Source: an uncultured Chloroflexia bacterium
GTDB lineage: Bacteria > Chloroflexota > Limnocylindria > Limnocylindrales > CSP1-4
Reading direction: 5' to 3'
Assembly (NCBI GenBank): GCA_963748625.1
Contig: CAVVJT010000002.1
Location: forward strand, 1-64,000
Length of the DNA stretch: 64,000 nucleotides
Shown here: in pieces, positions 1 through 64,000 of the stretch
Position numbering within the stretch: the first letter of the stretch is position 1
Layout of the letters: every line of letters starts with the position of its first letter
Made by a program: the position numbers and the translations under genes
The notes under the pieces: generated by a model
Seen by the model: only the letters and a program-made list of their open reading frames with translations
Database searches by the model: none
Told to the model about the DNA's origin: nothing

Positions 1-44
1 TGCGCCCGCAACCACCTCGCGACCCCAGTGCTATCCTCGCCCTC

Positions 45-1247
45 GTGCCCTCGCCCCAGCTGACCTCGGAACCCGCCTGTCCGCCGGCCACCGGTGAGCA
101 GCTGGTGGCCAGCACCCGGCGCCTTCGGGCCGTCCGCCGCTCCTTCGAGTCGATCGATGCGGCCACCTGGGACGCGCTCGCCGCCCGCAACCCGTGGGCC
201 ACCCCCTTCTCCGCCTGGGCCTTCCAGCGCGCGTGGTGGGACGGCTACGGCGAGAACGCCCACGAGGAGACGCTGGTTGCCGTCCCGGCTGACGGCCCCG
301 ACGACGCCGAGCCCGTCGCCATCATCCCGCTCATGCACCGCCACGAGGTGGAGCCCGGCGACCTGGAGCTCAGGACCACGATGCGCCACGCGGACGGCCT
401 CGTGCTGACGCCGGTCCCGCCGGACACGAAGGCCGTGTTCTTCGGCGCCTCCTACCACGCGGACTACGCCACGCTCCTCTGCGCGCCCGAGGACCTGGTG
501 GCCACCGCCGACGCCCTCGCCGACTACTGCGGCAGCATCGGCGACCCCGAGCACCCCAAGGAGTGGGACGCCGTGGACCTGCGGCGCCTGCGCTGCGGGG
601 ACCCGGCCGCGACCGCCCTCGCGACGGCGTTCGGCACGCGGGAGATGGCCCGCGGCTGGACGATGAACATCGAGCCCGAGGAGGTCTGCCCCGTGGCCAC
701 CCTCCCCGAGAACGCGGACATCGACACCTACCTCGGCACGCTGGGCAAGAAGGAACGCCACGAGATCCGGCGCAAGGTCCGCCGCGCGGAGGCCGCCGGC
801 GAGGTGGCCCTCACGGACTCCGCGGACCCGCTCGCAGACCTCGAGGCCTTCATCGACCTGCACCAGAAGCGCTGGGGCGCAAACGGCCTGTTCCCCGACG
901 GCCCGGGCGGCGCCCACAGCCGGGTGTTCTTCCGGCGCCTGTTCGAGCTGTTCCCGGCCGACGGCCCCCTGCGCCTCGCCTTCCTGACGGTGGGCGGCCG
1001 GCGGATCGCGGCCGGGGTGTCCTTCGAGACGGCCGACTCGATCTACTACTACAACGCCGGCGTGGACCCCGAGGCCCGCGAGCTCAGCCCGGGCGTGCTC
1101 ATGGTGGAGCGCTACGTGCGTCGCGCCCTCGAGACCGGGAAGCGGCGCATGGACTTCCTGCGCGGCGACGAGGGCTACAAGTACGAGTGGGGCTCCGTGG
1201 ACGAGCCAATCCAGCGCATCCTGGTCAGACGAACTGCACTTCGATGA
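45..1247 (+). CDS. GNAT family acyltransferase (CelD/BcsL-like, Acetyltransf_6 type)
   Basis: Motifs LGKKERHEIRRK, YYYNAGVD, SPGVL and DFLRGDEGYKYEWG. The stop overlaps the next start (ATGA). Confidence 0.8.
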   Translation: MPSPQLTSEPACPPATGEQLVASTRRLRAVRRSFESIDAATWDALAARNPWATPFSAWAFQRAWWDGYGENAHEETLVAVPADGPDDAEPVAIIPLMHRHEVEPGDLELRTTMRHADGLVLTPVPPDTKAVFFGASYHADYATLLCAPEDLVATADALADYCGSIGDPEHPKEWDAVDLRRLRCGDPAATALATAFGTREMARGWTMNIEPEEVCPVATLPENADIDTYLGTLGKKERHEIRRKVRRAEAAGEVALTDSADPLADLEAFIDLHQKRWGANGLFPDGPGGAHSRVFFRRLFELFPADGPLRLAFLTVGGRRIAAGVSFETADSIYYYNAGVDPEARELSPGVLMVERYVRRALETGKRRMDFLRGDEGYKYEWGSVDEPIQRILVRRTALR

Positions 1248-2449
1248 CGCCGCCGCTCCCGGGTGACCCCTGCGTCGCCCCGATGGTCCACCAGCCGGTC
1301 CCCGGCTCCCGGCGTGTCCGCGTGGTCCAGGTCATGGCGACCGGTACCAACGGTGGTGCCCAGGAGCACGTGTTCGGCCTGGTCAGCCGGCTCGACCGGG
1401 CGTTCTACGACGTCTCGATCGTGTCGCTCTCGCCCGGCAGCGCCGTGCGCAAGCTCCAGAAGGCCGGCTTCGACGTCACCGTCATCGACACCGACGACGA
1501 CGTCATCGCCACCGCCACCCTTGCCGCCCACCTCGCCGACGTCCGCGCCGACGTGATCCACAACCACATGTACCGCGCTGAGGTCGTGGGCACGAAGGCC
1601 GCCATCGCGCTGGGCGAGGCCGGCCACCGGCGTCCGTACGTGATCTCCACGATCCACTCGTCGCGGGTGCGCCCCACCGAGGACCAGGACCTCCTGCGCC
1701 GCCTGACGCCGGAGATCGACCAGGTGATCGTGGTGTCGAAGGCGATCGAGGCGAAGGTGGTCGCCGAGGGGCGCTTCGGAGCGCCGCGCTCGCTCATCTA
1801 CAACGGTGTGGACCTGGAGCGGTATGACCACACCGCGCCGTGCTGCACGCTGAAGGGCGAGTACGGCATGGACGACGACGCGGTGCTCGTGGGCGTGGTC
1901 GGCCGCCTGGAGCTGGAGAAGGGCCACCCGACCCTGCTCGAAGCGTGGCCGCTGGTCCTCGCCGAGGTGCCCTGCGCGTACCTGCTGATCGTGGGCGAGG
2001 GGAGCCGCCAGGACGCGCTCCACCAGATCGCCCGGGAGCAGGGCGTGGAGCGGCACGTCATCTTCACCGGCCGCCGCGACGACATCCCCGAGATCACGGC
2101 CGCCCTCGACGTGGCCGTCCTGCCGTCCTACCGCGAGGCGCAGGGCCTCACGATCCTCGAGGCGATGGCGCTCGCCCGCCCGGTGGTGGCGTCCAACGTT
2201 GGCGGGATCCCGGAGATGGTGGAGCACGAGGTCACGGGCCTGCTGGTCCCGCCGCACGATCCTCCGGCCCTCGCGGGTGCCATCGTCCGGCTGCTGGAGG
2301 ACCACCAGTTGGCCGACATGATCGCCCGGGCCGGCCACGACCTGGTCCATGACCGGTTCTGCATCCAGCTGATGGTGAACGCGGTCCAGGCGCTCTACGA
2401 CGAGGGTGCCCGGGCAGTGCGGCCCCGCGAGATCTCGATCGCGGGCTGA
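1244..2449 (+). CDS. Glycosyltransferase family 4 (GT-B)
   Basis: GGAQEH, IYNGVD, VGRLELEKG and EAQGLTILEAMA...SNVGGIPE motifs. ATG at 1244 overlaps the upstream stop. Confidence 0.9.
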   Translation: MTPPLPGDPCVAPMVHQPVPGSRRVRVVQVMATGTNGGAQEHVFGLVSRLDRAFYDVSIVSLSPGSAVRKLQKAGFDVTVIDTDDDVIATATLAAHLADVRADVIHNHMYRAEVVGTKAAIALGEAGHRRPYVISTIHSSRVRPTEDQDLLRRLTPEIDQVIVVSKAIEAKVVAEGRFGAPRSLIYNGVDLERYDHTAPCCTLKGEYGMDDDAVLVGVVGRLELEKGHPTLLEAWPLVLAEVPCAYLLIVGEGSRQDALHQIAREQGVERHVIFTGRRDDIPEITAALDVAVLPSYREAQGLTILEAMALARPVVASNVGGIPEMVEHEVTGLLVPPHDPPALAGAIVRLLEDHQLADMIARAGHDLVHDRFCIQLMVNAVQALYDEGARAVRPREISIAG

Positions 2450-2524
2450 GAGCCGCCGGGCGATCCGGGATTTCCCCGGGTTGCCCGTCCACGACACGAA
2501 GCCCGTCGCGTACGATCCGTCGCG

Positions 2525-4004
2525 ATGCGCCTGACACTCGACCACCTGTGGATCGCAATCGCGGTGATGCTGCCCGCCCTCGTCGCGCTGCTCGTGCCGC
2601 TGCCCGCGGTGGACCTCGCGTACCAGGTGCGAGCCGGGAACCAGATCCTCGCGACCGGCGCCCTCCCAGCGGTGGACACCTGGACCTTCACGGTGGCAGG
2701 CACGCCGTGGGTGGACCAGCAGTGGCTCGTCGCAGGTGCTCCTGGCGCTCGGCTACAACCTGGGCGGCTGGGAGCTGCTGGCGGTGGCGCGGGCCGCGCT
2801 GGTGGCGCTCTCGGTGGGCCTGCTGGTCGCGGTGGCGATGGTGCGCGGCGCGCCCGCCCGCACGGCGTCGATCCTGGCGCTGGCCGCGTTCATGCTGATG
2901 GCCTCGGCGATGGCGCTCCGGCCGCAATTGGGTGGGATCGTCCTGTTCGCGGTGCTCCTGCTGCTGGTCGCCGCTCGGGAGCGGCACCCGCGTGCCTACC
3001 TCGCGGCACCGCTCGTCATCGCGCTCTGGGCGAACATCCATGGCAGCTTTGTCCTGGGTCCGCTGGTGCTGGGCTACGCGTGGGTGGAGGACCTCATCGC
3101 CGGGAAGCCGGGCGCCACGCGCTCGGTCATCGTCTTCGTCGCGGGCACGCTGGCGACGCTCGTCAACCCGTACGGCGCCGGCGTGTGGGCGTATGCGGCG
3201 GGCATCGGCGCCAACCCTGGCGTCACGCAGATGGTCACCGAGTGGCAGCGGACATCGCCGCTGCGGATGCCGGGCGCGCTGCTGTACCCGGCGGCGATCG
3301 CCGCCATCGTCATCCTGGTGCGCGGTCGATCGCGGGTGTCGGTGCCGGCCTGGGGGCTCGCCCTGGCGCTGACGCTGATGGCGCTGTGGGCGGAGCGAGG
3401 GGTCGCCTGGTGGGCGATGGGCATGGTGTACCTGCTGGGCGGCGTGCTGGCCGTGGAACCGGCGTCACGTGCAGCCGCCGTTCGCGCGACCGACGCGCAC
3501 GCCGAGGTCCCACCGCCCACCGCCGAGCCCGGGTTCTCGACGGAATACCTGCGGCAGGCCCGCGCCCGACGCGCGAGCCGTCTCAACGGCGCCGTCGTGG
3601 CGCTTCTTGGCATCCTGATCGTCGCGGCGCTGCCCTGGTGGCGCCCGCCTGACCCGCTGACCGGCCGCGTCGGCCTGCTGTCGTACGCCCCGTCAGGCCT
3701 CGCCGCCGCCGTCCGCGACAACGTCGACACCGGCCAGCGTGTGGTCGTCCCGCAGACGTGGGGCTCGTGGTTCGAGTTGATGGCGCCCCAGGCGTCGTAC
3801 TTCGTGGACTCCCGGTTCGAGCTGTTCCCGGCCTCGACCTGGGCCGACTACGCCGTGCTCGCCGCAGGCGGGGACGCTGCTGCAGCCATGCTCGACCGCT
3901 GGCAGGTGGACATGGTGGTCGTTCCGACGGGCACCGAGGCCCCGGCCGGGTGGTCGGAGCTGTACGCCGACGCCGACGGCGCCGTCCTCGTCCGGCAGGG
4001 CTAG
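2525..4004 (+). CDS. Multi-pass membrane protein, GT-C-like glycosyltransferase candidate (one frameshift near 2728)
   Basis: The N-terminal DLAYQVRAG...PWVDQQWL continues in another frame as SQVLLALGY...WANIHG...NPYG...DSRFELF. Many TM segments. Confidence 0.6.
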
Positions 4005-5077
4005 GAGGCGACGGTCACCCAGTAGCGCTCGGCCTTGCCGCCGGGCACGCTGCCGATGTCGCCCACGCGGGTCGCGAACTGGCGCACCGCCTCGGCCATG
4101 ACCTGCTCGCTGTCGAACAGCCGCTCCATCTGGCTCTCGTAGAGCGCGATGCCGCGGATCTTGCGCTCGATCACGTCGTGGATGTCCGCGAACTCCGCCT
4201 GGAGCGAGATGCCGTCCGGCATCGCCGCGAAGGAACCCGACGGCATGTCCGACAGGCGCCCGAAGTCCTCCCAGTACGCGTACGGGAAGTCCTCGTACAG
4301 CACGACTCGGCCGGTGTAGTCGGTGCCGGGCATCACCCATTTGCGGCTGTCCGCCAGCAGCGCCAGGCCGGCGTCACGGGCCAGCTGGTGGTCCACGTGC
4401 CCGCCGATGCCCATCGGCAGGTAGACGCGGGACGCCTCCAGGCGGGCGAGCTCGCGGCGCAGGAGGTCCACGGGGGCCGGGTCATCCGCGCGCGGCGCGC
4501 CGAGGAGCTGGTCGTCGCCCTCGTAGCCGCGGAAGACGGCATCGGGCAGGTCCAGCCAGACGAAGGAGACCTCGGCGAAGGCGGCGTAGCGCTCATCCTC
4601 GAGGCGTCGGGTGGCCATCGTGTCGCCCGCGTCCGCGGCGTCCAGGCGCTCGCTCGTGAGGACGGCGCCCTGTGTGGAGGTGTCGTCAACGAGGGGCTGG
4701 CCGGCCAGGGGCGTGTTGTGGATGTGCGCGCGGCGGTACCAGGAGGAGCGCTGCCAGAAGCTCTTGGCGGCGGCGTCGGCCTCGGCCTGGGTGGCGTCGA
4801 GGCCATCCTTGCTGGCCTGCCAGGGTGCGGCCGCCTCGTCGTTCGGATAGTCGGCGGCGAGGTGGGAGCGGTTGAATGCCTCAGTGGTGGGCCAGATCGC
4901 CTTGGAGCCGAATCCGAGGGCTTCACGCTGGTAGGGCGTGAGATCGTCCGCGTTCCCGGAGCCCGAGAACAGGGTCAGGATCGTGACGCTCTGGCCAAGC
5001 TCGCGCAGGCTCGCGATGAGCCCGCCGCAGGAGAGGGCGATGTCGTCCGGGTGCGGGGCAACAAAGACATGGGTCAT
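4001..5077 (-). CDS. PIG-L/LmbE family deacetylase
   Basis: VAPHPDD, RRLEDE, GGHVDH, YEDFPY and YESQ motifs. Confidence 0.85.
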   Translation of the reverse strand: MTHVFVAPHPDDIALSCGGLIASLRELGQSVTILTLFSGSGNADDLTPYQREALGFGSKAIWPTTEAFNRSHLAADYPNDEAAAPWQASKDGLDATQAEADAAAKSFWQRSSWYRRAHIHNTPLAGQPLVDDTSTQGAVLTSERLDAADAGDTMATRRLEDERYAAFAEVSFVWLDLPDAVFRGYEGDDQLLGAPRADDPAPVDLLRRELARLEASRVYLPMGIGGHVDHQLARDAGLALLADSRKWVMPGTDYTGRVVLYEDFPYAYWEDFGRLSDMPSGSFAAMPDGISLQAEFADIHDVIERKIRGIALYESQMERLFDSEQVMAEAVRQFATRVGDIGSVPGGKAERYWVTVAS

Positions 5078-5199
5078 GGCCTGCGGAGTATAGCCGGGCG
5101 GATTGCGCTCCTGAACAGGCGATCCGGCCTCCGCAGCACGACCAGCGCGGACCGTGTCGGCAGATCGGTCGCGGTGACCCCGATCAGCGTGGCGCCCGA

Positions 5200-5774
5200 T
5201 CAGCTCGGCGACGGGCTCGGCTCGATGGAGACGGACGGGGCCTCGGTCGCGGCGGGTGCGCTGGGGGCCAGGGTCACGATCGGCGTCGCCTCGGGCTTCG
5301 GCGTGGCGAGGGCGCCGGAGATGAGACCGGCGTGGCCGAAGAGCACCGCGTAGGCGAACAGCGCCACGAAGACGGCCACGCTCGCGATCACGAACCACTT
5401 CGAGAAGCGGTCGTCCACCTTGACGGCCGTATCCGCGATGGTGGGGGCGACCGGCGCGGCCTTGCCGACCGGGGCCTTCCCCTTGGCGCGGCGGCCGGCG
5501 GGGGCGGCAGCTCCAGCGACGGTCGCTGTGGTGTCGGCAGCGGACTGTCGCCTTCGGCTGCGTCGGCGGCGTCGGCGGGCGACCTCGTCGCCTTCGGCAT
5601 CGTCGACGGCATCGTCGACGGCGTCGGCATCGGCATCGGCATCGGCCTCGTCGCGCGGTGCACCTCGGCCTCGACACTCGACGGTGTCTCGGCGACGGTC
5701 TCGGGGGCGGCCTCGGGGTCCGCTGCGCCCTCGGTGGCAGCCGTGGCCTCCGGGTCGCGCTCCTGGTCGGTCAT
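5200..5774 (-). CDS. Hypothetical protein with an acidic low-complexity N-terminus, one TM helix and a Pro/Ser tail (frameshifted)
   Basis: ORFs 5388..5774 and 5200..5418 join into one plausible gene. GGAGAGG lies upstream. Confidence 0.45.
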
Positions 5775-5918
5775 GCGGGTGCTCGATCTCCTCTCCGCGG
5801 GCGCGCCTCCGGGCGCAGCCTCACGCGGGCGACAGTGTACCGACCGCGGGCGATCCTTCGCGAGGGACGGCGGCTATCGGTGCGGGAGTCGCCGCCCAGG
5901 CGCCGTGCGTGCTGCATG

Positions 5919-8067
5919 TCAGGCGTCGCGGACGGCCGGGACGACAAGGCCCGCAAGCCCCGCGGCCGCCGACAGGATGCCTGCCGCAAAGATCACCGGC
6001 TGCGGCCCGACCAGCGAGATCAGGACGCCGCCCAGGCCCATCGCCACCGACATTCCGCCGAACACCAGCGCGAACCGGAAGCTCACCACGCGACCCATGA
6101 GCTCGGGCGGGGTCCGCTCCTGGAACAACGTCTGGCTGGGGATGACGAAGGCCATGTTCGCGATGCCGCCGGCGAACATGATCAGCAGGACGAGCGGGAT
6201 GCTGTCCACGAGCCCCAGCGCCATCGCGCACAGGCCGAAGGCAGTGTACGCGGCGATGATCATCCGGCCCTTGCGGGCGCGGTTCGCGACCAGGCCCAGC
6301 GTGAAGCCGCCCACCAGGCTCCCGAGACCGATTGCCGTCTCCATGAACGCGTACGTGCCGCGATAGGCCTGGCCCGGGGCGTCGGTGATCTCCTTGGCCA
6401 GGATCAGGCTGGCCACCGTGAGGATTCCCAGGGAGAACTGGCCGGCCGTGCCCTGCAGCGTGTTCGCGAGCAGCACGGCCTCGTTGCGCAGGAAGGCCCA
6501 GCCGATGCGGAGATCCTCCACCACCGTGGCCGGGGCTTCGGGCGCCCCGTCCTCGTCCTCGTCGGCGCCGGGTGGCATGCGCATCGGCATCGAGGGGGCT
6601 GGCTGCACGAGCGGCCCGGGTCCGCCGGACGATCGGCGGCACCACGATCGTGGAGAGCAGCACGGCCGACGCGAGGTACGTGATCGCGTCGAACCAGAAG
6701 GCCAGCGCCAGCGACTGCGCCAGGAACACCACGAACAGGCCGGCAAGCGGGTAGAGGATGATGTCGGCGAGGGTCTCGGCCACCCACGTCGCGGAGTTGG
6801 CGGCCAGCAGGTCGTGCTGGTGGACGATCCGGGGCAGCACCGCCACGCGGGCGGGCCGGAAGAAGATCGACACCGTCGTGATCAGGAACACGAGCGGGTA
6901 GGCCAGCCAGACGTTGGTCATGATCGCCACCGGGATCAGCAGGACCAGGGCCGCCCGGAGGATGTCGGACACGACCAGGACCTGCTTCTGGTCCCAGCGG
7001 TCCACGAACGTGCCCGCGATCGGCGAGAAGAACAGGTTCGGGATCGTGCCCGCCAGGAACGTGAGCGCCACGGCCATCGGCGACGCCGTGATCTCGTAGA
7101 CGAAGGCCGCCAGCGCGACCTGGGTGATCCGGTCGCCGAAGAGGCTGATGACCTGGCCGATCCACAGGGCCGAGAACGAGCCGTTGGTCGCAAGCCTGAC
7201 GTACGGATGCTGGCGGGCCCGGAGCAGCCACGTGCGCTGGCGCTGGAGGACGGGTGCCGTGCCCCCGACCGGGATTGCGCCGGAGCCCGGTGCGGCCATC
7301 GCCATGGAACCGCCGCTCATCATCAGGGGCCGTTCCAGCGACACCGTCTCGTCGAAGGCCGCCGTGAGGCCGGTGCCCGAGCGGATCGAGATCCCGGGCG
7401 CGGCGGCGTCGGGCGCGTCCGGGCGGGGGAGAGCAATGGCTCCCGTGATCCCGCCACCGGCTCGGACGGTGCGGTCGTCGTCCTCGTTCTCGGCCCACTC
7501 GTCTCCCTTGGGCCCGCGGATCAGCGTCGCGAACAGGAAGAAGGCCAGCCCGGCGGTGAGGAAGATGTCGCCGATCGACGCCACGTTCTGCACGGGCCAG
7601 ATCGGGATGGGGATGATGTCGCCGAAGGCACCGAGCCGCAGCAGGAAGTCGACGGCGTTCGCGCTCTGCAGCGGCTGGTGCAGCACCGTGTTGATCTCGC
7701 CGGTCAGCCCCGAGGCGGCGTAGGCGGCCTCCCACACCGGCATCCGGCCCGCGTTCACCATGATCACGAGCGCGTTCATGGAGATGCCCACGAATGCGAG
7801 CGCCATGCCCGGGTACGTGCGGTTCGACCAGAGGACGTACAGGAGCATCCCGTACGCCAGCCCGAACAGCAGGATCCTCGGCAGCACCAGCGGCACCGCC
7901 GCCTCGATCGGTGCCACCAGCTGCAGCATCAGCTCCGTCCCGAAGCGGATGATCACCGCCAGGAACAGCAGGTTCAGGTGGCGCAGCCGGATCGAGGCGA
8001 GGTTCTCCAGCTTCCCGCCCAGCACGAGGCCGAGCACGAGGCCAGCGACGATCCCGCCGATCAGCAT
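5919..8067 (-). CDS. DUF5317-like membrane domain fused to an MFS transporter (frameshift near 6600)
   Basis: N-terminus GGKLENLASIRLR...NRTYPG...NALVIMVNAGRMPV...H...GDII...SIGDI, then a linker, then MFS motifs LWIGQVISLFGD and GTFVDRWDQK. The MFS C-terminal half is in ORF 5919..6746. Confidence 0.75.
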
Positions 8068-8104
8068 CGACCGGTCCCCTGGAGGGCCCCGAGGGCGTGG
8101 CCGC

Positions 8105-9595
8105 TCAGCGCGGGTCGGCGGCTGCGGGCGTCCCGGTGGCGCCGCCGGGCTCGGCCGGGGCCGGCGCGGTCTGCGTTGCGGGCGCGTGTGCCGCAACGGA
8201 CGCGGTGGTGCCGGGGGACGCGGGGGTGCCGGTGGATGCGGGGGTGCCGGGGGACGCGGGCCGGCTTGCATGCTGCGAGATGAGCGGGATCGGACGCGGC
8301 TGGACCGTGCGGCCGGGGTCGTTCACGTCCTCGGCCCAGCGGGTCTTCACGAACGCGTCCACCACCTTGGGGTCGAACTGGATCCCGGCGAACTTGCGCA
8401 GCTCCGCGACCGCCTGCTCGGCTGTGAGCGGCGTCATGCGGTACGGCCGCGCAGCGGTCATCGCCTCGAACGAGTCGGCCACGTGCAGAATCCGCGCGAG
8501 CGGCGGGATCTCGTCCCCGATGAGCCGGTCCGGGTAGCCCGAGCCGTTGTACCACTCGTGGTGGTGGCGGATGATCGGCAGCTCTGCGGAGAGCCGGCTG
8601 ACCTTCCCGATGATCTCGGCGCCCAGGACCGGGTGCGCGTTCATCATCATCCGCTCTTCCTTGTTGAGCTTCTCCTGCTTGAGCAGGACGTGATCGGGCA
8701 CGCCGATCTTGCCGACATCGTGGAGCAGGCCGCCCCACTCGAGCGCCTCAAGGTCCGCCTCGCCCAGGCGCATGATCCGCCCGATATCGCCCGAGATTTC
8801 CTTGACCCGCCACGAGTGGCGCCCGGTGAAGGGATCACGCCGGTCCACGGCGCCGGCAAGCGCGGTGATGGTCTCGGTGAACATCTCGCGCATCTCGGTG
8901 TAGTTCTGGTAGGCCAGGCGGACCATATAAAGCGGAATGCCGAACAAGGCCGCAGCCCACCATGCGACCGTCTCGTAGATGACCGCCATCAGCCATGCGA
9001 TCGGCGCTAGGCTGAGGTTGCTGGCCATCGTGCCGCGGGCCTCCGCAGCGAGGATAATCCGGGCATTCTGACCCGTGCGAAGGGCCACGGTTACTGCGGT
9101 CAGCCCGCCGTTCAGGGCCAGGAAGATGGCACCACCGACCATCGAGACGACCAGACCGATCGGATCGCTCGCCTCACGCCCCGGGACTCCAAGCGCCTGC
9201 ATCACCAGCCCTGCGATCACGACAGGTAGCACTACGCCCGCGTGGTTGGCCAGCGTGCCGTACCAAGGAACGCGACCGGTGATTTCGCGCACATCGAATG
9301 TGCCGAGAAGGCCCACCCATGCTCCCGCGGTCGGACCACCGAGAATGGTCGCTGCCATGACCGCAGCGACGGACACGGCAAAGTTGCCGCCGCGCGGCAT
9401 CTGGATTGGCATGGCACCCGCCACCAGCGACACCAGGGTCCAGAAGACAATGCCCGCCAGCACCGACCACTCGCCAAACACATCCGTGGCGAGAGCGATC
9501 GAGTTGGCGGGCGGAAACGTTGAGGTCGTGACGACGAGTGCAAGTGCACTCGCTGCCACGACCCCAGAAATGTAGAGCTTCAGGTTCCTCGGCAT
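8105..9595 (-). CDS. HD-GYP cyclic-dinucleotide phosphodiesterase with a multi-TM N-terminal sensor domain
   Basis: About 7-8 hydrophobic helices, then DPFTGRHS, LLHDVGKIG, HHHEWYNGSGYP, ADSFEAMT and RPYR. Confidence 0.9.
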   Translation of the reverse strand: MPRNLKLYISGVVAASALALVVTTSTFPPANSIALATDVFGEWSVLAGIVFWTLVSLVAGAMPIQMPRGGNFAVSVAAVMAATILGGPTAGAWVGLLGTFDVREITGRVPWYGTLANHAGVVLPVVIAGLVMQALGVPGREASDPIGLVVSMVGGAIFLALNGGLTAVTVALRTGQNARIILAAEARGTMASNLSLAPIAWLMAVIYETVAWWAAALFGIPLYMVRLAYQNYTEMREMFTETITALAGAVDRRDPFTGRHSWRVKEISGDIGRIMRLGEADLEALEWGGLLHDVGKIGVPDHVLLKQEKLNKEERMMMNAHPVLGAEIIGKVSRLSAELPIIRHHHEWYNGSGYPDRLIGDEIPPLARILHVADSFEAMTAARPYRMTPLTAEQAVAELRKFAGIQFDPKVVDAFVKTRWAEDVNDPGRTVQPRPIPLISQHASRPASPGTPASTGTPASPGTTASVAAHAPATQTAPAPAEPGGATGTPAAADPR

Positions 9596-9684
9596 CCGTC
9601 CTCAGTTCCCAGTGTGTACCGGGACTCTACCCGTTCCGCCTCCTCAGGGGAGCAACTAGAGTCTGAAGTCGGAGCAGCTGGCGC

Positions 9685-9774
9685 TTAGAAGCCCTTCAGC
9701 GATGCTCCCCCAGCCAGCGCCATAGCGGCGACTGCGCTGAGAGCGGCCAGGAGCCGCATGAGGCGATCCTTCAT
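9685..9774 (-). CDS. Small 29-aa putative signalling-peptide precursor MKDRLMRLLAALSAVAAMALAGGASLKGF
   Basis: Translated by hand. GGAGG lies 8 nt upstream of the ATG at 9774 and the TAA is at 9685-9687. Basic N-region, hydrophobic helix and short polar tail ending in an aromatic residue. Confidence 0.7.
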   Translation of the reverse strand: MKDRLMRLLAALSAVAAMALAGGASLKGF

Positions 9775-9798
9775 CGGTCGATCCTCCGCGATCCTGTC

Positions 9799-9831
9799 CT
9801 ACCAGCCCTTGTAGGCCTTGTCCGGTGCCAC
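9799..9831 (-). CDS. Putative 10-aa micro-ORF MAPDKAYKGW
   Basis: AGGAGGT lies 6 nt upstream of a GTG start. The peptide ends in KGW, similar to the KGF end of the downstream peptide. Confidence 0.35.
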   Translation of the reverse strand: MAPDKAYKGW

Positions 9832-9982
9832 GCTCGTACCTCCTCGCGGCCCCCGTGTCCTAAGAACACGGAAACCGACCTGACTCGAAAGTCGGTCGGT
9901 TGCACTACTCGCTCCACCTCCACCCTAAGTGCCCAATTCAGGTGGGGGCATCAGCGCGTCCGAGCGTTCATTGATGGTGCCC

Positions 9983-10003
9983 AAGTACTGAAGTACTAGT
10001 GCG
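9983..10003 (-). promoter_or_regulatory. Tandem AGTACT / CGCACTAGTACTT candidate operator
   Basis: The minus strand reads CGCACTAGTACTTCAGTACTT. Related copies lie at 45898, 51021 and 58380. Confidence 0.4.
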
Positions 10004-10112
10004 GGGCGAACAATAGGTACCGGCAACCGCACCGGTCAATACGCAACCCTACCTATGCCGTGCGGTATATGCCAGATGCCACCAAACTGCACACAAACGG
10101 GTCGCGCGTCCC

Positions 10113-13100
10113 CTAGATGTTCGCTGAATGAGGGGGAACGTCGACGCCCATCTCTTGTCGCATCTAGGCGGCAGTAGTGGGCGTACTGCTCGGCGGCTGC
10201 CGCCTGCCTGCCACTGCCTTGTAGGCACTCAGCAGCTCCAGTTCGATGGCGTCGGCAGACGGGTCGATCGCAAGCAGGTCATGTGCGATGCCGGATCGCA
10301 CGCTCGAGGTCCTCGCTCGTCGGCAGATGCGAATAGCGAGCCTCGCCGGCCGCGAGGACTGCTGCGTGCAGGTTCTCTCGATAGGTCGTCGACCAGTCCT
10401 CGTACGCGAAGTCCAGTGCGTAGTTCCCCTGGTAGATGACCGATCAGTTCCTCTGCGGCCCCGCTGGCGTCGCCATCCGTCCGGCGCAGTACTCGCCAGC
10501 AGCGGCGGCTGGCGCAGTCAACGATCGCCGGGTTGAGGCTCGACGACATCGCCGTCGAACAGGACGTAGCCGGCACTCATGCCTTCCTTGTAGTCAGGTT
10601 CAAACACCCGGCGAAGGGAGTAGATCGTCTGGTGCAGTGAGTTGCTGCCGGTGTCGGGACTCAGGTCCGGCCAGAGTGCCTCGAGCGCCTCGTCCTTGGT
10701 GGCTGCCATGTCCGGACGCGAGGACAGGAAGCACAGCAGGGCTAGGACCTTCCTCCGCAGCCGCGGCCTCAGGCTCGTCCTTCCCATGAACACGTCGACA
10801 GGCCCGAGATCGCGTAGGTAGACCGGCTGGGCAAGGCGCTGAGTAATTCGCAGAGCTGATGGCCGTAGCGCCTTCGTCGGTCCAGCCTGAGCTCGGAGAA
10901 AGGAGGCATCTTCCGCAAACCCGATTTCGGCGAGCAGTTCAGCTGCAGCCCTGGTGCCTTCGCTGCGACCACCAATATGAAGGCGGAGAGCCGTGCGCCA
11001 GCGAGCGGGACGGAGTCGCGCCTCCGCAAACGCGATCGCCCGTGCGCCAGGGGTGAGTCGGTCGAACGCGGAAGCAATCTCCTCTGCCACCAATGAGAGC
11101 CCGAAGAGGTCAGCTGGCCCGAGTCGCTCGACCTCATCGCCGAAGGGTGCGTTGCCGGCGATGCGGGCAAGAATGGCTGCAATCTGGCGCGCTGGCCTCG
11201 AGTTCTGCGCCTCGGCTAGACGCAGAAGCTCTCCCAGCTCAGCGTCGAGATCCGGCGCCTTCCGTGCCATCGCGACGCGTGTACGCAAGAGTTGGGCTCG
11301 AAGTCTGCCCGCCGCATCTGGGCTGCGGGTCTCACGGAGCCGGTTGCACATCGCGGAGGCAGTGTCGAGGTCCCCGCGGCGCATGGCGACAACACCGCGG
11401 ACAAGGCTGAACACACCCATGTAGCCACCCGCCAGTCGGTCCGGTTCAACCAGTGCGAGGTAGCTCTCCGCCTCTTCGAAGGAGCCGAAGTCACTGTGGA
11501 CCCGCGCTGCCTCAAGAGCCAGCTCATCGCGCGCGAGAGGAGAAGCTGCGGACCGCTCCTCGCTCAGTTGGGCGGCGGCCTCCTCCAGTCGGCCCAGTTG
11601 GGCGAGTGCGATACATCGGGTCGCCGTCGCCGCGACGCGTTCCACGGAATCGCTCGACCGCCCTCCGAGGACCATCTCGGCCCGTGCAGCTTCCTTCAGG
11701 GCGTTGTCGGCGTCGCCCAGCCACGCAAGCGTTGCAGCGAGATTGAGGCGCGAGATGCCAGCGTATCGCTGGAGCCCCTCACGTTCCTGTTGCGCAGCGA
11801 GGTCGCGGAGCACATCCACGACTCGGTCGAGATCGCCCTCTTCGCTAGCCTCCCAGACCGTGACGGTGGCCTGAGCCACAAGCCTCTGACTGCCGCTGAG
11901 GTCACACTCTAGGGCCAGGCGAGCCGTGCGCACGCCCTCATCCGCGAATCCACCAACACTTAGGATTGAGGCCAAGTTCAGTAGGGTGAGACCTCGCGCT
12001 GGTCCGTCCCCCGCGCTTTCAACGGCTTGCCGCGCTCGCGAGGTCGCCTTCTCTGCGCTGCCACGATCCAAGTCGATGCGCGAGCGAAGAACAAGTGCGA
12101 TCGGCCTTGCTGGGTCGCCGGCATCCGGATCAAGAAACGCAACCACGGGCTCGAACGTGCCTTCCGCCAGGATCGCGTCGATGGCGTTGTCGATGACTCT
12201 CGCTGCGGCCTGAGGCTCCTTCGCCTGAACGTAATGCCAAGCGGCGCGTCTCCAGTCGACCCCGGACAGGCCGTTACCGACTCGGATGTGGAGCGCGCGG
12301 ACTGCCTCAAGGCCGATCTCGGCCTCGAGACGGGCGACCAGGAACTCGCGGACCAGGGGATGGAACCGGTGGGGTGACTCGCGGTCCGGGCGGTTGAGCA
12401 GGCCGAGGCTCTCGCAGTGGCGGATCAAGGCGACGACGTCGTCCAGCGGGCGCTCGTCCACGAGCACGGCCGTCTCTGGATCGACCGCCGTCAGCACCGC
12501 AGCCCGGGTCAGGAAGTGCTGGAGCTCTGTGGGCAGGCCCGCGAGCACCTCCTCGGCCAGGAACTCGTAGAGGTCGCCGCCGCTGGCGCTCAGGTGTGCG
12601 ACAAGGGTCCTGGGATCCGGGCCGCCCTGCTCGTCGAGGCTGGTGCGGACGAGGGTGAGGAGCGCGGCCCAGCCTTCGGTGCGCGCGAACAGGTCGGCGA
12701 GGACGTCACCCGGGAGCGGCCGATGGTAGGCATCGCGGAAGAGGCGCTCGGTCTCGTCGCGGTCGAAGCACAGCGCCTCGCCGCTGAGGCTGTCCACACC
12801 GCCGCGGGCGCGAACCTTGCCCATCGGGAGGGAGGGAGCCGATCGCGACGAGAGCACCACCGAGAAGCCGGGCACGGCCCGGTCCAGGAGCGCCCGGACG
12901 ATCGGCTCGGTGTCCGGGCAGCCATCGACGGCGTGGTAGTCATCGATGATCAACGTGAACCCGGTGGCACTGCGGGCGCCGAACTCGGCCATCTCGCGAG
13001 AGATCGTGGCGATGAGGTCGTGGCGCGTCGGCCCGCCGGGTCCGAGTGACTGGAGCATGTCGAACGTTTCGGGCGCGAAGGTCGGGTCCACCTCACGACC

Positions 13101-13361
13101 GCCCGCGACCAGGTGGCGGATGAACACCAGCCAGTCACGGTCATCCCGTTCGAGGCGGTACCAGGAGGTCAGGCGGCGGGTGTGGGTGGCCCAATCGGCG
13201 AGCAGGGTCGTCTTGCCGAAGCCGGCCTCGGCCACGATGAGGGCCACACGACCCGCGGCAGCCCGGTCAAGCCACGCGGTCAGGCGCTCGCGTGACAGCA
13301 TGTCAGCCCGGAGCGGCGGGCAGTGGAGCTTGGCCGGCTGCACCGGCAGCGGATTGGTCAT
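10113..13361 (-). CDS. Large MalT-like ATPase/TPR transcriptional regulator with a C-terminal SARP (wHTH-BTAD) module; several frameshifts in the last ~450 bp
   Basis: AKLHCPPLR..SRERL, Walker A AEAGFGKTT, IIDDYH, TEGWAA and RFHPLVREFL, then LALLCFL..EALWPD..LHQTIYSLRR. BTAD fragments DFAYEDW, AEQYAHY and MRQEMGVDVPP occur in shifting frames. Confidence 0.75.
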
Positions 13362-13769
13362 GTAGGCGCCAAGCCCGGCAAGCAGCATCGATCCGGCCAT
13401 GCCCGGTCCGACCGCCACGAGCCCACTGCCGCGATCCGCCCCTAGCGACGCCGGAGCCGGCGGATCGTCCGCCGCGTGCATCTCCGCGCTGCTCGTGCGT
13501 GACGATACGGCAGGCGTGCCCGGATGCGAGGGGGCCGGATGGCCCGCGGGAGTGCCTTCGTCGTCTGCGCCGCGTGCCTGTTCCTGGGGCCTCGGCCGTG
13601 CAGGCGATGCCGCAGGCGGCACGGATGACAGCGCGGCCGGGCCGCGGGTGGATGCAGGGATGGAGCGACTGGGACTGGGCATGTCCGGCATCGTGCCGGG
13701 CGGCACTCAACGCGGACTTATGCGTCCGCCGAGCACCTGTGGACAAGGAGCGCGTTGGGTTCCTGGCGG

Positions 13770-13973
13770 TCAGCCCTCGTACTCGAACCCGATCTTGAGC
13801 TGGACCTGGTACTCGACGATCTCGCCGTCCTCGATCCGCGCGGTGGACTTCACGACCTCGACGCTCCGGATGTTCCGGACGGTCTTGCTCGCGGTGGCCA
13901 CCGCCTGTCGAGCCGCGTCGCTCCACGACCGGGGACTCGTCCCGACCATCTCCCGGATGATGATCACGCCCAC
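13770..13973 (-). CDS. Dodecin family flavin-binding protein
   Basis: EMVGTSPRSWSDAARQAV...EYQVQLKIGF. AGGAGG precedes the GTG. Confidence 0.85.
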   Translation of the reverse strand: MGVIIIREMVGTSPRSWSDAARQAVATASKTVRNIRSVEVVKSTARIEDGEIVEYQVQLKIGFEYEG

Positions 13974-14074
13974 TCCATTCCTCCTGCTGCTGTCCGCGCC
14001 AGCATAGGCCACCGAGGTGGTGGAGCAGGACGGTGGAGTCCGCGCGTGTCACCCCTGGGCGGAGGTCGCCCGGA

Positions 14075-14383
14075 TCAGCCCTCCGCCACCCGGGTCTGTT
14101 CGGCCCGCACCTTGTCGAAGCAGCTGCTGCAGTAGACGGGCCGGTCATTGCGCGGCTCGAATGGCACCATCGCCTGGTTCCCGCATCCGTTGCACACCGC
14201 CGCGTGGTACTCGCGGGCCCCACCCGGGGCGGATGTCCTGGAGCGCTTGGCGGCCGCGCGACACGAGGCGCAGCGCTGCGGTTCGTTGGCCAACCCCTTG
14301 CTCGCGAAGAACTCCTGTTCGCCCGACGAGAACACGAACGGGTCGCCGCAGTCGCGACATGTGAGCGTCCGGTCCTGGAACAC
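14075..14383 (-). CDS. Zinc-ribbon / CxxC-x17-CxxC domain protein
   Basis: DRTLTCRDCG..FVFSSGEQEFFASKG..EPQRCASCR...CNGCG..VPFEPR..RPVYCSSCF. Confidence 0.85.
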   Translation of the reverse strand: MFQDRTLTCRDCGDPFVFSSGEQEFFASKGLANEPQRCASCRAAAKRSRTSAPGGAREYHAAVCNGCGNQAMVPFEPRNDRPVYCSSCFDKVRAEQTRVAEG

Positions 14384-14554
14384 CCCTCTCAACCTCCCCA
14401 GCTGCCAGCACCGGCGGTGATGCGGCGCGGGCGGCCTCTGGACGGAGCGCTCAGGCACGGAACCACGAGGGTCGGTACTCACGGCGGACAATACGGCTCC
14501 GTGTCAAGACATCCGGGTGGGAACCGCCCGGGCCGGACCGGCGTCGAGAGGCCC

Positions 14555-15451
14555 ATGTCGAAGCGTCTGTTTCTCCCCACCGCGATCCTGATGACCGCCG
14601 CCACCATCGCCGCCTGCACGGGCGGAGGCGCCGCCACCAGCCAGCCATCCACGTCCCCGGCCGCGGAGCCGACGCCTGCTGCCACTCCGGAAGGCCTGGC
14701 CCATCCGACCGGCGCCACGGACATCATCCTCTCGTACGACCAGGCTGGCGGCTTCGTGCCCGTCGAGTGGCTCGCCGCGCATGTGCCGATCTTCACCCTC
14801 TACGGCGACGGCACGGTGGTGTTCGTCCAGACCACCGCGGAGTTCAAGCAGGGCGTGGTGGCGGTCAACCAGCCCCTCCGGACGGCGAAGCTCTCCGAGG
14901 AGCAGGTCCAGGACCTCCTCCTGTACGCACTGCAGGAGGGCGGCCTCGCGGTCGCCAAGGAGGAGTACTCGAACATGATGGTCGCGGACGCCCCCACGGC
15001 GGTGTTCACGATCAGCGCCGACAACGACACCAAGACCGTCTCCGCCTACGGGCTTGGCTTCGACAGCGAGCCCAGCGCCGACACGGCGGTCCTCAAGCAG
15101 CTTGCGGCCCTCGGCGAGCGCCTCGGCAACTTCGACCAGAACGGCACCATCGCGAGCAACGCCTACGAGGCGACTGCGTACCGGGCCGTCATCACCGAGC
15201 AGCAGGGCGGCGTCCAGGGCGTCCAGGTGACGGACTGGCCGTGGACCGACCTCACGGTCGCCGACTTCAACGTCCCCAACGACCCGAACCAGCTGCCCCA
15301 GGGCACGGCCATCATCACGCCCGAGCAGGCGGAGGCCCTCGGCGTGGAGGGCTACCAGAACGGCATCCCCGGCGGCATCTACGCCAAGGGCGACGACGGG
15401 AAGATCTACTCGATCGTCCTGCGCCCGCTGCTCCCGCACGAGACCGCGTAG
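14555..15451 (+). CDS. Hypothetical lipoprotein
   Basis: Signal peptide with lipobox IAAC, a Pro/Thr linker and a TLYGDG...VADAP motif. Confidence 0.65.
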   Translation: MSKRLFLPTAILMTAATIAACTGGGAATSQPSTSPAAEPTPAATPEGLAHPTGATDIILSYDQAGGFVPVEWLAAHVPIFTLYGDGTVVFVQTTAEFKQGVVAVNQPLRTAKLSEEQVQDLLLYALQEGGLAVAKEEYSNMMVADAPTAVFTISADNDTKTVSAYGLGFDSEPSADTAVLKQLAALGERLGNFDQNGTIASNAYEATAYRAVITEQQGGVQGVQVTDWPWTDLTVADFNVPNDPNQLPQGTAIITPEQAEALGVEGYQNGIPGGIYAKGDDGKIYSIVLRPLLPHETA

Positions 15452-15499
15452 CCCGCGATACCCCGCGCGACCCCGCGCGACGCCTCGGTGCCACGCCCG

Positions 15500-15837
15500 C
15501 CCCTGCCGTGCGCACCAGGCCCGCACACGGGGCGGTGACGTCGCCGAATGTGCGCCCGGTGCGCCGACCGTGCGCTCCGGCAGGGTCCCGACGGCACGAC
15601 CTGCGCACCAGCCGCGCATCGAGCGCTCCGGCCGCACCGTGTGATCGTCTGGCGCGCAGCCGGACGGCGACAGGACCCGGAACGGCGGTCCGGACGGCGC
15701 CAGGACCCGGAACGGCGGTCCGCACGCCGGCGGCGACAGGCGACCGGCGAAGCGCTCTAGCCGAGGCGGTCCGGAGGGCGCCAGGACCCGGAACAGCGGT
15801 CCGCGAGCCGCCAGCGACCAGCGAATCGGGACACTAG
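15500..15837 (+). mobile_element. MITE-like repeat, copy 1 (left end degenerate)
   Basis: Strong similarity to 26404..26775. It ends CGAATCGGGACACTAG, and that CTAG contains the dnaB stop. Confidence 0.7.
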
Positions 15838-17183
15838 CCCACGTCGGCGAAGCGCTCTCCGGCGTAGTTCACGAAGCGGGTCTGCGCCTTCTTGAACCAC
15901 AGGTCGATCTCGCCCGTCGGGCCGTTGCGGTGCTTGGCGAGCTTGAGCTTGATGACCTCGCCGTCGGTGACCTGGTCGTCGCCCCCGCGCTCCTTCTCGC
16001 GCCACAGGAACATCACCAGGTCCGCGTCCTGCTCGATCGACCCCGACTCGCGCAGGTCCGAGAGCCGCGGCTCCTTCGACTCGCGCATCTCCGGCTGGCG
16101 TGAGAGCTGGGACAGGGCGATCACCGGAATCCGCAGCTCACGTGCGAGCGCCTTGAGGCCGCGGCTGATCTCCGCCACCTCCTGGACTCGATTGGCGTCC
16201 CGGTTGGTGGTGGTCGCCTGCATCAACTGCAGGTAGTCCACGATCACCATGTCGAGGCCCACCTCCGCCTGGAGCCGGCGCGCCTTCGTCCGGAGCTCCA
16301 TCGAGGTGATGTTGGGCGTGTCGTCGATGTAGATGGGCGCCTCGGACAGGGTGTTCATCGCAGGGGCGATCCGCGTGAAGTCCATCTCGTCGAGGAAGCC
16401 CGTGCGCAGGCGCTGCGAGTCAATGTTGGCCACCGAGGAGAGCAGGCGCAGCACCAGCTGCTCCTTGCTCATCTCCAGGCTGAAGATGCCGACGGCCTTG
16501 CGGTCCCGCGCGGCCGCGTGCTCCGCGATGTTGAGCGCGAAGCTCGTCTTGCCCACCGACGGCCGCGCCGCGAGGATCACCAGGTCGCTCTTCTGGAGGC
16601 CGGTGGTGAGCGAGTCCAGGTCCTGGAAGCCAGTCCGGATTCCGCTGATCTCGCCGCGGTGCTCGTGGAGGTAGTCAAGCCGGTCGTAGGCCTCGTGGAG
16701 GAGGCTCTTGAGCGGCGAGAAGCCGGCCGAGACGCGCCGCTGGCTGACGGCGAACAGCTCCGCCTCCGCCCGGTCGATGGCCTCGGTGACCTCCGCGGGA
16801 TCCTCGTACCCGATCCCCGCGATCTTGCCGGCGGCCCCGATGAGGTTCCGCAGGACCGCCTTGCGCTCCACGATCCGGGCGTACTGGGCGGCGTGCACCG
16901 CGGTGGGTGTCTGGTTGGACAGGGTGCCCAGGTAGGCCCGTCCGCCGATCGCCTCCAGGTCCCCGCTCCGGTCAAGCGCCTCGGCCACCGTGACGATGTC
17001 GATCGGCTCCCGTCGCTCCGACAGGTCGACCATCACCGTGTAGATGCGGGCGTGCGCCTGCCGGTAGAAGTCGTCGGCCTTGAGGAAGTCCGCGACCTCG
17101 ATGAGGGCGTCCCGGTCGATGAGGATCGACCCGAGGACCGATTGCTCGGCTTCGATGGATTGCGGGGGCAGGCGATCGATCAT
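15834..17183 (-). CDS. dnaB: Replicative DNA helicase
   Basis: PPQSIEAEQSVLG, AARPSVGKT, FSLEMS, IVDYLQL, DLRESGSIEQDAD and KHRNGPTG. Confidence 0.97.
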   Translation of the reverse strand: MIDRLPPQSIEAEQSVLGSILIDRDALIEVADFLKADDFYRQAHARIYTVMVDLSERREPIDIVTVAEALDRSGDLEAIGGRAYLGTLSNQTPTAVHAAQYARIVERKAVLRNLIGAAGKIAGIGYEDPAEVTEAIDRAEAELFAVSQRRVSAGFSPLKSLLHEAYDRLDYLHEHRGEISGIRTGFQDLDSLTTGLQKSDLVILAARPSVGKTSFALNIAEHAAARDRKAVGIFSLEMSKEQLVLRLLSSVANIDSQRLRTGFLDEMDFTRIAPAMNTLSEAPIYIDDTPNITSMELRTKARRLQAEVGLDMVIVDYLQLMQATTTNRDANRVQEVAEISRGLKALARELRIPVIALSQLSRQPEMRESKEPRLSDLRESGSIEQDADLVMFLWREKERGGDDQVTDGEVIKLKLAKHRNGPTGEIDLWFKKAQTRFVNYAGERFADVG

Positions 17184-17312
17184 GCGGTCCTGAAGATGGC
17201 GCGGCGGAATGACAGCTTGACTGTCGCGGACATCGCCTCAGGCCGGTAGGGGCTTATCCCCGAGGTGGTCCCGCGATCCGTGCCCGGATGTGGACGGGGT
17301 GTGGAAAGAGGC

Positions 17313-17963
17313 TCAGTCCAGCCGGCGGATGACGCCGATGAGCTTGCCCTGGACGCGGACCGACGGGTAGTACTGCGCGGGGTACTCCGGGTTGGCGGGC
17401 TGCAGGCGGACGCGGTCCTTCTCGCGGAAGAACCGCTTGAGCGTGACGCTGTTCTCCTCCACCTGGGCCACGACGATGTCGCCGTCCCGGGCCGTGTCCT
17501 GCCGCCGGATGACCACGAAGTCCCCGTCCGCGATGTGGGCCTCGATCATCGAGTCCCCGCGGACACGCAGCACGTATGCGTCGCCCGACGGGGCGAGGAT
17601 GTCCGGGACGGCGAGCGTCTCCGACGCGTCCTGGTACGCCTCGATGGGCCCGCCTGCGGCGATCTCACCGATGATCGGCAGCGAGTAGGTCTCCGACGGC
17701 ATCGACTGGGGAGTCAGCTCGCTCGAGAGGCCGAGCATGAGGGCCGCCTTGGGGGTCAGCCGGATGGCGCGCGACTGGGCCTCGCTCCGGTCGAGGTAGC
17801 CCTCCTCCTGGAGCACCTGCAGGTGGTGGTGCACAGCGGACGTCGAAGCGAGCCCGACGGCTTTCGCGATCTCCCGCACGGACGGCGGGTAGCCGTTGGC
17901 CCGGATCGACGCTGCGATCACGTCCATGATCTTCCGCTTGCGTTCCGCGTCGTGACGGGTCAC
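17313..17963 (-). CDS. lexA: SOS transcriptional repressor LexA
   Basis: GYPPSVREI wHTH, IAAG cleavage site, VRGDSM, and TLKRF. Confidence 0.95.
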   Translation of the reverse strand: MTRHDAERKRKIMDVIAASIRANGYPPSVREIAKAVGLASTSAVHHHLQVLQEEGYLDRSEAQSRAIRLTPKAALMLGLSSELTPQSMPSETYSLPIIGEIAAGGPIEAYQDASETLAVPDILAPSGDAYVLRVRGDSMIEAHIADGDFVVIRRQDTARDGDIVVAQVEENSVTLKRFFREKDRVRLQPANPEYPAQYYPSVRVQGKLIGVIRRLD

Positions 17964-17997
17964 GGGTGTTCTCCTGCGTTGTGACCTGCATCATACA

Positions 17998-18009
17998 GAA
18001 CGGACGTTC
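17998..18009. promoter_or_regulatory. LexA (SOS) box GAAC-GGAC-GTTC
   Basis: GAAC-N4-GTTC palindrome about 35 nt upstream of the lexA start. Confidence 0.8.
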
Positions 18010-18120
18010 GATGTCAACAGGCGGGCGTGACTGCCGGCTGAGGTGGTGTGGATGGCCGGTGCTACCATCGCTGGTCCGCGGTCGCGCATGTGGATCGCGG
18101 GTGCACACGTGAGGAACAGG

Positions 18121-18645
18121 GTGGCTCGAACAGCGCGGCAGGACCGCGAGAATCGGCAGGCATCGACCAGGGGACGCCGCGCACCGCGGATGGGCCTGCG
18201 GCGGATGCTTGGCCTGGCGGCGTTCCTGCCGCTGGCGAGCCGCGCCCCCATCTACGTCCGCCTGTTCTGGGAGCTCATCCGCGACGAGCGGACCCCGGGC
18301 GGGAGGAAGGCCCTGCTGGCGGCGGCCCTCGGATACCTCGTGGTCGGGCGGGACCTGGTCCCGGACGACCTCCCGCTCATCGGCGGCCTCGACGACATCG
18401 TCGTCGTGGTCCTGGCGGTGGACCTGTTCCTCGACGGCGTGCCCATGGACGTCCTGGACGAGAAGTTGGACGACCTCGGCATCGACCGTCGGTCGTTCCA
18501 TGACGACGTGAATCGCATCCGGCGCTTCACACCGGCGCCACTCCGTCGCATGATGCGCCGGGCGCCGGAGGTGGTGTCCTTCGCCGGCGACATGCTGCGC
18601 ACCAGCGGGGTCGGGCCCAAGGTCCGATCCTGGATCAACACTTAG
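18121..18645 (+). CDS. YkvA/DUF1232 family membrane protein
   Basis: DERTP..KALLAAALGY...DLVPDDLPLIGGLDD. The start codon is uncertain. Confidence 0.75.
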   Translation: MARTARQDRENRQASTRGRRAPRMGLRRMLGLAAFLPLASRAPIYVRLFWELIRDERTPGGRKALLAAALGYLVVGRDLVPDDLPLIGGLDDIVVVVLAVDLFLDGVPMDVLDEKLDDLGIDRRSFHDDVNRIRRFTPAPLRRMMRRAPEVVSFAGDMLRTSGVGPKVRSWINT

Positions 18646-18659
18646 GAGGGTTCAAGCGC

Positions 18660-19106
18660 GTGAAGGTGATCCTGACCAAGGACGTCCCGAAGCTCGGCAA
18701 GAGCGGCGAGATGAAGACAGTTGCGGACGGATACGCCCAGAACTTCCTCATCCCGCAGAAGCTCGCCGTCGTCGCGTCCGGAGGCGCCTACCGCGCGTAC
18801 CAGCACGACATCGCGAGCCGGGAGGAGAAGCGCAAGCGAGAGCGCGAGGACGCCGAGATCGCGGCCACCCGCATCGCCTCCACCACGCTCACGATGGGCG
18901 TCAAGGTAGGTGAGGGCGGCAAGCTCTACGGCTCCATCAACAACCAGGACATCGCCGAGGCGCTCGGTCGCCGCGGCATCGTCGTGGACAAGCACAAGAT
19001 CGATCTCGACGCGCCGATCAAGTCGCTCGGCACCTACAAGGTCGCGATCAAGGTCCTTTCGGGGATGACCCCCGAGGTGACGATCGTCGTCGAGCCGAAG
19101 GGCTGA
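18660..19106 (+). CDS. rplI: 50S ribosomal protein L9
   Basis: MKVILTKDV..LGK.G...VADGYAQNFLIP and GKLYGSI. Confidence 0.97.
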   Translation: MKVILTKDVPKLGKSGEMKTVADGYAQNFLIPQKLAVVASGGAYRAYQHDIASREEKRKREREDAEIAATRIASTTLTMGVKVGEGGKLYGSINNQDIAEALGRRGIVVDKHKIDLDAPIKSLGTYKVAIKVLSGMTPEVTIVVEPKG

Positions 19107-19468
19107 CGTCGCGGCGGGCGCCATGCCCGCTATCGCCTCGCACGAACATCGCCTCGCACCAACCGGTCGCCCGGGCCCAGTGGGTCCGGGCGATTGCGTT
19201 TCGGCCCGGTTGGGCGGGAACCGCGGCGGCCTCCCCGAGCATGTCCCGATGCAGATGCATGCAAAGCAATAGATCCGGCTCTGGATGCTTGGCCCGTGCT
19301 TCTGAAACACCTTGACGACGCCTGAACAGCCGCCGAGGCGGTCATAGGGGTCGTCCGCGTGCTGGAGAGGCAACGCGACGGCAGACGCTCGGCGAAGTAT
19401 TGCCGCGCATGCACGCGGCCCATCAGCGAGGATTGGCGACCGTTGGCAGCGGGCGCAGAATCGCGCAC

Positions 19469-20836
19469 GTGAGCACCCGGACGATCCTTCACGTGGACCT
19501 CGACGCCTTCTTCGCGGCGGTGGAGCAGCGTGACCGACCGGAGCTCCTGGGCCGGCCCGTCATCGTCGGCGGCTCGGACCCGACGTCGCGGGGTGTGGTG
19601 TCGGCCGCAAGCTACGAGGCCCGCACGTTCGGGGTCCACTCTGCGATGCCGCTGCGCACGGCGTTCCGCCTCTGCCCGCAGGGCGTGTTCCTGCCGGTGG
19701 ACGGTCGCCGCTACCAGGCGGCCAGCCGCGATGTCATGGCGGTCCTCCGGCGCTACACGCCCCAGGTCCAGCAGATCTCCATCGACGAGGCCTTCCTCGA
19801 CGTGACGGGGTCGCGCGCCCTCTTCGGCGATGGCGAGACGATCGCGCGCACGATCAAGACGACGGTCCGCGATGAGGTGGGGCTGACCGTTTCGGTGGGG
19901 GTGGCGACGACGAAGCTGGTCGCGAAGGTGGGCTCTGACCTGCGCAAGCCCGATGGCCTGGTGGTGGTCCCGCCGGGCGAGGAGGCCGCCTTTCTCGCAC
20001 CGCTGCCGATCTCGAGGCTGTGGGGCGTCGGCGAGAAGACGGCCCTCGCCCTGCGCGAGTTCGGCGTTCAGACGATCGGCGACCTGGCGGCGCTCCCGCG
20101 CGACGCGCTCGTGCGGCGGTTCGGCAAGCATGGCGCCTCGCTCGTGGACCGGGCGCACGGGATCGACCCGGACCCGGTCGCGTCAGGGGAGCCCGCCAAG
20201 TCGATCGGGCACGAGCACACCTTCGGGCACGACACGGCCGACGTGGAGGTGATCGAGCGGACGGTGCTGGGCATGGCTGATGGCGTTGCCTGGCGCCTGC
20301 GGGCCGCCGGGCTGCGGGCGGCGACAATCACGCTCAAGCTGCGCGACTCCACCTTCGCGACGATCACGCGCCAGACGACGCTGCCGTGCCGGCCGACCTG
20401 ACCGAGCCGATCTACGAGGCAGCGCTGGTGCTGCTGCGACGGGAGCTCCACGGGCAGCGGATCCGGCTGGTGGGGGTGACTGCGTCGAACTTCAGGGATC
20501 GCGAGCAGCTTTCACTGTTCGGGGGCGATGCGGAGGCGAGGGGTCGACCCTGCGGCCGGTCCGCCCACCGTCGTCCACGATCTCGATGACCCGAAGCGCC
20601 ACCAGGCAGCCGCCGCGCTCGACTCCATCAGGCGCAAGTACGGCGAGCGGGCGGTGACCCGCGGGCGGCTGGTGCGAGCGGGCGTGCCCTCGGTGTTCGA
20701 GCGGGATCCCTCGTCGGCGGTGGAGGGGCGGCTCGGCGTGCCGCAAGAACCCACCGGTCGTCGGCCTCGTCCGGCTGACGTGCCCCAGGAGGAGTCCGAC
20801 GACGGGATTGATCCGCCGGCGCCCGAGGATCCGTAG
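19469..20836 (+). CDS. dinB: DNA polymerase IV (frameshifts near 20390 and 20530)
   Basis: ILHVDLDAFFA, SAASYEAR, SIDEAFLD and KPDG. The C-terminal RLVGV and LDSIRRKYG lie in other frames. Confidence 0.9.
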
Positions 20837-21048
20837 TACCTGCCGACGCGTGCGTCGCCACGGCATCAATCTCTCCCCCTGCGTGCGTGCGTGGCCGGGA
20901 ACCGCCCCGCCGGACACATCCCTGTCTGCGTTGACACTCCGGGCATCACAGGAACGGCGCACTTGGCCGCGCTCGCGGGCTTGTGACAGGAATCGACACT
21001 GCGTGCCATACAGCTGTCACGGCCGCCCTTGAACGTCGCGTCAGGGGC

Positions 21049-21102
21049 TTGACACCGAACACTTGTTCGGTCTACTGTCAGCCCAGAAACGAACAAGCGT
21101 TC
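21049..21102 (+). promoter_or_regulatory. Sigma70-type promoter overlapped by two LexA boxes
   Basis: TTGACA at 21049, an 18-nt spacer and TACTGT at 21073. GAACACTTGTTC at 21057-21068 and GAACAAGCGTTC at 21091-21102. Confidence 0.8.
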
Positions 21103-21152
21103 GCATCCGGAGTGCCCCCGGCTACGACGACATCACCGCCGACGAGGAGAAC

Positions 21153-21425
21153 ATGATGGCGATGGTTCGCGTCGCACCGGTTTCGGTCCAGGTGCGCACA
21201 GGCTGGTTCAACGGGCTGCCCCGGGAGATCACGTGGGGTGACGAGCGGATGACGGTCACGCGCCTCGTGTCCATCCGTGAGGAGCGTCGCGCCTACCCGG
21301 CGATCACCGGCCCCCGCACCCTGTTCGAGGTTGACACCCCCACGCTGCGCCTGGCGCTGACGTTCCAGCACCGCTCGCGCCGCTGGACGATCGAGGGCCT
21401 CGACGGGCTCAAGGCTGCCGCCTGA
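21153..21425 (+). CDS. Small SOS-regulated hypothetical protein (DUF6504-like)
   Basis: GAGGAG RBS and a 90-aa beta-rich sequence P..I.W.....V......E...FEV......L.F....RW. Confidence 0.6.
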   Translation: MMAMVRVAPVSVQVRTGWFNGLPREITWGDERMTVTRLVSIREERRAYPAITGPRTLFEVDTPTLRLALTFQHRSRRWTIEGLDGLKAAA

Positions 21426-21482
21426 CGTTCCCACCACACACGGGAGTCGCGGCTCCTTCCCCGTCGGCTCCCCGGGTCGGCT

Positions 21483-21560
21483 GCGGGGCGGGCGTTGATG
21501 CGCTCGCCCCGCGGGCCATCTCGCCCCGCGGGCGTTGATGCGCTCGCCCCGCGGGCCACC
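21483..21560. repeat. 40-bp tandem duplication with a hairpin (REP-like)
   Basis: GGGCGTTGATGCGCTCGCCCCGCGGGCCA occurs twice. Confidence 0.6.
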
Positions 21561-21670
21561 TGGAGCCAGGCGCTCGCTTCTGACAACTGTCAACAAGATG
21601 GGCCGAAGGACCCTGCTGGGCGGACGGTCCGGACTGACCCCGCTTGGTGCGCATCTCTACAATCGCGACG

Positions 21671-22339
21671 ATGGAACCGAATGCGCGTTTTCGCGACCTC
21701 ACGGTCGCCCAGTTCGTCGATCAGCTCGCGTCGGGTGAGCCAGTCCCAGGCGGCGGAGCCGCCGCCGCCGTCGCCGGCAGCCTTGGCGGTGCGCTGGTGG
21801 CGATGGTCAGCGCCCTGTCGGACGGACGCCCCAAGTACGCCGAGCACCAGGCGCTGATCACGAAGGCGCTGGCCGCCGGGCGCGAGCTCGCGGACCGGTT
21901 GCTCGCCCTGGCGGACGAGGATGCCGAGGCGTTCGCCGGGTTCGGGATCGCCATGAAGCTGCCGCGCGAGACAGACGAGGAGAAGGCGGCCCGCACGGCA
22001 GCCATCTCGGATGCCGCCATCGCCGCGAGCCAGGCCCCGTTCAAGACCGTCCAGGCATGCGCTGAGGTGGTCGCCTGGGCCGAGGCGCTCGCCGGCCGGA
22101 GCAACAGGAACGCCTCGTCCGACCTCGAGGTCGCGAGCCTGATGGCGGTCGCGGCTGCCGAGTCGGCTGCTGCCAACGTCTACGTGAACCTGCCGGCGAT
22201 CGCCGACCAGGGTGTCGCATCGGACCTGCTGGAGCGCACGAAGCTCCTCGTGGACGAGATCGACCGCGCGGCCGCCACCACGCGCAATCACGTGCGCGGC
22301 GGGCAGGCCCGCGAGCCGCTGCCCGAGCCCGTCGCATGA
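21671..22339 (+). CDS. Formiminotetrahydrofolate cyclodeaminase / methenyl-THF cyclohydrolase (FTCD_C)
   Basis: LASGEPVPGGG.AAA, LADEDAEAF, N.NASSD and NVYVNL. Confidence 0.85.
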   Translation: MEPNARFRDLTVAQFVDQLASGEPVPGGGAAAAVAGSLGGALVAMVSALSDGRPKYAEHQALITKALAAGRELADRLLALADEDAEAFAGFGIAMKLPRETDEEKAARTAAISDAAIAASQAPFKTVQACAEVVAWAEALAGRSNRNASSDLEVASLMAVAAAESAAANVYVNLPAIADQGVASDLLERTKLLVDEIDRAAATTRNHVRGGQAREPLPEPVA

Positions 22340-23238
22340 CGGCCATCGTCGAGGAGGGCCCGCGCCTTCTCAAGGGCGGCCCCATCGCCGCGTCAATCCG
22401 GGAGAAAGTCGCTGCCGACGTCGCGGCATTCAAGCAGGAGTTCGGCTACACGCCCGGGCTCACCGTCCTGGTCGTGGGAGCGGATGCGCCGTCCCTCGTC
22501 TACCTCAACAAGATCCTCGACGGGTGCCGCCTCGTCGGTATCAAGGACCGCCTGGTCGAGCTGCCGGCCGACGCCACGGAGGCGGACGTCTCGGCCGCCG
22601 TCGAACGGATCTGTGACGACCGCCAGGTCGCGGGCCTCATCGTCCAGCAGCCGCTGCCCAAGGCCATCGGCCTGCGCTCGGTCATCGACGTCCTGGACCC
22701 GCTGCGCGACATCGACGGCATCCATCCCACCAACGCCGGGCTCCTGTCGCTCGGCTACGACGGGTTCCTGCCTGCCACCGCCCACGCGTCGATCGAGATC
22801 CTCAAGCAGTCGGGGATCCAGATCTCGGGCAAGCGGGCGGTGGTCGTCGGCCGGTCGAACGTCATCGGCAAGCCAGCCGCGCTGCTCCTCGTCCGCGAGA
22901 ACGCCACCGTTACGATCTGCCACAGCAAGACGGAGAACCTGCCGGACGTGATCCGGGAGGCCGATATCGTCGTGGTCGCCATCGGCAAGGCGAACTTCGT
23001 GACCGGCGCCATGCTCAAGCCCGGTGCCGTCGTCGTCGACGTCGGCATCAACGTTGTGGACGGCAAGCTCGTGGGCGATGTCGAGTTCGACTCGGCCGTC
23101 CGCATCGCCTCCGCGATCACCCCCGTCCCGGGCGGTGTCGGGCCGCTCACCAACGCGATCCTGCTCACGCACCTTGTCCAGGCCGCCCGCGCCCAGGCGA
23201 CCGGCGACACGCCGCTCGGCACCCACGTCCGCGCGTAA
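22336..23238 (+). CDS. folD: Bifunctional methylene-THF dehydrogenase/cyclohydrolase
   Basis: DIDGIHPTN, VVGRSNVIGKP, VDVGIN and TPVPGGVGPLT. Confidence 0.95.
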   Translation: MTAIVEEGPRLLKGGPIAASIREKVAADVAAFKQEFGYTPGLTVLVVGADAPSLVYLNKILDGCRLVGIKDRLVELPADATEADVSAAVERICDDRQVAGLIVQQPLPKAIGLRSVIDVLDPLRDIDGIHPTNAGLLSLGYDGFLPATAHASIEILKQSGIQISGKRAVVVGRSNVIGKPAALLLVRENATVTICHSKTENLPDVIREADIVVVAIGKANFVTGAMLKPGAVVVDVGINVVDGKLVGDVEFDSAVRIASAITPVPGGVGPLTNAILLTHLVQAARAQATGDTPLGTHVRA

Positions 23239-23288
23239 TCCAGTCCTGCTCCCACGATCGCCCCAGTCCAAGCCAGGAGTCCCCACCG

Positions 23289-24995
23289 ATGAGCTTCCCG
23301 TCAGACCTCGAGATCGCACGCTCCGTCACGCCTCGCCCCATCATGGAGATCGCCGCCGAGATGGGCTTCACCGAGGATGAGGTCGAGCTCTACGGCCGCT
23401 ACAAGGCCAAGATCACGATCGAGGGGATCGAGCGCAAGGAGCGCGAGCACGGCCGGGGCAAGTACGTCCTCGTGACCGCGATCAGCCCCACGCCGCTCGG
23501 CGAGGGCAAGAGCACCACGACCGTCGGTCTCGCCCAGGGCCTCCAGAAGATCGGCAAGAAGGCCACGGTCGCCCTGCGCCAGCCGTCGCTCGGCCCGGTC
23601 TTCGGCATCAAGGGTGGCGCCGCCGGCGGCGGGTACTCCCAGGTCATCCCGATGGAGGACTTCAACCTCCACCTCACGGGCGACATCCACGCCATCGGCG
23701 CGGCCCACAACCTGGCCGCGGCTTTCATCGACAACCACATCCACCACGGCAATGCCCTGGGCATCGACGCCAACAACGTGCTCTGGCCGCGGGTCATGGA
23801 CATCAGCGACCGCGCCCTGCGCGAGATCGTCGTGGGCCTCGGCGGCAAGGACAACGGCTACCCGCGCCAGACCCAGTTCGTGATCACCGTCGCGTCCGAG
23901 GTCATGGCGATCCTCGCGCTTGCGACCGACCTCAAGGACCTCCGCGCGCGCCTCGGCCGCATCGTCCTGGCGACGAAGAAGGACGGCACCCCGATCACCG
24001 CCGAGGACCTCAAGGTCGCGGGGTCGATGGCCGTGCTGCTCAAGGACGCGCTCAAGCCGAACCTGATGCAGACGCTCGAGGGCGGCCCCGCCTTTGTGCA
24101 CTGCGGCCCGTTCGCCAACATCGCCCACGGCAACAACAGCATCCTCGCCGACCGCGCGGCGCTGGCGGGCTCGGACATCCTCGTCACCGAAGCCGGGTTC
24201 GGGGCCGACATGGGCGCCGAGAAGTTCTTCGACATCAAGCTCCGCGCCAGCGGCATGCGCTGCGACGCGGCGGTCATCGTGGCCACCATCCGCGCGCTCA
24301 AGATGAACGGCGGCGTGGGCAAGGTCGTGGCGGGCAAGCCGCTCGACCCGGCGCTCCTCGAGAACAACCCCGAGGGTGTCCGCAAGGGCGCCGCCAACCT
24401 GCGCAAGCAGATCGAGAACGTGCGCGCGTTCGGCGTGCCGGTCGTGGTGGCGATCAACATCTTCCCGACCGACACGCCCGACGAGATCCAGGCGATCAAG
24501 GAGGAGGCGGCCGCCGCCGGTGCCAAGGCCGCCGTCGAGGCCCGCCACTTCACCGATGGCGGCGATGGCGCGATCGAGCTGGCCAAGGCGGTCTGGGCCG
24601 CAGCCGAGGAGGGTTCGCCCGACTTCAAGCTGCTGTACCCCGACGACATGCCGCTCAAGGGCAAGATCGAGACCATCGCCACCCGCATCTACGGCGCGGA
24701 CGGCGTGGACTACCTGCCGGCCGCCAACAAGCAGCTCGCCGCCTTCGAGGCCATGGGCTACGGCCACCTGCCGATCTGCATGGCCAAGACCCAGTACTCG
24801 CTGTCCCATGACGCGAAGCTCCTGGGCGCGCCCACCGGCTTCCGGATCCCGGTGCGCGAGGTCCGCCTCTACGCGGGCGCGGGCTTCGTCACCCCGATCC
24901 TGGGTGACATGCGCACGATGCCCGGTCTCAACTCCCGCCCCGGCGGCGAGAGGATCGACATCGACGAGGACGGGAACATCGTCGGCCTGTTCTAG
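23289..24995 (+). CDS. fhs: Formate-tetrahydrofolate ligase
   Basis: PTPLGEGKSTT, KGGAAGGGYSQV, GPFANIAHG and TEAGFGAD. Confidence 0.97.
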   Translation: MSFPSDLEIARSVTPRPIMEIAAEMGFTEDEVELYGRYKAKITIEGIERKEREHGRGKYVLVTAISPTPLGEGKSTTTVGLAQGLQKIGKKATVALRQPSLGPVFGIKGGAAGGGYSQVIPMEDFNLHLTGDIHAIGAAHNLAAAFIDNHIHHGNALGIDANNVLWPRVMDISDRALREIVVGLGGKDNGYPRQTQFVITVASEVMAILALATDLKDLRARLGRIVLATKKDGTPITAEDLKVAGSMAVLLKDALKPNLMQTLEGGPAFVHCGPFANIAHGNNSILADRAALAGSDILVTEAGFGADMGAEKFFDIKLRASGMRCDAAVIVATIRALKMNGGVGKVVAGKPLDPALLENNPEGVRKGAANLRKQIENVRAFGVPVVVAINIFPTDTPDEIQAIKEEAAAAGAKAAVEARHFTDGGDGAIELAKAVWAAAEEGSPDFKLLYPDDMPLKGKIETIATRIYGADGVDYLPAANKQLAAFEAMGYGHLPICMAKTQYSLSHDAKLLGAPTGFRIPVREVRLYAGAGFVTPILGDMRTMPGLNSRPGGERIDIDEDGNIVGLF

Positions 24996-25052
24996 GCACC
25001 GCACAGCCACGACGGGGCAGGCTCCGGCCCGCCCCGTCGCGCTGATTCCCGC

Positions 25053-26048
25053 ATGTTGATCCTCGACGCGCTGGGCCGGGTCCTCCCGGTCCTCCTGCTG
25101 TTCGGCCTTGGCGCGCTGCTGCGCCGCACCGGGTTCCTCGCCGAGACCACCGTCGCCGACCTGCGCCGGCTGGTGCTCAACATCACCCTTCCGGCCGCGC
25201 TGTTCCTGACGTTCCTGCGCGTCTCGCTCGAGGCGCGCTACCTGCCGATCGTCGCGATCGTCTTCGCCGCCTGCGTGCTGATGCTCGTGGTGGGACCGCT
25301 CCTGACCCGCGGGGTCGGTGTGCGGTCGTGGTACGGCGGCCGCCTGCTGGCCGGTTTCGAAGCTGGAATGCTGGGCTACGCCATCTACGGCGGCGTGTTC
25401 GGCCAGGAGGCGCTCTACCGCTTCGGGATCGTCGATCTCGGCCAGGTGCTGTTCGTGTTCTTCGTCCTGGCGACGGTGCTCACCCGCCATGCGACAGGGC
25501 GCACGCCCGAGGCGAAGGAGGCCCTCCTCGCGTTCGTGCGGACGCCGGTGATCCTCGCGATCGTGGCCGGCGTCGCCGGGAGCGCGATCGGCCTGGCGCC
25601 CGTCCTCGACTCGAACCCGCTGAGCGGCGCGGTGCTCTCGACCCTCGCGCTGCTAGGGGCCGTGACCACGCCCGTGATCGCGATCGTGATCGGCTACGGG
25701 ACGCAGCTGCGGCCGGGGGCGCTCTCGATGCCGGCCCGGACGGTGGCCGTCCGCATGACGGCATGGGTGCTGCTCGCGGTCGCGTTCGACAAGCTGGTGG
25801 TCGAAGGGTTGCTGGGGCTGGACCGGCTGTTCGGTGCGGCGGTGCTGACGATGGCGGTCCTGCCGCCGCCGTTCGTGGTCCCGCTCTACATGCGCGACGG
25901 CGGCGATCCGGGGACCGGCGGCCCCGACACCGACCGTGACAACGCAGACCGCGATGAGCGTGGGTACGTCACGGACACACTGTCGCTCGCCACGCTTGCG
26001 ACGCTTGTCGCCATCCCGTTGATCGCGGTGGCGTTCGCCGGGGTGTGA
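25053..26048 (+). CDS. AEC-family-like membrane transporter
   Basis: About 10 TM segments, LVLNITLPAALF and a GMLGY motif. Confidence 0.65.
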   Translation: MLILDALGRVLPVLLLFGLGALLRRTGFLAETTVADLRRLVLNITLPAALFLTFLRVSLEARYLPIVAIVFAACVLMLVVGPLLTRGVGVRSWYGGRLLAGFEAGMLGYAIYGGVFGQEALYRFGIVDLGQVLFVFFVLATVLTRHATGRTPEAKEALLAFVRTPVILAIVAGVAGSAIGLAPVLDSNPLSGAVLSTLALLGAVTTPVIAIVIGYGTQLRPGALSMPARTVAVRMTAWVLLAVAFDKLVVEGLLGLDRLFGAAVLTMAVLPPPFVVPLYMRDGGDPGTGGPDTDRDNADRDERGYVTDTLSLATLATLVAIPLIAVAFAGV

Positions 26049-26166
26049 TCAGCCTCGGGTCGGCGGCCGGGCTTCCGGTCTGTGATCAGCCTCCGGTCGG
26101 CGGCCAGGCTTCGGGCCGGCGACCAGGCCTCCGGTCGGCGATCAGGCCTCCGGTCGGCGATCAGGC
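26046..26166. repeat. Degenerate ~20-bp tandem repeats (GATCAG(G)CCTCCGGTCGGC) between convergent genes
   Basis: About 5-6 imperfect copies are visible. Confidence 0.55.
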
Positions 26167-26355
26167 GTTGAACGCGAAACCCGTCGCGACCACGAACCCG
26201 GCGACGACCACCACGGCGGCTGCGACACCGACGAGGCCGACGCCCCACATCTTCCAGTCGATCGGGCCGAGGGCAGGCCCGCCGTGGCCATCGTGATCGT
26301 CATGGCCGCCGTGATCGTCATGTGCGGCAGCGCCGTGTGCGTCGTGGTCGCTCAT
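26161..26355 (-). CDS. Small His-rich membrane protein
   Basis: His/Asp-rich N-terminus, LGPIDW and one TM helix. Confidence 0.5.
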   Translation of the reverse strand: MSDHDAHGAAAHDDHGGHDDHDGHGGPALGPIDWKMWGVGLVGVAAAVVVVAGFVVATGFAFNA

Positions 26356-26403
26356 CGTCTTCTCGTGGAACCTCCGCGCCCATTGTTCCATGACCGAACC
26401 GAG

Positions 26404-26775
26404 CTAGTGTCGCGTGCCGCCAATGGCTGGCGGATACCCCTCCGTGCCGGTGCGGCTGATCGGAGGCGGCATCACCGGGCGTCGCCCACGACGGCTGCTG
26501 CCGTTATGCGCACACGGCGCGCACACGGAGCGGTGACGTCGCGGGATGTGCGCCCGGTGCGCCGTCCATGCGCTCCGGCAGGGTCCCGATGGCACGACCT
26601 GCGCACCAGCCGCGCATCGAGCGCTCCGGCCGCACCGTGTGGCCGTCCGGCGCGCAGCCGGACGGAGACAGGACCCGGACGGAGACAGGACCCGGACGGC
26701 GACAGGACCCGGACGGCGCCAGGACCCGGAGCGGCGGTCCGCACGCCGCCAGCGACCAGCGAATCGGGACACTAG
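26404..26775 (+). mobile_element. MITE-like repeat, full-length copy 2
   Basis: Terminal inverted repeat CTAGTGTCGCG...CGGGACACTAG and internal 18-bp tandem units GGACGG(A/C)GACAGGACCC. Confidence 0.75.
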
Positions 26776-26786
26776 ACTCTCTCCTG

Positions 26787-27494
26787 ATGCTGACACTCGT
26801 CCTCACCCGCCACGGCCTCACCGACCTCTCCGAGCCCGAGCAGCACCTCGGCCAACGCGTCGACGTGTCGCTCAACGACGCGGGCCGCCGCCAGGCCAAG
26901 GCGCTTGCACGGCGCCTCGCCCACGTCCGGTTCGACCGGGCCATCACGAGCCCGTTGTTCCGAGCCCAGGAGACAGCCGAGATCGTGGCCGGCGGAATCC
27001 ACCTGGAGCCGGACCCGCGCCTCAAGGAGATGGACTACGGCGGCTGGGAGGGCATGACCTACGCCCAGATCGCCGAGCGCGACGGCGCGTTCCGGCGCGA
27101 GTGGGAGCTCGCCCCGGACCGGCTGGCCTGTCCCGGTGGGGAGTCCGGCCAGGACGTGGCGGTGCGGGTCCGCTCGTTCCTCGACGACCTGCTCGCCGAC
27201 CACAAGGCATGGCATGCGCGAGCTGCGTTCCGGGCGACCTTCAAGGCCGGCTCCGCGGCCCAGACCCCCGAGCGCCCGATCCTGGTGGTGGGCCACAGCT
27301 CCACCAACCGGGTGCTCCTGTGCGTTGCGCTGGGCACGGACATCCGCGACTACCGGCGCCGGTTCGTCCAGGGCCAGGCGAACCTCACGGTCCTGCGCTG
27401 GGAGGCCGGCGACGCGCCTGGCGACGGCAAGCTGCTGGTCGGGAACGATCTCGCCCACCTGCTGCCGGTGGACGGAGTGCCCTGGGCCGGCTGA
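26787..27494 (+). CDS. Histidine phosphatase (phosphoglycerate mutase-like) family protein
   Basis: LTRHG, TSPLFRAQETA, EMDYGGWEG, PGGES and VGH. Confidence 0.9.
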   Translation: MLTLVLTRHGLTDLSEPEQHLGQRVDVSLNDAGRRQAKALARRLAHVRFDRAITSPLFRAQETAEIVAGGIHLEPDPRLKEMDYGGWEGMTYAQIAERDGAFRREWELAPDRLACPGGESGQDVAVRVRSFLDDLLADHKAWHARAAFRATFKAGSAAQTPERPILVVGHSSTNRVLLCVALGTDIRDYRRRFVQGQANLTVLRWEAGDAPGDGKLLVGNDLAHLLPVDGVPWAG

Positions 27495-27543
27495 GCTCTG
27501 CACCCGCCCGGCGCCCGGAGTCGCGGTCGGCGTAGGGCGAAGA

Positions 27544-28263
27544 TCAGCCCTCGGACGCCGGCTCCTCGGCGGCCTCGGCGGTCGCGGTCGCGGTCGCGGT
27601 GGCGGTGGCGTTCCGCTTCGGCAGGCCCGGCATCCCGAACCGCCACCAGAGCAGCAGCAGGAACACGAGGATCACGCCCGCGGCGATCGCCATGTCGAAC
27701 GGCTTGAGCATGTCCCGGATCGTGACCCAGTTCTCGCCCAGCACCACGCCCGCATACACGAGGAGCATCGACCACAGGAACGCGCCCGCCGTCGAGTAGA
27801 TGACGAACTTGCCGATCGGCATCCGGGTGACGCCGGCCGGGAACGAGATGAACGTGCGCACGATCGGCAGCAGCCGGCCGATGAACACGGTGGCCGAGCC
27901 GTACTTGGTGAAGAACCTGTCGGCGGCCTCCAGCTCGTGCTCGCGGATCAGCATGTACTTGCCGTACCGCTCCAGGAACGGCCGGCCACCCCATGCGCCG
28001 ATGGCATATGCCACCAGCGACCCGAGCGTGTTGCCGATCGTCGCCACCACCACCACGATCCAGAAGTTCCAGGGCTGGCCGGTGAGCGGCTCGACCTGCG
28101 ACGGATCGGAGACCATGAACCCGCCCAGCGGCAGGATGAGCTCGGACGGGAGCGGGATCATCGCCGACTCGATCGCCATCGCCAGCATCACGCCGATGTA
28201 GCCGACGGCGCCGTACAGCGACTGCAGGAAGGGCAGGGCGATGTCGTCGATGAAGCCGATCAC
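27544..28263 (-). CDS. DedA family membrane protein
   Basis: IESAMIPLPSELILP and FIGRLLPIVRTFISFPAG. Confidence 0.9.
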   Translation of the reverse strand: MIGFIDDIALPFLQSLYGAVGYIGVMLAMAIESAMIPLPSELILPLGGFMVSDPSQVEPLTGQPWNFWIVVVVATIGNTLGSLVAYAIGAWGGRPFLERYGKYMLIREHELEAADRFFTKYGSATVFIGRLLPIVRTFISFPAGVTRMPIGKFVIYSTAGAFLWSMLLVYAGVVLGENWVTIRDMLKPFDMAIAAGVILVFLLLLWWRFGMPGLPKRNATATATATATAEAAEEPASEG

Positions 28264-28372
28264 GGGCGGGCGGGTCCTCGGTGCGCGTGGTGTCGTCAGG
28301 TCCAGTGGGCGTCCGACGCGAACCTGCGCCGCGCGGACACGCGCCGCAGGATAGCCGACTATCCTCGGACAG

Positions 28373-30227
28373 GTGACCGACGCACACTTCCTCCCCGAGC
28401 GTTCCCCGGCCCCCCATCCCAGTGATCTCGTCGTCCTGACGGGTGCCGACCTGTCGATCGCCGACGTCGAAGCCGTGGCCCGCCACGGCGCCCGTGCCGC
28501 GCTGGACGTCCATGCCCGCGACCGCATGCAGGAGGCGCGCGACGTCATCGAGGCGCTCGTCGCCCGGGGCGAGGTGGTCTACGGCGTCACCACGGGCTTC
28601 GGCGACCTGGCCACAACCTTCATCCCACCCGGTGATGCCGCGCAGCTCCAGGAGAACCTGATCGCGTCGCACGCCGCGGGCGTGGGCCGGCCGTTCCCGC
28701 GCGAGGTCGTCCGGGCGATGCTGCTCCTGCGGGCGAACACGCTCGCGCTGGGGCACTCCGGCTGCCGGCCGCTGCTCGTGGACCGGATCTGCGCGTTCCT
28801 GGAGCTGGGAATCCACCCGGTCGTGCCCGAGCAGGGGAGCGTCGGCGCGTCCGGTGACCTCGCCCCGCTTGCACACCTCGCGCTGCCGATCATCGGGCGC
28901 GGCCAGGTGGAGCTGGGAGGGCAGGTGATGCCCTCGCTCATCGCCCTGCGCGAATGCGGGCTGGACCCGCTGCGGCTGGAGCCGAAGGAGGGCCTGGCGC
29001 TCCTCAACGGGACGCAGCTGATGAGCGCGCTGGGCGCCCTCCTCCTCGCCGATGCGGACCGCCTCGTGCGCACCGCGTCGGTGGCGGCGGCACTCACCGT
29101 TGAGGCGATGCTGGGCACCGAGGTCGCGTACGCCGCCCCCTACCAGCTGGCCCGGCCGCACCCGGGCCAGGTCCGAACCGCCGCCGAGCTGCGGCACCTG
29201 CTGCGCGGCTCCGGCCTGCAGACGGCGCACCACGTCGTCGGCGCACAAGGTGCAGGACCCGTACTCGCTGCGGTGCGTGCCGCAGGTGCACGGCGCCGTC
29301 CGCGATGCGCTGGACCACCTGCGGCGTGTGCTGGACGTGGAGCTCAACTCGGCCACCGACAACCCGCTCGTCTTTCCGGAGGGCGGCTCCGTCCCCACCG
29401 ATGCCCTCGCGACGGGCGGCGGCCTGGTGATCAGCGGTGGCAACTTCCACGGGGAGCCGATCGCGCTCGCGCTCGATTTCGCGAAGCTGGCGCTCTCGGA
29501 GCTGGGGGCCATCTCGGAGCGGCGGATCGCGCTGATGGTGGACCCGCGCCTCAACGGCGGACTGCCGGCCTTCCTCACGCCCGATCCCGGACGCAACAGC
29601 GGCCTGATGATCACGCAGTACACCGCGGCGGCGCTCGCGTCCGAGAACAAGGTGTTCGCCCACCCGGCCTCAGCCGACTCGATCCCCACCTCGGCCAACC
29701 AGGAGGACCACGTGTCGATGGGCGCCTCGTCGGCGCGTCACGCGCGGACGGTGCTGGGCCACGTGGAGCAGATCATCGCGATCGAGCTGCTCGCGGGTGC
29801 GCAGGCGCTGGACCTGCGGCTGGCGAAGATGGCGCACGACGCAGACGCCGGAGCGGGTCCAGCCGGGGAGGCGGCGCCGGCGGGCGCCGCGGACGGCCAC
29901 GATGCCGCGACTGGGGAGCCAGCGCCGGCGGGCGCCGCGGACGGCCACGATGCCGCGACTGGGGAGCCAGCGCCGGCGGGCGCCGCGGACGGCCACGATG
30001 CCGCGACTGGGGAGCCAGCGCCGGCGGGCGCCGCGGACGGCCACGATGCCGCGACCGGGCACGAGCGCGCGGCGCCGGTCCCGGGGCTGGGCGTGGCCGA
30101 GGCGCACGAGCGGATCCGGGCCCGGGTGTCCTTCCTTGCGGGGGACCGGGAGCCCGGGCCGGACATGGCGGCGCTGCTGGCGATGGTCCACGAGGGAGCT
30201 CTTGCCGACCTCGCTGGCCCCGGCTAG
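28373..30227 (+). CDS. hutH: Histidine ammonia-lyase (frameshift near 29235)
   Basis: [20 protein letters not shown] (MIO), [18 protein letters not shown] and NQEDHVSM. Confidence 0.93.
29874..30059 (+). repeat. In-frame 48-bp tandem repeat, about 4 copies ([16 protein letters not shown]), inside hutH
   Basis: Units start at 29874, 29922, 29970 and 30018. Confidence 0.85.
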
Positions 30228-30537
30228 CTTCCCGCTTCGCTGGCCGCTGGCCGCTGGCCGCTGGCCGCTGGCCGCGTGCGGACCGCGGTTCCGGGTCCTG
30301 GCGCCCATCCTGGCGCTGTCCGGCTGCGTGCCGGACAGCCACACGGTGCGGCCGGAGCGCTCGATGCGCGGCTGGTGCGCAGGTCGCGCCGTCGGGACCC
30401 TGCCGGAGTGCACGGACGGCGCACCGGGCGCACATCAAGCGACGTCACCGCTCCGTGTGTGCGACGGGTGCGCACGGCAGCAGTCGCCGTGTGAGACGGC
30501 CGGTGATGCCGCTCCGATCAGCGGAGCGGGGCGCTAG
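30224..30537 (-). mobile_element. MITE-like repeat, copy 3 (inverted), spanning CTAG to CTAG between two stop codons
   Basis: Reverse-complement similarity to 26404..26775. Contains a (CTGGCCG)n expansion. Confidence 0.7.
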
Positions 30538-31043
30538 GACGCGGCGGCCTCCACGCTGAGGCGGCCCTGGGAGTCGGCGAAGTCCCAGCAGTCGATCGCC
30601 GGCGGCTCGATGCCCAGGAGCGTCAGCGCCGTGCAGACCTGGCTGCGATGGTCCGAGCCGTGGTGCAGCACCTGCGCCAGCCGGATTCCCAGCGGCGCGA
30701 TGCTCCGGGTGCCGTCATCGCGGAGCCGGGCGACGGCGAGGTCGGGGTCGTCGGCATCGGCCAGCACGCCGGCCCACTCGGCGCCGAGGCGTGCCATGGC
30801 CGCGCGAAGCCCATCGAGGTCGAGGGCCTCCTCGTCCACCTCGGCCACCCGGCCGCCGGAGAGCGCGAAGAGGTAGCCCGCCTCGCCGCCCACGACGTGG
30901 CGGAGGGTGTCGAGGATGGAGCCGAAGCCGCCGGGGACCGGCGCGTCCAGCTGCGGGTCGGTCAACACCCGGCAGGTGTCCATGAGCTGCAGGGTCGCCC
31001 AAGTGTGGTGGTCGAAGGCGTCGGCGAGGATCGGTCTGGTCAT
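30534..31043 (-). CDS. DinB/YfiT-like four-helix metal-binding protein
   Basis: HHTWAT, GSILDTLRHVV and QVLHHGSDHRSQ. Confidence 0.8.
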   Translation of the reverse strand: MTRPILADAFDHHTWATLQLMDTCRVLTDPQLDAPVPGGFGSILDTLRHVVGGEAGYLFALSGGRVAEVDEEALDLDGLRAAMARLGAEWAGVLADADDPDLAVARLRDDGTRSIAPLGIRLAQVLHHGSDHRSQVCTALTLLGIEPPAIDCWDFADSQGRLSVEAAAS

Positions 31044-31105
31044 CCGCGGACCCTACCACGCGGGGTCGTCACCACCGGACGTGCGCCATGACGTCGCACA
31101 TGCAA

Positions 31106-31134
31106 GAAGGCGGGGCCACGGGGGCCCCGCCTTC
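31106..31134 (-). terminator. Intrinsic terminator downstream of the fasciclin gene
   Basis: GAAGGCGGGGCC-loop-GGCCCCGCCTTC hairpin. Confidence 0.55.
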
Positions 31135-31175
31135 GATTCGGGTCGGTTGCTGCGGGCCCGCGAGGGCCCGTGGGG

Positions 31176-31712
31176 TCAGTTCGCCGGCGGCAGGATGACC
31201 TGGTCGATGACGTGGATGACGCCGTTCGACGCCTCGATGTCGGTGGTGACGACCTTGGCGGTGTCGTTGAGGTAGACGGTTCCGTCCTTGACCTCGATCT
31301 TGATCGCGGGGCCCGCGACCGAGTCGGCCGTGGTCAGGCTGACGACCTGCTCCGCCATGACCTTGCCCTTGATCACGTGGTACAGGAGGATCTGCTTGAG
31401 GGCCTCGGGGTCCTTGAGGAGCCCGTCGAGCGTCCCTGCGGGCAGGGCGGCGAAGGCCTCATCGGTGGGGGCAAGGATGGTGAACGGTCCCTCGCTCTTG
31501 AGGGTGTCGACAAGGCCAGCGGCCGTCGCGGCCGTGAGGAGCGTCGTGAACGAGCCGGCTTCCGTGGCAACGTCAACGATGTCGCCCATCTCGGCGGCCA
31601 TGGTCGGGGCGGGGGTCGCCGGCGCCGGGCTGGGCGTCGCCGCGGTGGTTGAACAGGCCGACACCACGAGGGCGACGGCCGCAACGGAGAGGAGGAGGGT
31701 GCTGCGCTTCAT
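31176..31712 (-). CDS. Fasciclin (FAS1) domain lipoprotein
   Basis: Lipobox [23 protein letters not shown] and [10 protein letters not shown]. Confidence 0.9.
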
Positions 31713-31879
31713 TGTGTGGTTCCTTCCGGGGAGGTGACGGGACTCGGCTTGCGTCGGGGGGTTCCGCGCCATCTGACCGTTCCACCCTCTTCTTCGTCGC
31801 CGACCCGATGCCGGATGGGAAGAGGTGAGGTCGCGACGTCACGGCCGCCCGTCGCGAACGGCTCGATCCCCAGGGAGCG

Positions 31880-32554
31880 TCAGCGGACGCGCACCACGTT
31901 GTACGCGGTGCCGTCGCCCTCGAGGCAGTCGGTCTGCCAGCGCGGGAGGATCTCCACCACCCAGGTCCCGGCGCCCGGCAGGCGGATCGAGAGGCGTCCA
32001 TCGGCGACCGCCGTGGCGAGGCCCACCGGCTTCCCGCGGACGAGGATCTCCGCGCCGTCCTCGCCGCCCGTCACGCGATCGCGTGGCCATGCCCTGGCCT
32101 CGCCGCCCGCCATGGTCATCGTGCCCACACCGGCGACGGTCAGGCGCGCGGCCGGCCCAAGGATCAGCGGTCTGGCCGAGAGGTCGAGCCCGACGAACTG
32201 CGGGATCGCGTCATCGGCGGCCCAGGTGTCGTTGCGGGCGGCGACGGTGGCCGTCGTCAGCCGGATCATCCGGCCGCGGTTGACCGCGAGGCGCCGGTCG
32301 AGCGCCACCGCAAGGGCAAGGCTGCCTTCCGTGGCGAGGGGGCAGCCCTCGGCGTCGAGGCCCGGCGTCGCCGTCGGGGCAGGCGCGGGCGTCGCCGAGG
32401 CGGTCGGTGAGGACGCCGTCGGAGCGCTCGAGGCCGGAGCGGTCGCCGTCGAGGTCGCCGTCGGGGTCGCCGGCGCCGTCGAGCCGCAGCCCGCGAGCGC
32501 CACCGACGCTGCAACGGCCAGGGCCAGGATCACCGGGACAGATCGGGCGTGCAT
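31880..32554 (-). CDS. Hypothetical lipoprotein
   Basis: LAGC lipobox and a Thr/Ala/Pro linker. Confidence 0.55.
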   Translation of the reverse strand: MHARSVPVILALAVAASVALAGCGSTAPATPTATSTATAPASSAPTASSPTASATPAPAPTATPGLDAEGCPLATEGSLALAVALDRRLAVNRGRMIRLTTATVAARNDTWAADDAIPQFVGLDLSARPLILGPAARLTVAGVGTMTMAGGEARAWPRDRVTGGEDGAEILVRGKPVGLATAVADGRLSIRLPGAGTWVVEILPRWQTDCLEGDGTAYNVVRVR

Positions 32555-32611
32555 CGGTACCCCTCGGACGTGCGGGCGCTCGCCGCCCGCCGATCGTAGA
32601 CTGGCCGGACG

Positions 32612-33370
32612 ATGGCCATTCGGATTGTCGACATCACCGACGCCTCCAGCTTCGCCCATGTGGCGCCCTGCGCCGATGCCGGGTTCGACCACCGCTCGTG
32701 CGACTACTGGGAGGACGCCGACCGGGGCTCCAGGGCCGCACGCGCTTCCTGGCTTGAGGCCTCCCCTCCACCCCCGGTCGCGAAGCCAAGGCCGCGCAAC
32801 CCGTTCGCCGATGACGATGACGAGCCGGGGTTCAACCCGTTCGCGACGCCGGCCAAGGCGCCCGCCTTCAACCCGTTCGCCGACGACGACGAACCCGCCT
32901 TCAACCCGTTCGCGCCCACGCCGGCTGCCAGGCCGGCCGTTGCTGCCGGTGCGCCGCCCAAGCTGCGCTTGCTGGCGAGGGGCCTGGCGGTCTTCGGCTC
33001 CTACGCGAAGGTGCTGCTCGAGGACGACGAGCCGCTCGCGTACGCCCAGTTCGGGCCACTGTCCGCGTACCCGCGGGCGCTGCGGACCCGGGACCTGTAC
33101 CCCCGCCTTCCGGCCGCACCGCTGCCCGCGGTGATCACCTGCATCGCGACCACAGCGGCCGCCCGTGGTCGGGGTCTCGCGGCCATGCTGGTCGATGCCG
33201 TCTGCGATGACCTGGCCGCACGCGGGTTCGCCGCGATCGAGGCCTACCCCGAGGTGGGCGCGAAGCCGAATGCCACCAGCGCCGCCACACCAGCGTTCTG
33301 GGAGGGCCTGGGGTTCGTCGTTGCGGCGCCGGACGAGCGCTTCCCGGTGATGCGCCGGGAGCTCGGGTGA
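32612..33370 (+). CDS. GNAT family acetyltransferase-like protein with an NPF-repeat insert
   Basis: YAQFGP, VITCI, RGRGLA, IEAYP and LGF. Confidence 0.7.
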   Translation: MAIRIVDITDASSFAHVAPCADAGFDHRSCDYWEDADRGSRAARASWLEASPPPPVAKPRPRNPFADDDDEPGFNPFATPAKAPAFNPFADDDEPAFNPFAPTPAARPAVAAGAPPKLRLLARGLAVFGSYAKVLLEDDEPLAYAQFGPLSAYPRALRTRDLYPRLPAAPLPAVITCIATTAAARGRGLAAMLVDAVCDDLAARGFAAIEAYPEVGAKPNATSAATPAFWEGLGFVVAAPDERFPVMRRELG

Positions 33371-34017
33371 TCCGTCGCTCGCGAGCGCGTCCGCCGCCGT
33401 GCGGTGCTGGCGGTCGCGCTGGTCGGCCTGCGGGACCGGCGCCCGCCCCGTCTCGAGGCCGCCGTCCGCCGTCGCTCACTCCGTCGCCGCCGCCATCGGC
33501 GCCGCCCACCACGACGCCGTCGACCACCCCGACGTCGACCTCGCTCGCGACCCTGCCGACCGACCGACCCGGCATCGAGGAGGACGAGGCCCTGCTCGCG
33601 GTCCTGCCCGAGGAGGTCGGAGGGGACGCCGCTGCGCATGGAGCACCAGGCCTTCGTGGAGGCCAGGACAGATCCGGACGTTCGCGGCGAGCATCGGGTC
33701 CGCCGTCGTTCTTCGTGGGCCCGGGCCCCGACGACATCGTCTCGGGCCTGGTGGCGCGGCCGCGCGACGGCGTGTACTCGGAGGCCTGGCTGCTCGACTG
33801 GCGCGAGACGTACGACAACGGCGCCTGCGGGCAGGCCGGCGGCGTGGGCGGGCGCGCGGAGACGAACCTCGGGGGCCGGGCCGTCCACATCACGACGTGT
33901 GCCGGTGGCATGCGGGTCTACCACGCCTGGGTGAAGGAGCAGGGTGTGGTGGTGTCGTTGATCTCGATCGGCGAGGGTCGCTGGGGCGAGCAGGTCATGG
34001 GATCGCTCCGGCCCTGA
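33367..34017 (+). CDS. Hypothetical exported or lipoprotein (probably frameshifted)
   Basis: Coupled to the previous stop (GTGA). Signal-peptide-like segment in a shifted frame and a Cys-containing C-terminal domain. Confidence 0.4.
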   Translation: MIRRSRARPPPCGAGGRAGRPAGPAPAPSRGRRPPSLTPSPPPSAPPTTTPSTTPTSTSLATLPTDRPGIEEDEALLAVLPEEVGGDAAAHGAPGLRGGQDRSGRSRRASGPPSFFVGPGPDDIVSGLVARPRDGVYSEAWLLDWRETYDNGACGQAGGVGGRAETNLGGRAVHITTCAGGMRVYHAWVKEQGVVVSLISIGEGRWGEQVMGSLRP

Positions 34018-34057
34018 CGCCTGCCGCGCCACCCCGTGAAGTCGTAGACTCGCCGCC

Positions 34058-35743
34058 GTGAGCACCGAGAACACGGGCATCGCGGCCTCAGGTCCGCGCC
34101 CCGTCCGCGCCCCGCGCGGGACCACGCTGTCCACCCGCGGCTGGCAGCAGGAAGCCGTGCTGCGGATGCTGATGAACAACCTCGATCCGGAGGTCGCCGA
34201 GGACCCGGACCACCTGGTCGTCTACGGCGGCACCGGTCGGGCCGCCCGCTCCTGGGAGGCGTTCGACGCCATCGTCCGCGAGCTCCGCAAGCTCGCCGAC
34301 GACGAGACGCTCCTCGTCCAGTCGGGCAAGCCGGTCGCCGTGTTCCGGACGCACGAGTGGGCGCCGCGCGTCCTGATCGCCAACTCGAACCTCGTGGGCA
34401 AGTGGGCGAACTGGGAGCACTTCCGGGAGCTCGAGCGGAAGGGCCTGATGATGTACGGCCAGATGACCGCTGGGTCCTGGATCTACATCGGCACCCAGGG
34501 GATCCTGCAGGGCACGTACGAGACGTTCGCCGAGTGCGCACGGCGCAACTTCGGCGGGACGCTGCGCGGGACGGTCACGCTCACCGCGGGCCTCGGTGGC
34601 ATGGGCGGGGCCCAGCCGCTGGCGGTCACGATGAACGAGGGCGTGTGCATCGCGATCGAGGTCGACGAGCACCGCGCCGCTCGCCGCCACGAGATCGGCT
34701 ACGTGGACCGCCTGACCCACGATCCCGACGAGGCGCTCCGGCTGGCCCGCGAGGCTGCGGCCGAGGGCCGCGCCCTGTCGATCGCGCTGGTGGGCAATGC
34801 TGCCGAGATCGAGCCCATGTGGGTGAAGGCAGGCGAGCAATTCGACATCGTCACGGACCAGACCTCCGCGCACGACGCGCTGGGTGGCTACATCCCGGCC
34901 GAGATCTCGCTGGAGGACGCCTCCGTGCTGCGTGAGGTGGATCCGGCGCTGTACGAGGAGCGCTCGAAGCGGGCGATGGCCGCCCACTGCCAGGCGATCC
35001 TGGACTTCCAGAAGGCCGGCTCGATCGCGTTCGACTACGGCAACAACCTCCGCGCCCAGGCGCAGGAGGCGGGGGTCGAGAACGCGTTCGACTACCCGGG
35101 GTTCGTGCCCGCGTTCATCCGGCCGCAGTTCTGCGAGGGCCGCGGGCCCTTCCGCTGGGTGGCGCTCTCGGGCGACCCGGCGGACATCCTGCGGACGGAC
35201 CGCGCGATCCTGGAGCTGTTCCCCCATGACGAGGGGCTGCGCCGCTGGATCGAGATGGCCGAAGCCCAGGTCCCGTTCCAGGGGCTGCCGGCCCGGATCT
35301 GTTGGCTGGGCTACGGCGAGCGGCACCTCGCGGGGCTGGCGTTCAACGACCTGGTCGCCCGAGGCGAGGTCAAGGCGCCGATCGTGATCGGGCGGGACCA
35401 CCTGGACTCCGGGTCCGTCGCGTCGCCCAACCGGGAGACGGAGGCGATGCTCGACGGCACCGACGCGGTCGCCGACTGGCCGCTGCTCAACGCGCTGGTG
35501 AACACCGCGGCCGGGGCGACCTGGGTGTCGATCCACCACGGGGGCGGCGTGGGCATCGGCTACTCGCAGCACGCGGGCATGGTGGTCGTGGCCGACGGCA
35601 CGGAGCTGGCGGCGCGCAAGCTGTCCCGGGTCCTCCGCACGGACTCCGGCATGGGCGTGGTGCGCCACGTGGACGCGGGCTACGAGCGCGCGATCGAGGT
35701 CGCGAAGGAGCGCGGCGTCCGCATCCCGATGCTGGGGATCTGA
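34058..35743 (+). CDS. hutU: Urocanate hydratase
   Basis: [33 protein letters not shown] and HHGGGVGIG. Confidence 0.97.
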
Positions 35744-35841
35744 ACGAGGGTTGCAGCCGGGTCCGCCGCCCCCAGCCGGGTGCGCCGCCCCCCAGCCGGG
35801 TGCGCCGGGTGCGCCGCCCCCCAGCCCCCCATGTGACTGGA

Positions 35842-35972
35842 AGTCAACGAAACCCCGCAAGCTCGGGCTCGAGGAGCCGAAACCGGACTCGTTGCGGGGA
35901 TTCGTTGTCCGCCACGCAGCGGAAGCCCGCAACGGGGACAGGCGGGGCGCCGTTTGCGAGGTTTCGTTGACT
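35842..35972. repeat. 131-bp element bounded by 19-bp inverted repeats
   Basis: AGTCAACGAAACCCCGCAA pairs with TTGCGAGGTTTCGTTGACT at 18/19 positions. Further partial copies lie inside. Confidence 0.6.
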
Positions 35973-36024
35973 CGGACGCAGGCCGGTCAGGCTGGCGCAG
36001 GATGGGCCGCCCCGACCGGCGACC

Positions 36025-37323
36025 TCACGCGGGCGCCGGGCCCCCAGCCGTCGCCGCTCCAGCATCGTCCACCGGCTCCGGCATCGTCGTGATCCGGCGC
36101 ACCGACGAGAGCGTCACCGGGATGAACGCCACCAGCCCGCCCAGCGCCGCCACCACGATGGTCGGCTGCAGTCCGATCACCTGCGCGAGCGCGGCTCCCA
36201 TGATGGACCCGACCGGCATCGTGCCCCACACGATGAAGCGCATCGTCGCGTTCATCCGGCCCTGCATCCGGGGCGGTGTGATCGCCTGGCGCAGCGACAC
36301 CTGGTTGATGTTCCAGGCCACGCCTGCGAACCCGCCCAGGAACGTGGATGCCGCGAGCCCGTACCACACGAGGGCCGCCGGGGCGAACGCGAGGAACAGG
36401 TTCGACACCGAGAACGTGAGCGACGTTGCGACGAGCATCCGGCCCACCCCGGCACGCTTCGTGAGCCACGTCGTCGACAGTGCGGCGACGAGGACCCCCA
36501 CCGATCCAAGGGAGAAGGCGAAGCCGATCGCCTCCGGGCCCAGGCCCCGCTCGTCCACCAGGTACAGCACCAGGATCGCGCCACCCAGGCTGGCGAACAG
36601 GTTGGAGATGCCCGTGGTCGCCGCGATCGAGCGCAGCCACCGGTGGCCTCCCACGTAGCGCAGACCCGCAGCCATCTCCGAGCGCATCGACGGCTTCGGC
36701 CCGTGGACGGCCTCGTCGTGATGTGCCACGGGCGGCTCCGGTCGCCGGATCCAGAACAGGAACACGGCTGAGACCAGGTACGAGACGGAGTCCACAACCA
36801 TCGCGAACGGCGCCTTGAACCAGCCGATGAGCAGGCCCGCCATGCCCGGCCCCAGGATCTGCGCCGCCGACCGTGTGATCTCCAGCTTCGAGTTGCCGTC
36901 CACCAGCTGGTCCCGCTCCACCACCGATGGCAGGTAGCTCTGGTAGGCGACGTCGAAGAAGACGGTGAAGCAGCCGACGGTGAAGCCCACGATGTACAGC
37001 TGCCAGATCGTGAGGGCGTCGAAGTAGAAGGCGACCGGGATCGACGCGATCGCGACGGCGCGCCCGAGGTCGCCCGCGATCAGGATGGGGCGTCGTCGGA
37101 GGCGGTCCACCCAGACCCCGGCCGGCAGGCTCAGGAGGATGAACGGCAGCATCTCGATCGTGGTCAGCAGCCCGAACTCGAACGGGCTGACCGAGAGCGC
37201 GGTTGCGGCGATGATCGGGATCGCGAGCTGCGTGATCGCGGTCCCGAAGACCGAGACGGTCTCAGCCGTCCAGAGCTTGAGGAAGTCGGGGTGGCGGAGG
37301 AGGCTGCGGTTTGGGCCTGACAC
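36025..37323 (-). CDS. MFS transporter
   Basis: FLKLWTAETVS, GVWVDRLRRR and 12 TM segments. Confidence 0.9.
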   Translation of the reverse strand: MSGPNRSLLRHPDFLKLWTAETVSVFGTAITQLAIPIIAATALSVSPFEFGLLTTIEMLPFILLSLPAGVWVDRLRRRPILIAGDLGRAVAIASIPVAFYFDALTIWQLYIVGFTVGCFTVFFDVAYQSYLPSVVERDQLVDGNSKLEITRSAAQILGPGMAGLLIGWFKAPFAMVVDSVSYLVSAVFLFWIRRPEPPVAHHDEAVHGPKPSMRSEMAAGLRYVGGHRWLRSIAATTGISNLFASLGGAILVLYLVDERGLGPEAIGFAFSLGSVGVLVAALSTTWLTKRAGVGRMLVATSLTFSVSNLFLAFAPAALVWYGLAASTFLGGFAGVAWNINQVSLRQAITPPRMQGRMNATMRFIVWGTMPVGSIMGAALAQVIGLQPTIVVAALGGLVAFIPVTLSSVRRITTMPEPVDDAGAATAGGPAPA

Positions 37324-37384
37324 GGCGCGAGTCTACCGGGGCTTTCCCTGCCGCGGAGGCAGCGCGTTCAGCATCCTGTGAGCG

Positions 37385-37575
37385 CCGGGCTCCGCCGCGC
37401 ACCGATCGCACACACGGTGCGGTGCCGTCGCTGGATGCGCGAGCGGCGCGCAGGACATGCGCGCGGGGGACGCCGCCACGGCGGGGCGTGCGCACGGATC
37501 CGTCAATTAGCGACGGGACTGCACGGTGTGCCTGTCTGGCGCGCACCAGGACCGAGGCACGAGGACCGAGGACCG
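37385..37575 (+). repeat. Degenerate relative of the MITE-like repeat
   Basis: GCACACACGGTGCGGTGCCGTCG and GGCGCGCACCAGGACC resemble segments of copies 1 and 2. Confidence 0.35.
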
Positions 37576-37645
37576 AAAACCTCGCCCTGGCCTACCCCCG
37601 TGGCCGGAGATCGCACGGCGCGCGGCCGCCGGCCCCGCTGCGCGG

Positions 37646-37906
37646 TCATCCGCCCGACACGACCTCCGCGACCGGTGCCCGCACCACGCTCTCGAACCCG
37701 ACCGCCTTGTGCGAGGAGTCACAGAAGGGCTTGTTGGCAGAGTGGCCGCAGCGGCACAGCCAGACGGCCTTGCCCTCCGGGATCGGCCAGGTGTTGCCCT
37801 CCTGGTCGGCGAGCACGACAGGCCCGGTCACCTTGTAGGAGCCGTTGTCGCGCGGGGTGATGGTGACGACTGGCATGGTGACGGGCTGGGCGATGGGGTC
37901 GGTCAT
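37646..37906 (-). CDS. CDGSH-type iron-sulfur domain protein
   Basis: LCRCGHSANKPFCDSSH. Confidence 0.9.
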   Translation of the reverse strand: MTDPIAQPVTMPVVTITPRDNGSYKVTGPVVLADQEGNTWPIPEGKAVWLCRCGHSANKPFCDSSHKAVGFESVVRAPVAEVVSGG

Positions 37907-38041
37907 GGGGGCTCGGACTCACGCTGCGGGTGGGGAACCTGTCTGGATGTGGGGACGCAACGGAGGTTCGCCGGGCTGACGGTACCGGATTGGGCGCAGC
38001 GCGGCCGCAACGGTCACCGTTGCGACAGGTAGCATCGCAAC

Positions 38042-39016
38042 GTGCTTGTTGAAAGCGTCCCCAACGTCTCCGAAGGCCGCCGGCTCGACGTCGTCGAGCG
38101 CCTGGCCAACGCCCTGACCTCGGTCCCGGGCGTGTTCCTGCTCGACCGGACGTCGGATGCCAGCCACAACCGCTCGGTGTTCACGATCGCCGGCCAGCAC
38201 GACGATGTCACCGAGGCGCTCGAGCGCCTGGTGATGCAGGCGCTGGTGGACATCGACATGGAGCAGCACACCGGCGAGCACCCCCGGATCGGCGCCGTTG
38301 ACGTCATCCCCTTCGTGCCGCTCGCCGATACGACGCTCGACGACTGCATCCAGGTTGCCCGGCGCTTCGCCGAGCGCATCGCGTCGCGCAACGACATCCC
38401 GGTCTTCCTCTACGCCCACGCTGCCCTCCGCGGCGATCGCGTGAAGCTCTCCGACGTGCGCCGAGGCCAGTACGAGGGCCTCCGCGCGGAGATCGCCCAG
38501 CATGGCCGTGAGCCCGACCTCGGCCCGGCCCGCATGCATCCGCGGTTCGGCGCCATGGCCGTCGGCGCCAGGCCGTTCCTCATCGCCTGGAACATCAACC
38601 TCGACTCGGACGACGTGGAGCTTGCCAAGCGCATCGCGCGCCGCGTCCGCGAGTCCGGCGGCGGCCTGCCACGCCTGCAGGGCAACGGGTTCCGCGTGGA
38701 GGAGCCGGAGCGCGGGCACCCGGTGCTGGCCCAGGTCTCGATGAACCTGCTCGACTTCCGCACCACCGGCCTGTGGCAGGTCTGGAAGACCGTGGAGGCG
38801 CTGGCGGCCGAGGACGGCGTCGCCCTGCTCGAGTCCGAGCTGATCGGCCTGGCGCCGGTCGCCGCGCTCACCGATGTCGCCGATGCGGTCGGCGTGCCCG
38901 GCGATGCCCCGGTGGAGCAGCGCCTGGCGGCGGCTGCGAGCGCGATCCACCTCCGGGACTTCACGCCGCAGCGTGCGCTGGAGCTGCGGCTGGCCGCAGC
39001 ACGCGACCGCCGGTAG
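38042..39016 (+). CDS. ftcd: Glutamate formiminotransferase
   Basis: ESVPNVSEGR, DASHNRSV, HTGEHPRIGAVDVIPF and QVSMNL. Confidence 0.92.
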   Translation: MLVESVPNVSEGRRLDVVERLANALTSVPGVFLLDRTSDASHNRSVFTIAGQHDDVTEALERLVMQALVDIDMEQHTGEHPRIGAVDVIPFVPLADTTLDDCIQVARRFAERIASRNDIPVFLYAHAALRGDRVKLSDVRRGQYEGLRAEIAQHGREPDLGPARMHPRFGAMAVGARPFLIAWNINLDSDDVELAKRIARRVRESGGGLPRLQGNGFRVEEPERGHPVLAQVSMNLLDFRTTGLWQVWKTVEALAAEDGVALLESELIGLAPVAALTDVADAVGVPGDAPVEQRLAAAASAIHLRDFTPQRALELRLAAARDRR

Positions 39017-39027
39017 CGGGCCGGATC

Positions 39028-40395
39028 GTGACGCTGCGCCTGATCGAGGGGGGGCGTGCCCACGCCGACGCCCCGGGACTGCTGATCCACGGGGCATCCC
39101 AGGTCGCCACGCTGGCGGGCGGCCTGCGGCGAGGCGCGACCCAGGGCGACCTCGGCCTGCTCGATGCCGCCGACGCAGGCGGCCCCAGCGCCCCCGGCGC
39201 ACCGGTGGTCGCCTGCTGGGAGGGCAGGATTGTCGGCGTTGGTCCACGCGATCGCGTGGAACAGGGCCTGGAGATGAGCGGCTACCCGCTCTCCCGCTTC
39301 GTACGCCTCGATGCCGCGGGAGGTGTCGTCACGCCCGGGCTGGTGGATCCCCACACCCACCTGCTCTTCGCGGGCAGCCGCGAGGGTGAGCTGGTGCTCC
39401 GCCAGCAGGGTGCGGGCTACATGGAGATCCTCGCGTCCGGCGGCGGGATCCTGTCGACGGTCGAGGCGACCCGCCGCGCCACCCCGGAGGAGCTCTGGGC
39501 TCACGGCCGGCGCTGGCTCGACGAGATGGGCAGGCACGGCGTGACCACCGTCGAGGCGAAGTCCGGGTATGGCCTGGACCTGCTGACGGAGCTGCGGCTG
39601 GTGGAGATGGCCGACGAGCTGGGGAAGGAGGGCCCCATCGACGTGGTGCCCACGTTCCTGGGCGCCCATGCCGTCCCGCAGGAGTACCGCGCCCGGCCCG
39701 ATGGCACCGAGGCCTACGTCCGCCACGTGATCGAGGAGCAGCTGCCCGGCATCGCCGCCCAGGGGCGTGCGCGCTCCTGCGACGTGTTCTGCGAGCAGGG
39801 GGTGTTCACGGACGACCAGAGCCGGCGGATCCTGCAGGCGGCCCGCGGCTACGGGCTCGCCGTACGGCTCCATGCGGACGAGCTCGCCCCGTCGGGTGGC
39901 GCGGAGCTCGCGGCGGAGCTGGGTGCGCTGTCGGCCGATCACCTGCACACGCCCTCCGACGAGGGGATCGCCGCCATGGCGGCATCGGCGGATGGCCCCA
40001 CGCCCACGGTGGCGACGCTGCTTCCCGCCACGACCTGGTTCCTCATGACCGACGACGCGGCGCCCGCCCGCCGGTTCATCGACGCCGGCGTCCCGGTGGC
40101 GCTGGGCACGGACTTCAACCCGGGCACCTCGCCCACGCCCAACCTGCCCCTGGTGATGACCGTCGCCTGCCTCGCGATGAGGATGTCGCCCGAGGAGGTC
40201 CTCGCCGCGGTCACCATCAACGCCGCGCACGCGGTGGGCGTGGCCGACCAGGTGGGGTCGCTGGAGCCGGGCAAGACGGCGGACATCGTGATCTGGCACG
40301 CGACGTCGGTCCGGCAGCTGCCCTACTGGGTCGGAGCCGACCTTGCCGACGTGGTGATCAAGCGCGGCCGGGTGATCCACCGCCGGATGACCTAG
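39028..40395 (+). CDS. hutI: Imidazolonepropionase
   Basis: PGLVDPHTH, EAKSGYGL, LHADEL, SADHL and TDFNPGTSP. Confidence 0.95.
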   Translation: MTLRLIEGGRAHADAPGLLIHGASQVATLAGGLRRGATQGDLGLLDAADAGGPSAPGAPVVACWEGRIVGVGPRDRVEQGLEMSGYPLSRFVRLDAAGGVVTPGLVDPHTHLLFAGSREGELVLRQQGAGYMEILASGGGILSTVEATRRATPEELWAHGRRWLDEMGRHGVTTVEAKSGYGLDLLTELRLVEMADELGKEGPIDVVPTFLGAHAVPQEYRARPDGTEAYVRHVIEEQLPGIAAQGRARSCDVFCEQGVFTDDQSRRILQAARGYGLAVRLHADELAPSGGAELAAELGALSADHLHTPSDEGIAAMAASADGPTPTVATLLPATTWFLMTDDAAPARRFIDAGVPVALGTDFNPGTSPTPNLPLVMTVACLAMRMSPEEVLAAVTINAAHAVGVADQVGSLEPGKTADIVIWHATSVRQLPYWVGADLADVVIKRGRVIHRRMT

Positions 40396-40760
40396 GCTCC
40401 CGATTCGCTGGTCGCTGGCGGCGTGCGGACCGCCGCTCCGGGTCCTGGCGCCGTCCGGGTCCTGTCTCCGTCCGGGTCCTGTCTCCGTCCGGGTCCTGTC
40501 TCCGTCCGGCTGCGCGCCGGACGGCCACACGGTGCGGCGGCAGCGCTCGATGCGCGGCTGGTGCGCAGGTCGTGCCCTCGGGACCCTGGCGGAGCGCACG
40601 GGCGGAGCACGGGGCGCACATCCCGCGACGTCACCGCTCCGTGTGCGCGCCGGGTGCGCACGGCAGCAGCCGTCGTGGGCGACGCCCGGTGATGCCGCCT
40701 CCGACCAGCGGCACGGGCACGGAGGGGTATCCGCCGGGCATTGGCGGCACGCGACACCAG
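40392..40760 (-). mobile_element. MITE-like repeat, copy 4 (inverted), starting at the hutI stop CTAG
   Basis: Near full-length reverse complement of 26404..26775, with a varying number of 18-bp internal units. Confidence 0.75.
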
Positions 40761-40785
40761 GCTCCGGCGCGTCTCTTGCGCGTTC

Positions 40786-40866
40786 CAGCCCGCGCCGGCT
40801 CAGCCCGCGCCGGCTCAGCCCGCGCCGGCTCAGCCCGCCAGCGCCGGCCTGCTCCGGCTCAGCCCG
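40786..40866. repeat. 15-bp tandem repeat CAGCCCGCGCCGGCT, 3-4 copies
   Basis: Directly visible in the sequence. Confidence 0.6.
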
Positions 40867-41521
40867 TCAGCGCCACCACCAGCAGCAGCTGGCCCACGTG
40901 GTACGTGGTGATCACGCCCATCCGCAGCGGTCTGGGCGCCCTCCCGGCCTCGTCCCTGCCCACCACGAACTGCCCCCAGCCGAGCAGCGCATCGGACGCG
41001 ACGAACAGCCACGCGCCGACGATGGCGACCGGGATGCCGGTCCGGGTCGCGACAATGGCCATCGCGCTGATGGCTGCGAGGTAGACGGCAACCGGCCCGC
41101 TCATGCCCCTCGGGCGGGCGGCGGCCACGAGCCTGCGGCCGACCGTCACCGCCACGATCCCCGCCATGGCGATCCCGGCCAGCAGCCAGGCGGGACTGCC
41201 GTCGAGCCGGGCGAAGGCGAGCGCGTACGCGAGATGCGCCACGAGGAATGCGATGAGCCCGGGCAGCAGGCGTCCCGGCGGGAGCAGCAGCACGTCCCCG
41301 ATCAGCGATGCCGCGAGCGCGACCACGAGGAGCGCCCGGACGACCACGTCCGAGTCCGCCCACGGCCAGGTCATGGACGCGAGCAGCAGGAGTCCGAGGA
41401 CCGCCGGCTTCGCGACCCGCTCGATCAGGCGGGCACGTGAGCCTTCCGCCCAGACCGCGGCCCAGTCCACGGCCGCCGCGAGGGCAGCCAGCCCCAGCAG
41501 GACGGTGGCCGGCATGGGCAT
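40859..41521 (-). CDS. Lysoplasmalogenase / YhhN family membrane protein
   Basis: KP, SLIGDVLLL, AFLVAHLAY, FVASDALL and TYHVGQ. Confidence 0.85.
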   Translation of the reverse strand: MPMPATVLLGLAALAAAVDWAAVWAEGSRARLIERVAKPAVLGLLLLASMTWPWADSDVVVRALLVVALAASLIGDVLLLPPGRLLPGLIAFLVAHLAYALAFARLDGSPAWLLAGIAMAGIVAVTVGRRLVAAARPRGMSGPVAVYLAAISAMAIVATRTGIPVAIVGAWLFVASDALLGWGQFVVGRDEAGRAPRPLRMGVITTYHVGQLLLVVALTG

Positions 41522-41559
41522 GGCGTCAAGCCTTGCTGCGGGTCAGGCCCTGCTCCGTG

Positions 41560-42234
41560 TCAGGCCTTGCCGCGCGACTCCAGGAGCACCGTCGTCGTCT
41601 CGGGCGGCAGGCTCGACAGGGTCACCGACAGCTTCGCCTGCACCGTGGGCTCAGCACCCATCTCGTGGAGGAACTTCTTGAGGGCCTCTTCGCAGTCCGC
41701 CTCTTCCTCGCAGACCGGCATGGGCACCACGATCTTGGGATCCAGCTGGGCGATGAGCTCGGCGGCCTTGGTGGGCGAGAGGGCCCCGCCGATGGGCACG
41801 CAGGCGATGTCGATCCGGCCGATGTCGCCCAGCTTCTCCTCGGTCATCTCGTGCCCGATGTCGCCCAGGTGGATGGTGTGCAGCCCGTCGAGCTCCGCGA
41901 CGAACGCCGTCTGGCGCCCGCGCTGCCTGCCCTTGACGCCGTCGCGATAGGTGCGCACGCCCGTAATCAGGACGTCGTGCACCTCGTACTCGCCCGGTCC
42001 GTCAAGCACGAACGCGTTCTCGAGGCTGGTGGGGATGATCGTGCCGCCATCACGCGACAGCCTCCCGGTCGCCTTCTTCGCCAGCGGTGCGTCGTCAGGA
42101 TGGCTGTACGTGATGACATCGCCCGTGATCCCGCGCCCGGTGGGCCCGACGATCGAGGGGTAGGGGTCGTTCACGACGACGGCTTCCTTGCCGCGCAGCC
42201 GGATGCAGGTTCGTCCGTACCAGGTGAGCTCCAT
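41560..42234 (-). CDS. MBL-fold metallo-hydrolase
   Basis: WYGRTC, DPY, SHPDD, GPGEYEV, HLGD and VVPM. Confidence 0.8.
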   Translation of the reverse strand: MELTWYGRTCIRLRGKEAVVVNDPYPSIVGPTGRGITGDVITYSHPDDAPLAKKATGRLSRDGGTIIPTSLENAFVLDGPGEYEVHDVLITGVRTYRDGVKGRQRGRQTAFVAELDGLHTIHLGDIGHEMTEEKLGDIGRIDIACVPIGGALSPTKAAELIAQLDPKIVVPMPVCEEEADCEEALKKFLHEMGAEPTVQAKLSVTLSSLPPETTTVLLESRGKA

Positions 42235-42287
42235 GCCGGTGATTCTGACACAGGCCGCTCATCCCGGGCGTATCGCGTTCGCCGGAC

Positions 42288-42333
42288 AAAGAGAAGGACC
42301 GGAGATGCCTGCCCAATCGGCATCTCCGGTCCC
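42288..42333 (-). terminator. Strong hairpin with a U-rich tail, possibly the end of a small RNA or leader
   Basis: GGACCGGAGATGCC-loop-GGCATCTCCGGTCC followed by TTCTCTTT on the minus strand. Confidence 0.6.
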
Positions 42334-42491
42334 GAGGGAGGGAGGATGGAACCTGAGGGAGTGTTCCGAGGAGAACCATAGTCCGCGCCTGATTCACCTC
42401 CAACCGGGCGAACGGTAAAGAAACGCACACCTTGGAAGCGGAACCTTCACCTTTCGAGGCAGCCCCCGGATCGCGTGGCATCATCCGCGCC

Positions 42492-43874
42492 ATGATCCCC
42501 ACTGCCAGACTGACCCGCCTCGCTGCCGTGCTCGCGGTCGCGCTCGCTGCCACCGCGTGCGGTGCCGCCGTTCCCACCGCATCGGGCACGCCCGTGCCGA
42601 CCATCGAGTCCCCGGGCTCGTCGGCCCCAGCCGCCACCCCGGGTCCCGACCCGACGCCCGTCGGCGGCTCGACCGGGTCCCCCGCGGCCGCGCTGACCTG
42701 TGACGACGACGTCACCGGCAGCCCGGCCGTCTCGGACGACACCGATCCCAACGCGCCCACCTACGCCGAGATCGAAGGGCAGGTCCAGGCGCTCCGCGGC
42801 ATCACGGCCACCACCCCGGTTGCCCGTGGCGTCTTCGACCAGGCCAGCCTGTGTGCGTACCTGCGCACGAGCTTCCGGGAGGACAACCCGGCCGACCTCA
42901 TCGCTGCCACGGAGGCGCTCTACAAGCACCTGCTCCTGATGCCCGAGGACGTGTCGCTCGAACAGCTCTACCTCGACCTGCTCACAAGCCAGGTCGCCGG
43001 GCTCTACGACGATGACGACAAGCACATGTACGTGGTCACCTCGGACGGTGATATCGGACCGGCCGAGGAGATCACCTACGCTCACGAGTTCACCCACGCG
43101 CTCCAGGACCAGCAGTTCGTGCTCAAGCAGCTGATGGGCGAGGACTTCGACCAGAGCGACCGCTCGATGGCGCGTGCCACGCTGGTGGAGGGCGACGCCA
43201 CGCTGCTGATGTCGCTCTGGGCCCAGCAGAACCTGACTGCGGCCGAGCTGGGCGAGGTCGCGTCCACCACCGATCCCGCCTCCCAGGCGGTCCTGGACCG
43301 GATGCCCGCGATCCTCAAGGACCCGCTGCTGTTCCCGTACACGCAGGGCCTGACCCTCGCGCTGACCGCGTTCACGCAGGGCGGCGGCTTCGCGGGGGTT
43401 GACGCGCTGTATGCCAACCCGCCGGCCTCCACCGAGCAGGTGCTGCACCCGGAGAAGTACGAGGCCGCGGAGGCGCCCGTGGACGTGGTGTTCCCGTCCG
43501 ATCTGGCGGCGCGGCTGGGCGACGGCTGGAAGGTGTCGATGGAGGACACGATTGGCGAGCTGCTCCTGGGCATCGTGCTCAAGGAGGGCGGCGCGACCGC
43601 CACCGGCGACGCGGCGGCAGGGTGGGGCGGCGACCGGATCGCGCTCATCGAAGGCCCCGGCGGCGAGGTGGCGGTCGTGATGGACACGGCGTGGGACACC
43701 TCCGCCGATGCCGACGAGTTCGCGGCGGCCCTCGAGCCGATGGCCGCCAAGTTGACGGCTGCCGGGCGATCCGCGTCCGTGCTGCGGCCATCCGAGGGTC
43801 GCGTGGTCCTGGTGTCGGCGACATCGCCTGACGTGATGGGCCGCGTGGCGAACGTGCTGGGCCTCGCCGAGTAG
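42492..43874 (+). CDS. Lipoprotein with a HExxH zinc-metallopeptidase-like motif
   Basis: ATAC lipobox, AGLYD, AHEFTHALQDQ, EGDA, FPY and STEQVLHP. Confidence 0.7.
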   Translation: MIPTARLTRLAAVLAVALAATACGAAVPTASGTPVPTIESPGSSAPAATPGPDPTPVGGSTGSPAAALTCDDDVTGSPAVSDDTDPNAPTYAEIEGQVQALRGITATTPVARGVFDQASLCAYLRTSFREDNPADLIAATEALYKHLLLMPEDVSLEQLYLDLLTSQVAGLYDDDDKHMYVVTSDGDIGPAEEITYAHEFTHALQDQQFVLKQLMGEDFDQSDRSMARATLVEGDATLLMSLWAQQNLTAAELGEVASTTDPASQAVLDRMPAILKDPLLFPYTQGLTLALTAFTQGGGFAGVDALYANPPASTEQVLHPEKYEAAEAPVDVVFPSDLAARLGDGWKVSMEDTIGELLLGIVLKEGGATATGDAAAGWGGDRIALIEGPGGEVAVVMDTAWDTSADADEFAAALEPMAAKLTAAGRSASVLRPSEGRVVLVSATSPDVMGRVANVLGLAE

Positions 43875-44058
43875 CGTTCCGCTCTCCCGGGGCATCGCGA
43901 CCGCTTGACCCTGCCTCGGGTCACCGGGTGACTGTCGCCGCAGGGGCCGTACTGCGAAGTCCGACTTGGCTGCACGAAGGCGCAGGTAGTCCGAGCGGGT
44001 GACTCCCAGCGGTGTCAACGCGCCGGAAGGCTCCGACCCGGGCCGCTGAAGCCGGAAC

Positions 44059-45753
44059 CTACATCGACTCGGGCGCGGAGATCCCCAGCAGGCCCAGCGC
44101 GTTGGCGAGGGTCGTCTTCGCGGCCAGTGCCAGGGCGAGCCGCCGCGCGGACCGCTCGGGAGCGTCCGGGTCCACAACCCGTGCGTCACGGTAGAACGCG
44201 TGGAACTGGGTGGCCAGCTCGGTGGCATAGGCGGTGATGCCCTGTGTCTCCTCCGCGAGGACCGCGTCCTCGACCACCTCGGGCAGACGCGAGAGCTCCC
44301 GCGCCAGCAGCGCCTCCGGCTCGCCCTCGAGCAGACCGGCCGTGGACGAAGCGGGCGCCAGGCCCGCCTCGGACGCCTTGCGCAGGATCGACGCGATCCG
44401 CGCGTGCGCGTACTGGACGTAGTAGACGGGGTTCTCGGCTGACTGCTTCTTGGCCTGCTCGATGTCGAAGTCGAAGGCGACGTGCGCTGCACGAGAGGCG
44501 AAGAACCAGCGGGCCGCGTCCGTGCCCACCGCATCGAGCAGGTCGTCGAGGGTGACGAACGTGCCCGCCCGCTTCGACATCGACACCTCCTCGCCGTCCA
44601 GCACGAACCGGACCCAGCCGATCAGCAGCACCTGGTAGTGCTCCGGGTCGTAGCCCATCGCCTGGGCCGCGTTCTTGTTGCGGGCCACCGTCCCGTGGTG
44701 GTCCACGCCCCAGATGTAGATCAGGTGGTCGAAGCCGCGGCTGAACTTCTCGGTGACGTAGCCGATGTCGGCGGCGAAGTAGGTGGGCCGCCCGTCCGAC
44801 TTGAAGATGACGCGGTCCTTGTCGTCGCCGTAGGCCGTCGAGCGGAACCAGGTCGCCCCGTCCTGCTCGTAGACCTCGCCCGCGTCGCGCAGGCGCTCGA
44901 CGGCGCGCGCCACCCAGCCCTCGTCGTGGAGGGAGGCCTCCGACTTCCAGACGTCGAAGTGGACGCCCAGGCGCGACAGGGATGCCTCGATCATCCCGCG
45001 CACCCGGCCGGACGCCCACGCGCCGACAACCTCAGCCTCGGCGGCACCGGTTTCCTGGGAGGCCGACCACACGTCAGCGGGCAGCTCTGCCGCGAGCCCC
45101 TCCACGTACGCGCCCTTGTAGCCGTCCTCCGGCACCGGGTCGCCGCGCTTCACCGCCGCCACCGACGCGCCGAGGTGGTTGATCTGCACGCCTGAGTCAT
45201 TGAAGTAGTACTCGCGGGTCACCTCCTGGCCGCCCGCTTCGAGGACCCGGCACAGGAGATCGCCCACGAACGCCCCGCGCGCGTTGCCCACGGTGAGGGG
45301 GCCGGTCGGGTTGGCCGAGACGAACTCCACGTTGACCTTGCGCGGGTTCACGGCCGGGATCCGGCCCCAGGCCGCCGGCGCGTCCAGGACCCCGCCCACC
45401 AAGGATTCGTAGGCCGCGTCGGTCACGCGGATGTTCACGAAACCCGGCCGCGCGACCTCCGCCGAGGCGACGAGCCCGGCGCCCGCCTCGCCGCGCAGCG
45501 CCTCGGCCAGTGCCTCCGCGATCTCCAGCGGCGAGCGGCGCAGCGGGCGGGCCAGCTTCATGGCGAGATTGGACGCGAAGTCCCCAAAGGCCGCGTTCGC
45601 GGGGCGCTCGACCTCCACGGTCGGGGCGGCCACGCCCTCCTCGACGGCCGGGATTCGCCCGGCCACCACGGCGTCGGCCCAGGCCTGCTCCACGGCGGCG
45701 CGGACCAGCGTTCGGATGGCCGCAGGCGCGATGGGGGGCTGGGACGTGGACAC
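44059..45753 (-). CDS. argS: Arginine-tRNA ligase
   Basis: VEFVSANPTGPL, MSKRAG and NPVYYVQYAHARI. Confidence 0.96.
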   Translation of the reverse strand: MSTSQPPIAPAAIRTLVRAAVEQAWADAVVAGRIPAVEEGVAAPTVEVERPANAAFGDFASNLAMKLARPLRRSPLEIAEALAEALRGEAGAGLVASAEVARPGFVNIRVTDAAYESLVGGVLDAPAAWGRIPAVNPRKVNVEFVSANPTGPLTVGNARGAFVGDLLCRVLEAGGQEVTREYYFNDSGVQINHLGASVAAVKRGDPVPEDGYKGAYVEGLAAELPADVWSASQETGAAEAEVVGAWASGRVRGMIEASLSRLGVHFDVWKSEASLHDEGWVARAVERLRDAGEVYEQDGATWFRSTAYGDDKDRVIFKSDGRPTYFAADIGYVTEKFSRGFDHLIYIWGVDHHGTVARNKNAAQAMGYDPEHYQVLLIGWVRFVLDGEEVSMSKRAGTFVTLDDLLDAVGTDAARWFFASRAAHVAFDFDIEQAKKQSAENPVYYVQYAHARIASILRKASEAGLAPASSTAGLLEGEPEALLARELSRLPEVVEDAVLAEETQGITAYATELATQFHAFYRDARVVDPDAPERSARRLALALAAKTTLANALGLLGISAPESM

Positions 45754-45897
45754 AGGGAGCCTCCTGGAGGGCTGGCGGAAGGGTGGCGTCATGCTACCGC
45801 CCGTCTCCTGGCGGGGCCGGTACCACTGGTGCTCTACGTCAACAGTCCTAGGACCAGGCGCCCAGAAAGTAAGGCACCTGTAAGGGCATACGCAATT

Positions 45898-45908
45898 CGC
45901 ACTAGTAC
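45898..45908 (+). promoter_or_regulatory. CGCACTAGTAC candidate operator
   Basis: Identical to the reverse complement of 9993-10003. Confidence 0.4.
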
Positions 45909-46088
45909 GCTTGGGTGACCCTGGCCAGTACTGGCGGGGGATCGGGGACCCGGCCCACCAGGCGTCGGGAGGAGGCCGCACCATCATCGCGGCCGTCCCG
46001 TTTCGGGGTCATCGGCGCTGTATGGCGCCACCAGCTTCGGGATCGTCAGGCTGCCAGTGCCGCGGCGGGCGATCCGGGAAGGATTGCG

Positions 46089-49000
46089 ATGTCGGGGAAG
46101 ACTCGTCCCGCGGGGCGGCAGGTGGTGCGGCGTGCCGCGGCCCTGCTGGTGGCCGTCGGGCTCATCACGGGCATCCAGCCCACCCTCGTCGCGCCGGTGC
46201 GCGCGGCGGACTCGCCGGGGGCTCCCGCAGCCCTCGCCGACCCCAACCTCCAGTGGAAGGACGCATCGAACGCCCTCGGTGGCGCGGACGACAACAGCGT
46301 CGCCACCGCCAGCGGCGACAACAAGGACCAGGGCTTCCGGGACTTCAGCTTCGGCATCCCCGCCGGGTCGATCATCAAGGGCATCACCGTCACCGCCAAC
46401 GCATGGGCGCCGGACACCGACTGCCGACTCGGTGTGCGCCTGTCGGGCAACGGCGACGCCAACACCAACTGGACCAGCTGGTCGTACAAGAACCTCTCCA
46501 CGGTGGACAGCAGCATCCTGACCTTCGGGTCTGCGAGCGACACCTGGGGCGCGGTCTGGGATCCCACCCAGACGACCAACGGCAACTTCCGCCTCCAGGT
46601 CCGCAATGACGCCCCCAGCGGCTGCGCCAGCACCCTCATCACCTCGCTCGACTGGGTCAGGGCCAGCGTCGACTACGAGACGATCACCCCTCGAACCAAG
46701 GACAACGACCCGATCAGCAAGACGGTCTGCGACGTCGCCGACTTCAACTTCGTCGTCGACATGTCCGGCTCCATCGGCGAGCAGAGCGGCAATCCGTCCA
46801 ACCTGCCCGATCTCCAGGCCGGCATCAACGGCTTTGTCGTGGCGTTCCAGGGCGCCGGCGGCGACGGCAAGTACAGCCTCACCCGCTTCAACGACAACAG
46901 CGCGAACACGCTGACCAGCGGCTACGTGTCGCCCTCGGACTTCCAGAGCGCCGTGGACGGCCTGTCGAGCCCGAGTGGCTGGACGCCCACCTCCAAGGGC
47001 ATCGACACCGGCAGGACCAACAACAGCGGTGGCCGCTCAGGCGCGCAGAACATCATGTTCGTGCTGACCGACGGCTCGCCCAACCAGCCTCCGGTCAACC
47101 CCGACACCCGCATTCCGGCCGTCTGGCTCGGCGCCGCCAACGCGGCGATCGCCTCCGCTGACGCCGCACGCAGCGGCTACGTCGTGCAGGCCGTGTACCT
47201 CGCCACCGACGGCGACCCCGGCGACACGTCCCTGCCGTTCTCGCCCGCGGGTGACCGCCAGTGGGCCACCAAGGTGATGGACGAGATCGGCGGCGGGAGC
47301 CACCTCAACGCCGACTTCGCGAACTTCGCGCTCGACCTGCTCGACCAGATCGGCTGCAACCCCCCGCAGATCACCATCGCCAAGACCGCGGTCGAGAGCC
47401 CCGTGAATGCGGGCGATCAGATCGCGTTCGACATCAGCGTCACCAACTCCGGCGAGGAGACCGCTGACGCCGTCAAAATCCACGACGTCCTGCCGGGCGA
47501 CGACAGCCTCGCGTGGGAAGTCGACAGCCAGGCCTGCTCCATCGGCAAGCAGGTGGTCGACACCAAGGACCGGTGGGTCCTCGACTGCACGATCGACAAC
47601 CTCAAGGTCGGCAAGGACAACGCCAAGACCGTGAGGGTCAGCACCAAGACCGCGCCCGCGTGCGGCACCTACGACAACACCGCCAGCTTCACCTGGAAGG
47701 ACCAGAAGGGGAGCGCAGACGCGTCCGTCAAGGTCCTCTGTGCCGCCATCTCGATTACCAAGGAGGCTGACAACGCCTCCGTCACCGCGGGCGACCCGAT
47801 CGGCTTCACGATCACCGTCAAGAGCACGGGCGATGCCCCGGCCAAGGGCGTGAAGGTCAGCGACACGCTGCCCGCCGATGCCGGCCTCGACTGGGCCATC
47901 GACGGCGGCGATGACGCGGCCAGCTGCTCCATCGCGTCCGGCACGCTCACGTGCGACTTCGACGCCATGGCACCCGGTGCCTCCAGGAACGTCCACATCT
48001 CGAGCCCCACGACCCGGGCGACGCTTGCCGACAGCCCTGTCGACAACACCGCGAAGGTCACGACCACCAACGACGGCAAGGACACGTCCTCGGACAAGGT
48101 CGACATCCTCGCGGGCAGCATCAAGATCGCGAAGGATCCCGACAAGGACGTGGTGGACGCCGGTGATCCGATCGGCTTCACCATCACGGTCACGAGCACC
48201 GGCCCCGGCACGGCCAGGGGCGCAGTCCTCACCGACACCCTGCCCACCGATGCCGGCACCTCGTGGTCGGTCGACGGCGGGACCGCCGCCGGCACCTGCA
48301 GCATCGACCTCGGTGTCCTCACCTGCAACCTCGGCGACCTGCCGAACGAGGCCGTCCGCACCGTCCACCTAACCAGCGGCACGTCCACGGCGACGGGCGC
48401 CGACTCGCCCGTCCACAACGTGGCGAAGGTCACCACCACCGCCGACGGCGAGGCCCAGGACGACGCCGACGTCGTGGTCCTGGTCGGCTCGCTCGCCTGG
48501 TCCAAGTTCGACGCCCACCAGCACCTGCTCGGCGGCGCCAGCTTCCAGGTCACCGGCCCGTCCGGCTTCGACGAGACCGTCGAGGACAACACGGGCGCCC
48601 CGGGCTACTCCGGCCTTGATGCCGACGAGACCGCGGGCGAGTTCCTCCTTGAGGACCTCATGCTCGGCGAGTACAGGGTCACCGAGACCGTGGCCCCGGC
48701 CGGGTACATGCTCGACGAGACCCCGCAGTCGGCCATCCTGACCCGGGAGCAGCTCGACGCCTCCATCGAGAGCCCGTTCGTCAACACGCTCGGCGAGCTG
48801 AGCTGGACCAAGGACAACGGCAAGGGCACGCCCATCGGCGGCGCCACGTTCTCCGTGGAGCCCGACCCGTTCACCGGCACCGGCACCCTGTCCGTGAAGG
48901 ACAACGACGCCAACGACCAGGACAAGACGGCCGGCGCGTTCCACCTTGAGGACGTCCGCGTGGGCAGCTACACGGTCACCGAGACCGCGGCGCCCGAGGG

Positions 49001-50741
49001 CTACGTGCTCGACGAGGGCTCGTGCTCGATCACCGTGGGTGAGGTCAGCGTCGATGCCAGGCTGTCGTCCGAAGTCCCGGCGTGCGCGTTCCACAACACG
49101 CCCATCCCGCCGGCCATCGCCATCATCAAGACCGCCGGCGGCAGCGCCGGCAGCCAGGCGGCCGACGACACCGCCTACAAGGCCGAGTCGTTCGCCGGCA
49201 ACGTCACCTACAAGTACGTCGTCACCAACACCGGTGAGGTCCGCCTGACCGGCGTCTGGGTCGTCGACGACAACGGCACCCCGGCCAACACCGAGGACGA
49301 CTGGCTCCCGGCCTGCTATGCGGGCGACCTCCTGCTCGTCCAGCCGTTCCAGCTCGCGGCAGGCGCGTCGGTGACGTGCTACGCGACCATGGACATCACC
49401 GAGGACACCACGAACGTCGCGACCGCCTCGGGCACGAGCGTCGGTGAAGGCACCGAGGTCTCTGCCAACGACGATGCCGCGGTCAGGATCGTGGGCCCTG
49501 CTGTGACGATCGTGAAGACGGCCGGTGGCTCGGCTGCCAGCCAGGTCGCGGACGGCGAGACCTACGCGACCGAGAACGGCACGGACAACGTCGTCTACAA
49601 GTACGTGGTCACCAACACCGGCGACACGCCGCTGACCATCACCAGTCTCTCCGACGACAAGCTCGGCTCGATCTCGGTCGAGGACTGCGACACGTGGAGT
49701 CTCCCTGACAAGGGCGACAAGGCCACGTGCACCGTCAGCGCGTCGATCTCGAAGGACACCGAGAACACCGCCAGCGTCAAGGCGACGTCCCCGGCAGGTG
49801 CCGAGGTCCAGGCCACCGACAAGGCGAACGTGATCCTCCGCCACGTCGCCATCGAGAAGGCCAACGACGCGGAAGCGCCGCTCCTCGAGGGTGACAACGT
49901 TCACTACACCCTGACCTTCGACGTCCAGAACGGGCCGATCACCAGCATGACGGTGACCGACACGCTGCCCGCCGAGGTCGTCAACCCGCGCGACTTCAGC
50001 GTCGCCCCCGCGTCCGTCGTGGGCCAGGTCATCACCTGGAACCTCTCGAACGTGGCCGACGGCGCCACCATCACCTACACCGCCACCATCGCCGACGGCA
50101 CCGCCGCCGGGAGCTACACCAACGTGGCCGAGATCACCGACGGCCCGTGCGTCGCCGGCGACTGCGATGACGACTCCACCGTGCGGGTGGTCACCGCCTC
50201 GATCAGCCTGGTCAAGACCGCTGGCAACGCTGCCGACGGGACGACCCTCAGGGTCGACAAGCCGGGCAACGTGATCTTCACGTACGTCGTGAAGAACACC
50301 GGCACCGCAGACCTCGAGAACCTCGAGCTCATCGATGACAACGCCACCCCGGCGAACACCACCGACGACGTCAAGGTCACCTGCCCGAGCACGACGCTCG
50401 CGGCCGGAGCTTCGATGACCTGCACCGCCACCCTGCCGGTGGTCGTCGGGTCCAGGACCAACATCGCCGTGGTCACTGCCAACCCGGAGCTCGACAACGA
50501 GACCGAGGTCAGCGACAGCGATGACGCCGTCGTCCTGGTTCCGGAGCCGGTGAAGCCGACCCCGAAGCCGACGCCGAAGGTCACCCCGCCCCCCACGTCC
50601 ACCATCGACGGCACGGACAACGGCACGACCGGCACCACCGGCCTGCTGCTCGTCTTCGCCGCCCTCGCCGGGCTCATGCTCGCGGTCGGGTACCTCAACC
50701 CGGCCCGCGCCACGGCCCGCAAGCGGAGCCGCAGGGGCTAG
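46089..50741 (+). CDS. Large surface adhesin: signal peptide, vWA domain, DUF11-like and SpaA/Cna-B-like repeats, TPPPT-TM-basic anchor
   Basis: vWA motifs FVVDMSGS and LTDGSPN, repeats GDPIGFTITV...NTA and LGGA.F...Y.VTET.AP.GY, and a C-terminal VTPPPTST-TM-RKRSRRG. Confidence 0.8.
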   Translation: MSGKTRPAGRQVVRRAAALLVAVGLITGIQPTLVAPVRAADSPGAPAALADPNLQWKDASNALGGADDNSVATASGDNKDQGFRDFSFGIPAGSIIKGITVTANAWAPDTDCRLGVRLSGNGDANTNWTSWSYKNLSTVDSSILTFGSASDTWGAVWDPTQTTNGNFRLQVRNDAPSGCASTLITSLDWVRASVDYETITPRTKDNDPISKTVCDVADFNFVVDMSGSIGEQSGNPSNLPDLQAGINGFVVAFQGAGGDGKYSLTRFNDNSANTLTSGYVSPSDFQSAVDGLSSPSGWTPTSKGIDTGRTNNSGGRSGAQNIMFVLTDGSPNQPPVNPDTRIPAVWLGAANAAIASADAARSGYVVQAVYLATDGDPGDTSLPFSPAGDRQWATKVMDEIGGGSHLNADFANFALDLLDQIGCNPPQITIAKTAVESPVNAGDQIAFDISVTNSGEETADAVKIHDVLPGDDSLAWEVDSQACSIGKQVVDTKDRWVLDCTIDNLKVGKDNAKTVRVSTKTAPACGTYDNTASFTWKDQKGSADASVKVLCAAISITKEADNASVTAGDPIGFTITVKSTGDAPAKGVKVSDTLPADAGLDWAIDGGDDAASCSIASGTLTCDFDAMAPGASRNVHISSPTTRATLADSPVDNTAKVTTTNDGKDTSSDKVDILAGSIKIAKDPDKDVVDAGDPIGFTITVTSTGPGTARGAVLTDTLPTDAGTSWSVDGGTAAGTCSIDLGVLTCNLGDLPNEAVRTVHLTSGTSTATGADSPVHNVAKVTTTADGEAQDDADVVVLVGSLAWSKFDAHQHLLGGASFQVTGPSGFDETVEDNTGAPGYSGLDADETAGEFLLEDLMLGEYRVTETVAPAGYMLDETPQSAILTREQLDASIESPFVNTLGELSWTKDNGKGTPIGGATFSVEPDPFTGTGTLSVKDNDANDQDKTAGAFHLEDVRVGSYTVTETAAPEGYVLDEGSCSITVGEVSVDARLSSEVPACAFHNTPIPPAIAIIKTAGGSAGSQAADDTAYKAESFAGNVTYKYVVTNTGEVRLTGVWVVDDNGTPANTEDDWLPACYAGDLLLVQPFQLAAGASVTCYATMDITEDTTNVATASGTSVGEGTEVSANDDAAVRIVGPAVTIVKTAGGSAASQVADGETYATENGTDNVVYKYVVTNTGDTPLTITSLSDDKLGSISVEDCDTWSLPDKGDKATCTVSASISKDTENTASVKATSPAGAEVQATDKANVILRHVAIEKANDAEAPLLEGDNVHYTLTFDVQNGPITSMTVTDTLPAEVVNPRDFSVAPASVVGQVITWNLSNVADGATITYTATIADGTAAGSYTNVAEITDGPCVAGDCDDDSTVRVVTASISLVKTAGNAADGTTLRVDKPGNVIFTYVVKNTGTADLENLELIDDNATPANTTDDVKVTCPSTTLAAGASMTCTATLPVVVGSRTNIAVVTANPELDNETEVSDSDDAVVLVPEPVKPTPKPTPKVTPPPTSTIDGTDNGTTGTTGLLLVFAALAGLMLAVGYLNPARATARKRSRRG

Positions 50742-50850
50742 CCCCTGACGGCACCGGGGCCGGTCACCGGCCGGCCCCGGGCCACCCGCACCCAACCCTT
50801 GGGGTCCCCGAGACCCGGACGGGACGCACCGGCCTGAGTGCGTCCCGTCT
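49844..50850 (+). repeat. ~1007-bp direct repeat, copy A
   Basis: Appears identical to 56354..57360 apart from a mismatch at 50831/57341. Confidence 0.9.
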
Positions 50851-50856
50851 CTTTGT
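50818..50856 (+). terminator. Intrinsic terminator
   Basis: GACGGGACGCAC-loop-GTGCGTCCCGTC followed by TCTTTGT. Confidence 0.55.
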
Positions 50857-51196
50857 GTGTCGGGACCCGTACTTCCGTACCAGTCGGGAACGGAGCGCGC
50901 GTCGGCCGTCATGCGCCCGGGACGGTGCCATGGCGCACCGCTATCGTCCCGCTGCCTCCCTCCCGGGCATGCGGTGCAGGCTATTTCCTACGTAAATCGG
51001 ACTATGGAACGCGACATTTGACTAGTACTTTAGGCGCTCTGTAAGGACTACTGTCGGTAGTCCACGGAGGTCCGCCCGCAATGGGCTCCGTTCGGACCGG
51101 CGCCAAACCGGACACTTCAGGCCCCGGTCGCCGGGCAGCACTCATAGGAGTTGGCGGTATCGCCAGTCACCGTCCCACTGGGAGGTCAGGGAAGAA

Positions 51197-54100
51197 ATGT
51201 CTCGGGGAACCATCTTCGGTCTGAGCGCCGGAACCAGGCGGGGATTCGTCCTGCTCTGGTCGGCGCTCCTCATGTGTTCACTGGTCCTGCAGTACGCGGT
51301 TGTCGCTCCCGCGCCAGCCGTCGCCGCCACCGGCCTGCTTGCCGGGACGGTCGCGGGCTTCGAGGTCGACGGCGACCTCACGTCCGGCAACGCCGCCAGC
51401 AATCCGGGCGCCATCCCGTCCGGCCTCATCGCGAGCCTGTCCAACGCCCAGGACTGGCTGGACGGCAACGCGACCGGTGGCCTCGTCGATCCGGCGAACC
51501 CGCCGGAGTCCTTCCTCTTCCGCGACGCGGTCGACAAGGTCCTCGTGGCCGGAGACAGCGCGCCCGACAAGAGCGCCTACGTGGGCGGCAACAAGGAGGA
51601 CGACACCACCAATTGGGGCTACTTCAACGAGTCTGGCCCCAACGACAAGACCGACTACCGCCATGTGATGGCGGGCGTCAAGGTGTCCGGCGGCAACCCG
51701 TACGTCTTCCTGGGCGCCGAGCGGATCGACACCAGTGGCACCATGGTCGTGGACTTCGAGCTCAACCAGAAGCCCTTCAAGGTCTTCCCGGGTGCCCCCG
51801 GCGTTGACAAGCCCGACCGGAGCATCAACGACATCCTGATCTCCCTCGAGTATGCCAATGGCGGCTCGAACCCCGAGGTCACCCTCTACCGCATCACCGC
51901 GGTGCAGGAGTTCAACACCGGGCAGGTGGTGACCTTCGACAAGATCAGCGACGCGAAGACGATCGACGCCGTCCGTTCGGCGACGAACTTCGTGCCCCTG
52001 ACCAACGTTGCCTTCCCGTCGGCGACCTACAACGTGGCGGCGTTCGCCTGGGCTGAGGCGTCGGTCAACATCAGCGCCCTCGACCTCCCAGCGAGCTGCC
52101 TCAACTTCGGCCAGGGCTCCATCCGCAGCCGGACCGGCGGCGCCCCTGATCGCTCGGCGCTCAAGGACGCCAGCCAGCCCTTCCCGCTGTCGGTCAACAC
52201 CTGCGGCAAGATCACCGTCGAGAAGCGCGACAAGATCACGAACGACCTCGTCGCGGGCGCAACCTTCAAGTTCGAGCCGGACCCGACCGTCGGCTCCAAC
52301 AAGGCATCCCTCACCGTCACCGACGGCGGCGCGAATGATCCCGACGGCAAGGCCGACGGCAAGATCGTGTTTGCGGCCTGCGACCCAGACACCTACAAGG
52401 TCACGGAGATCGCGCCGCCGCCCGGCTACTTCCCGCCGGCCGACCTCTTCGACACTAAGACCGTCGTCGCGGGCGGTTCCGCGACCTTCGTGTTCGAGGA
52501 CCCGCTCGCCAGGATCAAGTGGCAGAAGGAAGACGCGTCCGGCAAGCTGATCGCCGGCGCCACCTTCACCATCACGCCCAACCCGCGCACCGGCGACGGC
52601 AGCCTGACCGTCGTGGACAACACCGGCCAGGCCGGCTACGACGGCGCCGACTACGACGAGACGGAAGGCGCGTTCACCGTCCGTCGCGTGAAGATCGGCG
52701 GCCCGTACGTCATCGCCGAGACCACCCCGCCGGACGGCTACATCGGCACCAGCGCGACCTACAGCATCACGATCACGGACAAGCTCGACACAGACGGCTA
52801 CGTGGTCGAGGTCCCGGTCGAGACGTTCGTCAACACCCTTGGCTCGCTGGCCTGGCAGAAGGAGAACGCGACAGGCGGCCTGCTCGTCGGCGCCACCTTC
52901 CACGTCACCGGCCCCTTCGGCTACGACGAGACGGTCGTCGACAACAGCGCACCCGACGCGGACCCGGCCGACGGCAAGTTCCTGCTCGAGGACCTGAAGG
53001 TCGGCGAGTACACGGTCACCGAGACCGCGGCCCCGGCCGGCTACATCCTCGACTCCGGCCCGGCCAAGGCCACCGTGTCGGCCGACAAGCCGAACCAGAC
53101 CATCGCTGCCAAGACGTTCATCAACCACCTTGGCAAGATCACCTGGGTCAAGTACGGCCCGGACGGCAAACTGCTCGGCGGGGCGACGTTCTCCGTCACC
53201 CCGGATCCGTACAGCGGCGCAGCATTCCTGACCGTCAAGGACAACGACGTCCACGACGCCGACCCGGCCGACGGCAAGTTCCAGCTCGACAGCATCAAGA
53301 CCGGCACGTACGAGATCGTCGAGACCGCAGCACCCGCGGGCTACGTCCTGGACACCAAGAAGCTGACGGCCGTCGTCACCCAGACGCTCAAGTCGCCGTA
53401 CACGGTCGATGCGGGCAGCGTGAAGAACACGCTCGGCTCGATCAGCTGGGTCAAGAACGGCCCCGACGGCAAGGAGCTGCTCGGCGGCGCCACCTTCACC
53501 ATCACGCCCAACCCGCAGACCGGGGCCGTTGAGCCGCTCGTGGTCGTCGACAACGGCGCCAACGACGCCGACGACACCCTCGGCGCGTTCAAGGTTACGG
53601 GCGTTCTCGTCGACTCCAAGGATCCCCACTACTCGATCGCCGAGACCGCAGCCCCCGCGGGCTACGTCGGCGACGCGTCCGTCGAGATCGTGAACCCGAC
53701 GACCGCCAGCCCTGTCGTCTCCGTCAAGGCCGGCACCTGGGTCAACACGCTCGGCTCCCTCGCCTGGGTGAAGCATGACGGCGACGGCGCCCTCCTGGGC
53801 GGTGCCACCTTCCGCATCACCGGCCCGTTCGACTACGACGTGACCGTCAAGGACAACACGGGCCTCGACGCCGACCCGGATGACGGCGAGTTCCTGCTCG
53901 TCGGCCTCAAGCTCGGCACCTACGAGGTCACCGAGACCCTGGCGCCCGACGGCTACATCCTCGACGGCGACAAGCAGTCCGCCATGCTCACCGCGACGGC
54001 TGTGGACGGGGCGATCGAGCTTCCGTTCGTCAACACGCTCGGCTCGCTGGCCTGGCTCAAGCAGGACGCGGCCGGGAACCTCCTCGGCGGCGCCACCTTC

Positions 54101-57100
54101 CACGTCACCGGCCCGTTCGGGTACGACGAGATCGTCCTGGACAACGCCGCCCCCGACGCCGACCCGGTCGCCGGTCAGTTCCTCCTCGAGGACCTGAAGC
54201 TCGGCACCTACGAGGTCCAGGAGACCCAGGCGCCCGACGGCTACATCCTCGACGCCGACAAGCAGTCCGCCAGCGTGACCGTCGAGGATCCCTCGGCCGT
54301 TATCGAGGCCCCGTTCGTCAACACCCTCGGCGAGCTGACCTGGACCAAGGACAAGGGCGACGAGAAGAGCACGCCGCTTGGCGGCGCGACCTTCAGCGTC
54401 GAGCCCCAACCCCTACACGGGCATCGGCAGCCTGATGGTTGTCGACGATGGTCCGTTCGACCAGGACGACACGGACGGCACCATCCGCCTGATCAACGTC
54501 CCGGTCGGGACGTACGCCGTGACCGAGACCGCGGCTCCCGAGGGCTACACGCTCGACGAGGGCTCCTGCGAGATCACGGTCGATTCCGAGAATCCCACGG
54601 GCACGCCCGCGTGCTCGTTCAGCAACCCGCCCATCCCGCCGGCGATCTCGATCGTCAAGACGGCCGGCACCTCTGAGGCCGTTCAGGTTGCCGATGGCGG
54701 CACCCTCAAGGTCGAGTCCTTCAAGAAGAACGTCACCTACAAGTACGTCGTCACGAACACCGGCAACGTCGGCCTCGTCAACGTGACCGTGAGCGACGAC
54801 AAGCTCGGTGACATCACATGCCCGCAGACGACGCTGGCCGCGAAGGACGACCAGTCCGATGCCGACGAGATGACCTGCTACGCCACGCCGCTTGATGGCA
54901 TCACCGCCGACACGACCAACATCGCGACGGCGAAGGGCTTCAGCATCGGCGAAGGGACGGAGGTCTCCGATACCGACGATGCAATCGTCGAGATCGTCGG
55001 GCCCGCCATCACCGTCGTGAAGACCGCCGGCGCGTCCGCCGGCAGCCAGGTCGCCGACGACACCGACTATGAGACCGAGGCGTTCCCGTCGAACGTCACG
55101 TACAGCTACCTCGTCACCAACACCGGGACGACCACGCTGGTCACCGTCTCCCTGAGCGACGACAAGCTGGGTAGCATCACGTGCCCGAAGACGGCCCTCG
55201 TGGTCGGCGAGAGCATGACGTGCACCGCGACGACGACCGTGCTCGTCGACACGCCGAACATCGGCACCGCCACGGGCACCTCGGCCGCTGGCGCCACCAA
55301 GACGGCGACCGACCCGGCCATGGTCGTGATCCTCACGCCGTCGATCTCCATCGTGAAGACGGCGGGTGACGCCGCGAACGGCGACCCGTACTACACCGAC
55401 GGTGGCCCCGTCACCTACACCTACGTCGTGACCAACACCGGCGAGGTGGCGCTGTCGGACGTCGTCGTCACCGACGACAAGCTGCCCACTGTCACCTGCC
55501 CGCAGGACACCCTGGCCATCGGCGAGTCGATGACCTGCACCGCGACCGGCACCATCACCGTCGACACGACGAACGTAGGCTCGGTCGAAGGCAAGACGCC
55601 CCACAAGACGGTCACTGACACGGATGACGCCGTCGTTCTTGTCCGCGACGCCTCCATCGAGAAGACCAACGACGCCACGGGCACGAAGGCCCCCGGCGAC
55701 ACCGTGGCCTACACGATCACGCTTGACGTGGTCAACGGCCCGATCCCGGCCCTGACCGTGGTCGACACCCTGCCGGCCAACTTCGGGACACCCAGCGCCA
55801 TCTCCGACGGCGGTGTCTACGACTCCGTCAAGAACGAGATCACCTGGAAGCTGACCAACGTGGCCGACGGCGAGGTCCTGACCTACTCGGTCGAGATCGC
55901 CACGACCACCCAGGGCGGGGACTACGTCAACACCGCCGAGATCACGGAAGGCCCGTGCGCCACGACGTGCGACGACGACTCCACCGTGCCGGTGTGGCGC
56001 GTCGCCATCGAGAAGACCAACGACGCCACGGGCACGAAGGCCCCCGGCGACACTGTGGCCTACACCCTCACCCTCGACGTCCAGAACGGCCCGATCGCGG
56101 CCATGAAGGTGGTCGACACCCTGCCGGCCAACTTCGGGACGCCCAGCGCCATCTCCGACGGCGGTGTCTATGACGCCGCCACCCGGACGATCACCTGGAC
56201 CCTGGCCGACGTGGCCGACGGCGAGACCCTGACCTACTCGGTCGAGATCGCCACGACCACCCAGGGCGGGGACTACGTCAACACCGCCGAGATCACGGAA
56301 GGCCCGTGCGTCGCCGGCGAGTGCGACGACGACTCCACCGTGCCGGTGTGGCGCGTCGCCATCGAGAAGGCCAACGACGCGGAAGCGCCGCTCCTCGAGG
56401 GTGACAACGTTCACTACACCCTGACCTTCGACGTCCAGAACGGGCCGATCACCAGCATGACGGTGACCGACACGCTGCCCGCCGAGGTCGTCAACCCGCG
56501 CGACTTCAGCGTCGCCCCCGCGTCCGTCGTGGGCCAGGTCATCACCTGGAACCTCTCGAACGTGGCCGACGGCGCCACCATCACCTACACCGCCACCATC
56601 GCCGACGGCACCGCCGCCGGGAGCTACACCAACGTGGCCGAGATCACCGACGGCCCGTGCGTCGCCGGCGACTGCGATGACGACTCCACCGTGCGGGTGG
56701 TCACCGCCTCGATCAGCCTGGTCAAGACCGCTGGCAACGCTGCCGACGGGACGACCCTCAGGGTCGACAAGCCGGGCAACGTGATCTTCACGTACGTCGT
56801 GAAGAACACCGGCACCGCAGACCTCGAGAACCTCGAGCTCATCGATGACAACGCCACCCCGGCGAACACCACCGACGACGTCAAGGTCACCTGCCCGAGC
56901 ACGACGCTCGCGGCCGGAGCTTCGATGACCTGCACCGCCACCCTGCCGGTGGTCGTCGGGTCCAGGACCAACATCGCCGTGGTCACTGCCAACCCGGAGC
57001 TCGACAACGAGACCGAGGTCAGCGACAGCGATGACGCCGTCGTCCTGGTTCCGGAGCCGGTGAAGCCGACCCCGAAGCCGACGCCGAAGGTCACCCCGCC

Positions 57101-57251
57101 CCCCACGTCCACCATCGACGGCACGGACAACGGCACGACCGGCACCACCGGCCTGCTGCTCGTCTTCGCCGCCCTCGCCGGGCTCATGCTCGCGGTCGGG
57201 TACCTCAACCCGGCCCGCGCCACGGCCCGCAAGCGGAGCCGCAGGGGCTAG
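51197..57251 (+). CDS. Second large surface protein with many SpaA/Cna-B-like and DUF11-like repeats and the same anchor (frameshift near 54405)
   Basis: GGGAGG RBS region and a signal peptide. ORFs 51197..54676 and 54378..57251 join at FSVEP/NPYTG. Confidence 0.8.
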
Positions 57252-57360
57252 CCCCTGACGGCACCGGGGCCGGTCACCGGCCGGCCCCGGGCCACCCGCA
57301 CCCAACCCTTGGGGTCCCCGAGACCCGGACGGGACGCACCCGCCTGAGTGCGTCCCGTCT
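56354..57360 (+). repeat. ~1007-bp direct repeat, copy B
   Basis: See copy A. The offset is 6510 bp. Confidence 0.9.
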
Positions 57361-57493
57361 GCCTCTCCCTTCAGGTAGCAGCTCGCTGCACCACGACAGC
57401 CTTCGTGGAAGATCGCCGACATCGCACCGCAAGCTCTGGCAATTGCCCCCACTGAGCAGTACCGTCCGAAGCTGCGGATAGGACTTATGGGCT

Positions 57494-58194
57494 ATGGAGG
57501 CCTCCACGATGCGCACTCGCTCCGCCGGCTGGATCGCCGGTTCAATTCTCATCGGCGCGGCGATCCTGGCGCCTGCTGCCGCACTTGCCAACGTGCAGAG
57601 CCAGAACATGCCCATCAGCTGGGACCAGGCGAAGCTCGGGTCCGAGGCCCAGTGCTCCGACCTCGACCTGACCGAGGGCCAGGTGTACTGGCACATCCTG
57701 CAGAACCAGGTGTCCGCCAACATCACCACCGGCAAGCTGACCGCCACGTTCCAGGACGCAGGCGTGGTCGGCCCGGTGGACTCGTACCAGAACTCCGGCG
57801 GTACCCTCCACTGGGGCGTGACCACCGGCAAGGACACGGTTCTCGCTTTGTCCACCGACGTGGAGAGCGATGGGAATCTGGTGGTGAGCCACGTCTGCTG
57901 GACCACGCCGCCGAGCAACCCGCCGAGCAACCCGCCGAGCAACCCGCCGAGCACCCGCCGAGCAACCCGCCGAGCAACCCGCCGAGCAACCCGCCGAGCA
58001 ACCCGCCGAGCGCAAGCCCGTCCAGCTCGGTCGAGGCTGTCACCGGCACACCGAGGATCACGCCGCCCCCGACCGACTCGGTGGGCGGTGGCTCTTCCTC
58101 CGGTGACGGCTGGGGCATCGCGATGATCGCCATCGGCGCGCTCGCAGCCTTCGCCCTCCTCGCCAGCCCTGTCCGCCGGCGCCTCAACCGCTAG
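57494..58194 (+). CDS. Secreted protein with a two-Cys domain, (PPSN)n stalk and ITPPPTDS-TM-basic anchor (1-bp deletion in the repeat near 57953)
   Basis: The 12-bp unit CCGCCGAGCAAC occurs about 9 times and one unit lacks an A. The two frames join into a coherent protein. Confidence 0.7.
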
Positions 58195-58243
58195 CTGACG
58201 GTAGGAACCCCCGCAGCGGGGGTCCAGTCGACGCACATGCCAG

Positions 58244-58272
58244 GACCGGGATCCCCCAGGGGGTCCCGGTCT
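58244..58272 (+). terminator. Hairpin after the 57494 gene
   Basis: GACCGGGATCCCC-loop-GGGGTCCCGGTC. Confidence 0.45.
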
Positions 58273-58496
58273 TCTGGTACTGGGAGGACCCCGGACCGGT
58301 ACGAGTGGTGCGAGGAAGCACCGTGTTCGCCTGCGCGATAGCGGACAGGTACGGTCTGGTGGACTCGGGTTAGGACACCAGTACTAGACGGCATGAGTAC
58401 CCATCGTCGAGCATCAGGTCACCGCCGTCAGGCAGCGGGACCGGAGGGCAACAGCCGGTAGTACCACCAGGCACCACGCAGCTCGGGGACCACACG

Positions 58497-59341
58497 ATGA
58501 ACCGCTTCGGGACTTCCACGCGCACCGTCAGTCTCATCGTCGGCGCCGCCATGGCGCTGGCGCTCACGCTGCCGGCCCTTGCGAACGACGGCCACCAGAG
58601 TGGCTGGGGCATCGGCTGGGACGATCCTGACTTCCAGGGGTCCGGTACCGAGTGCGAGGGCGCGAACCTCGACAATGGCGAGGTCCTCTGGCACTTCGTG
58701 CAGACCCAGGTCCCCTCGGGCATCGCGAGCGGTGAGCTGACCGCCACGTACCAGGAGGCCGGCACCCTTACCTCCGACTCCTACAAGAAGGCCGGGTCCG
58801 TCCTGCACTGGGCGGTCATCACAGGACGCGACACGCTCCTCACGTTCAGCTCGGACGTCGTGAGCAATGGCCAGCTGAACCTCAGCCACATCTGCGCCGG
58901 TGACGACGAGGAAGCGTCCTCCTCCCCCTCGCAGGAGCCGTCGGACAAGCCCAGCGACAAGCCGTCGGACAAGCCCAGCGACAAGCCGTCGGACAAGCCC
59001 AGCGACAAGCCGTCGACAAGCCCAGCGACAAGCCGTCCGACAAGCCCAGCGACAAGCCCAGCGACAAGCCGTCGGACAAGCCCAGCGACAAGCCGTCGGA
59101 CAAGCCCAGCGACAAGCCGAGCACCTCGCCCGAGAACGAGAGCCAGAGCCCGTCGGTGAAGCCGTCCAGCTCGGTCGCGGCCGTGACCGGCAAGCCGCAG
59201 ATCACCCCGCCCCCGACCGACTCCGTCGGCGGCAGCAACGGCAGCGGCAACAGCACCGGCTGGCTGCTGGCGGTCGTCGGCCTCGCCGCCCTGGTGGTGA
59301 GCCTGGTCATCCGGACCCCGGCCCGTCGCACGAGCCGGTAA
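58497..59341 (+). CDS. Paralogous secreted protein with a (DKPS)n stalk and ITPPPTDS-TM-basic anchor (1-bp deletion near 59014)
   Basis: C...VLWHFVQ...LTATYQEAG...LHWAV...LSHIC matches the previous gene. 12-bp repeat tract. Confidence 0.7.
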
Positions 59342-59385
59342 CACCCGGGCCGCAGCGCGGCCCCTCGAGCACGCGACCTGGTGTC

Positions 59386-59418
59386 AAGGAGCCGGAGCCT
59401 TCGGGCCCCGGCTCCTTC
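59386..59418 (+). terminator. Intrinsic terminator
   Basis: AAGGAGCCGG-GCC-TTCG-GGC-CCGGCTCCTT hairpin. Confidence 0.55.
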
Positions 59419-59717
59419 GCGTTCGGCGCAACTGCACGCGGGGGGCCGCACGCGGGTGGGCCGCATGGCGCGGCCCGGACGGTCCTCGTCCTGCCCCTAC
59501 CCTGCCCATCGGTACCACCCGGGTCCGGTGCCCACGGGCAACGTTCCTCGGCGTCCATGTGCGGTCTGGTCCGGTCGGGTGCGCAGATAGGGCACCAGAC
59601 GTACTGGACGAGTCCCACGCGGTAGCCGATGCTTCCCTTGACCTGCAGGCAACGGGTCACGGCAAGCCCGTGAGGGCGGCCACGAAGGCATACATCGTCA
59701 GCACGTTCGGGGACACT

Positions 59718-60083
59718 GTGAAGCGATCAGTCATCACGTCGACCGCAATCGCGCTCCTCATGGCACTCGGAGCTGCCACGAGCGTGGTCGCCGCCGACCC
59801 CTCCGTCGACCCCTCTGCCAACCCGGTCATCAGCGAGACGCCGGATCCGAGCGGCGAGATCTCCGTCGACCCCACCTTCACGACACCCAAGCCGGTGGCC
59901 ACGCCGATCAGCGAGGTCATGGGTGCGACGGGTCGTCCTCAGCGGACCCCGCCGCCGACTGACACGATCGGCGAGCCCACCCAGGCGCCGGGCACGGGCC
60001 TCCAGGTCCTGCTCCTGCTCGGTGCTGCCGGTTCCACCCTGGTGCTGATCGCCGGACGGTTGCCTGTCGCCCGGCGTCGCTAG
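59718..60083 (+). CDS. Small secreted Pro/Thr-rich protein with an RTPPPTDT-TM-RRR anchor
   Basis: GTG start, signal peptide ending in VVAA and a C-terminal anchor. Confidence 0.65.
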   Translation: MKRSVITSTAIALLMALGAATSVVAADPSVDPSANPVISETPDPSGEISVDPTFTTPKPVATPISEVMGATGRPQRTPPPTDTIGEPTQAPGTGLQVLLLLGAAGSTLVLIAGRLPVARRR

Positions 60084-60187
60084 CGCGTCGCTGTCCCCGT
60101 AGCGACTTCGACCGGGCCGCGGACTCCGCGGCCCGGTCGTTCCATGTCCAGGACCGCCCGGGGCCGGGCGCAGGCCCTGCCGCCGGC

Positions 60188-60946
60188 TCAGAGGTCGATG
60201 ACCGTCCCCGGCCAGACCATCTCCACGGCGCCTGCGAAGCACGCCCGCGCCGAGGCCAGGGTCGCATCGGGATCGTGGCCCATCTGCAGATGTGTGAGCA
60301 GCGCACGCCCGGCGCCGGTTGCTGCGGCCAGGCGGCCCACCGACGGCCCATCGAGGTGCGGGACGCCGTCCGGGACAGGTCCTGCCCCGAAGGAGACCTC
60401 GGCCAGCACGGTATCCCCCGCCTGCACGAGTGGCGCGACATCGGCCGCCTCACCGCAGTCACCCGAGTACACCAGCCCTGGGCCAGTGCCAGACGCGGGC
60501 GCTACGCGGATGGCGTAGCTCTCGTCGGTGTGGGTGACCAGGCGTGCCGTGACCTCGAGGGTGCCCACCCGGTGGGGACCTGTCCCCAGGGTCTCAGTGT
60601 CCAGCACACCGCTTGAGAACGGGTACGCATGGAGTGCGTCCAGGCGCGCAGCGAGGTCAGCCGGTCCAAGGACGCGCATCCGTCGCGGCGGCTCGAACTC
60701 GTAACGCAGGTAGTGGCGCAGCGGCACCAGGTCGATGAAGTGGTCCGGGTGCAGGTGGCTCACCGCTACGGCATCCAGGGCTTCTGGCGAAACGTGCGGG
60801 AAGATGCGCGGGAAGGAGCCCTGTCCCAGGTCCAGGAGCAGGTGCGTGCCGCCGTCCGAGACCAGGTAGCAGGCTCCCGATGCTCCAGGACGGTCGGTGT
60901 ACGCGGGCCCCGCCCCGAGCACGGTCAGCCGCATGCGCTCCTCCAC
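60188..60946 (-). CDS. MBL-fold metallo-hydrolase (RNase Z-like or cyclic-nucleotide phosphodiesterase-like)
   Basis: LTVLG, LDLGQG, SHLHPDH, YSGDC and LTH. Confidence 0.85.
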   Translation of the reverse strand: MEERMRLTVLGAGPAYTDRPGASGACYLVSDGGTHLLLDLGQGSFPRIFPHVSPEALDAVAVSHLHPDHFIDLVPLRHYLRYEFEPPRRMRVLGPADLAARLDALHAYPFSSGVLDTETLGTGPHRVGTLEVTARLVTHTDESYAIRVAPASGTGPGLVYSGDCGEAADVAPLVQAGDTVLAEVSFGAGPVPDGVPHLDGPSVGRLAAATGAGRALLTHLQMGHDPDATLASARACFAGAVEMVWPGTVIDL

Positions 60947-61031
60947 TGCGTGGTGCTGGCAGGGTAGCGCCAGAGCGCCTGCTGGAGTCGCGGCGCTGCG
61001 CAGCCCGCCCGCGATGGCCGGGCCACCGCGG

Positions 61032-61955
61032 TCAGGGTGAAGGGGACTCCCGGTTTGGGTTGGCCTGGTCGGGCGCGGCGGGGGTCGGACGCGGCTTCGG
61101 CGTGCGCTCCGGCTTCGGCGTGGCCTCGGGCTTGGGCTCCCTGGTGGGCTTGGGCGTGGCCTCGGGCTTGGGCTCCTTGGTGGGCTTCGGCGTGGCCTCG
61201 GGCTCGGGCGTCGGCTTGCCGGCCTGACCCCCGCCTGGCTGCCCGCCGCCCCCGCCTCCGGCGCCGCCCGATCCGCCGCCCGATCCGCCGCCCGCCGACA
61301 CCGTCTCGTCGAGGCGCACGATCAGCGTCTCGCTGTTGGCGATGGCCCGGTCGAGCCCGGCCGCTGCCGACGCCGGTGCATGCGCAAGCACCTCCACCAG
61401 GACGGCCCGGTGCACCCGGATCGCCTCGAGCGCCCGCTCGGCTCCCGGTCCCGTGGCCGATCCCAGCTCCTCGATGGCCTGTCCGTACGCTGCGAGCGAT
61501 GCCTCGAGCGCTCCCTCATCCCCGCGCGTCGACGCATCGACTGCCTCCGCGAGGCGGGTCTGGGCACGGGCGAGCTCCGCCTCCAGGCGTGAAGCTGGAT
61601 CGGAGGGGAGCGCCAGCTCCTCGAGGCCCAGCCGGGCGTCGTAGAGCGGGCCGCCAGCCCGCGAGGCCGCAAGCGTGGTCGAACCCACGAGCAGGCCGGC
61701 CAGCACCGCGGCTGCCAGCGTGCCGCTCAGGCGGCGCATGCTCCAGCCGGCGAACAGCCCTCGACGACGGGGTCCCACCACGGGCGCGCCAGTCCGTTCG
61801 AGGTGGCTCCTCCAGGCCGTGTCCATGATGGCGGCGCGCGCGCGCTTCGACGCGGCCGGGCTGGGATCCAGCCTGACCCGCGCATACCGCGCCAGTGTCC
61901 GTTCGAGCTCGTCCCCCGCGAACTCCTCGTGAACCGCCATCTCGTCCTCGTTCAC
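61032..61955 (-). CDS. Putative membrane anti-sigma factor (DUF5667-like) with a Gly- and Pro/Lys-rich tail
   Basis: Coupled to the ECF sigma gene. One TM helix, GGPLY..RL..E and PEATPKP repeats. Confidence 0.6.
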   Translation of the reverse strand: MNEDEMAVHEEFAGDELERTLARYARVRLDPSPAASKRARAAIMDTAWRSHLERTGAPVVGPRRRGLFAGWSMRRLSGTLAAAVLAGLLVGSTTLAASRAGGPLYDARLGLEELALPSDPASRLEAELARAQTRLAEAVDASTRGDEGALEASLAAYGQAIEELGSATGPGAERALEAIRVHRAVLVEVLAHAPASAAAGLDRAIANSETLIVRLDETVSAGGGSGGGSGGAGGGGGGQPGGGQAGKPTPEPEATPKPTKEPKPEATPKPTREPKPEATPKPERTPKPRPTPAAPDQANPNRESPSP

Positions 61956-62551
61956 CGGGACTCCCCCGCAGCCCTCGGCAGCTCATCGGTCGCCGGGTCG
62001 ATACCCAGCTCCCGACGCAGCGCCGCGATGGCCCGGAACTGGAGACCGCGGACGGTCCCTTCCTGCCGGCCCATGGCCTCGGCTGCCTCCCGCGCGGACA
62101 GGCCCGCGAAGAACCGCAGCTCGATGGCCTCGCGCTGCTCCGGGGTCAGCCTTCGCAGCGCCCTGGCGACGCTCGCCATCTCCTGGCGGATCGCCGCCAG
62201 CTCGTCGGGCCCGTCCTCGTCGGTCGCCTGTTCGGCGATGATGTCGAGGTTCGAGTGTTCGCGACGGGTCCGAACATGGTCGATGACAACATTCCTGGCC
62301 AGCCGGAAGAGCCAGCCCCCGAAGGGGACGCCCCGCGCCTCGTAGCGCGGCAGCGCCTCCAGGGCCTTGACGAAGACGAGCTGCGCCAGGTCCTCCGCGT
62401 CGCTCGGGCGGCCGACGCGGGCGGCGATGAAGCGGTAGACCGGAGCGTGGTAGTGGTCGAACAGCGCCCCGAAGGCATCGGGGTCCCCGTGCTGCGCCCG
62501 TTCCACGAGGCGGTTGACCGCGTCGTCGTCGATCGTCATAACGACCTGCAC
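61952..62551 (-). CDS. ECF (sigma-70 group 4) RNA polymerase sigma factor
   Basis: DAEDLAQLVF, WLFRLARN, LTPEQREAIELRF and GTVR. Confidence 0.92.
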   Translation of the reverse strand: MQVVMTIDDDAVNRLVERAQHGDPDAFGALFDHYHAPVYRFIAARVGRPSDAEDLAQLVFVKALEALPRYEARGVPFGGWLFRLARNVVIDHVRTRREHSNLDIIAEQATDEDGPDELAAIRQEMASVARALRRLTPEQREAIELRFFAGLSAREAAEAMGRQEGTVRGLQFRAIAALRRELGIDPATDELPRAAGESR

Positions 62552-62573
62552 GCCCCCGTGTTAGGTCTCGCGC

Positions 62574-63554
62574 CTAGGACAATGGTCGTAGGGGCAGGGC
62601 GACCGTTTCCCGTTCGCCCCCGCGGCGGAACGTGAGCGCCTCGAACCCGGCGCCTCCGACGTGACGATACGCCTCTGCCAGCCCGTACGCGAACCACGCG
62701 GTCCGGTGCGCGTCCGAGCCCACCGTGACGTGCTGCCCGCCCAGCTCACGGTACCGCGCGACGATCGCGGGTGACGGGTACGTCTCGCGCGCGAGCTGCC
62801 GCAGGCCCGATGCGTTGACCTCCAGCGCCGTCCCGCCCTCGACCATCGCGAGCAGGACCGGCTCGTACAGCTCCGGGGCCGCGGCAAGCTGCGCCGGCAT
62901 CACGTGGGGTACCAGGTAGCGCTTCACGAAGTCCATGTGGCCGATGGTGTCGAACAGGCCGGAGCGCGCCGCGCCGATGACCTCGTCGAAGTAGGGCGCA
63001 ACGATGTCCGGCAGGGACCGCCCGGCGACGAAGCCGCGGACGTTCGACGCCTTGTACGGCGAGACCTCGCTGATGTGGACGCTGCCGATCACGTAGTCGT
63101 GGGGATGGCGCGCCAGCCAGCCCCGGATCTCCTCCTCCAGGCGGCGCTCGTAGGTGACCTCGATGCCGAAGCGGATGGAAAGGCCGCGGTCCGCCCAGCG
63201 CCCAGCCGCCTCGCGCACGTCCCGTTCCCGGTCCAGGTACGACGAGAACCCGTAGGCGGGCATCGTCGGGTCGAAGTCCACGTGGTCGGTGATGGCCAGC
63301 TCCGCGATCCCCCGTTCGACCGCAAGCACGCAGTAGGCCTCGAGCATGGCGTTCGCGTCCGGCGAGCGCACCGTGTGCAGGTGGCTGTCGAGCGGCAGGT
63401 CGCGCGAGTCACCCAGACCCGCGGCAATGCCCGCGAGGTACACGTCGTGCTCGATGTCGGCGCGAGGGCGCGTATCGGCGGGGTCGGGGGTGCCGACGGG
63501 TCCTGCGGGTGCGGTGTGGCCCGAGTGCCGGTGGCCGTGATGGCGGCTGCTCAC
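62574..63554 (-). CDS. PHP-domain histidinol-phosphatase HisJ family protein
   Basis: DSHLHT, ITDH, GIEV, IGSVH, GHMD, EVNASG and GSDAH. Confidence 0.8.
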   Translation of the reverse strand: MSSRHHGHRHSGHTAPAGPVGTPDPADTRPRADIEHDVYLAGIAAGLGDSRDLPLDSHLHTVRSPDANAMLEAYCVLAVERGIAELAITDHVDFDPTMPAYGFSSYLDRERDVREAAGRWADRGLSIRFGIEVTYERRLEEEIRGWLARHPHDYVIGSVHISEVSPYKASNVRGFVAGRSLPDIVAPYFDEVIGAARSGLFDTIGHMDFVKRYLVPHVMPAQLAAAPELYEPVLLAMVEGGTALEVNASGLRQLARETYPSPAIVARYRELGGQHVTVGSDAHRTAWFAYGLAEAYRHVGGAGFEALTFRRGGERETVALPLRPLS

Positions 63555-64000
63555 CCGGCGATCACGCCCAGCTCGCGGCCGACCTTCCCGAACGCCTCGA
63601 GGGCCGTGTCGAGCAGCTCGTCCGTGTGGGCGGCCGTGACGATGGTGCGGATGCGGGACTTGTCCATGGGGACCGTCGGGAAGACCACCGATGTGCCGAA
63701 GACGCCCTCCTCGAACAGGCGGTTCGAGAAGCGGATGGTCGTCGCGGGATCGCCCAGCATCACCGGGGTGATCGGCGTCTCGCTGCGTCCGATGTCGAAG
63801 CCCAGGCGGGCGAGCTCGGCCTTGAAGCGGCGCGTGTTGGCCCACAGGCGCTCGATCAGCTCGGGCTCCTCCACCATGATCCGGATCGCCTCGCGGCAGG
63901 GCTCCGCGACGGCCGGTGGGTGGCTGGTCGAGAACAGGAAGGGTCGAGCGCGCTGGGTCAGGATGTCGCGCAGGGCCGAGGACCCGGCCACATACCCGCC
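63551..64000 (-). CDS. Glycine C-acetyltransferase / AONS family PLP enzyme (3' part; truncated by the window edge)
   Basis: RARPFLFSTS, SETPITPV and FPTVP..KSRIR. Confidence 0.8.
   Translation of the reverse strand, partial: GGYVAGSSALRDILTQRARPFLFSTSHPPAVAEPCREAIRIMVEEPELIERLWANTRRFKAELARLGFDIGRSETPITPVMLGDPATTIRFSNRLFEEGVFGTSVVFPTVPMDKSRIRTIVTAAHTDELLDTALEAFGKVGRELGVIAG

Follow-up and report, generated by a model that had tools for sequence, protein, structure and literature searches.

Introduction

In the Agr cassette, a peptide precursor (AgrD) is accompanied by a membrane peptidase (AgrB), whose conserved residues are His and Cys, and by a membrane receptor (AgrC); short precursors are also used in systems of the SHP and ComS type. 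Fusions of a peptidase to a transporter are known from the C39-peptidase ABC exporters, which serve double-glycine peptides. The signal peptidase II LspA (structures 5DIR and 6RYO/6RYP) is a protein of four helices with two catalytic Asp residues in the motifs G-N-x-x-D-R ... V-x-D-F and F-N-x-A-D, and its substrates are prolipoproteins with a lipid-modified Cys at the +1 position of the lipobox. For most HD-GYP phosphodiesterases, and for those with a MASE9 domain especially, we know of no identified signal. The prototype of the MASE9-HD-GYP proteins is TM1467 of Thermotoga maritima. The paper on MASE9 favors a ligand bound inside the membrane; the passages of it consulted name no ligand, no DUF5317 and no small-peptide partner (bioRxiv 10.1101/2021.11.05.467447).

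Here we describe an operon in a window of 64,000 nucleotides (the whole stretch of DNA analyzed) in which, as in the Agr cassette, a tiny precursor-like gene adjoins genes for a polytopic membrane protein of about 190 aa, DUF5317, and for a putative polytopic membrane receptor. DUF5317 is a constant member of a conserved module at the membrane, and together with the peptide and the HD-GYP protein it may belong to a peptide signaling system that has not been described before. Our literature searches, some of which gave only listings or the openings of abstracts, surfaced no paper describing such a module.

Results

Operon layout

The operon runs on the minus strand from a c-di-GMP-II riboswitch through a 29-aa peptide and a MASE9-HD-GYP protein to a DUF5317-MFS_3 fusion. 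Its features are as follows:

10010..10039, minus strand: promoter-like site, two hexamers spaced by 18 nt, some 40 nt 5' of the aptamer (consensus scan, weak)
9886..9970, minus strand: c-di-GMP-II riboswitch aptamer, operon leader (Rfam RF01786)
9685..9774, minus strand: small ORF, 29 codons plus stop (tblastn, ribosome-binding site, codon pattern)
8105..9595, minus strand: MASE9-HD-GYP, 496 aa, predicted membrane-sensor c-di-GMP phosphodiesterase (Pfam)
5919..8067, minus strand: DUF5317-MFS_3 fusion gene, whole (ORFs 8271..5821 and 6746..5919, Pfam, homologues)
7498..8067, minus strand: DUF5317 domain, residues 1-190 (Pfam PF17248, AlphaFold2, conservation, loop charges)
7186..7497, minus strand: linker of about 105 residues, low complexity, from DUF5317 to the first MFS helix (no Pfam match; variable among homologues)
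6628..7185, minus strand: MFS_3 N-terminal half, same frame as DUF5317 (MFS_3 E 3.2e-14, MFS_1 E 2e-11)
6545..6628, minus strand: +1 frame-change zone in the variable central MFS loop (tblastn segments)
5919..6544, minus strand: MFS_3 C-terminal half in the other frame, including the stop codon (MFS_1 E 2.9e-11, MFS_3 E 8.7e-6 on ORF 6746..5919)

The promoter-like site is weak, one site being found by the consensus scan against 0.4 expected from shuffles. The aptamer matched RF01786 over its full length (model positions 1-84 of 84, E 2.4e-13), reaching 65 bits where the gathering score is 53.5; at its 3' end, 111 nt separate it from the start codon of the small ORF. Rfam detected the same aptamer in six of seven related loci, and an nhmmer profile built from seven sequences found it in 50 of 60, the 10 misses all being loci without upstream DNA; compensatory changes are visible among seven aligned copies. 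In 19 metagenome loci, no c-di-GMP riboswitch was found at the Rfam gathering score.

In Pfam, the HD-GYP protein matches HD_5 (E 6.3e-39, 133.9 bits) and HD (E 3.5e-22), and also MASE9, where its 26 bits exceed the cut-off of 24.3. A MASE9-HD-GYP gene stands 5' of the fusion in 57/60 related loci, the other three being truncated, and the same architecture was found in all five tested HD-GYP genes that adjoin distant DUF5317 genes. In 13 of 30 other Chloroflexota loci a BTAD regulator adjoins DUF5317, and the HD-GYP N-termini that were read there (L075 and L083) have PAS or GAF instead of MASE9. MASE9 is therefore not a universal partner of DUF5317, which counts against the scheme proposed below.

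The DUF5317 domain

An earlier note on this DNA had proposed a DUF5317-like domain with two membrane-edge Asp residues. The assignment was borne out by Pfam (PF17248, E 4e-25, 89 bits with the cut-off at 25, covering model positions 2-150 of 151), and in the whole-genome scan the match reached 94.2 bits at 7534-7992, far beyond chance. The motifs lie where that note had placed them, on the minus strand, in a gene that starts at ATG 8067, shortly 3' of the HD-GYP stop codon at 8105: N-R-x-x-P-G (residues 82-87) at 7824-7807, N...N-x-G-x-M-P-V (residues 98-111) at 7776-7735, and the segment with both Asp residues (148-173) at 7626-7549, with D150 encoded at 7620-7618 and D167 at 7569-7567. Conservation was scored on 101 domains of less than 70% mutual identity, chosen out of the 305 full-length domains that a set of 408 proteins contained. 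Of the 101, 98% have D150 and 97% have D167, and N82, N98, N105, M109, P110, and S164 are each present in 97-100%. Both Asp residues are also invariant in 19 sequences of a distant DUF5317 subfamily. The family also gave matches in control scans of Thermotoga maritima and Thermus thermophilus, and its named matches include Thermosediminibacter and Caldanaerovirga.

The AlphaFold2 model (pLDDT 91.4, pTM 0.85) has five helices (2-15, 31-51, 61-81, 88-104, and 165-183) and four short strands (109-112, 130-133, 150-154, and 161-164). The mean number of Lys and Arg residues per sequence is 2.73 in loop 19-30 and 1.20 in loop 82-87, against 0.19 in loop 52-60; these charges indicate an N-out, C-in topology, and both Asp residues would thus lie at the outer edge of the membrane, in agreement with the membrane-edge position proposed earlier. 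The linker at 7186..7497 would, by inference, be cytoplasmic. The domain had no match in the PDB by sequence at E<=10, an ESM Atlas feature search excluding PF17248 clusters returned no usable match, the Atlas itself having no structure of this protein, and no paper found by searching for DUF5317 and PF17248 mentions DUF5317.

Comparison with LspA

The same note had likened the domain to an SPase II-type peptidase and had suggested a structure and profile comparison with LspA; run here, the comparison left the resemblance faint and not established. No match to PF01252 (Peptidase_A8) was found at E<=0.01, and neither model had a Foldseek match in the PDB at E<=0.001 (the best E values being 3.4 with model 1 and 2.2 with model 2). 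The hhalign probability was 12.7% with an LspA alignment of 20 sequences and 7.7% / 1.1% with one of 49. The alignment at 1.1%, itself below threshold, sets D150 and D167 on the two catalytic Asp residues of LspA in surroundings that differ in motif; its score of 17.6 narrowly exceeds the highest of 30 column shuffles (16.7) and the score of a reversed control (15.2). For one model, LspA structures ranked 12 and 13 of 48,161 chains. The helix equivalence given by two hhalign segments differs from that of the structural alignment ranges.

A canonical LspA is encoded elsewhere in the genome (E 5.2e-34), and in f2, a family of the same order with small genomes, LspA was present in 8/8 genomes and DUF5317 in 0/2. 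The LspA catalytic motifs are visible in LspA alignment A2. Membership in the GxGD Peptidase A24 family (prepilin peptidase, PF01478) was rejected, with an hhalign probability of 0.09% against 13 A24 sequences from relatives.

The MFS fusion

The fusion to an MFS transporter that the earlier note had read from the sequence is real, in that the same ORF runs on from DUF5317 into MFS_3/MFS_1, with the caveat that the second MFS half is out of frame. Both halves match the PF05977/PF07690 profiles, but in two reading frames in this assembly: the tblastn segment in frame 1 ends at 6628 and that in frame 2 begins at 6545. Over 208 residues, the C-terminal half shares 84% identity with the protein from L001 (tblastn). 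Intact relatives of the fusion have 700-750 aa; three homologues (P0122-P0124, 725-747 aa, 81-82% identity) have both MFS halves in one frame, and an intact frame is found in the same-genus genome G079 (733 aa) and in L001. The exact base of the indel is not resolvable by DNA alignment to L001, the MFS loop being too divergent. Contigs from public reads did not show an indel in 6545-6628, where these reads come from relatives at low depth; the best public sequencing run contains only 0.20 of the sampled words. The fusion gene may be inactive in this assembly, given its frameshifted MFS half.

Such fusions, which that note had suggested counting, are common in the class. Among proteins of 350-2000 aa, 1139 scored at E<=0.001, and 119 of the best 120 of these 1139 carry DUF5317 together with MFS families. 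Of the named MFS proteins, EntS, macrolide efflux pumps, and LplT come nearest, each scoring far under its cut-off. The DUF5317-MFS_3 combination also occurs in Actinomycetota (L129/L165 and L167), adjoining MASE9-HisKA or GGDEF-EAL genes. In L155-L158, a single ORF joins HD_5 and MFS_3 and is followed by DUF5317, and in L154-L156 and L158 an AI-2E family transporter is encoded 3' of DUF5317. It should be noted that most members of the DUF5317 family have no transporter fusion.

The small peptide

The product of the small ORF has a basic N-terminus, a single hydrophobic helix, a lipobox-like LAGG without Cys, and a tail of six residues ending in Phe; the precursor-like peptide with an LAGG junction on which the earlier note had built is thus present, at 9774..9685, and its linkage to DUF5317 is tight and extends across phyla. 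The small ORF is preceded by a strong ribosome-binding site, GGAGG, which relatives conserve, and tblastn found the peptide at the same position in 50/60 related loci (all 10 misses without upstream DNA). Pairwise codon comparisons gave 5783 synonymous and 3951 non-synonymous differences, the C-terminal motif being kept through synonymous changes; judged from these codon patterns, that motif is under constraint at the protein level. The peptide had no family match in Pfam or NCBIfam.

We also applied a filter comprising a ribosome-binding site, a basic N-terminus, a hydrophobic window of 15 residues, and a tail of 3-12 residues. Around stand-alone DUF5317 genes, 23 matches were found in 365,330 bases from 76 loci, 15 of them with the strict motif; the whole genome of 4,626,308 bases, used as a control, also gave 23 matches, of which one, the small ORF itself, has the strict motif. 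A narrower C-terminal pattern had found no LAGG-type peptides in L072-L102, where the broader filter then detected them, and manual reading added peptides 5' of the HD-GYP gene in L155-L158, L160, and L162. All 80 metagenome loci of a distant DUF5317 subfamily have a neighboring HD-GYP gene, and 48 of the 80 have a strict-motif peptide. Stand-alone DUF5317 genes thereby have similar peptides and HD-GYP genes beside them in other Chloroflexota, in two loci of Actinomycetota, and in these metagenome loci. Among 31 short Actinomycetota loci only two had a peptide match, which counts against processing.

A lipobox-like pattern with Gly at the position of the Cys ([LIVMAF][AGST][AGS]G, 2-11 residues from the end) occurs in 89 of 101 distinct peptides and in 3/23 control peptides of the own genome, one of these being the small ORF; none of the peptides inspected has a Cys at the junction. 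One locus (L159) carries two identical peptide genes in tandem.

Tail variation and covariation

One clade (39 peptides, 36 unique DNA sequences, 26 distinct tails) combines a conserved leader with a variable tail. Over leader codons 1-24 we counted 1690 synonymous and 620 non-synonymous pairwise differences, and over tail codons 25-28 the counts were 227 and 1284, respectively. A conserved leader with a hypervariable tail of 4-5 residues is a pattern of the processing type. In the class to which the window belongs the tail is conserved rather than variable, which we count against the processing reading.

Across 35 loci, the MASE9 region has a mean pairwise identity of 63.7%, as compared with 86.8% in HD-GYP and 82.7% in DUF5317. 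Once HD-GYP identity has been regressed out, tail similarity is correlated with the identity of MASE9 (r 0.205, reached in 1 of 2000 permutations) but not with that of DUF5317 (r -0.012). The tail thus covaries weakly with MASE9, a pattern of the receptor type, in a comparison from which shared ancestry was not fully removed.

Discussion

Our preferred reading, to which we give a probability of roughly 0.4, makes DUF5317 the processing enzyme of the peptide, acting on the outside of the membrane, and MASE9 the sensor of the product. The cut would fall at the Cys-less, lipobox-like LAGG junction and would use the Asp pair D150/D167, aided by N98, N105, and S164. Such a mechanism would be LspA-like, with common descent from LspA unproven. 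In or at the membrane, MASE9 would presumably sense either the C-terminal 6-7-mer released by the cut or the cut peptide as such; it would then control the hydrolysis of c-di-GMP, with the riboswitch completing a feedback loop. MFS_3 might move the peptide or the leftover leader, a conjecture as to both direction and cargo. By the topology we infer, the peptide tail should already be outside and would need no exporter, which makes the logic of an exporter, and with it the coupling of processing to export suggested in the earlier note, uncertain. Beside the linkage of the peptide to DUF5317, the leader and tail pattern, the covariation with MASE9, and the faint likeness to LspA, two observations count in favor of this processing and sensing scheme: By the same topology, the polar cluster conserved in DUF5317 and the peptide's junction motif would both face the outside, and permuted fusions tie DUF5317, MFS_3, and the sensor proteins together.

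These fusions, which link all three large proteins, would also suit an arrangement without proteolysis, in which DUF5317 and the peptide are stable, non-catalytic subunits of a sensory complex with MASE9, and with MFS_3 where present. We hold this to be quite possible. Such a complex might be a transport-coupled or intramembrane co-sensor, comparable with the small-protein and transporter partners of intramembrane-sensing kinases, and its Asp/Asn cluster would bind a ligand, a cation, or a proton instead of cutting. DUF5317 matches no protease family, and the small-residue junction together with the often basic, Trp- or Phe-containing tail, which we count against processing, would suit helix packing and the interfacial anchoring of an uncleaved micro-protein, as would the conservation of the tail in the class of the window. 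The MASE9 paper likewise favors intramembrane ligand binding (bioRxiv 10.1101/2021.11.05.467447). However, a conserved leader with a hypervariable tail of four residues would be unusual for a structural subunit, and the tandem identical peptide genes of L159 and the near-invariance of both Asp residues across wide divergence also argue against it.

We consider it improbable that DUF5317 is an accessory for the transport of a non-peptide cargo (a lipid, a siderophore-like compound, or an ion), with the small ORF acting only as a regulatory leader or micro-protein without direct contact to DUF5317. The named MFS relatives, distant as they are, and the AI-2E family transporters following DUF5317 would fit such a role, as would the position of the small ORF directly behind a riboswitch; yet most DUF5317 genes outside the class have no MFS nearby and do have the peptide and an HD-GYP gene, the metagenome loci retain the peptide where no riboswitch reaches the gathering score, and the C-terminal motif of the peptide appears constrained as protein. 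We judge it very improbable that DUF5317 is genuinely homologous or paralogous to LspA and acts on lipoproteins as a signal peptidase II. The structural ranks obtained with one model, the sub-threshold alignment of Asp with Asp, and alignment scores just above the shuffled and reversed controls point in this direction, but Pfam gave no match to PF01252, the hhalign probabilities were 13% or lower, Foldseek found nothing with either model, the modeled fold has five helices and an N-out topology where LspA has four helices, the genome already has a canonical LspA, f2 genomes keep LspA and lack DUF5317, and the linked peptides have Gly where a lipid-modified Cys is required.

In its widest form, the processing reading would make DUF5317 the founder of a novel membrane aspartyl peptidase family, perhaps distantly related to LspA but no longer dependent on a lipidated Cys. 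It would mature LAGG-type precursors of 25-47 aa to peptides of 4-7 residues, the long-sought ligands of MASE9, in a widespread signaling system that diversifies in a pherotype-like manner and acts directly on c-di-GMP turnover in Chloroflexota, Actinomycetota, and other bacteria; in Limnocylindria-like Chloroflexota this system would be under the control of a c-di-GMP-II riboswitch and fused to an MFS. We regard this wide form as rather doubtful. What the linkage itself offers is a tiny genome-encoded peptide, with its defined junction motif, as candidate for the ligand or substrate, two candidate catalytic residues, and a read-out in c-di-GMP hydrolysis. If the proposal is true, a peptide signal between cells or from the cell envelope would join c-di-GMP control in several poorly studied phyla, and the membrane proteases would gain a new family whose active site follows the logic of LspA; if it is wrong, the trio of peptide, DUF5317, and MASE9 still marks a membrane complex worth solving.

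Comparison with known systems

With LspA, DUF5317 shares its small size, its polytopic nature, and two conserved Asp residues at the predicted outer edge, one of them starting the last helix, and the L-A-G motif of the linked peptide, lipobox-like, ends a signal-like helix with an N-in orientation. It differs from LspA in its five modeled helices, as against four, and its N-out topology, in its first Asp, which lies in a strand 45 residues past helix 4 rather than at a helix end, and in the +1 residue of the peptide, which is Gly and not a lipidated Cys. The C39-peptidase ABC exporters resemble the fusion in that a putative processing domain is N-terminal to a transporter and the precursor has Gly-Gly at the junction of leader and tail. 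In the fusion, however, the transporter is an MFS protein, and DUF5317 is membrane-embedded with Asp residues, unlike the cytoplasmic Cys protease of the C39 systems, and mostly occurs without a fused transporter.

Beyond the gene arrangement described at the outset, the Agr-like traits are found in one clade only: a conserved leader, a variable mature end, and a putative receptor domain that varies alongside. The module differs from Agr in having no match to the AgrB, AgrC, or AgrD families, in conserving Asp, Asn, and Ser where AgrB has His and Cys, in its output, an HD-GYP phosphodiesterase (GGDEF or HisKA in some loci) instead of a kinase-regulator pair, and in the riboswitch that precedes the operon. 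A known counterpart of the predicted sensor is the MASE9-HD-GYP prototype, which has the same architecture as the gene at 8105..9595, and to which the present analysis adds the linked DUF5317 and peptide as candidate partners.

The DUF5317–MFS Fusion and Its Distribution

The DUF5317 domain lies in a minus-strand ORF (8271..5821), the true start of which is the ATG at 8067, 38 nt past the stop of the upstream gene, and which runs on into MFS_3/MFS_1 in Pfam searches.

8067..7498, minus strand: DUF5317 domain, residues 1-190 (Pfam DUF5317, E 4e-25)
7620-7618, minus strand: D150, first conserved Asp of DUF5317
7569-7567, minus strand: D167, second conserved Asp of DUF5317
6746..5919, minus strand: ORF with the second half of the MFS, in a reading frame different from that of DUF5317

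When aligned to the window, the protein of the closest relative (locus L001) follows frame 1 as far as 6628 and frame 2 starting at 6545; a +1 change is therefore placed in the variable central MFS loop, within which its exact base is not placeable. Public sequencing runs contain only relatives of this stretch. The overlapping long same-strand ORFs 2525-3652 and 2736-4004 (window 2525-4004, plus strand) may represent a further gene broken by a shift of frame, in which case assembly indel errors would be favored as the source of the MFS frameshift.

The fusion described in the earlier note is genuine, not an artefact: 1139 proteins of 350-2000 aa reach E<=0.001, and among the best 120 listed, 119 (~700-750 aa) combine DUF5317 with MFS families. 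Within the class of the window (families f1 and f3), DUF5317 was found in 30/30 other sampled genomes; most have it in an open frame between 610 and 753 aa long, among them a same-genus genome (733 aa). Elsewhere in the phylum it is mostly stand-alone. A match was found in 92 of 301 genomes overall (including one unpublished genome, G227), and in 101 of 251 Actinomycetota genomes (including nine unpublished ones), where DUF5317-MFS fusions likewise occur (loci L129/L165 and L167). The literature searched held no mention of DUF5317 or PF17248.

Conserved Residues, Topology, and the Relation to LspA

The motifs cited in the earlier note are present, including both Asp residues. Conservation was assessed in 101 domains mutually <70% identical, drawn from 305 full-length domains among 408 proteins: G18, G94, and N98 are invariant, N82, N105, G107, M109, P110, S164, G166, and G173 are retained in 96-99%, and D150 and D167 in 98% and 97%, respectively. 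A distant subfamily of 19 sequences shares the same conserved residues, all invariant.

AlphaFold2 models of the window's domain (pLDDT 91.4, pTM 0.85) and of a distant stand-alone DUF5317 (pLDDT 92.3, pTM 0.86) both have five helices, with four short strands separating helices 4 and 5. Judging from loop charges, residues 105-164 lie outside and loops 19-30 and 82-87 on the inner side, which agrees with a cytoplasmic linker into the MFS; by this topology, the conserved Asn/Asp/Ser cluster is on the outer side.

The proposed resemblance to LspA fared less well. DUF5317 has no sequence match in the PDB, Foldseek returned no match with either model, and LspA was absent from the top 50 when the window's model was compared with 48,161 chains by VIA-align. 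With hhalign, DUF5317 against LspA from the same genome and relatives reached 12.7% probability, with only the N-terminus aligned, and the 101 DUF5317 against 49 LspA sequences gave two local alignments: residues 6-31 on LspA 80-104 (7.7%, score 23.8) and residues 140-177 on LspA 102-140 (1.1%, score 17.6). The second aligns D150 and D167 with the two catalytic Asp of LspA. Best scores of 30 column-shuffled LspA alignments were 9.9-16.7, and the reversed alignment scored 15.2. Each of these signals alone is in the range of noise, yet all fall on a target named beforehand; we read them as a faint resemblance that may be real, with homology not established. Kinship with Peptidase A24 was rejected (hhalign 0.09%).

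The Operon Upstream of the Fusion

Upstream of the fusion and on the same strand lies the rest of its operon:

9970..9886, minus strand: c-di-GMP-II riboswitch (65 bits vs a gathering score of 53.5), 111 nt upstream of the small ORF
9774..9685, minus strand: small ORF of 29 codons with a strong ribosome-binding site, 90 nt upstream of the MASE9-HD-GYP gene
9595..8105, minus strand: MASE9-HD-GYP gene (Pfam)

The MASE9-HD-GYP gene is found in 57/60 related loci, the remaining 3 being truncated, and the small ORF, which encodes a peptide with a lipobox-like, Cys-less LAGG junction, occurs at the same position in 50/60. Its C-terminal motif is preserved through synonymous changes, its tail is conserved within the window's own class, and it is the sole match in the whole genome to the strict motif of our peptide filter, which takes a ribosome-binding site, a basic N-terminus, a 15-residue hydrophobic window, and a 3-12-residue tail. 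The riboswitch was found in the same 50 loci; a promoter-like site lies immediately ahead of it, and no terminator-like site was found between aptamer and small ORF. Given this position, the operon for a c-di-GMP phosphodiesterase is itself under c-di-GMP control. An RNA-library contig spanning 9551-9772 with one difference gives a weak hint of transcription.

Several features surround these genes. A short conserved noncoding motif follows the small ORF stop (window 9660-9684, minus strand); it occurs in most related loci (L002-L060, seen in 25-nt flanks), with a variant in the window and L001. Upstream of the operon, 10518-13706 (minus strand) encodes a 1062-aa protein that looks like a STAND-type regulator, judging from weak AAA_16, TPR-like, and Trans_reg_C matches below or near cut-offs. 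Downstream of the fusion lies a PIG-L family deacetylase-like gene (4001-5677, minus strand); similar DNA follows in 38/71 loci, which gives no more than a rough indication that synteny is conserved. Among the Actinomycetota loci, L140 and L151 likewise have PIG-L beside DUF5317.

Neighbors of DUF5317 outside the Window's Class

We surveyed 1.5-kb flanks of 30 stand-alone DUF5317 genes from other Chloroflexota.

Genes near stand-alone DUF5317 (30 loci)
HD-GYP domain (tblastn): 19/30
HD/HD_5 ORF (Pfam): 13/30
BTAD or SARP-type regulator: 13/30
MFS_3: 5/30

Four of the five MFS_3 loci encode HD_5 and MFS_3 in a single upstream ORF of ~845 aa; a small LAGG-type peptide gene precedes this ORF and DUF5317 follows it, and L155, L156, and L158 (3/4) were seen to carry a gene for an AI-2E family transporter after DUF5317. 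Seven Chloroflexota loci have a ~90-aa ORF directly after stand-alone DUF5317 that matches the Os1348 family, NHLP clan (NF038399), and Frankia_peptide (PF14407), so that small genes of two kinds adjoin DUF5317 at these loci.

HD_5-MFS_3 ORFs (membrane N-terminus, HD-GYP, and complete MFS_3)
L155:6472-9009, minus strand
L156:3358-5898, plus strand
L157:6486-9017, minus strand
L158:6519-9053, minus strand

NHLP-clan ORFs of ~90 aa
L079:1181-1450, minus strand
L080:1998-2270, plus strand
L081:2010-2294, plus strand
L083:1172-1444, minus strand
L086:2058-2327, plus strand (alone of the seven above cut-offs)
L093 and L094

Among 31 Actinomycetota loci (two from unpublished genomes), an HD/HD_5 neighbor was found in 8, and MASE9 in 4, either joined to HisKA or GGDEF or cut short by the end of the locus.

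Small Peptides beside DUF5317 and the Leader/Tail Contrast in One Clade

The peptides beside DUF5317/HD-GYP are built alike. Their N-terminus is basic and leads into a single helix; small residues, including a Gly that never varies, form the junction to a short tail, in which Trp is frequent. In 365,330 bases the filter gave 23 matches, 15 of them to the strict motif, in 15/30 Chloroflexota and 2/31 Actinomycetota short loci; extra peptides upstream of HD-GYP were spotted by eye, and L159 encodes two identical tandem copies after a c-di-GMP-II-GAG riboswitch. A distant DUF5317 subfamily is represented by 80 metagenome loci: HD-GYP is adjacent in 80/80, MASE9 was present on 5/5 HD-GYP proteins tested, and a strict-motif peptide was found in 48/80, many misses being cut off upstream. 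A lipobox-like sequence whose +1 residue is Gly occurs in 89/101 distinct peptides vs 3/23 of an own-genome control.

Peptides of a second type, with the junction L-T-S-G and then an aromatic residue, are encoded immediately after DUF5317 and not ahead of HD-GYP:

~4120-4235, plus strand: second peptide type in L236, L245-L247, L249, L251, L254, and L263

raiA RNA motifs (RF03072, 170-175 bits) precede the peptide gene by ~1.5 kb in 8/19 scanned metagenome loci, probably as unrelated synteny:

~210-576, plus strand: raiA RNA motifs in L191, L198, L204, L218, L233, L242, L259, and L261

The largest metagenome clade comprises 39 peptides, all of that type from the general filter. Their 24-residue leader is nearly invariant and the tail takes 26 forms. 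It should be noted that the collecting pattern fixed much of the leader, so that only the synonymous/nonsynonymous contrast carries weight: pairwise codon differences are 1690 synonymous vs 620 nonsynonymous in the leader and 227 vs 1284 in the tail. In 35 of the clade's loci, DUF5317 and the HD-GYP domain both vary far less than the MASE9 region. After regression on HD-GYP identity, MASE9 identity correlates with tail similarity (r 0.205, permutation p ~0.0005, relatedness only partly controlled); in the same test, DUF5317 identity showed no such correlation.

Possible Roles of the Module

These observations fit a module in which DUF5317 would act on the peptide at its conserved leader and junction, and MASE9 on the tail. 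The available portion of the MASE9 description (bioRxiv 10.1101/2021.11.05.467447) names neither a ligand nor DUF5317 or small-peptide partners. For DUF5317, we tentatively favor a role in which its Asp pair would cleave the peptide on the outer side of the membrane (probability about 0.4). The main rival, which we hold to be a serious but less probable candidate, involves no catalysis: the peptide would be a stable subunit of a membrane complex. The earlier note had coupled processing to export through the MFS, a role that is uncertain: on the predicted topology no exporter is needed for the tail, and the majority of the DUF5317 family are without an MFS. Cleavage by DUF5317, as favored here, would be LspA-like in its logic, with a lipobox that lacks the Cys.

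Follow-up and report, generated by a model that had tools for sequence, protein, structure and literature searches.

The 29-codon open reading frame analyzed here (hereafter the sORF) is, judging from its pattern of conservation, a genuine coding small gene, and it founds a hitherto undescribed small-protein family tied to MASE9-HD-GYP c-di-GMP phosphodiesterases in Chloroflexota. Our best reading, to which we assign a probability of roughly one half, is that the sORF encodes an exported or membrane-inserted peptide that is translationally coupled to the phosphodiesterase and acts on its membrane sensor. The features that bear on this reading, within the window (the whole 64,000-nucleotide stretch of DNA that was analyzed, which belongs to a metagenome-assembled genome of the class Limnocylindria, phylum Chloroflexota), are collected in Table 1.

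Table 1. Features of the sORF locus, in the order in which they would be transcribed, with the upstream neighbor first.
Feature	Position	Strand	Description
STAND-type regulator	10518..13706	minus	AAA_16, TPR, winged helix; BTAD in relatives
Promoter-like −35/−10 pair	10010..10039	minus	1 site, against 0.3 expected in shuffles; precedes the leader
Small 5′ hairpin	9983..10000	minus	Between the −10 box and the riboswitch; read from the sequence
c-di-GMP-II riboswitch aptamer (predicted)	9886..9970	minus	RF01786, 65.0 bits (gathering score 53.5), E 9.4e-14, full model 1-84
Intrinsic terminator (predicted)	9862..9900	minus	10-bp hairpin, UUCG loop, then U-rich tract; from sequence, folds and consensus fold
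ORF1	9799..9831	minus	GTG start, 10 codons; AGGAGG at 9844..9839
sORF	9685..9774	minus	29 sense codons and TAA; ATG at 9774, TAA at 9687..9685; GGAGG at 9787..9783
Structured spacer	9596..9684	minus	Nucleotides directly following the sORF stop pair with the HD-GYP Shine-Dalgarno/start region; conserved TAGAGT-containing hairpin
MASE9-HD-GYP c-di-GMP phosphodiesterase gene	8105..9595	minus	496 aa; HD_5 6.3e-39; MASE9 26.0 bits (cut-off 24.3)
DUF5317 membrane protein gene	7560..8067, end approximate	minus	Pfam match

The anatomy of the reading frame was as the initial annotation had described it: the translation is identical, GGAGG stands 8 nt before the ATG, and the gap to the HD-GYP start at 9595 is 89 nt. 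That annotation had left the strand unstated; its coordinates match the minus strand. The encoded peptide has basic residues at its N-terminus, continues with about 13 hydrophobic ones and a stretch of small ones, and closes with a tail of 5 residues that ends in Lys-Gly-Phe. By its status as an ORF alone, the sORF is no more than chance, and it is conservation that lifts it above that level. In-frame conservation and synonymous-biased substitution had been set beforehand as the observations by which the ORF would stand or fall, and both were found. Of 16 congener loci, 14 retained an uninterrupted frame of 29 codons (in L011 it was interrupted), and 47 of the 50 sORF-bearing loci of a wider set had exactly 29 codons. 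Across 47 distinct sequences pN/pS was 0.30 in frame as against 1.19 and 2.99 out of frame, and in the 14 congeners the in-frame value was 0.27, with out-of-frame values of 1.09-1.19 and 2.84-2.99 over both sets. Purifying selection spans the whole length of the sORF rather than its end alone, and in the main family the invariant residues Ala21, Gly22, Gly23, Ala24 and Ser25 are each encoded by three to four synonymous codons. The tail is similarly conserved in the main family (Ser25 46/47, Leu26 42/47, Lys/Arg27 45/47, Gly28 47/47, Phe29 47/47), and its last two codons are rather fixed at the nucleotide level (GGC 40/47, TTC 47/47), which may reflect some constraint there on the RNA or the ribosome.

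Because it is conserved in frame, fixed in length and subject to synonymous codon turnover, the sORF is real rather than a product of chance. The same three properties, together with class-wide synteny, stand against the view that it is a random ORF, or what remains of the N-terminus of a secreted protein whose gene was lost, and has no function of its own. This view could appeal to the abundance of short ORFs in such GC-rich DNA, of which 73 with at least 20 aa overlap a 6-kb stretch, and to the resemblance of the peptide to the N-terminus of the genome's ordinary secreted proteins; we nevertheless regard it as next to impossible. The description of the ORF as unannotated was correct insofar as the peptide has no name and matched no family in Pfam or NCBIfam, but the exact peptide is already present in a public protein collection, within a nameless cluster of 7 on 21 contigs. 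A search of the ESM Atlas with a 32-aa relative returned only unnamed clusters of 29-32 aa, at 0.89-0.92. In a literature search whose coverage excluded subscription journals, we found no paper on the sORF, on DUF5317 or on c-di-GMP in Limnocylindria, and none describing a riboswitch followed by two tiny ORFs and a c-di-GMP-degrading enzyme.

The sORF is conserved across the class and is linked to the phosphodiesterase gene. Within the genus, 52 of 70 genomes carry it; in the family, 193 of 358 sampled genomes do, and in the order sample 31 of the 44 genera are represented. Diverged copies were present at all six loci inspected in genera that this profile had missed. A second order yielded the sORF in 7 of 16 genomes with a narrow profile and in 13 of 16 with a broad profile, and a further family of the class in 2 of 2. 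The module of riboswitch, ORF1, sORF, MASE9-HD-GYP and DUF5317 is present in two orders; within the genus, an RF01786 match lies 111-172 nt upstream of 50 of the 53 sORF matches, and DUF5317 was kept downstream in 102 of 123 loci. At 39 of 45 broad-profile matches (E<=1e-4) a same-strand HD-GYP match follows at a distance of 58-446 nt, a count that is circular for the six loci outside the class which also built the broad profile. Paralogous copies of the sORF each precede their own HD-GYP paralogue. Outside the class, a look-alike sORF was seen at 5 of 12 inspected MASE9-HD-GYP loci, with one further doubtful case, and no such sORF was seen at the other 6; the sORFs that precede MASE9-HD-GYP genes in other Chloroflexota classes are more divergent, and the remaining neighbors there are unrelated.

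We read from the alignments the build of a Sec-type signal peptide with a predicted type I cleavage site. Its n-region carries two to three Lys/Arg among the first 7 residues, and the proposed site has an invariant Ala at −1, Gly at −2 and Gly, Ala, Ser or Val at −3. In a 29-row phylum-wide alignment only Met1, Gly23 and Ala24 are invariant, while the stretch before Gly-Ala is generically hydrophobic and the 5-6-residue tail is lineage-specific. The initial picture of a signal peptide plus a few residues therefore holds, also across the phylum-wide family. The accompanying label of a Cys-less lipobox, on the other hand, is misleading: position +1 is Gly in all 47 of the 29-codon main-family sequences, and in the phylum-wide alignment it varies among Gly, Ala, Ser and Val, with no Cys in any row. 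A decayed lipoprotein signal was considered and rejected, as the alignments contain no invariant lipobox Cys and the target residue of LspA, which the genome encodes along with three to four type I signal peptidases, is missing. The family-invariant Gly-Ala fits the −2/−1 positions of a type I signal peptidase site, and cleavage there is predicted to leave a 5-mer in place of the 6-7-mer that had been proposed. At termination a chain of 29 residues has yet to emerge from the ribosome tunnel, so that any targeting must be post-translational.

This architecture invites comparison with known peptide precursors. The Rap-Phr precursors of Bacillus are about 40-60 aa long, with an N-terminal Sec signal peptide, a pro-region and an active part formed by the C-terminal five residues, and the phr gene is co-transcribed with the enzyme or regulator that is controlled. 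The sORF product is likewise a small precursor with a Sec signal peptide, a putative active part in its C-terminal five residues and a gene that lies with that of a signaling partner. However, its tail follows the signal peptide directly with no pro-region in between, it is conserved over many genera, its expression is predicted to be riboswitch-gated, and its partner, in the phylum Chloroflexota, is a membrane HD-GYP phosphodiesterase and not a Rap protein. In SHP (Rgg) and PrgQ/iCF10 (Enterococcus), the mature part is the hydrophobic stretch, freed by an intramembrane protease, and the receptors are Rgg and PrgX. These precursors share with the sORF a length of 20-35 codons, little beyond a basic N-terminus and a hydrophobic stretch, and an active part, putative for the sORF, at the C-terminal end, whereas the sORF carries a polar basic-aromatic tail after the predicted type I site and no Rgg or PrgX was seen.

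The initial annotation had proposed a released pheromone of the Phr or SHP type. In an extended form of the idea, the exported pentapeptide would accumulate outside and serve as a quorum-sensing signal perceived by the MASE9 domain of neighboring cells or else, once taken up again, by the upstream-encoded STAND regulator with its TPR repeats, much as in the Rap-Phr, NprR-NprX or PlcR-PapR cassettes. The signal peptide that runs directly into a 5-residue tail would suit it, as would the difference of that tail between distant lineages. The large TPR regulator with its winged-helix/BTAD output is, moreover, a conserved upstream neighbor, lying directly upstream of the leader in both orders (at 82 of 123 main-family loci with enough flank, and at 4 of 5 loci in the second order plus one fragment), so that the gene order mirrors the receptor-then-propeptide order familiar from RRNPP systems. 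Yet by Pfam this regulator is a STAND ATPase with a Trans_reg_C/BTAD output and not a member of the RRNPP family, and no RRNPP-type receptor was identified. At 6 inspected loci beyond the two orders, one from a third family of the class and five from other classes, the regulator does not adjoin the sORF, while the sORF-HD-GYP pair persists. Nor is an oligopeptide permease or a processing protease linked to the locus. Phr and SHP tails vary between strains, and pheromones usually diversify for specificity, as do the tails of RRNPP systems; the sORF tail, by contrast, is nearly invariant across many genera of the family, Gly28 and Phe29 without exception, and differs only between distant lineages. 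Taken together, these points make a diffusible pheromone decidedly improbable. Radical SAM maturases were rejected as a general partner: three radical SAM/SPASM genes lie upstream in one genome, and there were none at the other inspected loci.

In the phosphodiesterase, the HD and GYP motif columns are invariant. The DUF5317 region that follows it is read in one frame with an MFS_3 region, in an 816-aa ORF at 5821..8271. For the control of membrane HD-GYP phosphodiesterases, a peptide gene adjoining MASE9-HD-GYP across the phylum is a concrete, testable candidate for the missing input of MASE9. The sORF product has fewer than 50 aa and one hydrophobic segment and is encoded with its predicted target; it resembles in this MgrB-PhoQ, SafA-PhoQ, KdpF, AcrZ and CydX, which have one hydrophobic helix, are often encoded in the operon of their partner and were missed by annotation. 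It differs from these MgrB-type proteins in a hydrophobic stretch that is short, Ala-rich and more like a signal peptide, and its binding to a partner is a prediction; we know of no HD-GYP/MASE9-type partner for such small membrane proteins. The authors of the preprint that defines MASE9 suggest that its ligand is bound within the membrane (bioRxiv 10.1101/2021.11.05.467447). A complex prediction of the MASE9 part (residues 1-240) with the sORF peptide gave a score of 0.11 against a mark of 0.32, in a run without controls and with a peptide below the tool's 30-residue calibration, and so counts neither for nor against binding.

Upstream of the sORF, the initial annotation had overlooked a riboswitch and a 10-codon ORF (ORF1) with the same tail motif and, downstream, a helix that links the sORF stop codon to the HD-GYP start; these elements add a cis-regulatory role beyond the idea of a pheromone. 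The leader is preceded by a promoter-like pair, just upstream of which a further box is almost invariant in congeners, and the small 5′ hairpin is visible in the alignment, also in the loci of the second order. By its covariance-model score the aptamer is a c-di-GMP-II riboswitch, for which ligand binding is predicted, and its stems show compensatory changes in 20 relatives. The stem pairs of the terminator are invariant in the consensus fold. The 5′ arm of the terminator doubles as the 3′ strand of P1, a stem of the aptamer, so that ligand-bound aptamer and terminator cannot form together, an overlap whose anatomy suggests an ON switch. An aptamer above the gathering score and a terminator overlapping P1 are as in RF01786 riboswitches; what sets this Limnocylindria leader apart from described c-di-GMP-II units is a regulated unit that opens with two very short ORFs and an enzyme that degrades c-di-GMP. 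Rfam matches to PreQ1-III (21 bits against 63) and isrA (18 bits against 51) were far under threshold and were treated as chance.

ORF1 has 10 codons in 45 loci and ends, like the sORF, in a basic residue, a small residue, an aromatic residue and the stop. Pro3 is present in 39 of 43 sequences and Lys8 in all 43, position 9 is only ever Gly, Pro, Ser or Ala, and the tenth residue is Trp (39 sequences) or Phe (4). ORF1 gave no signal of codon-level selection (pN/pS 0.96). The endings of the two ORFs change in parallel: Lys-Gly-Trp accompanies Lys-Gly-Phe in the main family, Arg-Pro-Trp accompanies Arg-Pro-Phe in 2 of 4 loci of one genus, and in the second order Lys-Gly-Trp accompanies Lys/Arg-Gly-Trp.

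The spacer between the sORF and the phosphodiesterase gene appears to connect the translation of the two. The Shine-Dalgarno window of the HD-GYP gene pairs with the first ~30 nt after the sORF stop at P>=0.5 in 32 of 47 loci, compared with 53 of 470 dinucleotide shuffles. When 5′ and 3′ segments from 18 loci of other genera were combined, cognate duplexes had a mean of −17.6 kcal/mol and non-cognate ones −12.9, and the observed cognate/non-cognate value was reached by none of 5000 permutations; within the genus, cognate energies (−13.1) barely differed from cross-genus ones (−12.2). The sORF stop codon lies inside the helix in the loci from other genera. The helix was missing in three of four paralogous loci (L015, L017 and L054, P=0), the fourth, L014, having a P of 0.57, and per-sequence folding did not show it in L007, L008 and L013. 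No consensus structure resulted when RNAalifold was run on MAFFT alignments of the spacer between the sORF and HD-GYP; the helix became apparent only when sequences were folded individually and cognate duplexes were compared with non-cognate ones. The end of the sORF is thus placed such that a ribosome there would disrupt the structure masking the downstream start, as is expected of a leader ORF.

This arrangement raises the possibility that ORF1 and the sORF exist solely to be translated and yield no working peptide, their shared ending slowing termination so that a paused ribosome melts the start-masking helix, perhaps as a second translational checkpoint after the riboswitch. The placement of the leader ORF's end against a helix that occludes the next start, with conserved C-terminal residues, is shared with SecM-secA, MifM-yidC2, ErmCL-ermC and the mgtA intergenic sORF, leader peptides that to our knowledge do not work in trans. 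The single motif in which both ORFs end, its parallel change between lineages, the fixed ORF lengths and the location of the sORF stop within a covarying helix extending to the start region of HD-GYP would all be explained. So would the stop codons of ORF1, which in 43 main-family sequences are TAG (36) or TAA (7) and never TGA, although the long ORFs of the window favor TGA (16 times) over TAG (11 times); against this, TGA serves as the ORF1 stop in one genus. Ribosome stalling is, however, itself a predicted step, and ORF1 shows no codon-level selection. The sORF evolves as a membrane segment, with conservative hydrophobic swaps and a basic N-terminus that an arrest peptide does not need, it is under purifying selection along its full length and not at its end only, and its build is kept before HD-GYP genes in other classes despite different spacers. 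Compared with the known leaders, the 29-mer is too short for a signal segment to leave the ribosome, as it does in the force-sensing ones, and two such ORFs here follow a riboswitch. We therefore hold a purely cis-acting role to be a serious but unlikely alternative.

Under the preferred reading, in which the peptide acts on the membrane sensor, c-di-GMP bound to the riboswitch at the transcript 5′ end would hold P1, the overlapping terminator would be blocked, and transcription would continue. ORF1 and the sORF would then be translated, and ribosomes terminating at the sORF stop, at the foot of the covarying helix that pairs with the HD-GYP ribosome-binding-site region, would open that site and so couple enzyme output to peptide output. 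The peptide would most likely insert in the membrane N-in/C-out, and either a cut by type I signal peptidase would leave the C-terminal pentapeptide at the outer face or the uncut peptide would be retained as a one-helix anchor displaying its tail. In either form its local target may be the membrane sensor of the phosphodiesterase encoded by the same mRNA, MASE9 and perhaps DUF5317 as well, and the peptide would thereby set the strength with which the c-di-GMP-induced enzyme feeds back on c-di-GMP. Export, cleavage and binding of the sORF peptide are proposed as predicted steps of this scheme.

Among the points against the preferred reading is the tail of ORF1: although ORF1 lacks an export signal, its product carries the same tail motif, which varies in step with the sORF tail between lineages, and this sits poorly with a tail whose action is confined to the outside of the cell. 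In a fairly improbable alternative, the two ORFs would encode twin peptides with one lineage-covarying C-terminal motif, the ORF1 product without an export signal and the sORF product exported. With the riboswitch included, they would constitute a peptide signaling circuit gated by c-di-GMP; high c-di-GMP would produce inside and outside copies of the same ligand, which would act on MASE9-HD-GYP, on the STAND-TPR regulator, or on both. If true, this would tie a nucleotide second messenger directly to cell-cell peptide signaling in Chloroflexota.

The arrangement as a whole points to an undescribed peptide layer in c-di-GMP signaling. One enzyme would be placed under three layers of control: a riboswitch acting on transcription, a pair of micro-ORFs, and a helix that covers the next start and is linked to the sORF stop codon. 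The enzyme would degrade the very ligand that its own riboswitch senses, an unusual and compact feedback design. Neither Pfam nor NCBIfam has a name for this family, which is conserved in hundreds of genomes of Limnocylindria, and this points to short-ORF blind spots in uncultured lineages.

Contigs from the RNA libraries of four studies cover the leader. One spans the terminator, ORF1 and the sORF start, and two near-identical ones, which differ at 1 of 222 nt and at 1 of 215 nt, run from the sORF across to the start of HD-GYP; such contigs can contain DNA and are no proof of a single transcript. In one run the summed contig depth was about 13,000-15,000 over the riboswitch, fell to about 100-180 across ORF1 and the sORF, and was about 13 in the spacer. 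This drop would fit premature termination, but we do not count it as evidence, the depths being one figure per contig and summed over relatives. In the spacer, the TAGAGT box was also considered as an internal −10 promoter element; RNA-library contigs run across the box, and the changes in the stem of the main-family TAGAGT hairpin are, by eye, compensatory.

The window sequence gives the small ORF (sORF) in front of the MASE9-HD-GYP phosphodiesterase gene (HD-GYP) as the initial annotation had described it, with the same translation, 29 codons and GGAGG, and with a gap of 89 nt to HD-GYP (table). Since 73 ORFs of at least 20 aa overlap positions 7000..13000 of this GC-rich window, a lone 29-codon ORF carries little weight, and conservation is the test. 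A 501-nt query covering the leader, the stretch 5' of HD-GYP, was searched in 24 sampled congeners and 16 members of the sister family with small genomes; it gave near-full-length matches with 77-84% identity in 12 of the 24 congeners, partial matches in three more, and no match in the 16 sister-family genomes. In 14 intact copies the sORF was kept without an indel, third positions held most of the change, and pN/pS was 0.27 in frame compared with 1.09 and 2.84 in the two other frames over the same columns. For 47 distinct 29-codon sequences from at least 18 genera, the values were 0.30 in frame against 1.19 and 2.99 out of frame, and each of the invariant residues Ala21, Gly22, Gly23, Ala24 and Ser25 was encoded by three or four synonymous codons. 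The sORF is a coding gene under purifying selection: the initial annotation would have been contradicted by a frame lost in relatives or by a lack of synonymous bias, and the indel-free frame, the low in-frame pN/pS and the synonymous turnover at invariant residues show the opposite. There is no Pfam or NCBIfam family for the peptide, its exact sequence is already present without a name in a public protein collection, and our literature search found no paper describing the family. At one locus (L011), the sORF copy was interrupted.

Features of the sORF-HD-GYP region in the window
Feature	Position	Strand	Remarks
PreQ1-III match	10457..10537	+	21 bits, gathering score 63; taken as chance
STAND/TPR regulator gene, 3' end	10518	-	stops early (region 10130..10530)
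Promoter-like site	10039..10010	-	upstream of riboswitch
c-di-GMP-II riboswitch	9970..9886	-	Rfam, 65 bits, gathering score 53.5
Terminator	9900..9862	-	10-bp hairpin, UUCG loop, U-rich tail
ORF1	9831..9799	-	GTG start, 10 codons, strong AGGAGG in front
GGAGG of sORF	9787..9783	-	8 nt 5' of ATG
sORF	9774..9685	-	ATG at 9774, 29 sense codons, TAA 9687..9685
TAGAGT box	9621..9629	-	conserved in spacer (TAGACT in second order); could be -10 element of an internal promoter or part of a hairpin
HD-GYP	9595..8105	-	496 aa; MASE9 membrane domain and HD-GYP (HD_5) domain; starts 89 nt beyond sORF
DUF5317-MFS ORF	8271..5821	-	816 aa; DUF5317 domain and MFS_3/MFS_1 transporter region in one frame

The distribution data confirm that the sORF is a genuine small gene; its family is new, spans the class, can be recognised at the level of the phylum and is tied to MASE9-HD-GYP phosphodiesterases. 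The best 80 relatives of HD-GYP came almost only from Chloroflexota, mostly from Limnocylindria/Limnocylindrales MAGs, so that an actinobacterial origin of the window, to which its composition had at first pointed, is rejected. With a narrow sORF peptide profile (A1), matches were found in 52 of 70 genomes of the genus, 193 of 358 genomes of the family (31/44 genera of the order sample), 7 of 16 genomes of the second order of the class, and 4 of 42 1-Mb genomes of the sister family, all four marginal; none was found in about 360 genomes from elsewhere in the phylum (some 80 families). Genera missed by A1 carried diverged copies in 6/6 loci inspected; among four loci of one genus, the sORF ended in Arg-Pro-Phe in three, and ORF1, the small ORF upstream of it, in Arg-Pro-Trp or Arg-Val-Trp. 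A further family of the class had a 25-codon form (2/2), and in other classes a 29-31-codon look-alike lay 49-195 nt upstream in five of 12 MASE9-HD-GYP loci inspected, six of the 12 having none and one being doubtful. In the three families of the class, a broader profile detected the sORF in 19/23, 13/16 and 2/2 genomes, and HD-GYP was present in 23/23, 16/16 and 2/2. Of the 45 matches of this profile (E<=1e-4), 39 were 58-446 nt upstream of a same-strand HD-GYP match, a count whose out-of-class part is circular because six of those loci helped to build the profile. These tallies include a few genomes flagged unpublished: G282 in the A1 family search, and G469, G572, G598, G648 and G755 in the HD-GYP and broad-profile searches; none of them contributed a sequence given in this text.

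DUF5317 lay 3' of HD-GYP in 102 of 123 loci, and a regulator of about 1,050-1,150 aa (AAA_16, TPR, Trans_reg_C, BTAD) preceded the leader in 82 of 123 main-family loci and in four of five second-order loci, with a fragment in the fifth. In six loci outside both orders, one in the third family of the class and five in other classes, no such regulator was found upstream of the sORF; the upstream genes were unrelated and included peptidases, a LuxR-type protein and, at one locus, three genes for radical SAM proteins. No pair other than the sORF with MASE9-HD-GYP is kept across the phylum, and where one genome holds paralogous sORF copies, each stands before its own HD-GYP paralogue.

In Limnocylindria, the sORF is part of a riboswitch-gated, two-ORF leader that is probably coupled to HD-GYP in translation. 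Sequence and folds show that the 5' arm of the terminator hairpin is the 3' strand of aptamer stem P1, and in 20 relatives the aptamer stems carried compensatory changes and the terminator stem was invariant. Ligand-held P1 and the terminator are mutually exclusive, which suggests that the riboswitch acts as an ON switch. A second covarying hairpin lies between the terminator and the AGGAGG of ORF1. Within the genus, a riboswitch match was present 111-172 nt upstream in 50 of 53 sORF matches; of the remaining three, one is at the very start of a contig, where the riboswitch would fall off, and one is a partial match. The module recurs in second-order loci, where its platform sequence differs, and consists of a promoter and 5' hairpin, the riboswitch, ORF1 (8-9 codons) and the sORF (32-36 codons), followed by HD-GYP and DUF5317. 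Metatranscriptome contigs from four studies mapped on the leader: two near-identical ones (1 difference in 222 nt and 1 in 215 nt) span the sORF, the spacer and the HD-GYP start, and one (3 differences in 150 nt) spans the terminator, ORF1 and the sORF start. They are no more than a hint of transcription through the terminator and across the spacer, since DNA can be present in RNA libraries and a contig does not equal one transcript.

When each sequence was folded by itself, the Shine-Dalgarno window of HD-GYP paired with the ~30 nt that directly follow the sORF stop, at a probability of at least 0.5 in 32 of 47 loci compared to 53 of 470 dinucleotide shuffles, and the mean MFE was -43.4 versus -36.1 kcal/mol in such shuffles. 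In 18 loci from other genera, the helix begins inside the stop codon of the sORF, and cognate 5' and 3' segments paired at -17.6 kcal/mol against -12.9 kcal/mol for non-cognate ones, with 0/5000 permutations reaching the observed mean; this advantage, which is small within the genus, is covariation without shared sequence. The helix was absent from the folds of three of the four paralogous loci and a few others. Since a ribosome terminating on the sORF must open the helix, we infer that the sORF and HD-GYP are translationally coupled. Such coupling is common between subunits that work together; by itself it does not require a functional peptide.

ORF1 was 10 codons long in 45 loci. In 43 distinct sequences, Pro3 was found in 39 and Lys8 in all, position 9 was only Gly, Pro, Ser or Ala, and position 10 was Trp in 39 and Phe in four. 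As pN/pS over all codons (0.96) gives no selection signal, it is the frame, the constant length of ORF1 and these residue classes that speak for coding. Both ORFs end in a basic, a small and an aromatic residue before the stop: ORF1 and sORF end, respectively, in Lys-Gly-Trp and Lys-Gly-Phe in the main family, in Arg-Pro-Trp and Arg-Pro-Phe in two of four loci of one of its genera, and in Lys-Gly-Trp and Lys/Arg-Gly-Trp in the second order. The match is not strict: in some congeners an sORF that ends in Arg-Gly-Phe goes with an ORF1 that ends in Lys-Pro-Trp or Lys-Ser-Trp. Although ORF1 is without an export signal, its ending tracks that of the sORF between lineages, and it lacks a TGA stop in 43/43 main-family sequences (long ORFs of the window: TGA 16, TAG 11). 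The simplest explanation for an ending common to both ORFs of a leader is an effect at the ribosome, such as a pause during termination, or a cytoplasmic receptor shared by both. Because of this ending and the avoidance of TGA, we retain the possibility, unlikely as it is, that both ORFs act in cis by translation alone.

The sORF peptide has two to three basic residues in its first seven, then an uncharged stretch of 19-22 residues, about 13 of them hydrophobic and rich in Ala and Leu, and a small-residue segment ending in an invariant Gly-Ala; among its last five residues is a basic one, and the final residue is aromatic. In a 29-row phylum-wide alignment (A4), only Met1 and the Gly-Ala pair were invariant, with generically hydrophobic sequence before the pair and 5-6 lineage-specific residues after it. 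The putative type I site has an invariant Ala at -1, Gly at -2, and Gly, Ala, Ser or Val at -3, and the genome encodes three to four type I signal peptidases. Judged by its sequence, the peptide is built like a Sec signal peptide that carries a type I signal peptidase site. The Cys-less lipobox of the initial annotation was not borne out: Cys was never found at +1 in 47 main-family sequences or in the 29-row alignment, though LspA is present in the genome. These sequence features would fit a short N-in/C-out anchor with a basic-aromatic cap at the interface as well, and, cleaved or retained, the tail is predicted to face outwards. The preprint that defined MASE9 (bioRxiv 10.1101/2021.11.05.467447) suggests that the domain binds its ligand inside the membrane; the obvious target would therefore be this sensor domain in the co-translated enzyme, and the sORF peptide may act on it. 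The boldest reading, in which ORF1 and the exported sORF peptide form a c-di-GMP-gated peptide signalling circuit, seems improbable, and the diffusible pheromone that the initial annotation had proposed as a cleaved 6-7-mer appears slightly less probable still.

Several individual loci deserve mention. Seven more riboswitch-like elements were found in the same genome (L019-L025), six c-di-GMP-II-GAG (59-76 bits) and one c-di-GMP-II-GCG (55 bits), each of which exceeds its gathering score; of the seven, at least six are directly upstream of a gene whose product begins with a signal peptide, and we know of no ligand for either variant. Locus L182 (G508, contig C28), one of the five other-class loci with a look-alike, has two identical tandem 31-codon look-alikes between HD-GYP and a c-di-GMP-II match of 52.7 bits, just below the gathering score. 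At L201 (G443, C319:1-4160), in another Chloroflexota class, the three radical SAM genes, two with SPASM domains and one B12-binding, are on the same strand directly upstream of the look-alike and HD-GYP; such genes were not seen upstream of the sORF in the other loci inspected. L171 (G261, C7) contains a partial tandem duplication, in which a frameshifted sORF and a 226-aa MASE9 fragment precede an intact sORF with a full-length HD-GYP. The HD-GYP frame is interrupted in nine loci (L007, L009, L041, L042, L044, L051, L070, L072 and L073), for which indel errors are one possible cause; some of these loci are in few-contig assemblies. In 13 congeners, the regulator frame extends ~390 nt beyond its end in the window, takes in a BTAD-like part and stops 60-110 nt short of the promoter box. 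In the window the frame is shifted by a difference of one base near 10520-10530, and the early end is either a frameshift or an assembly error. The 816-aa ORF may be two genes or a fusion, and its DUF5317 and MFS parts are both conserved downstream of HD-GYP in relatives.
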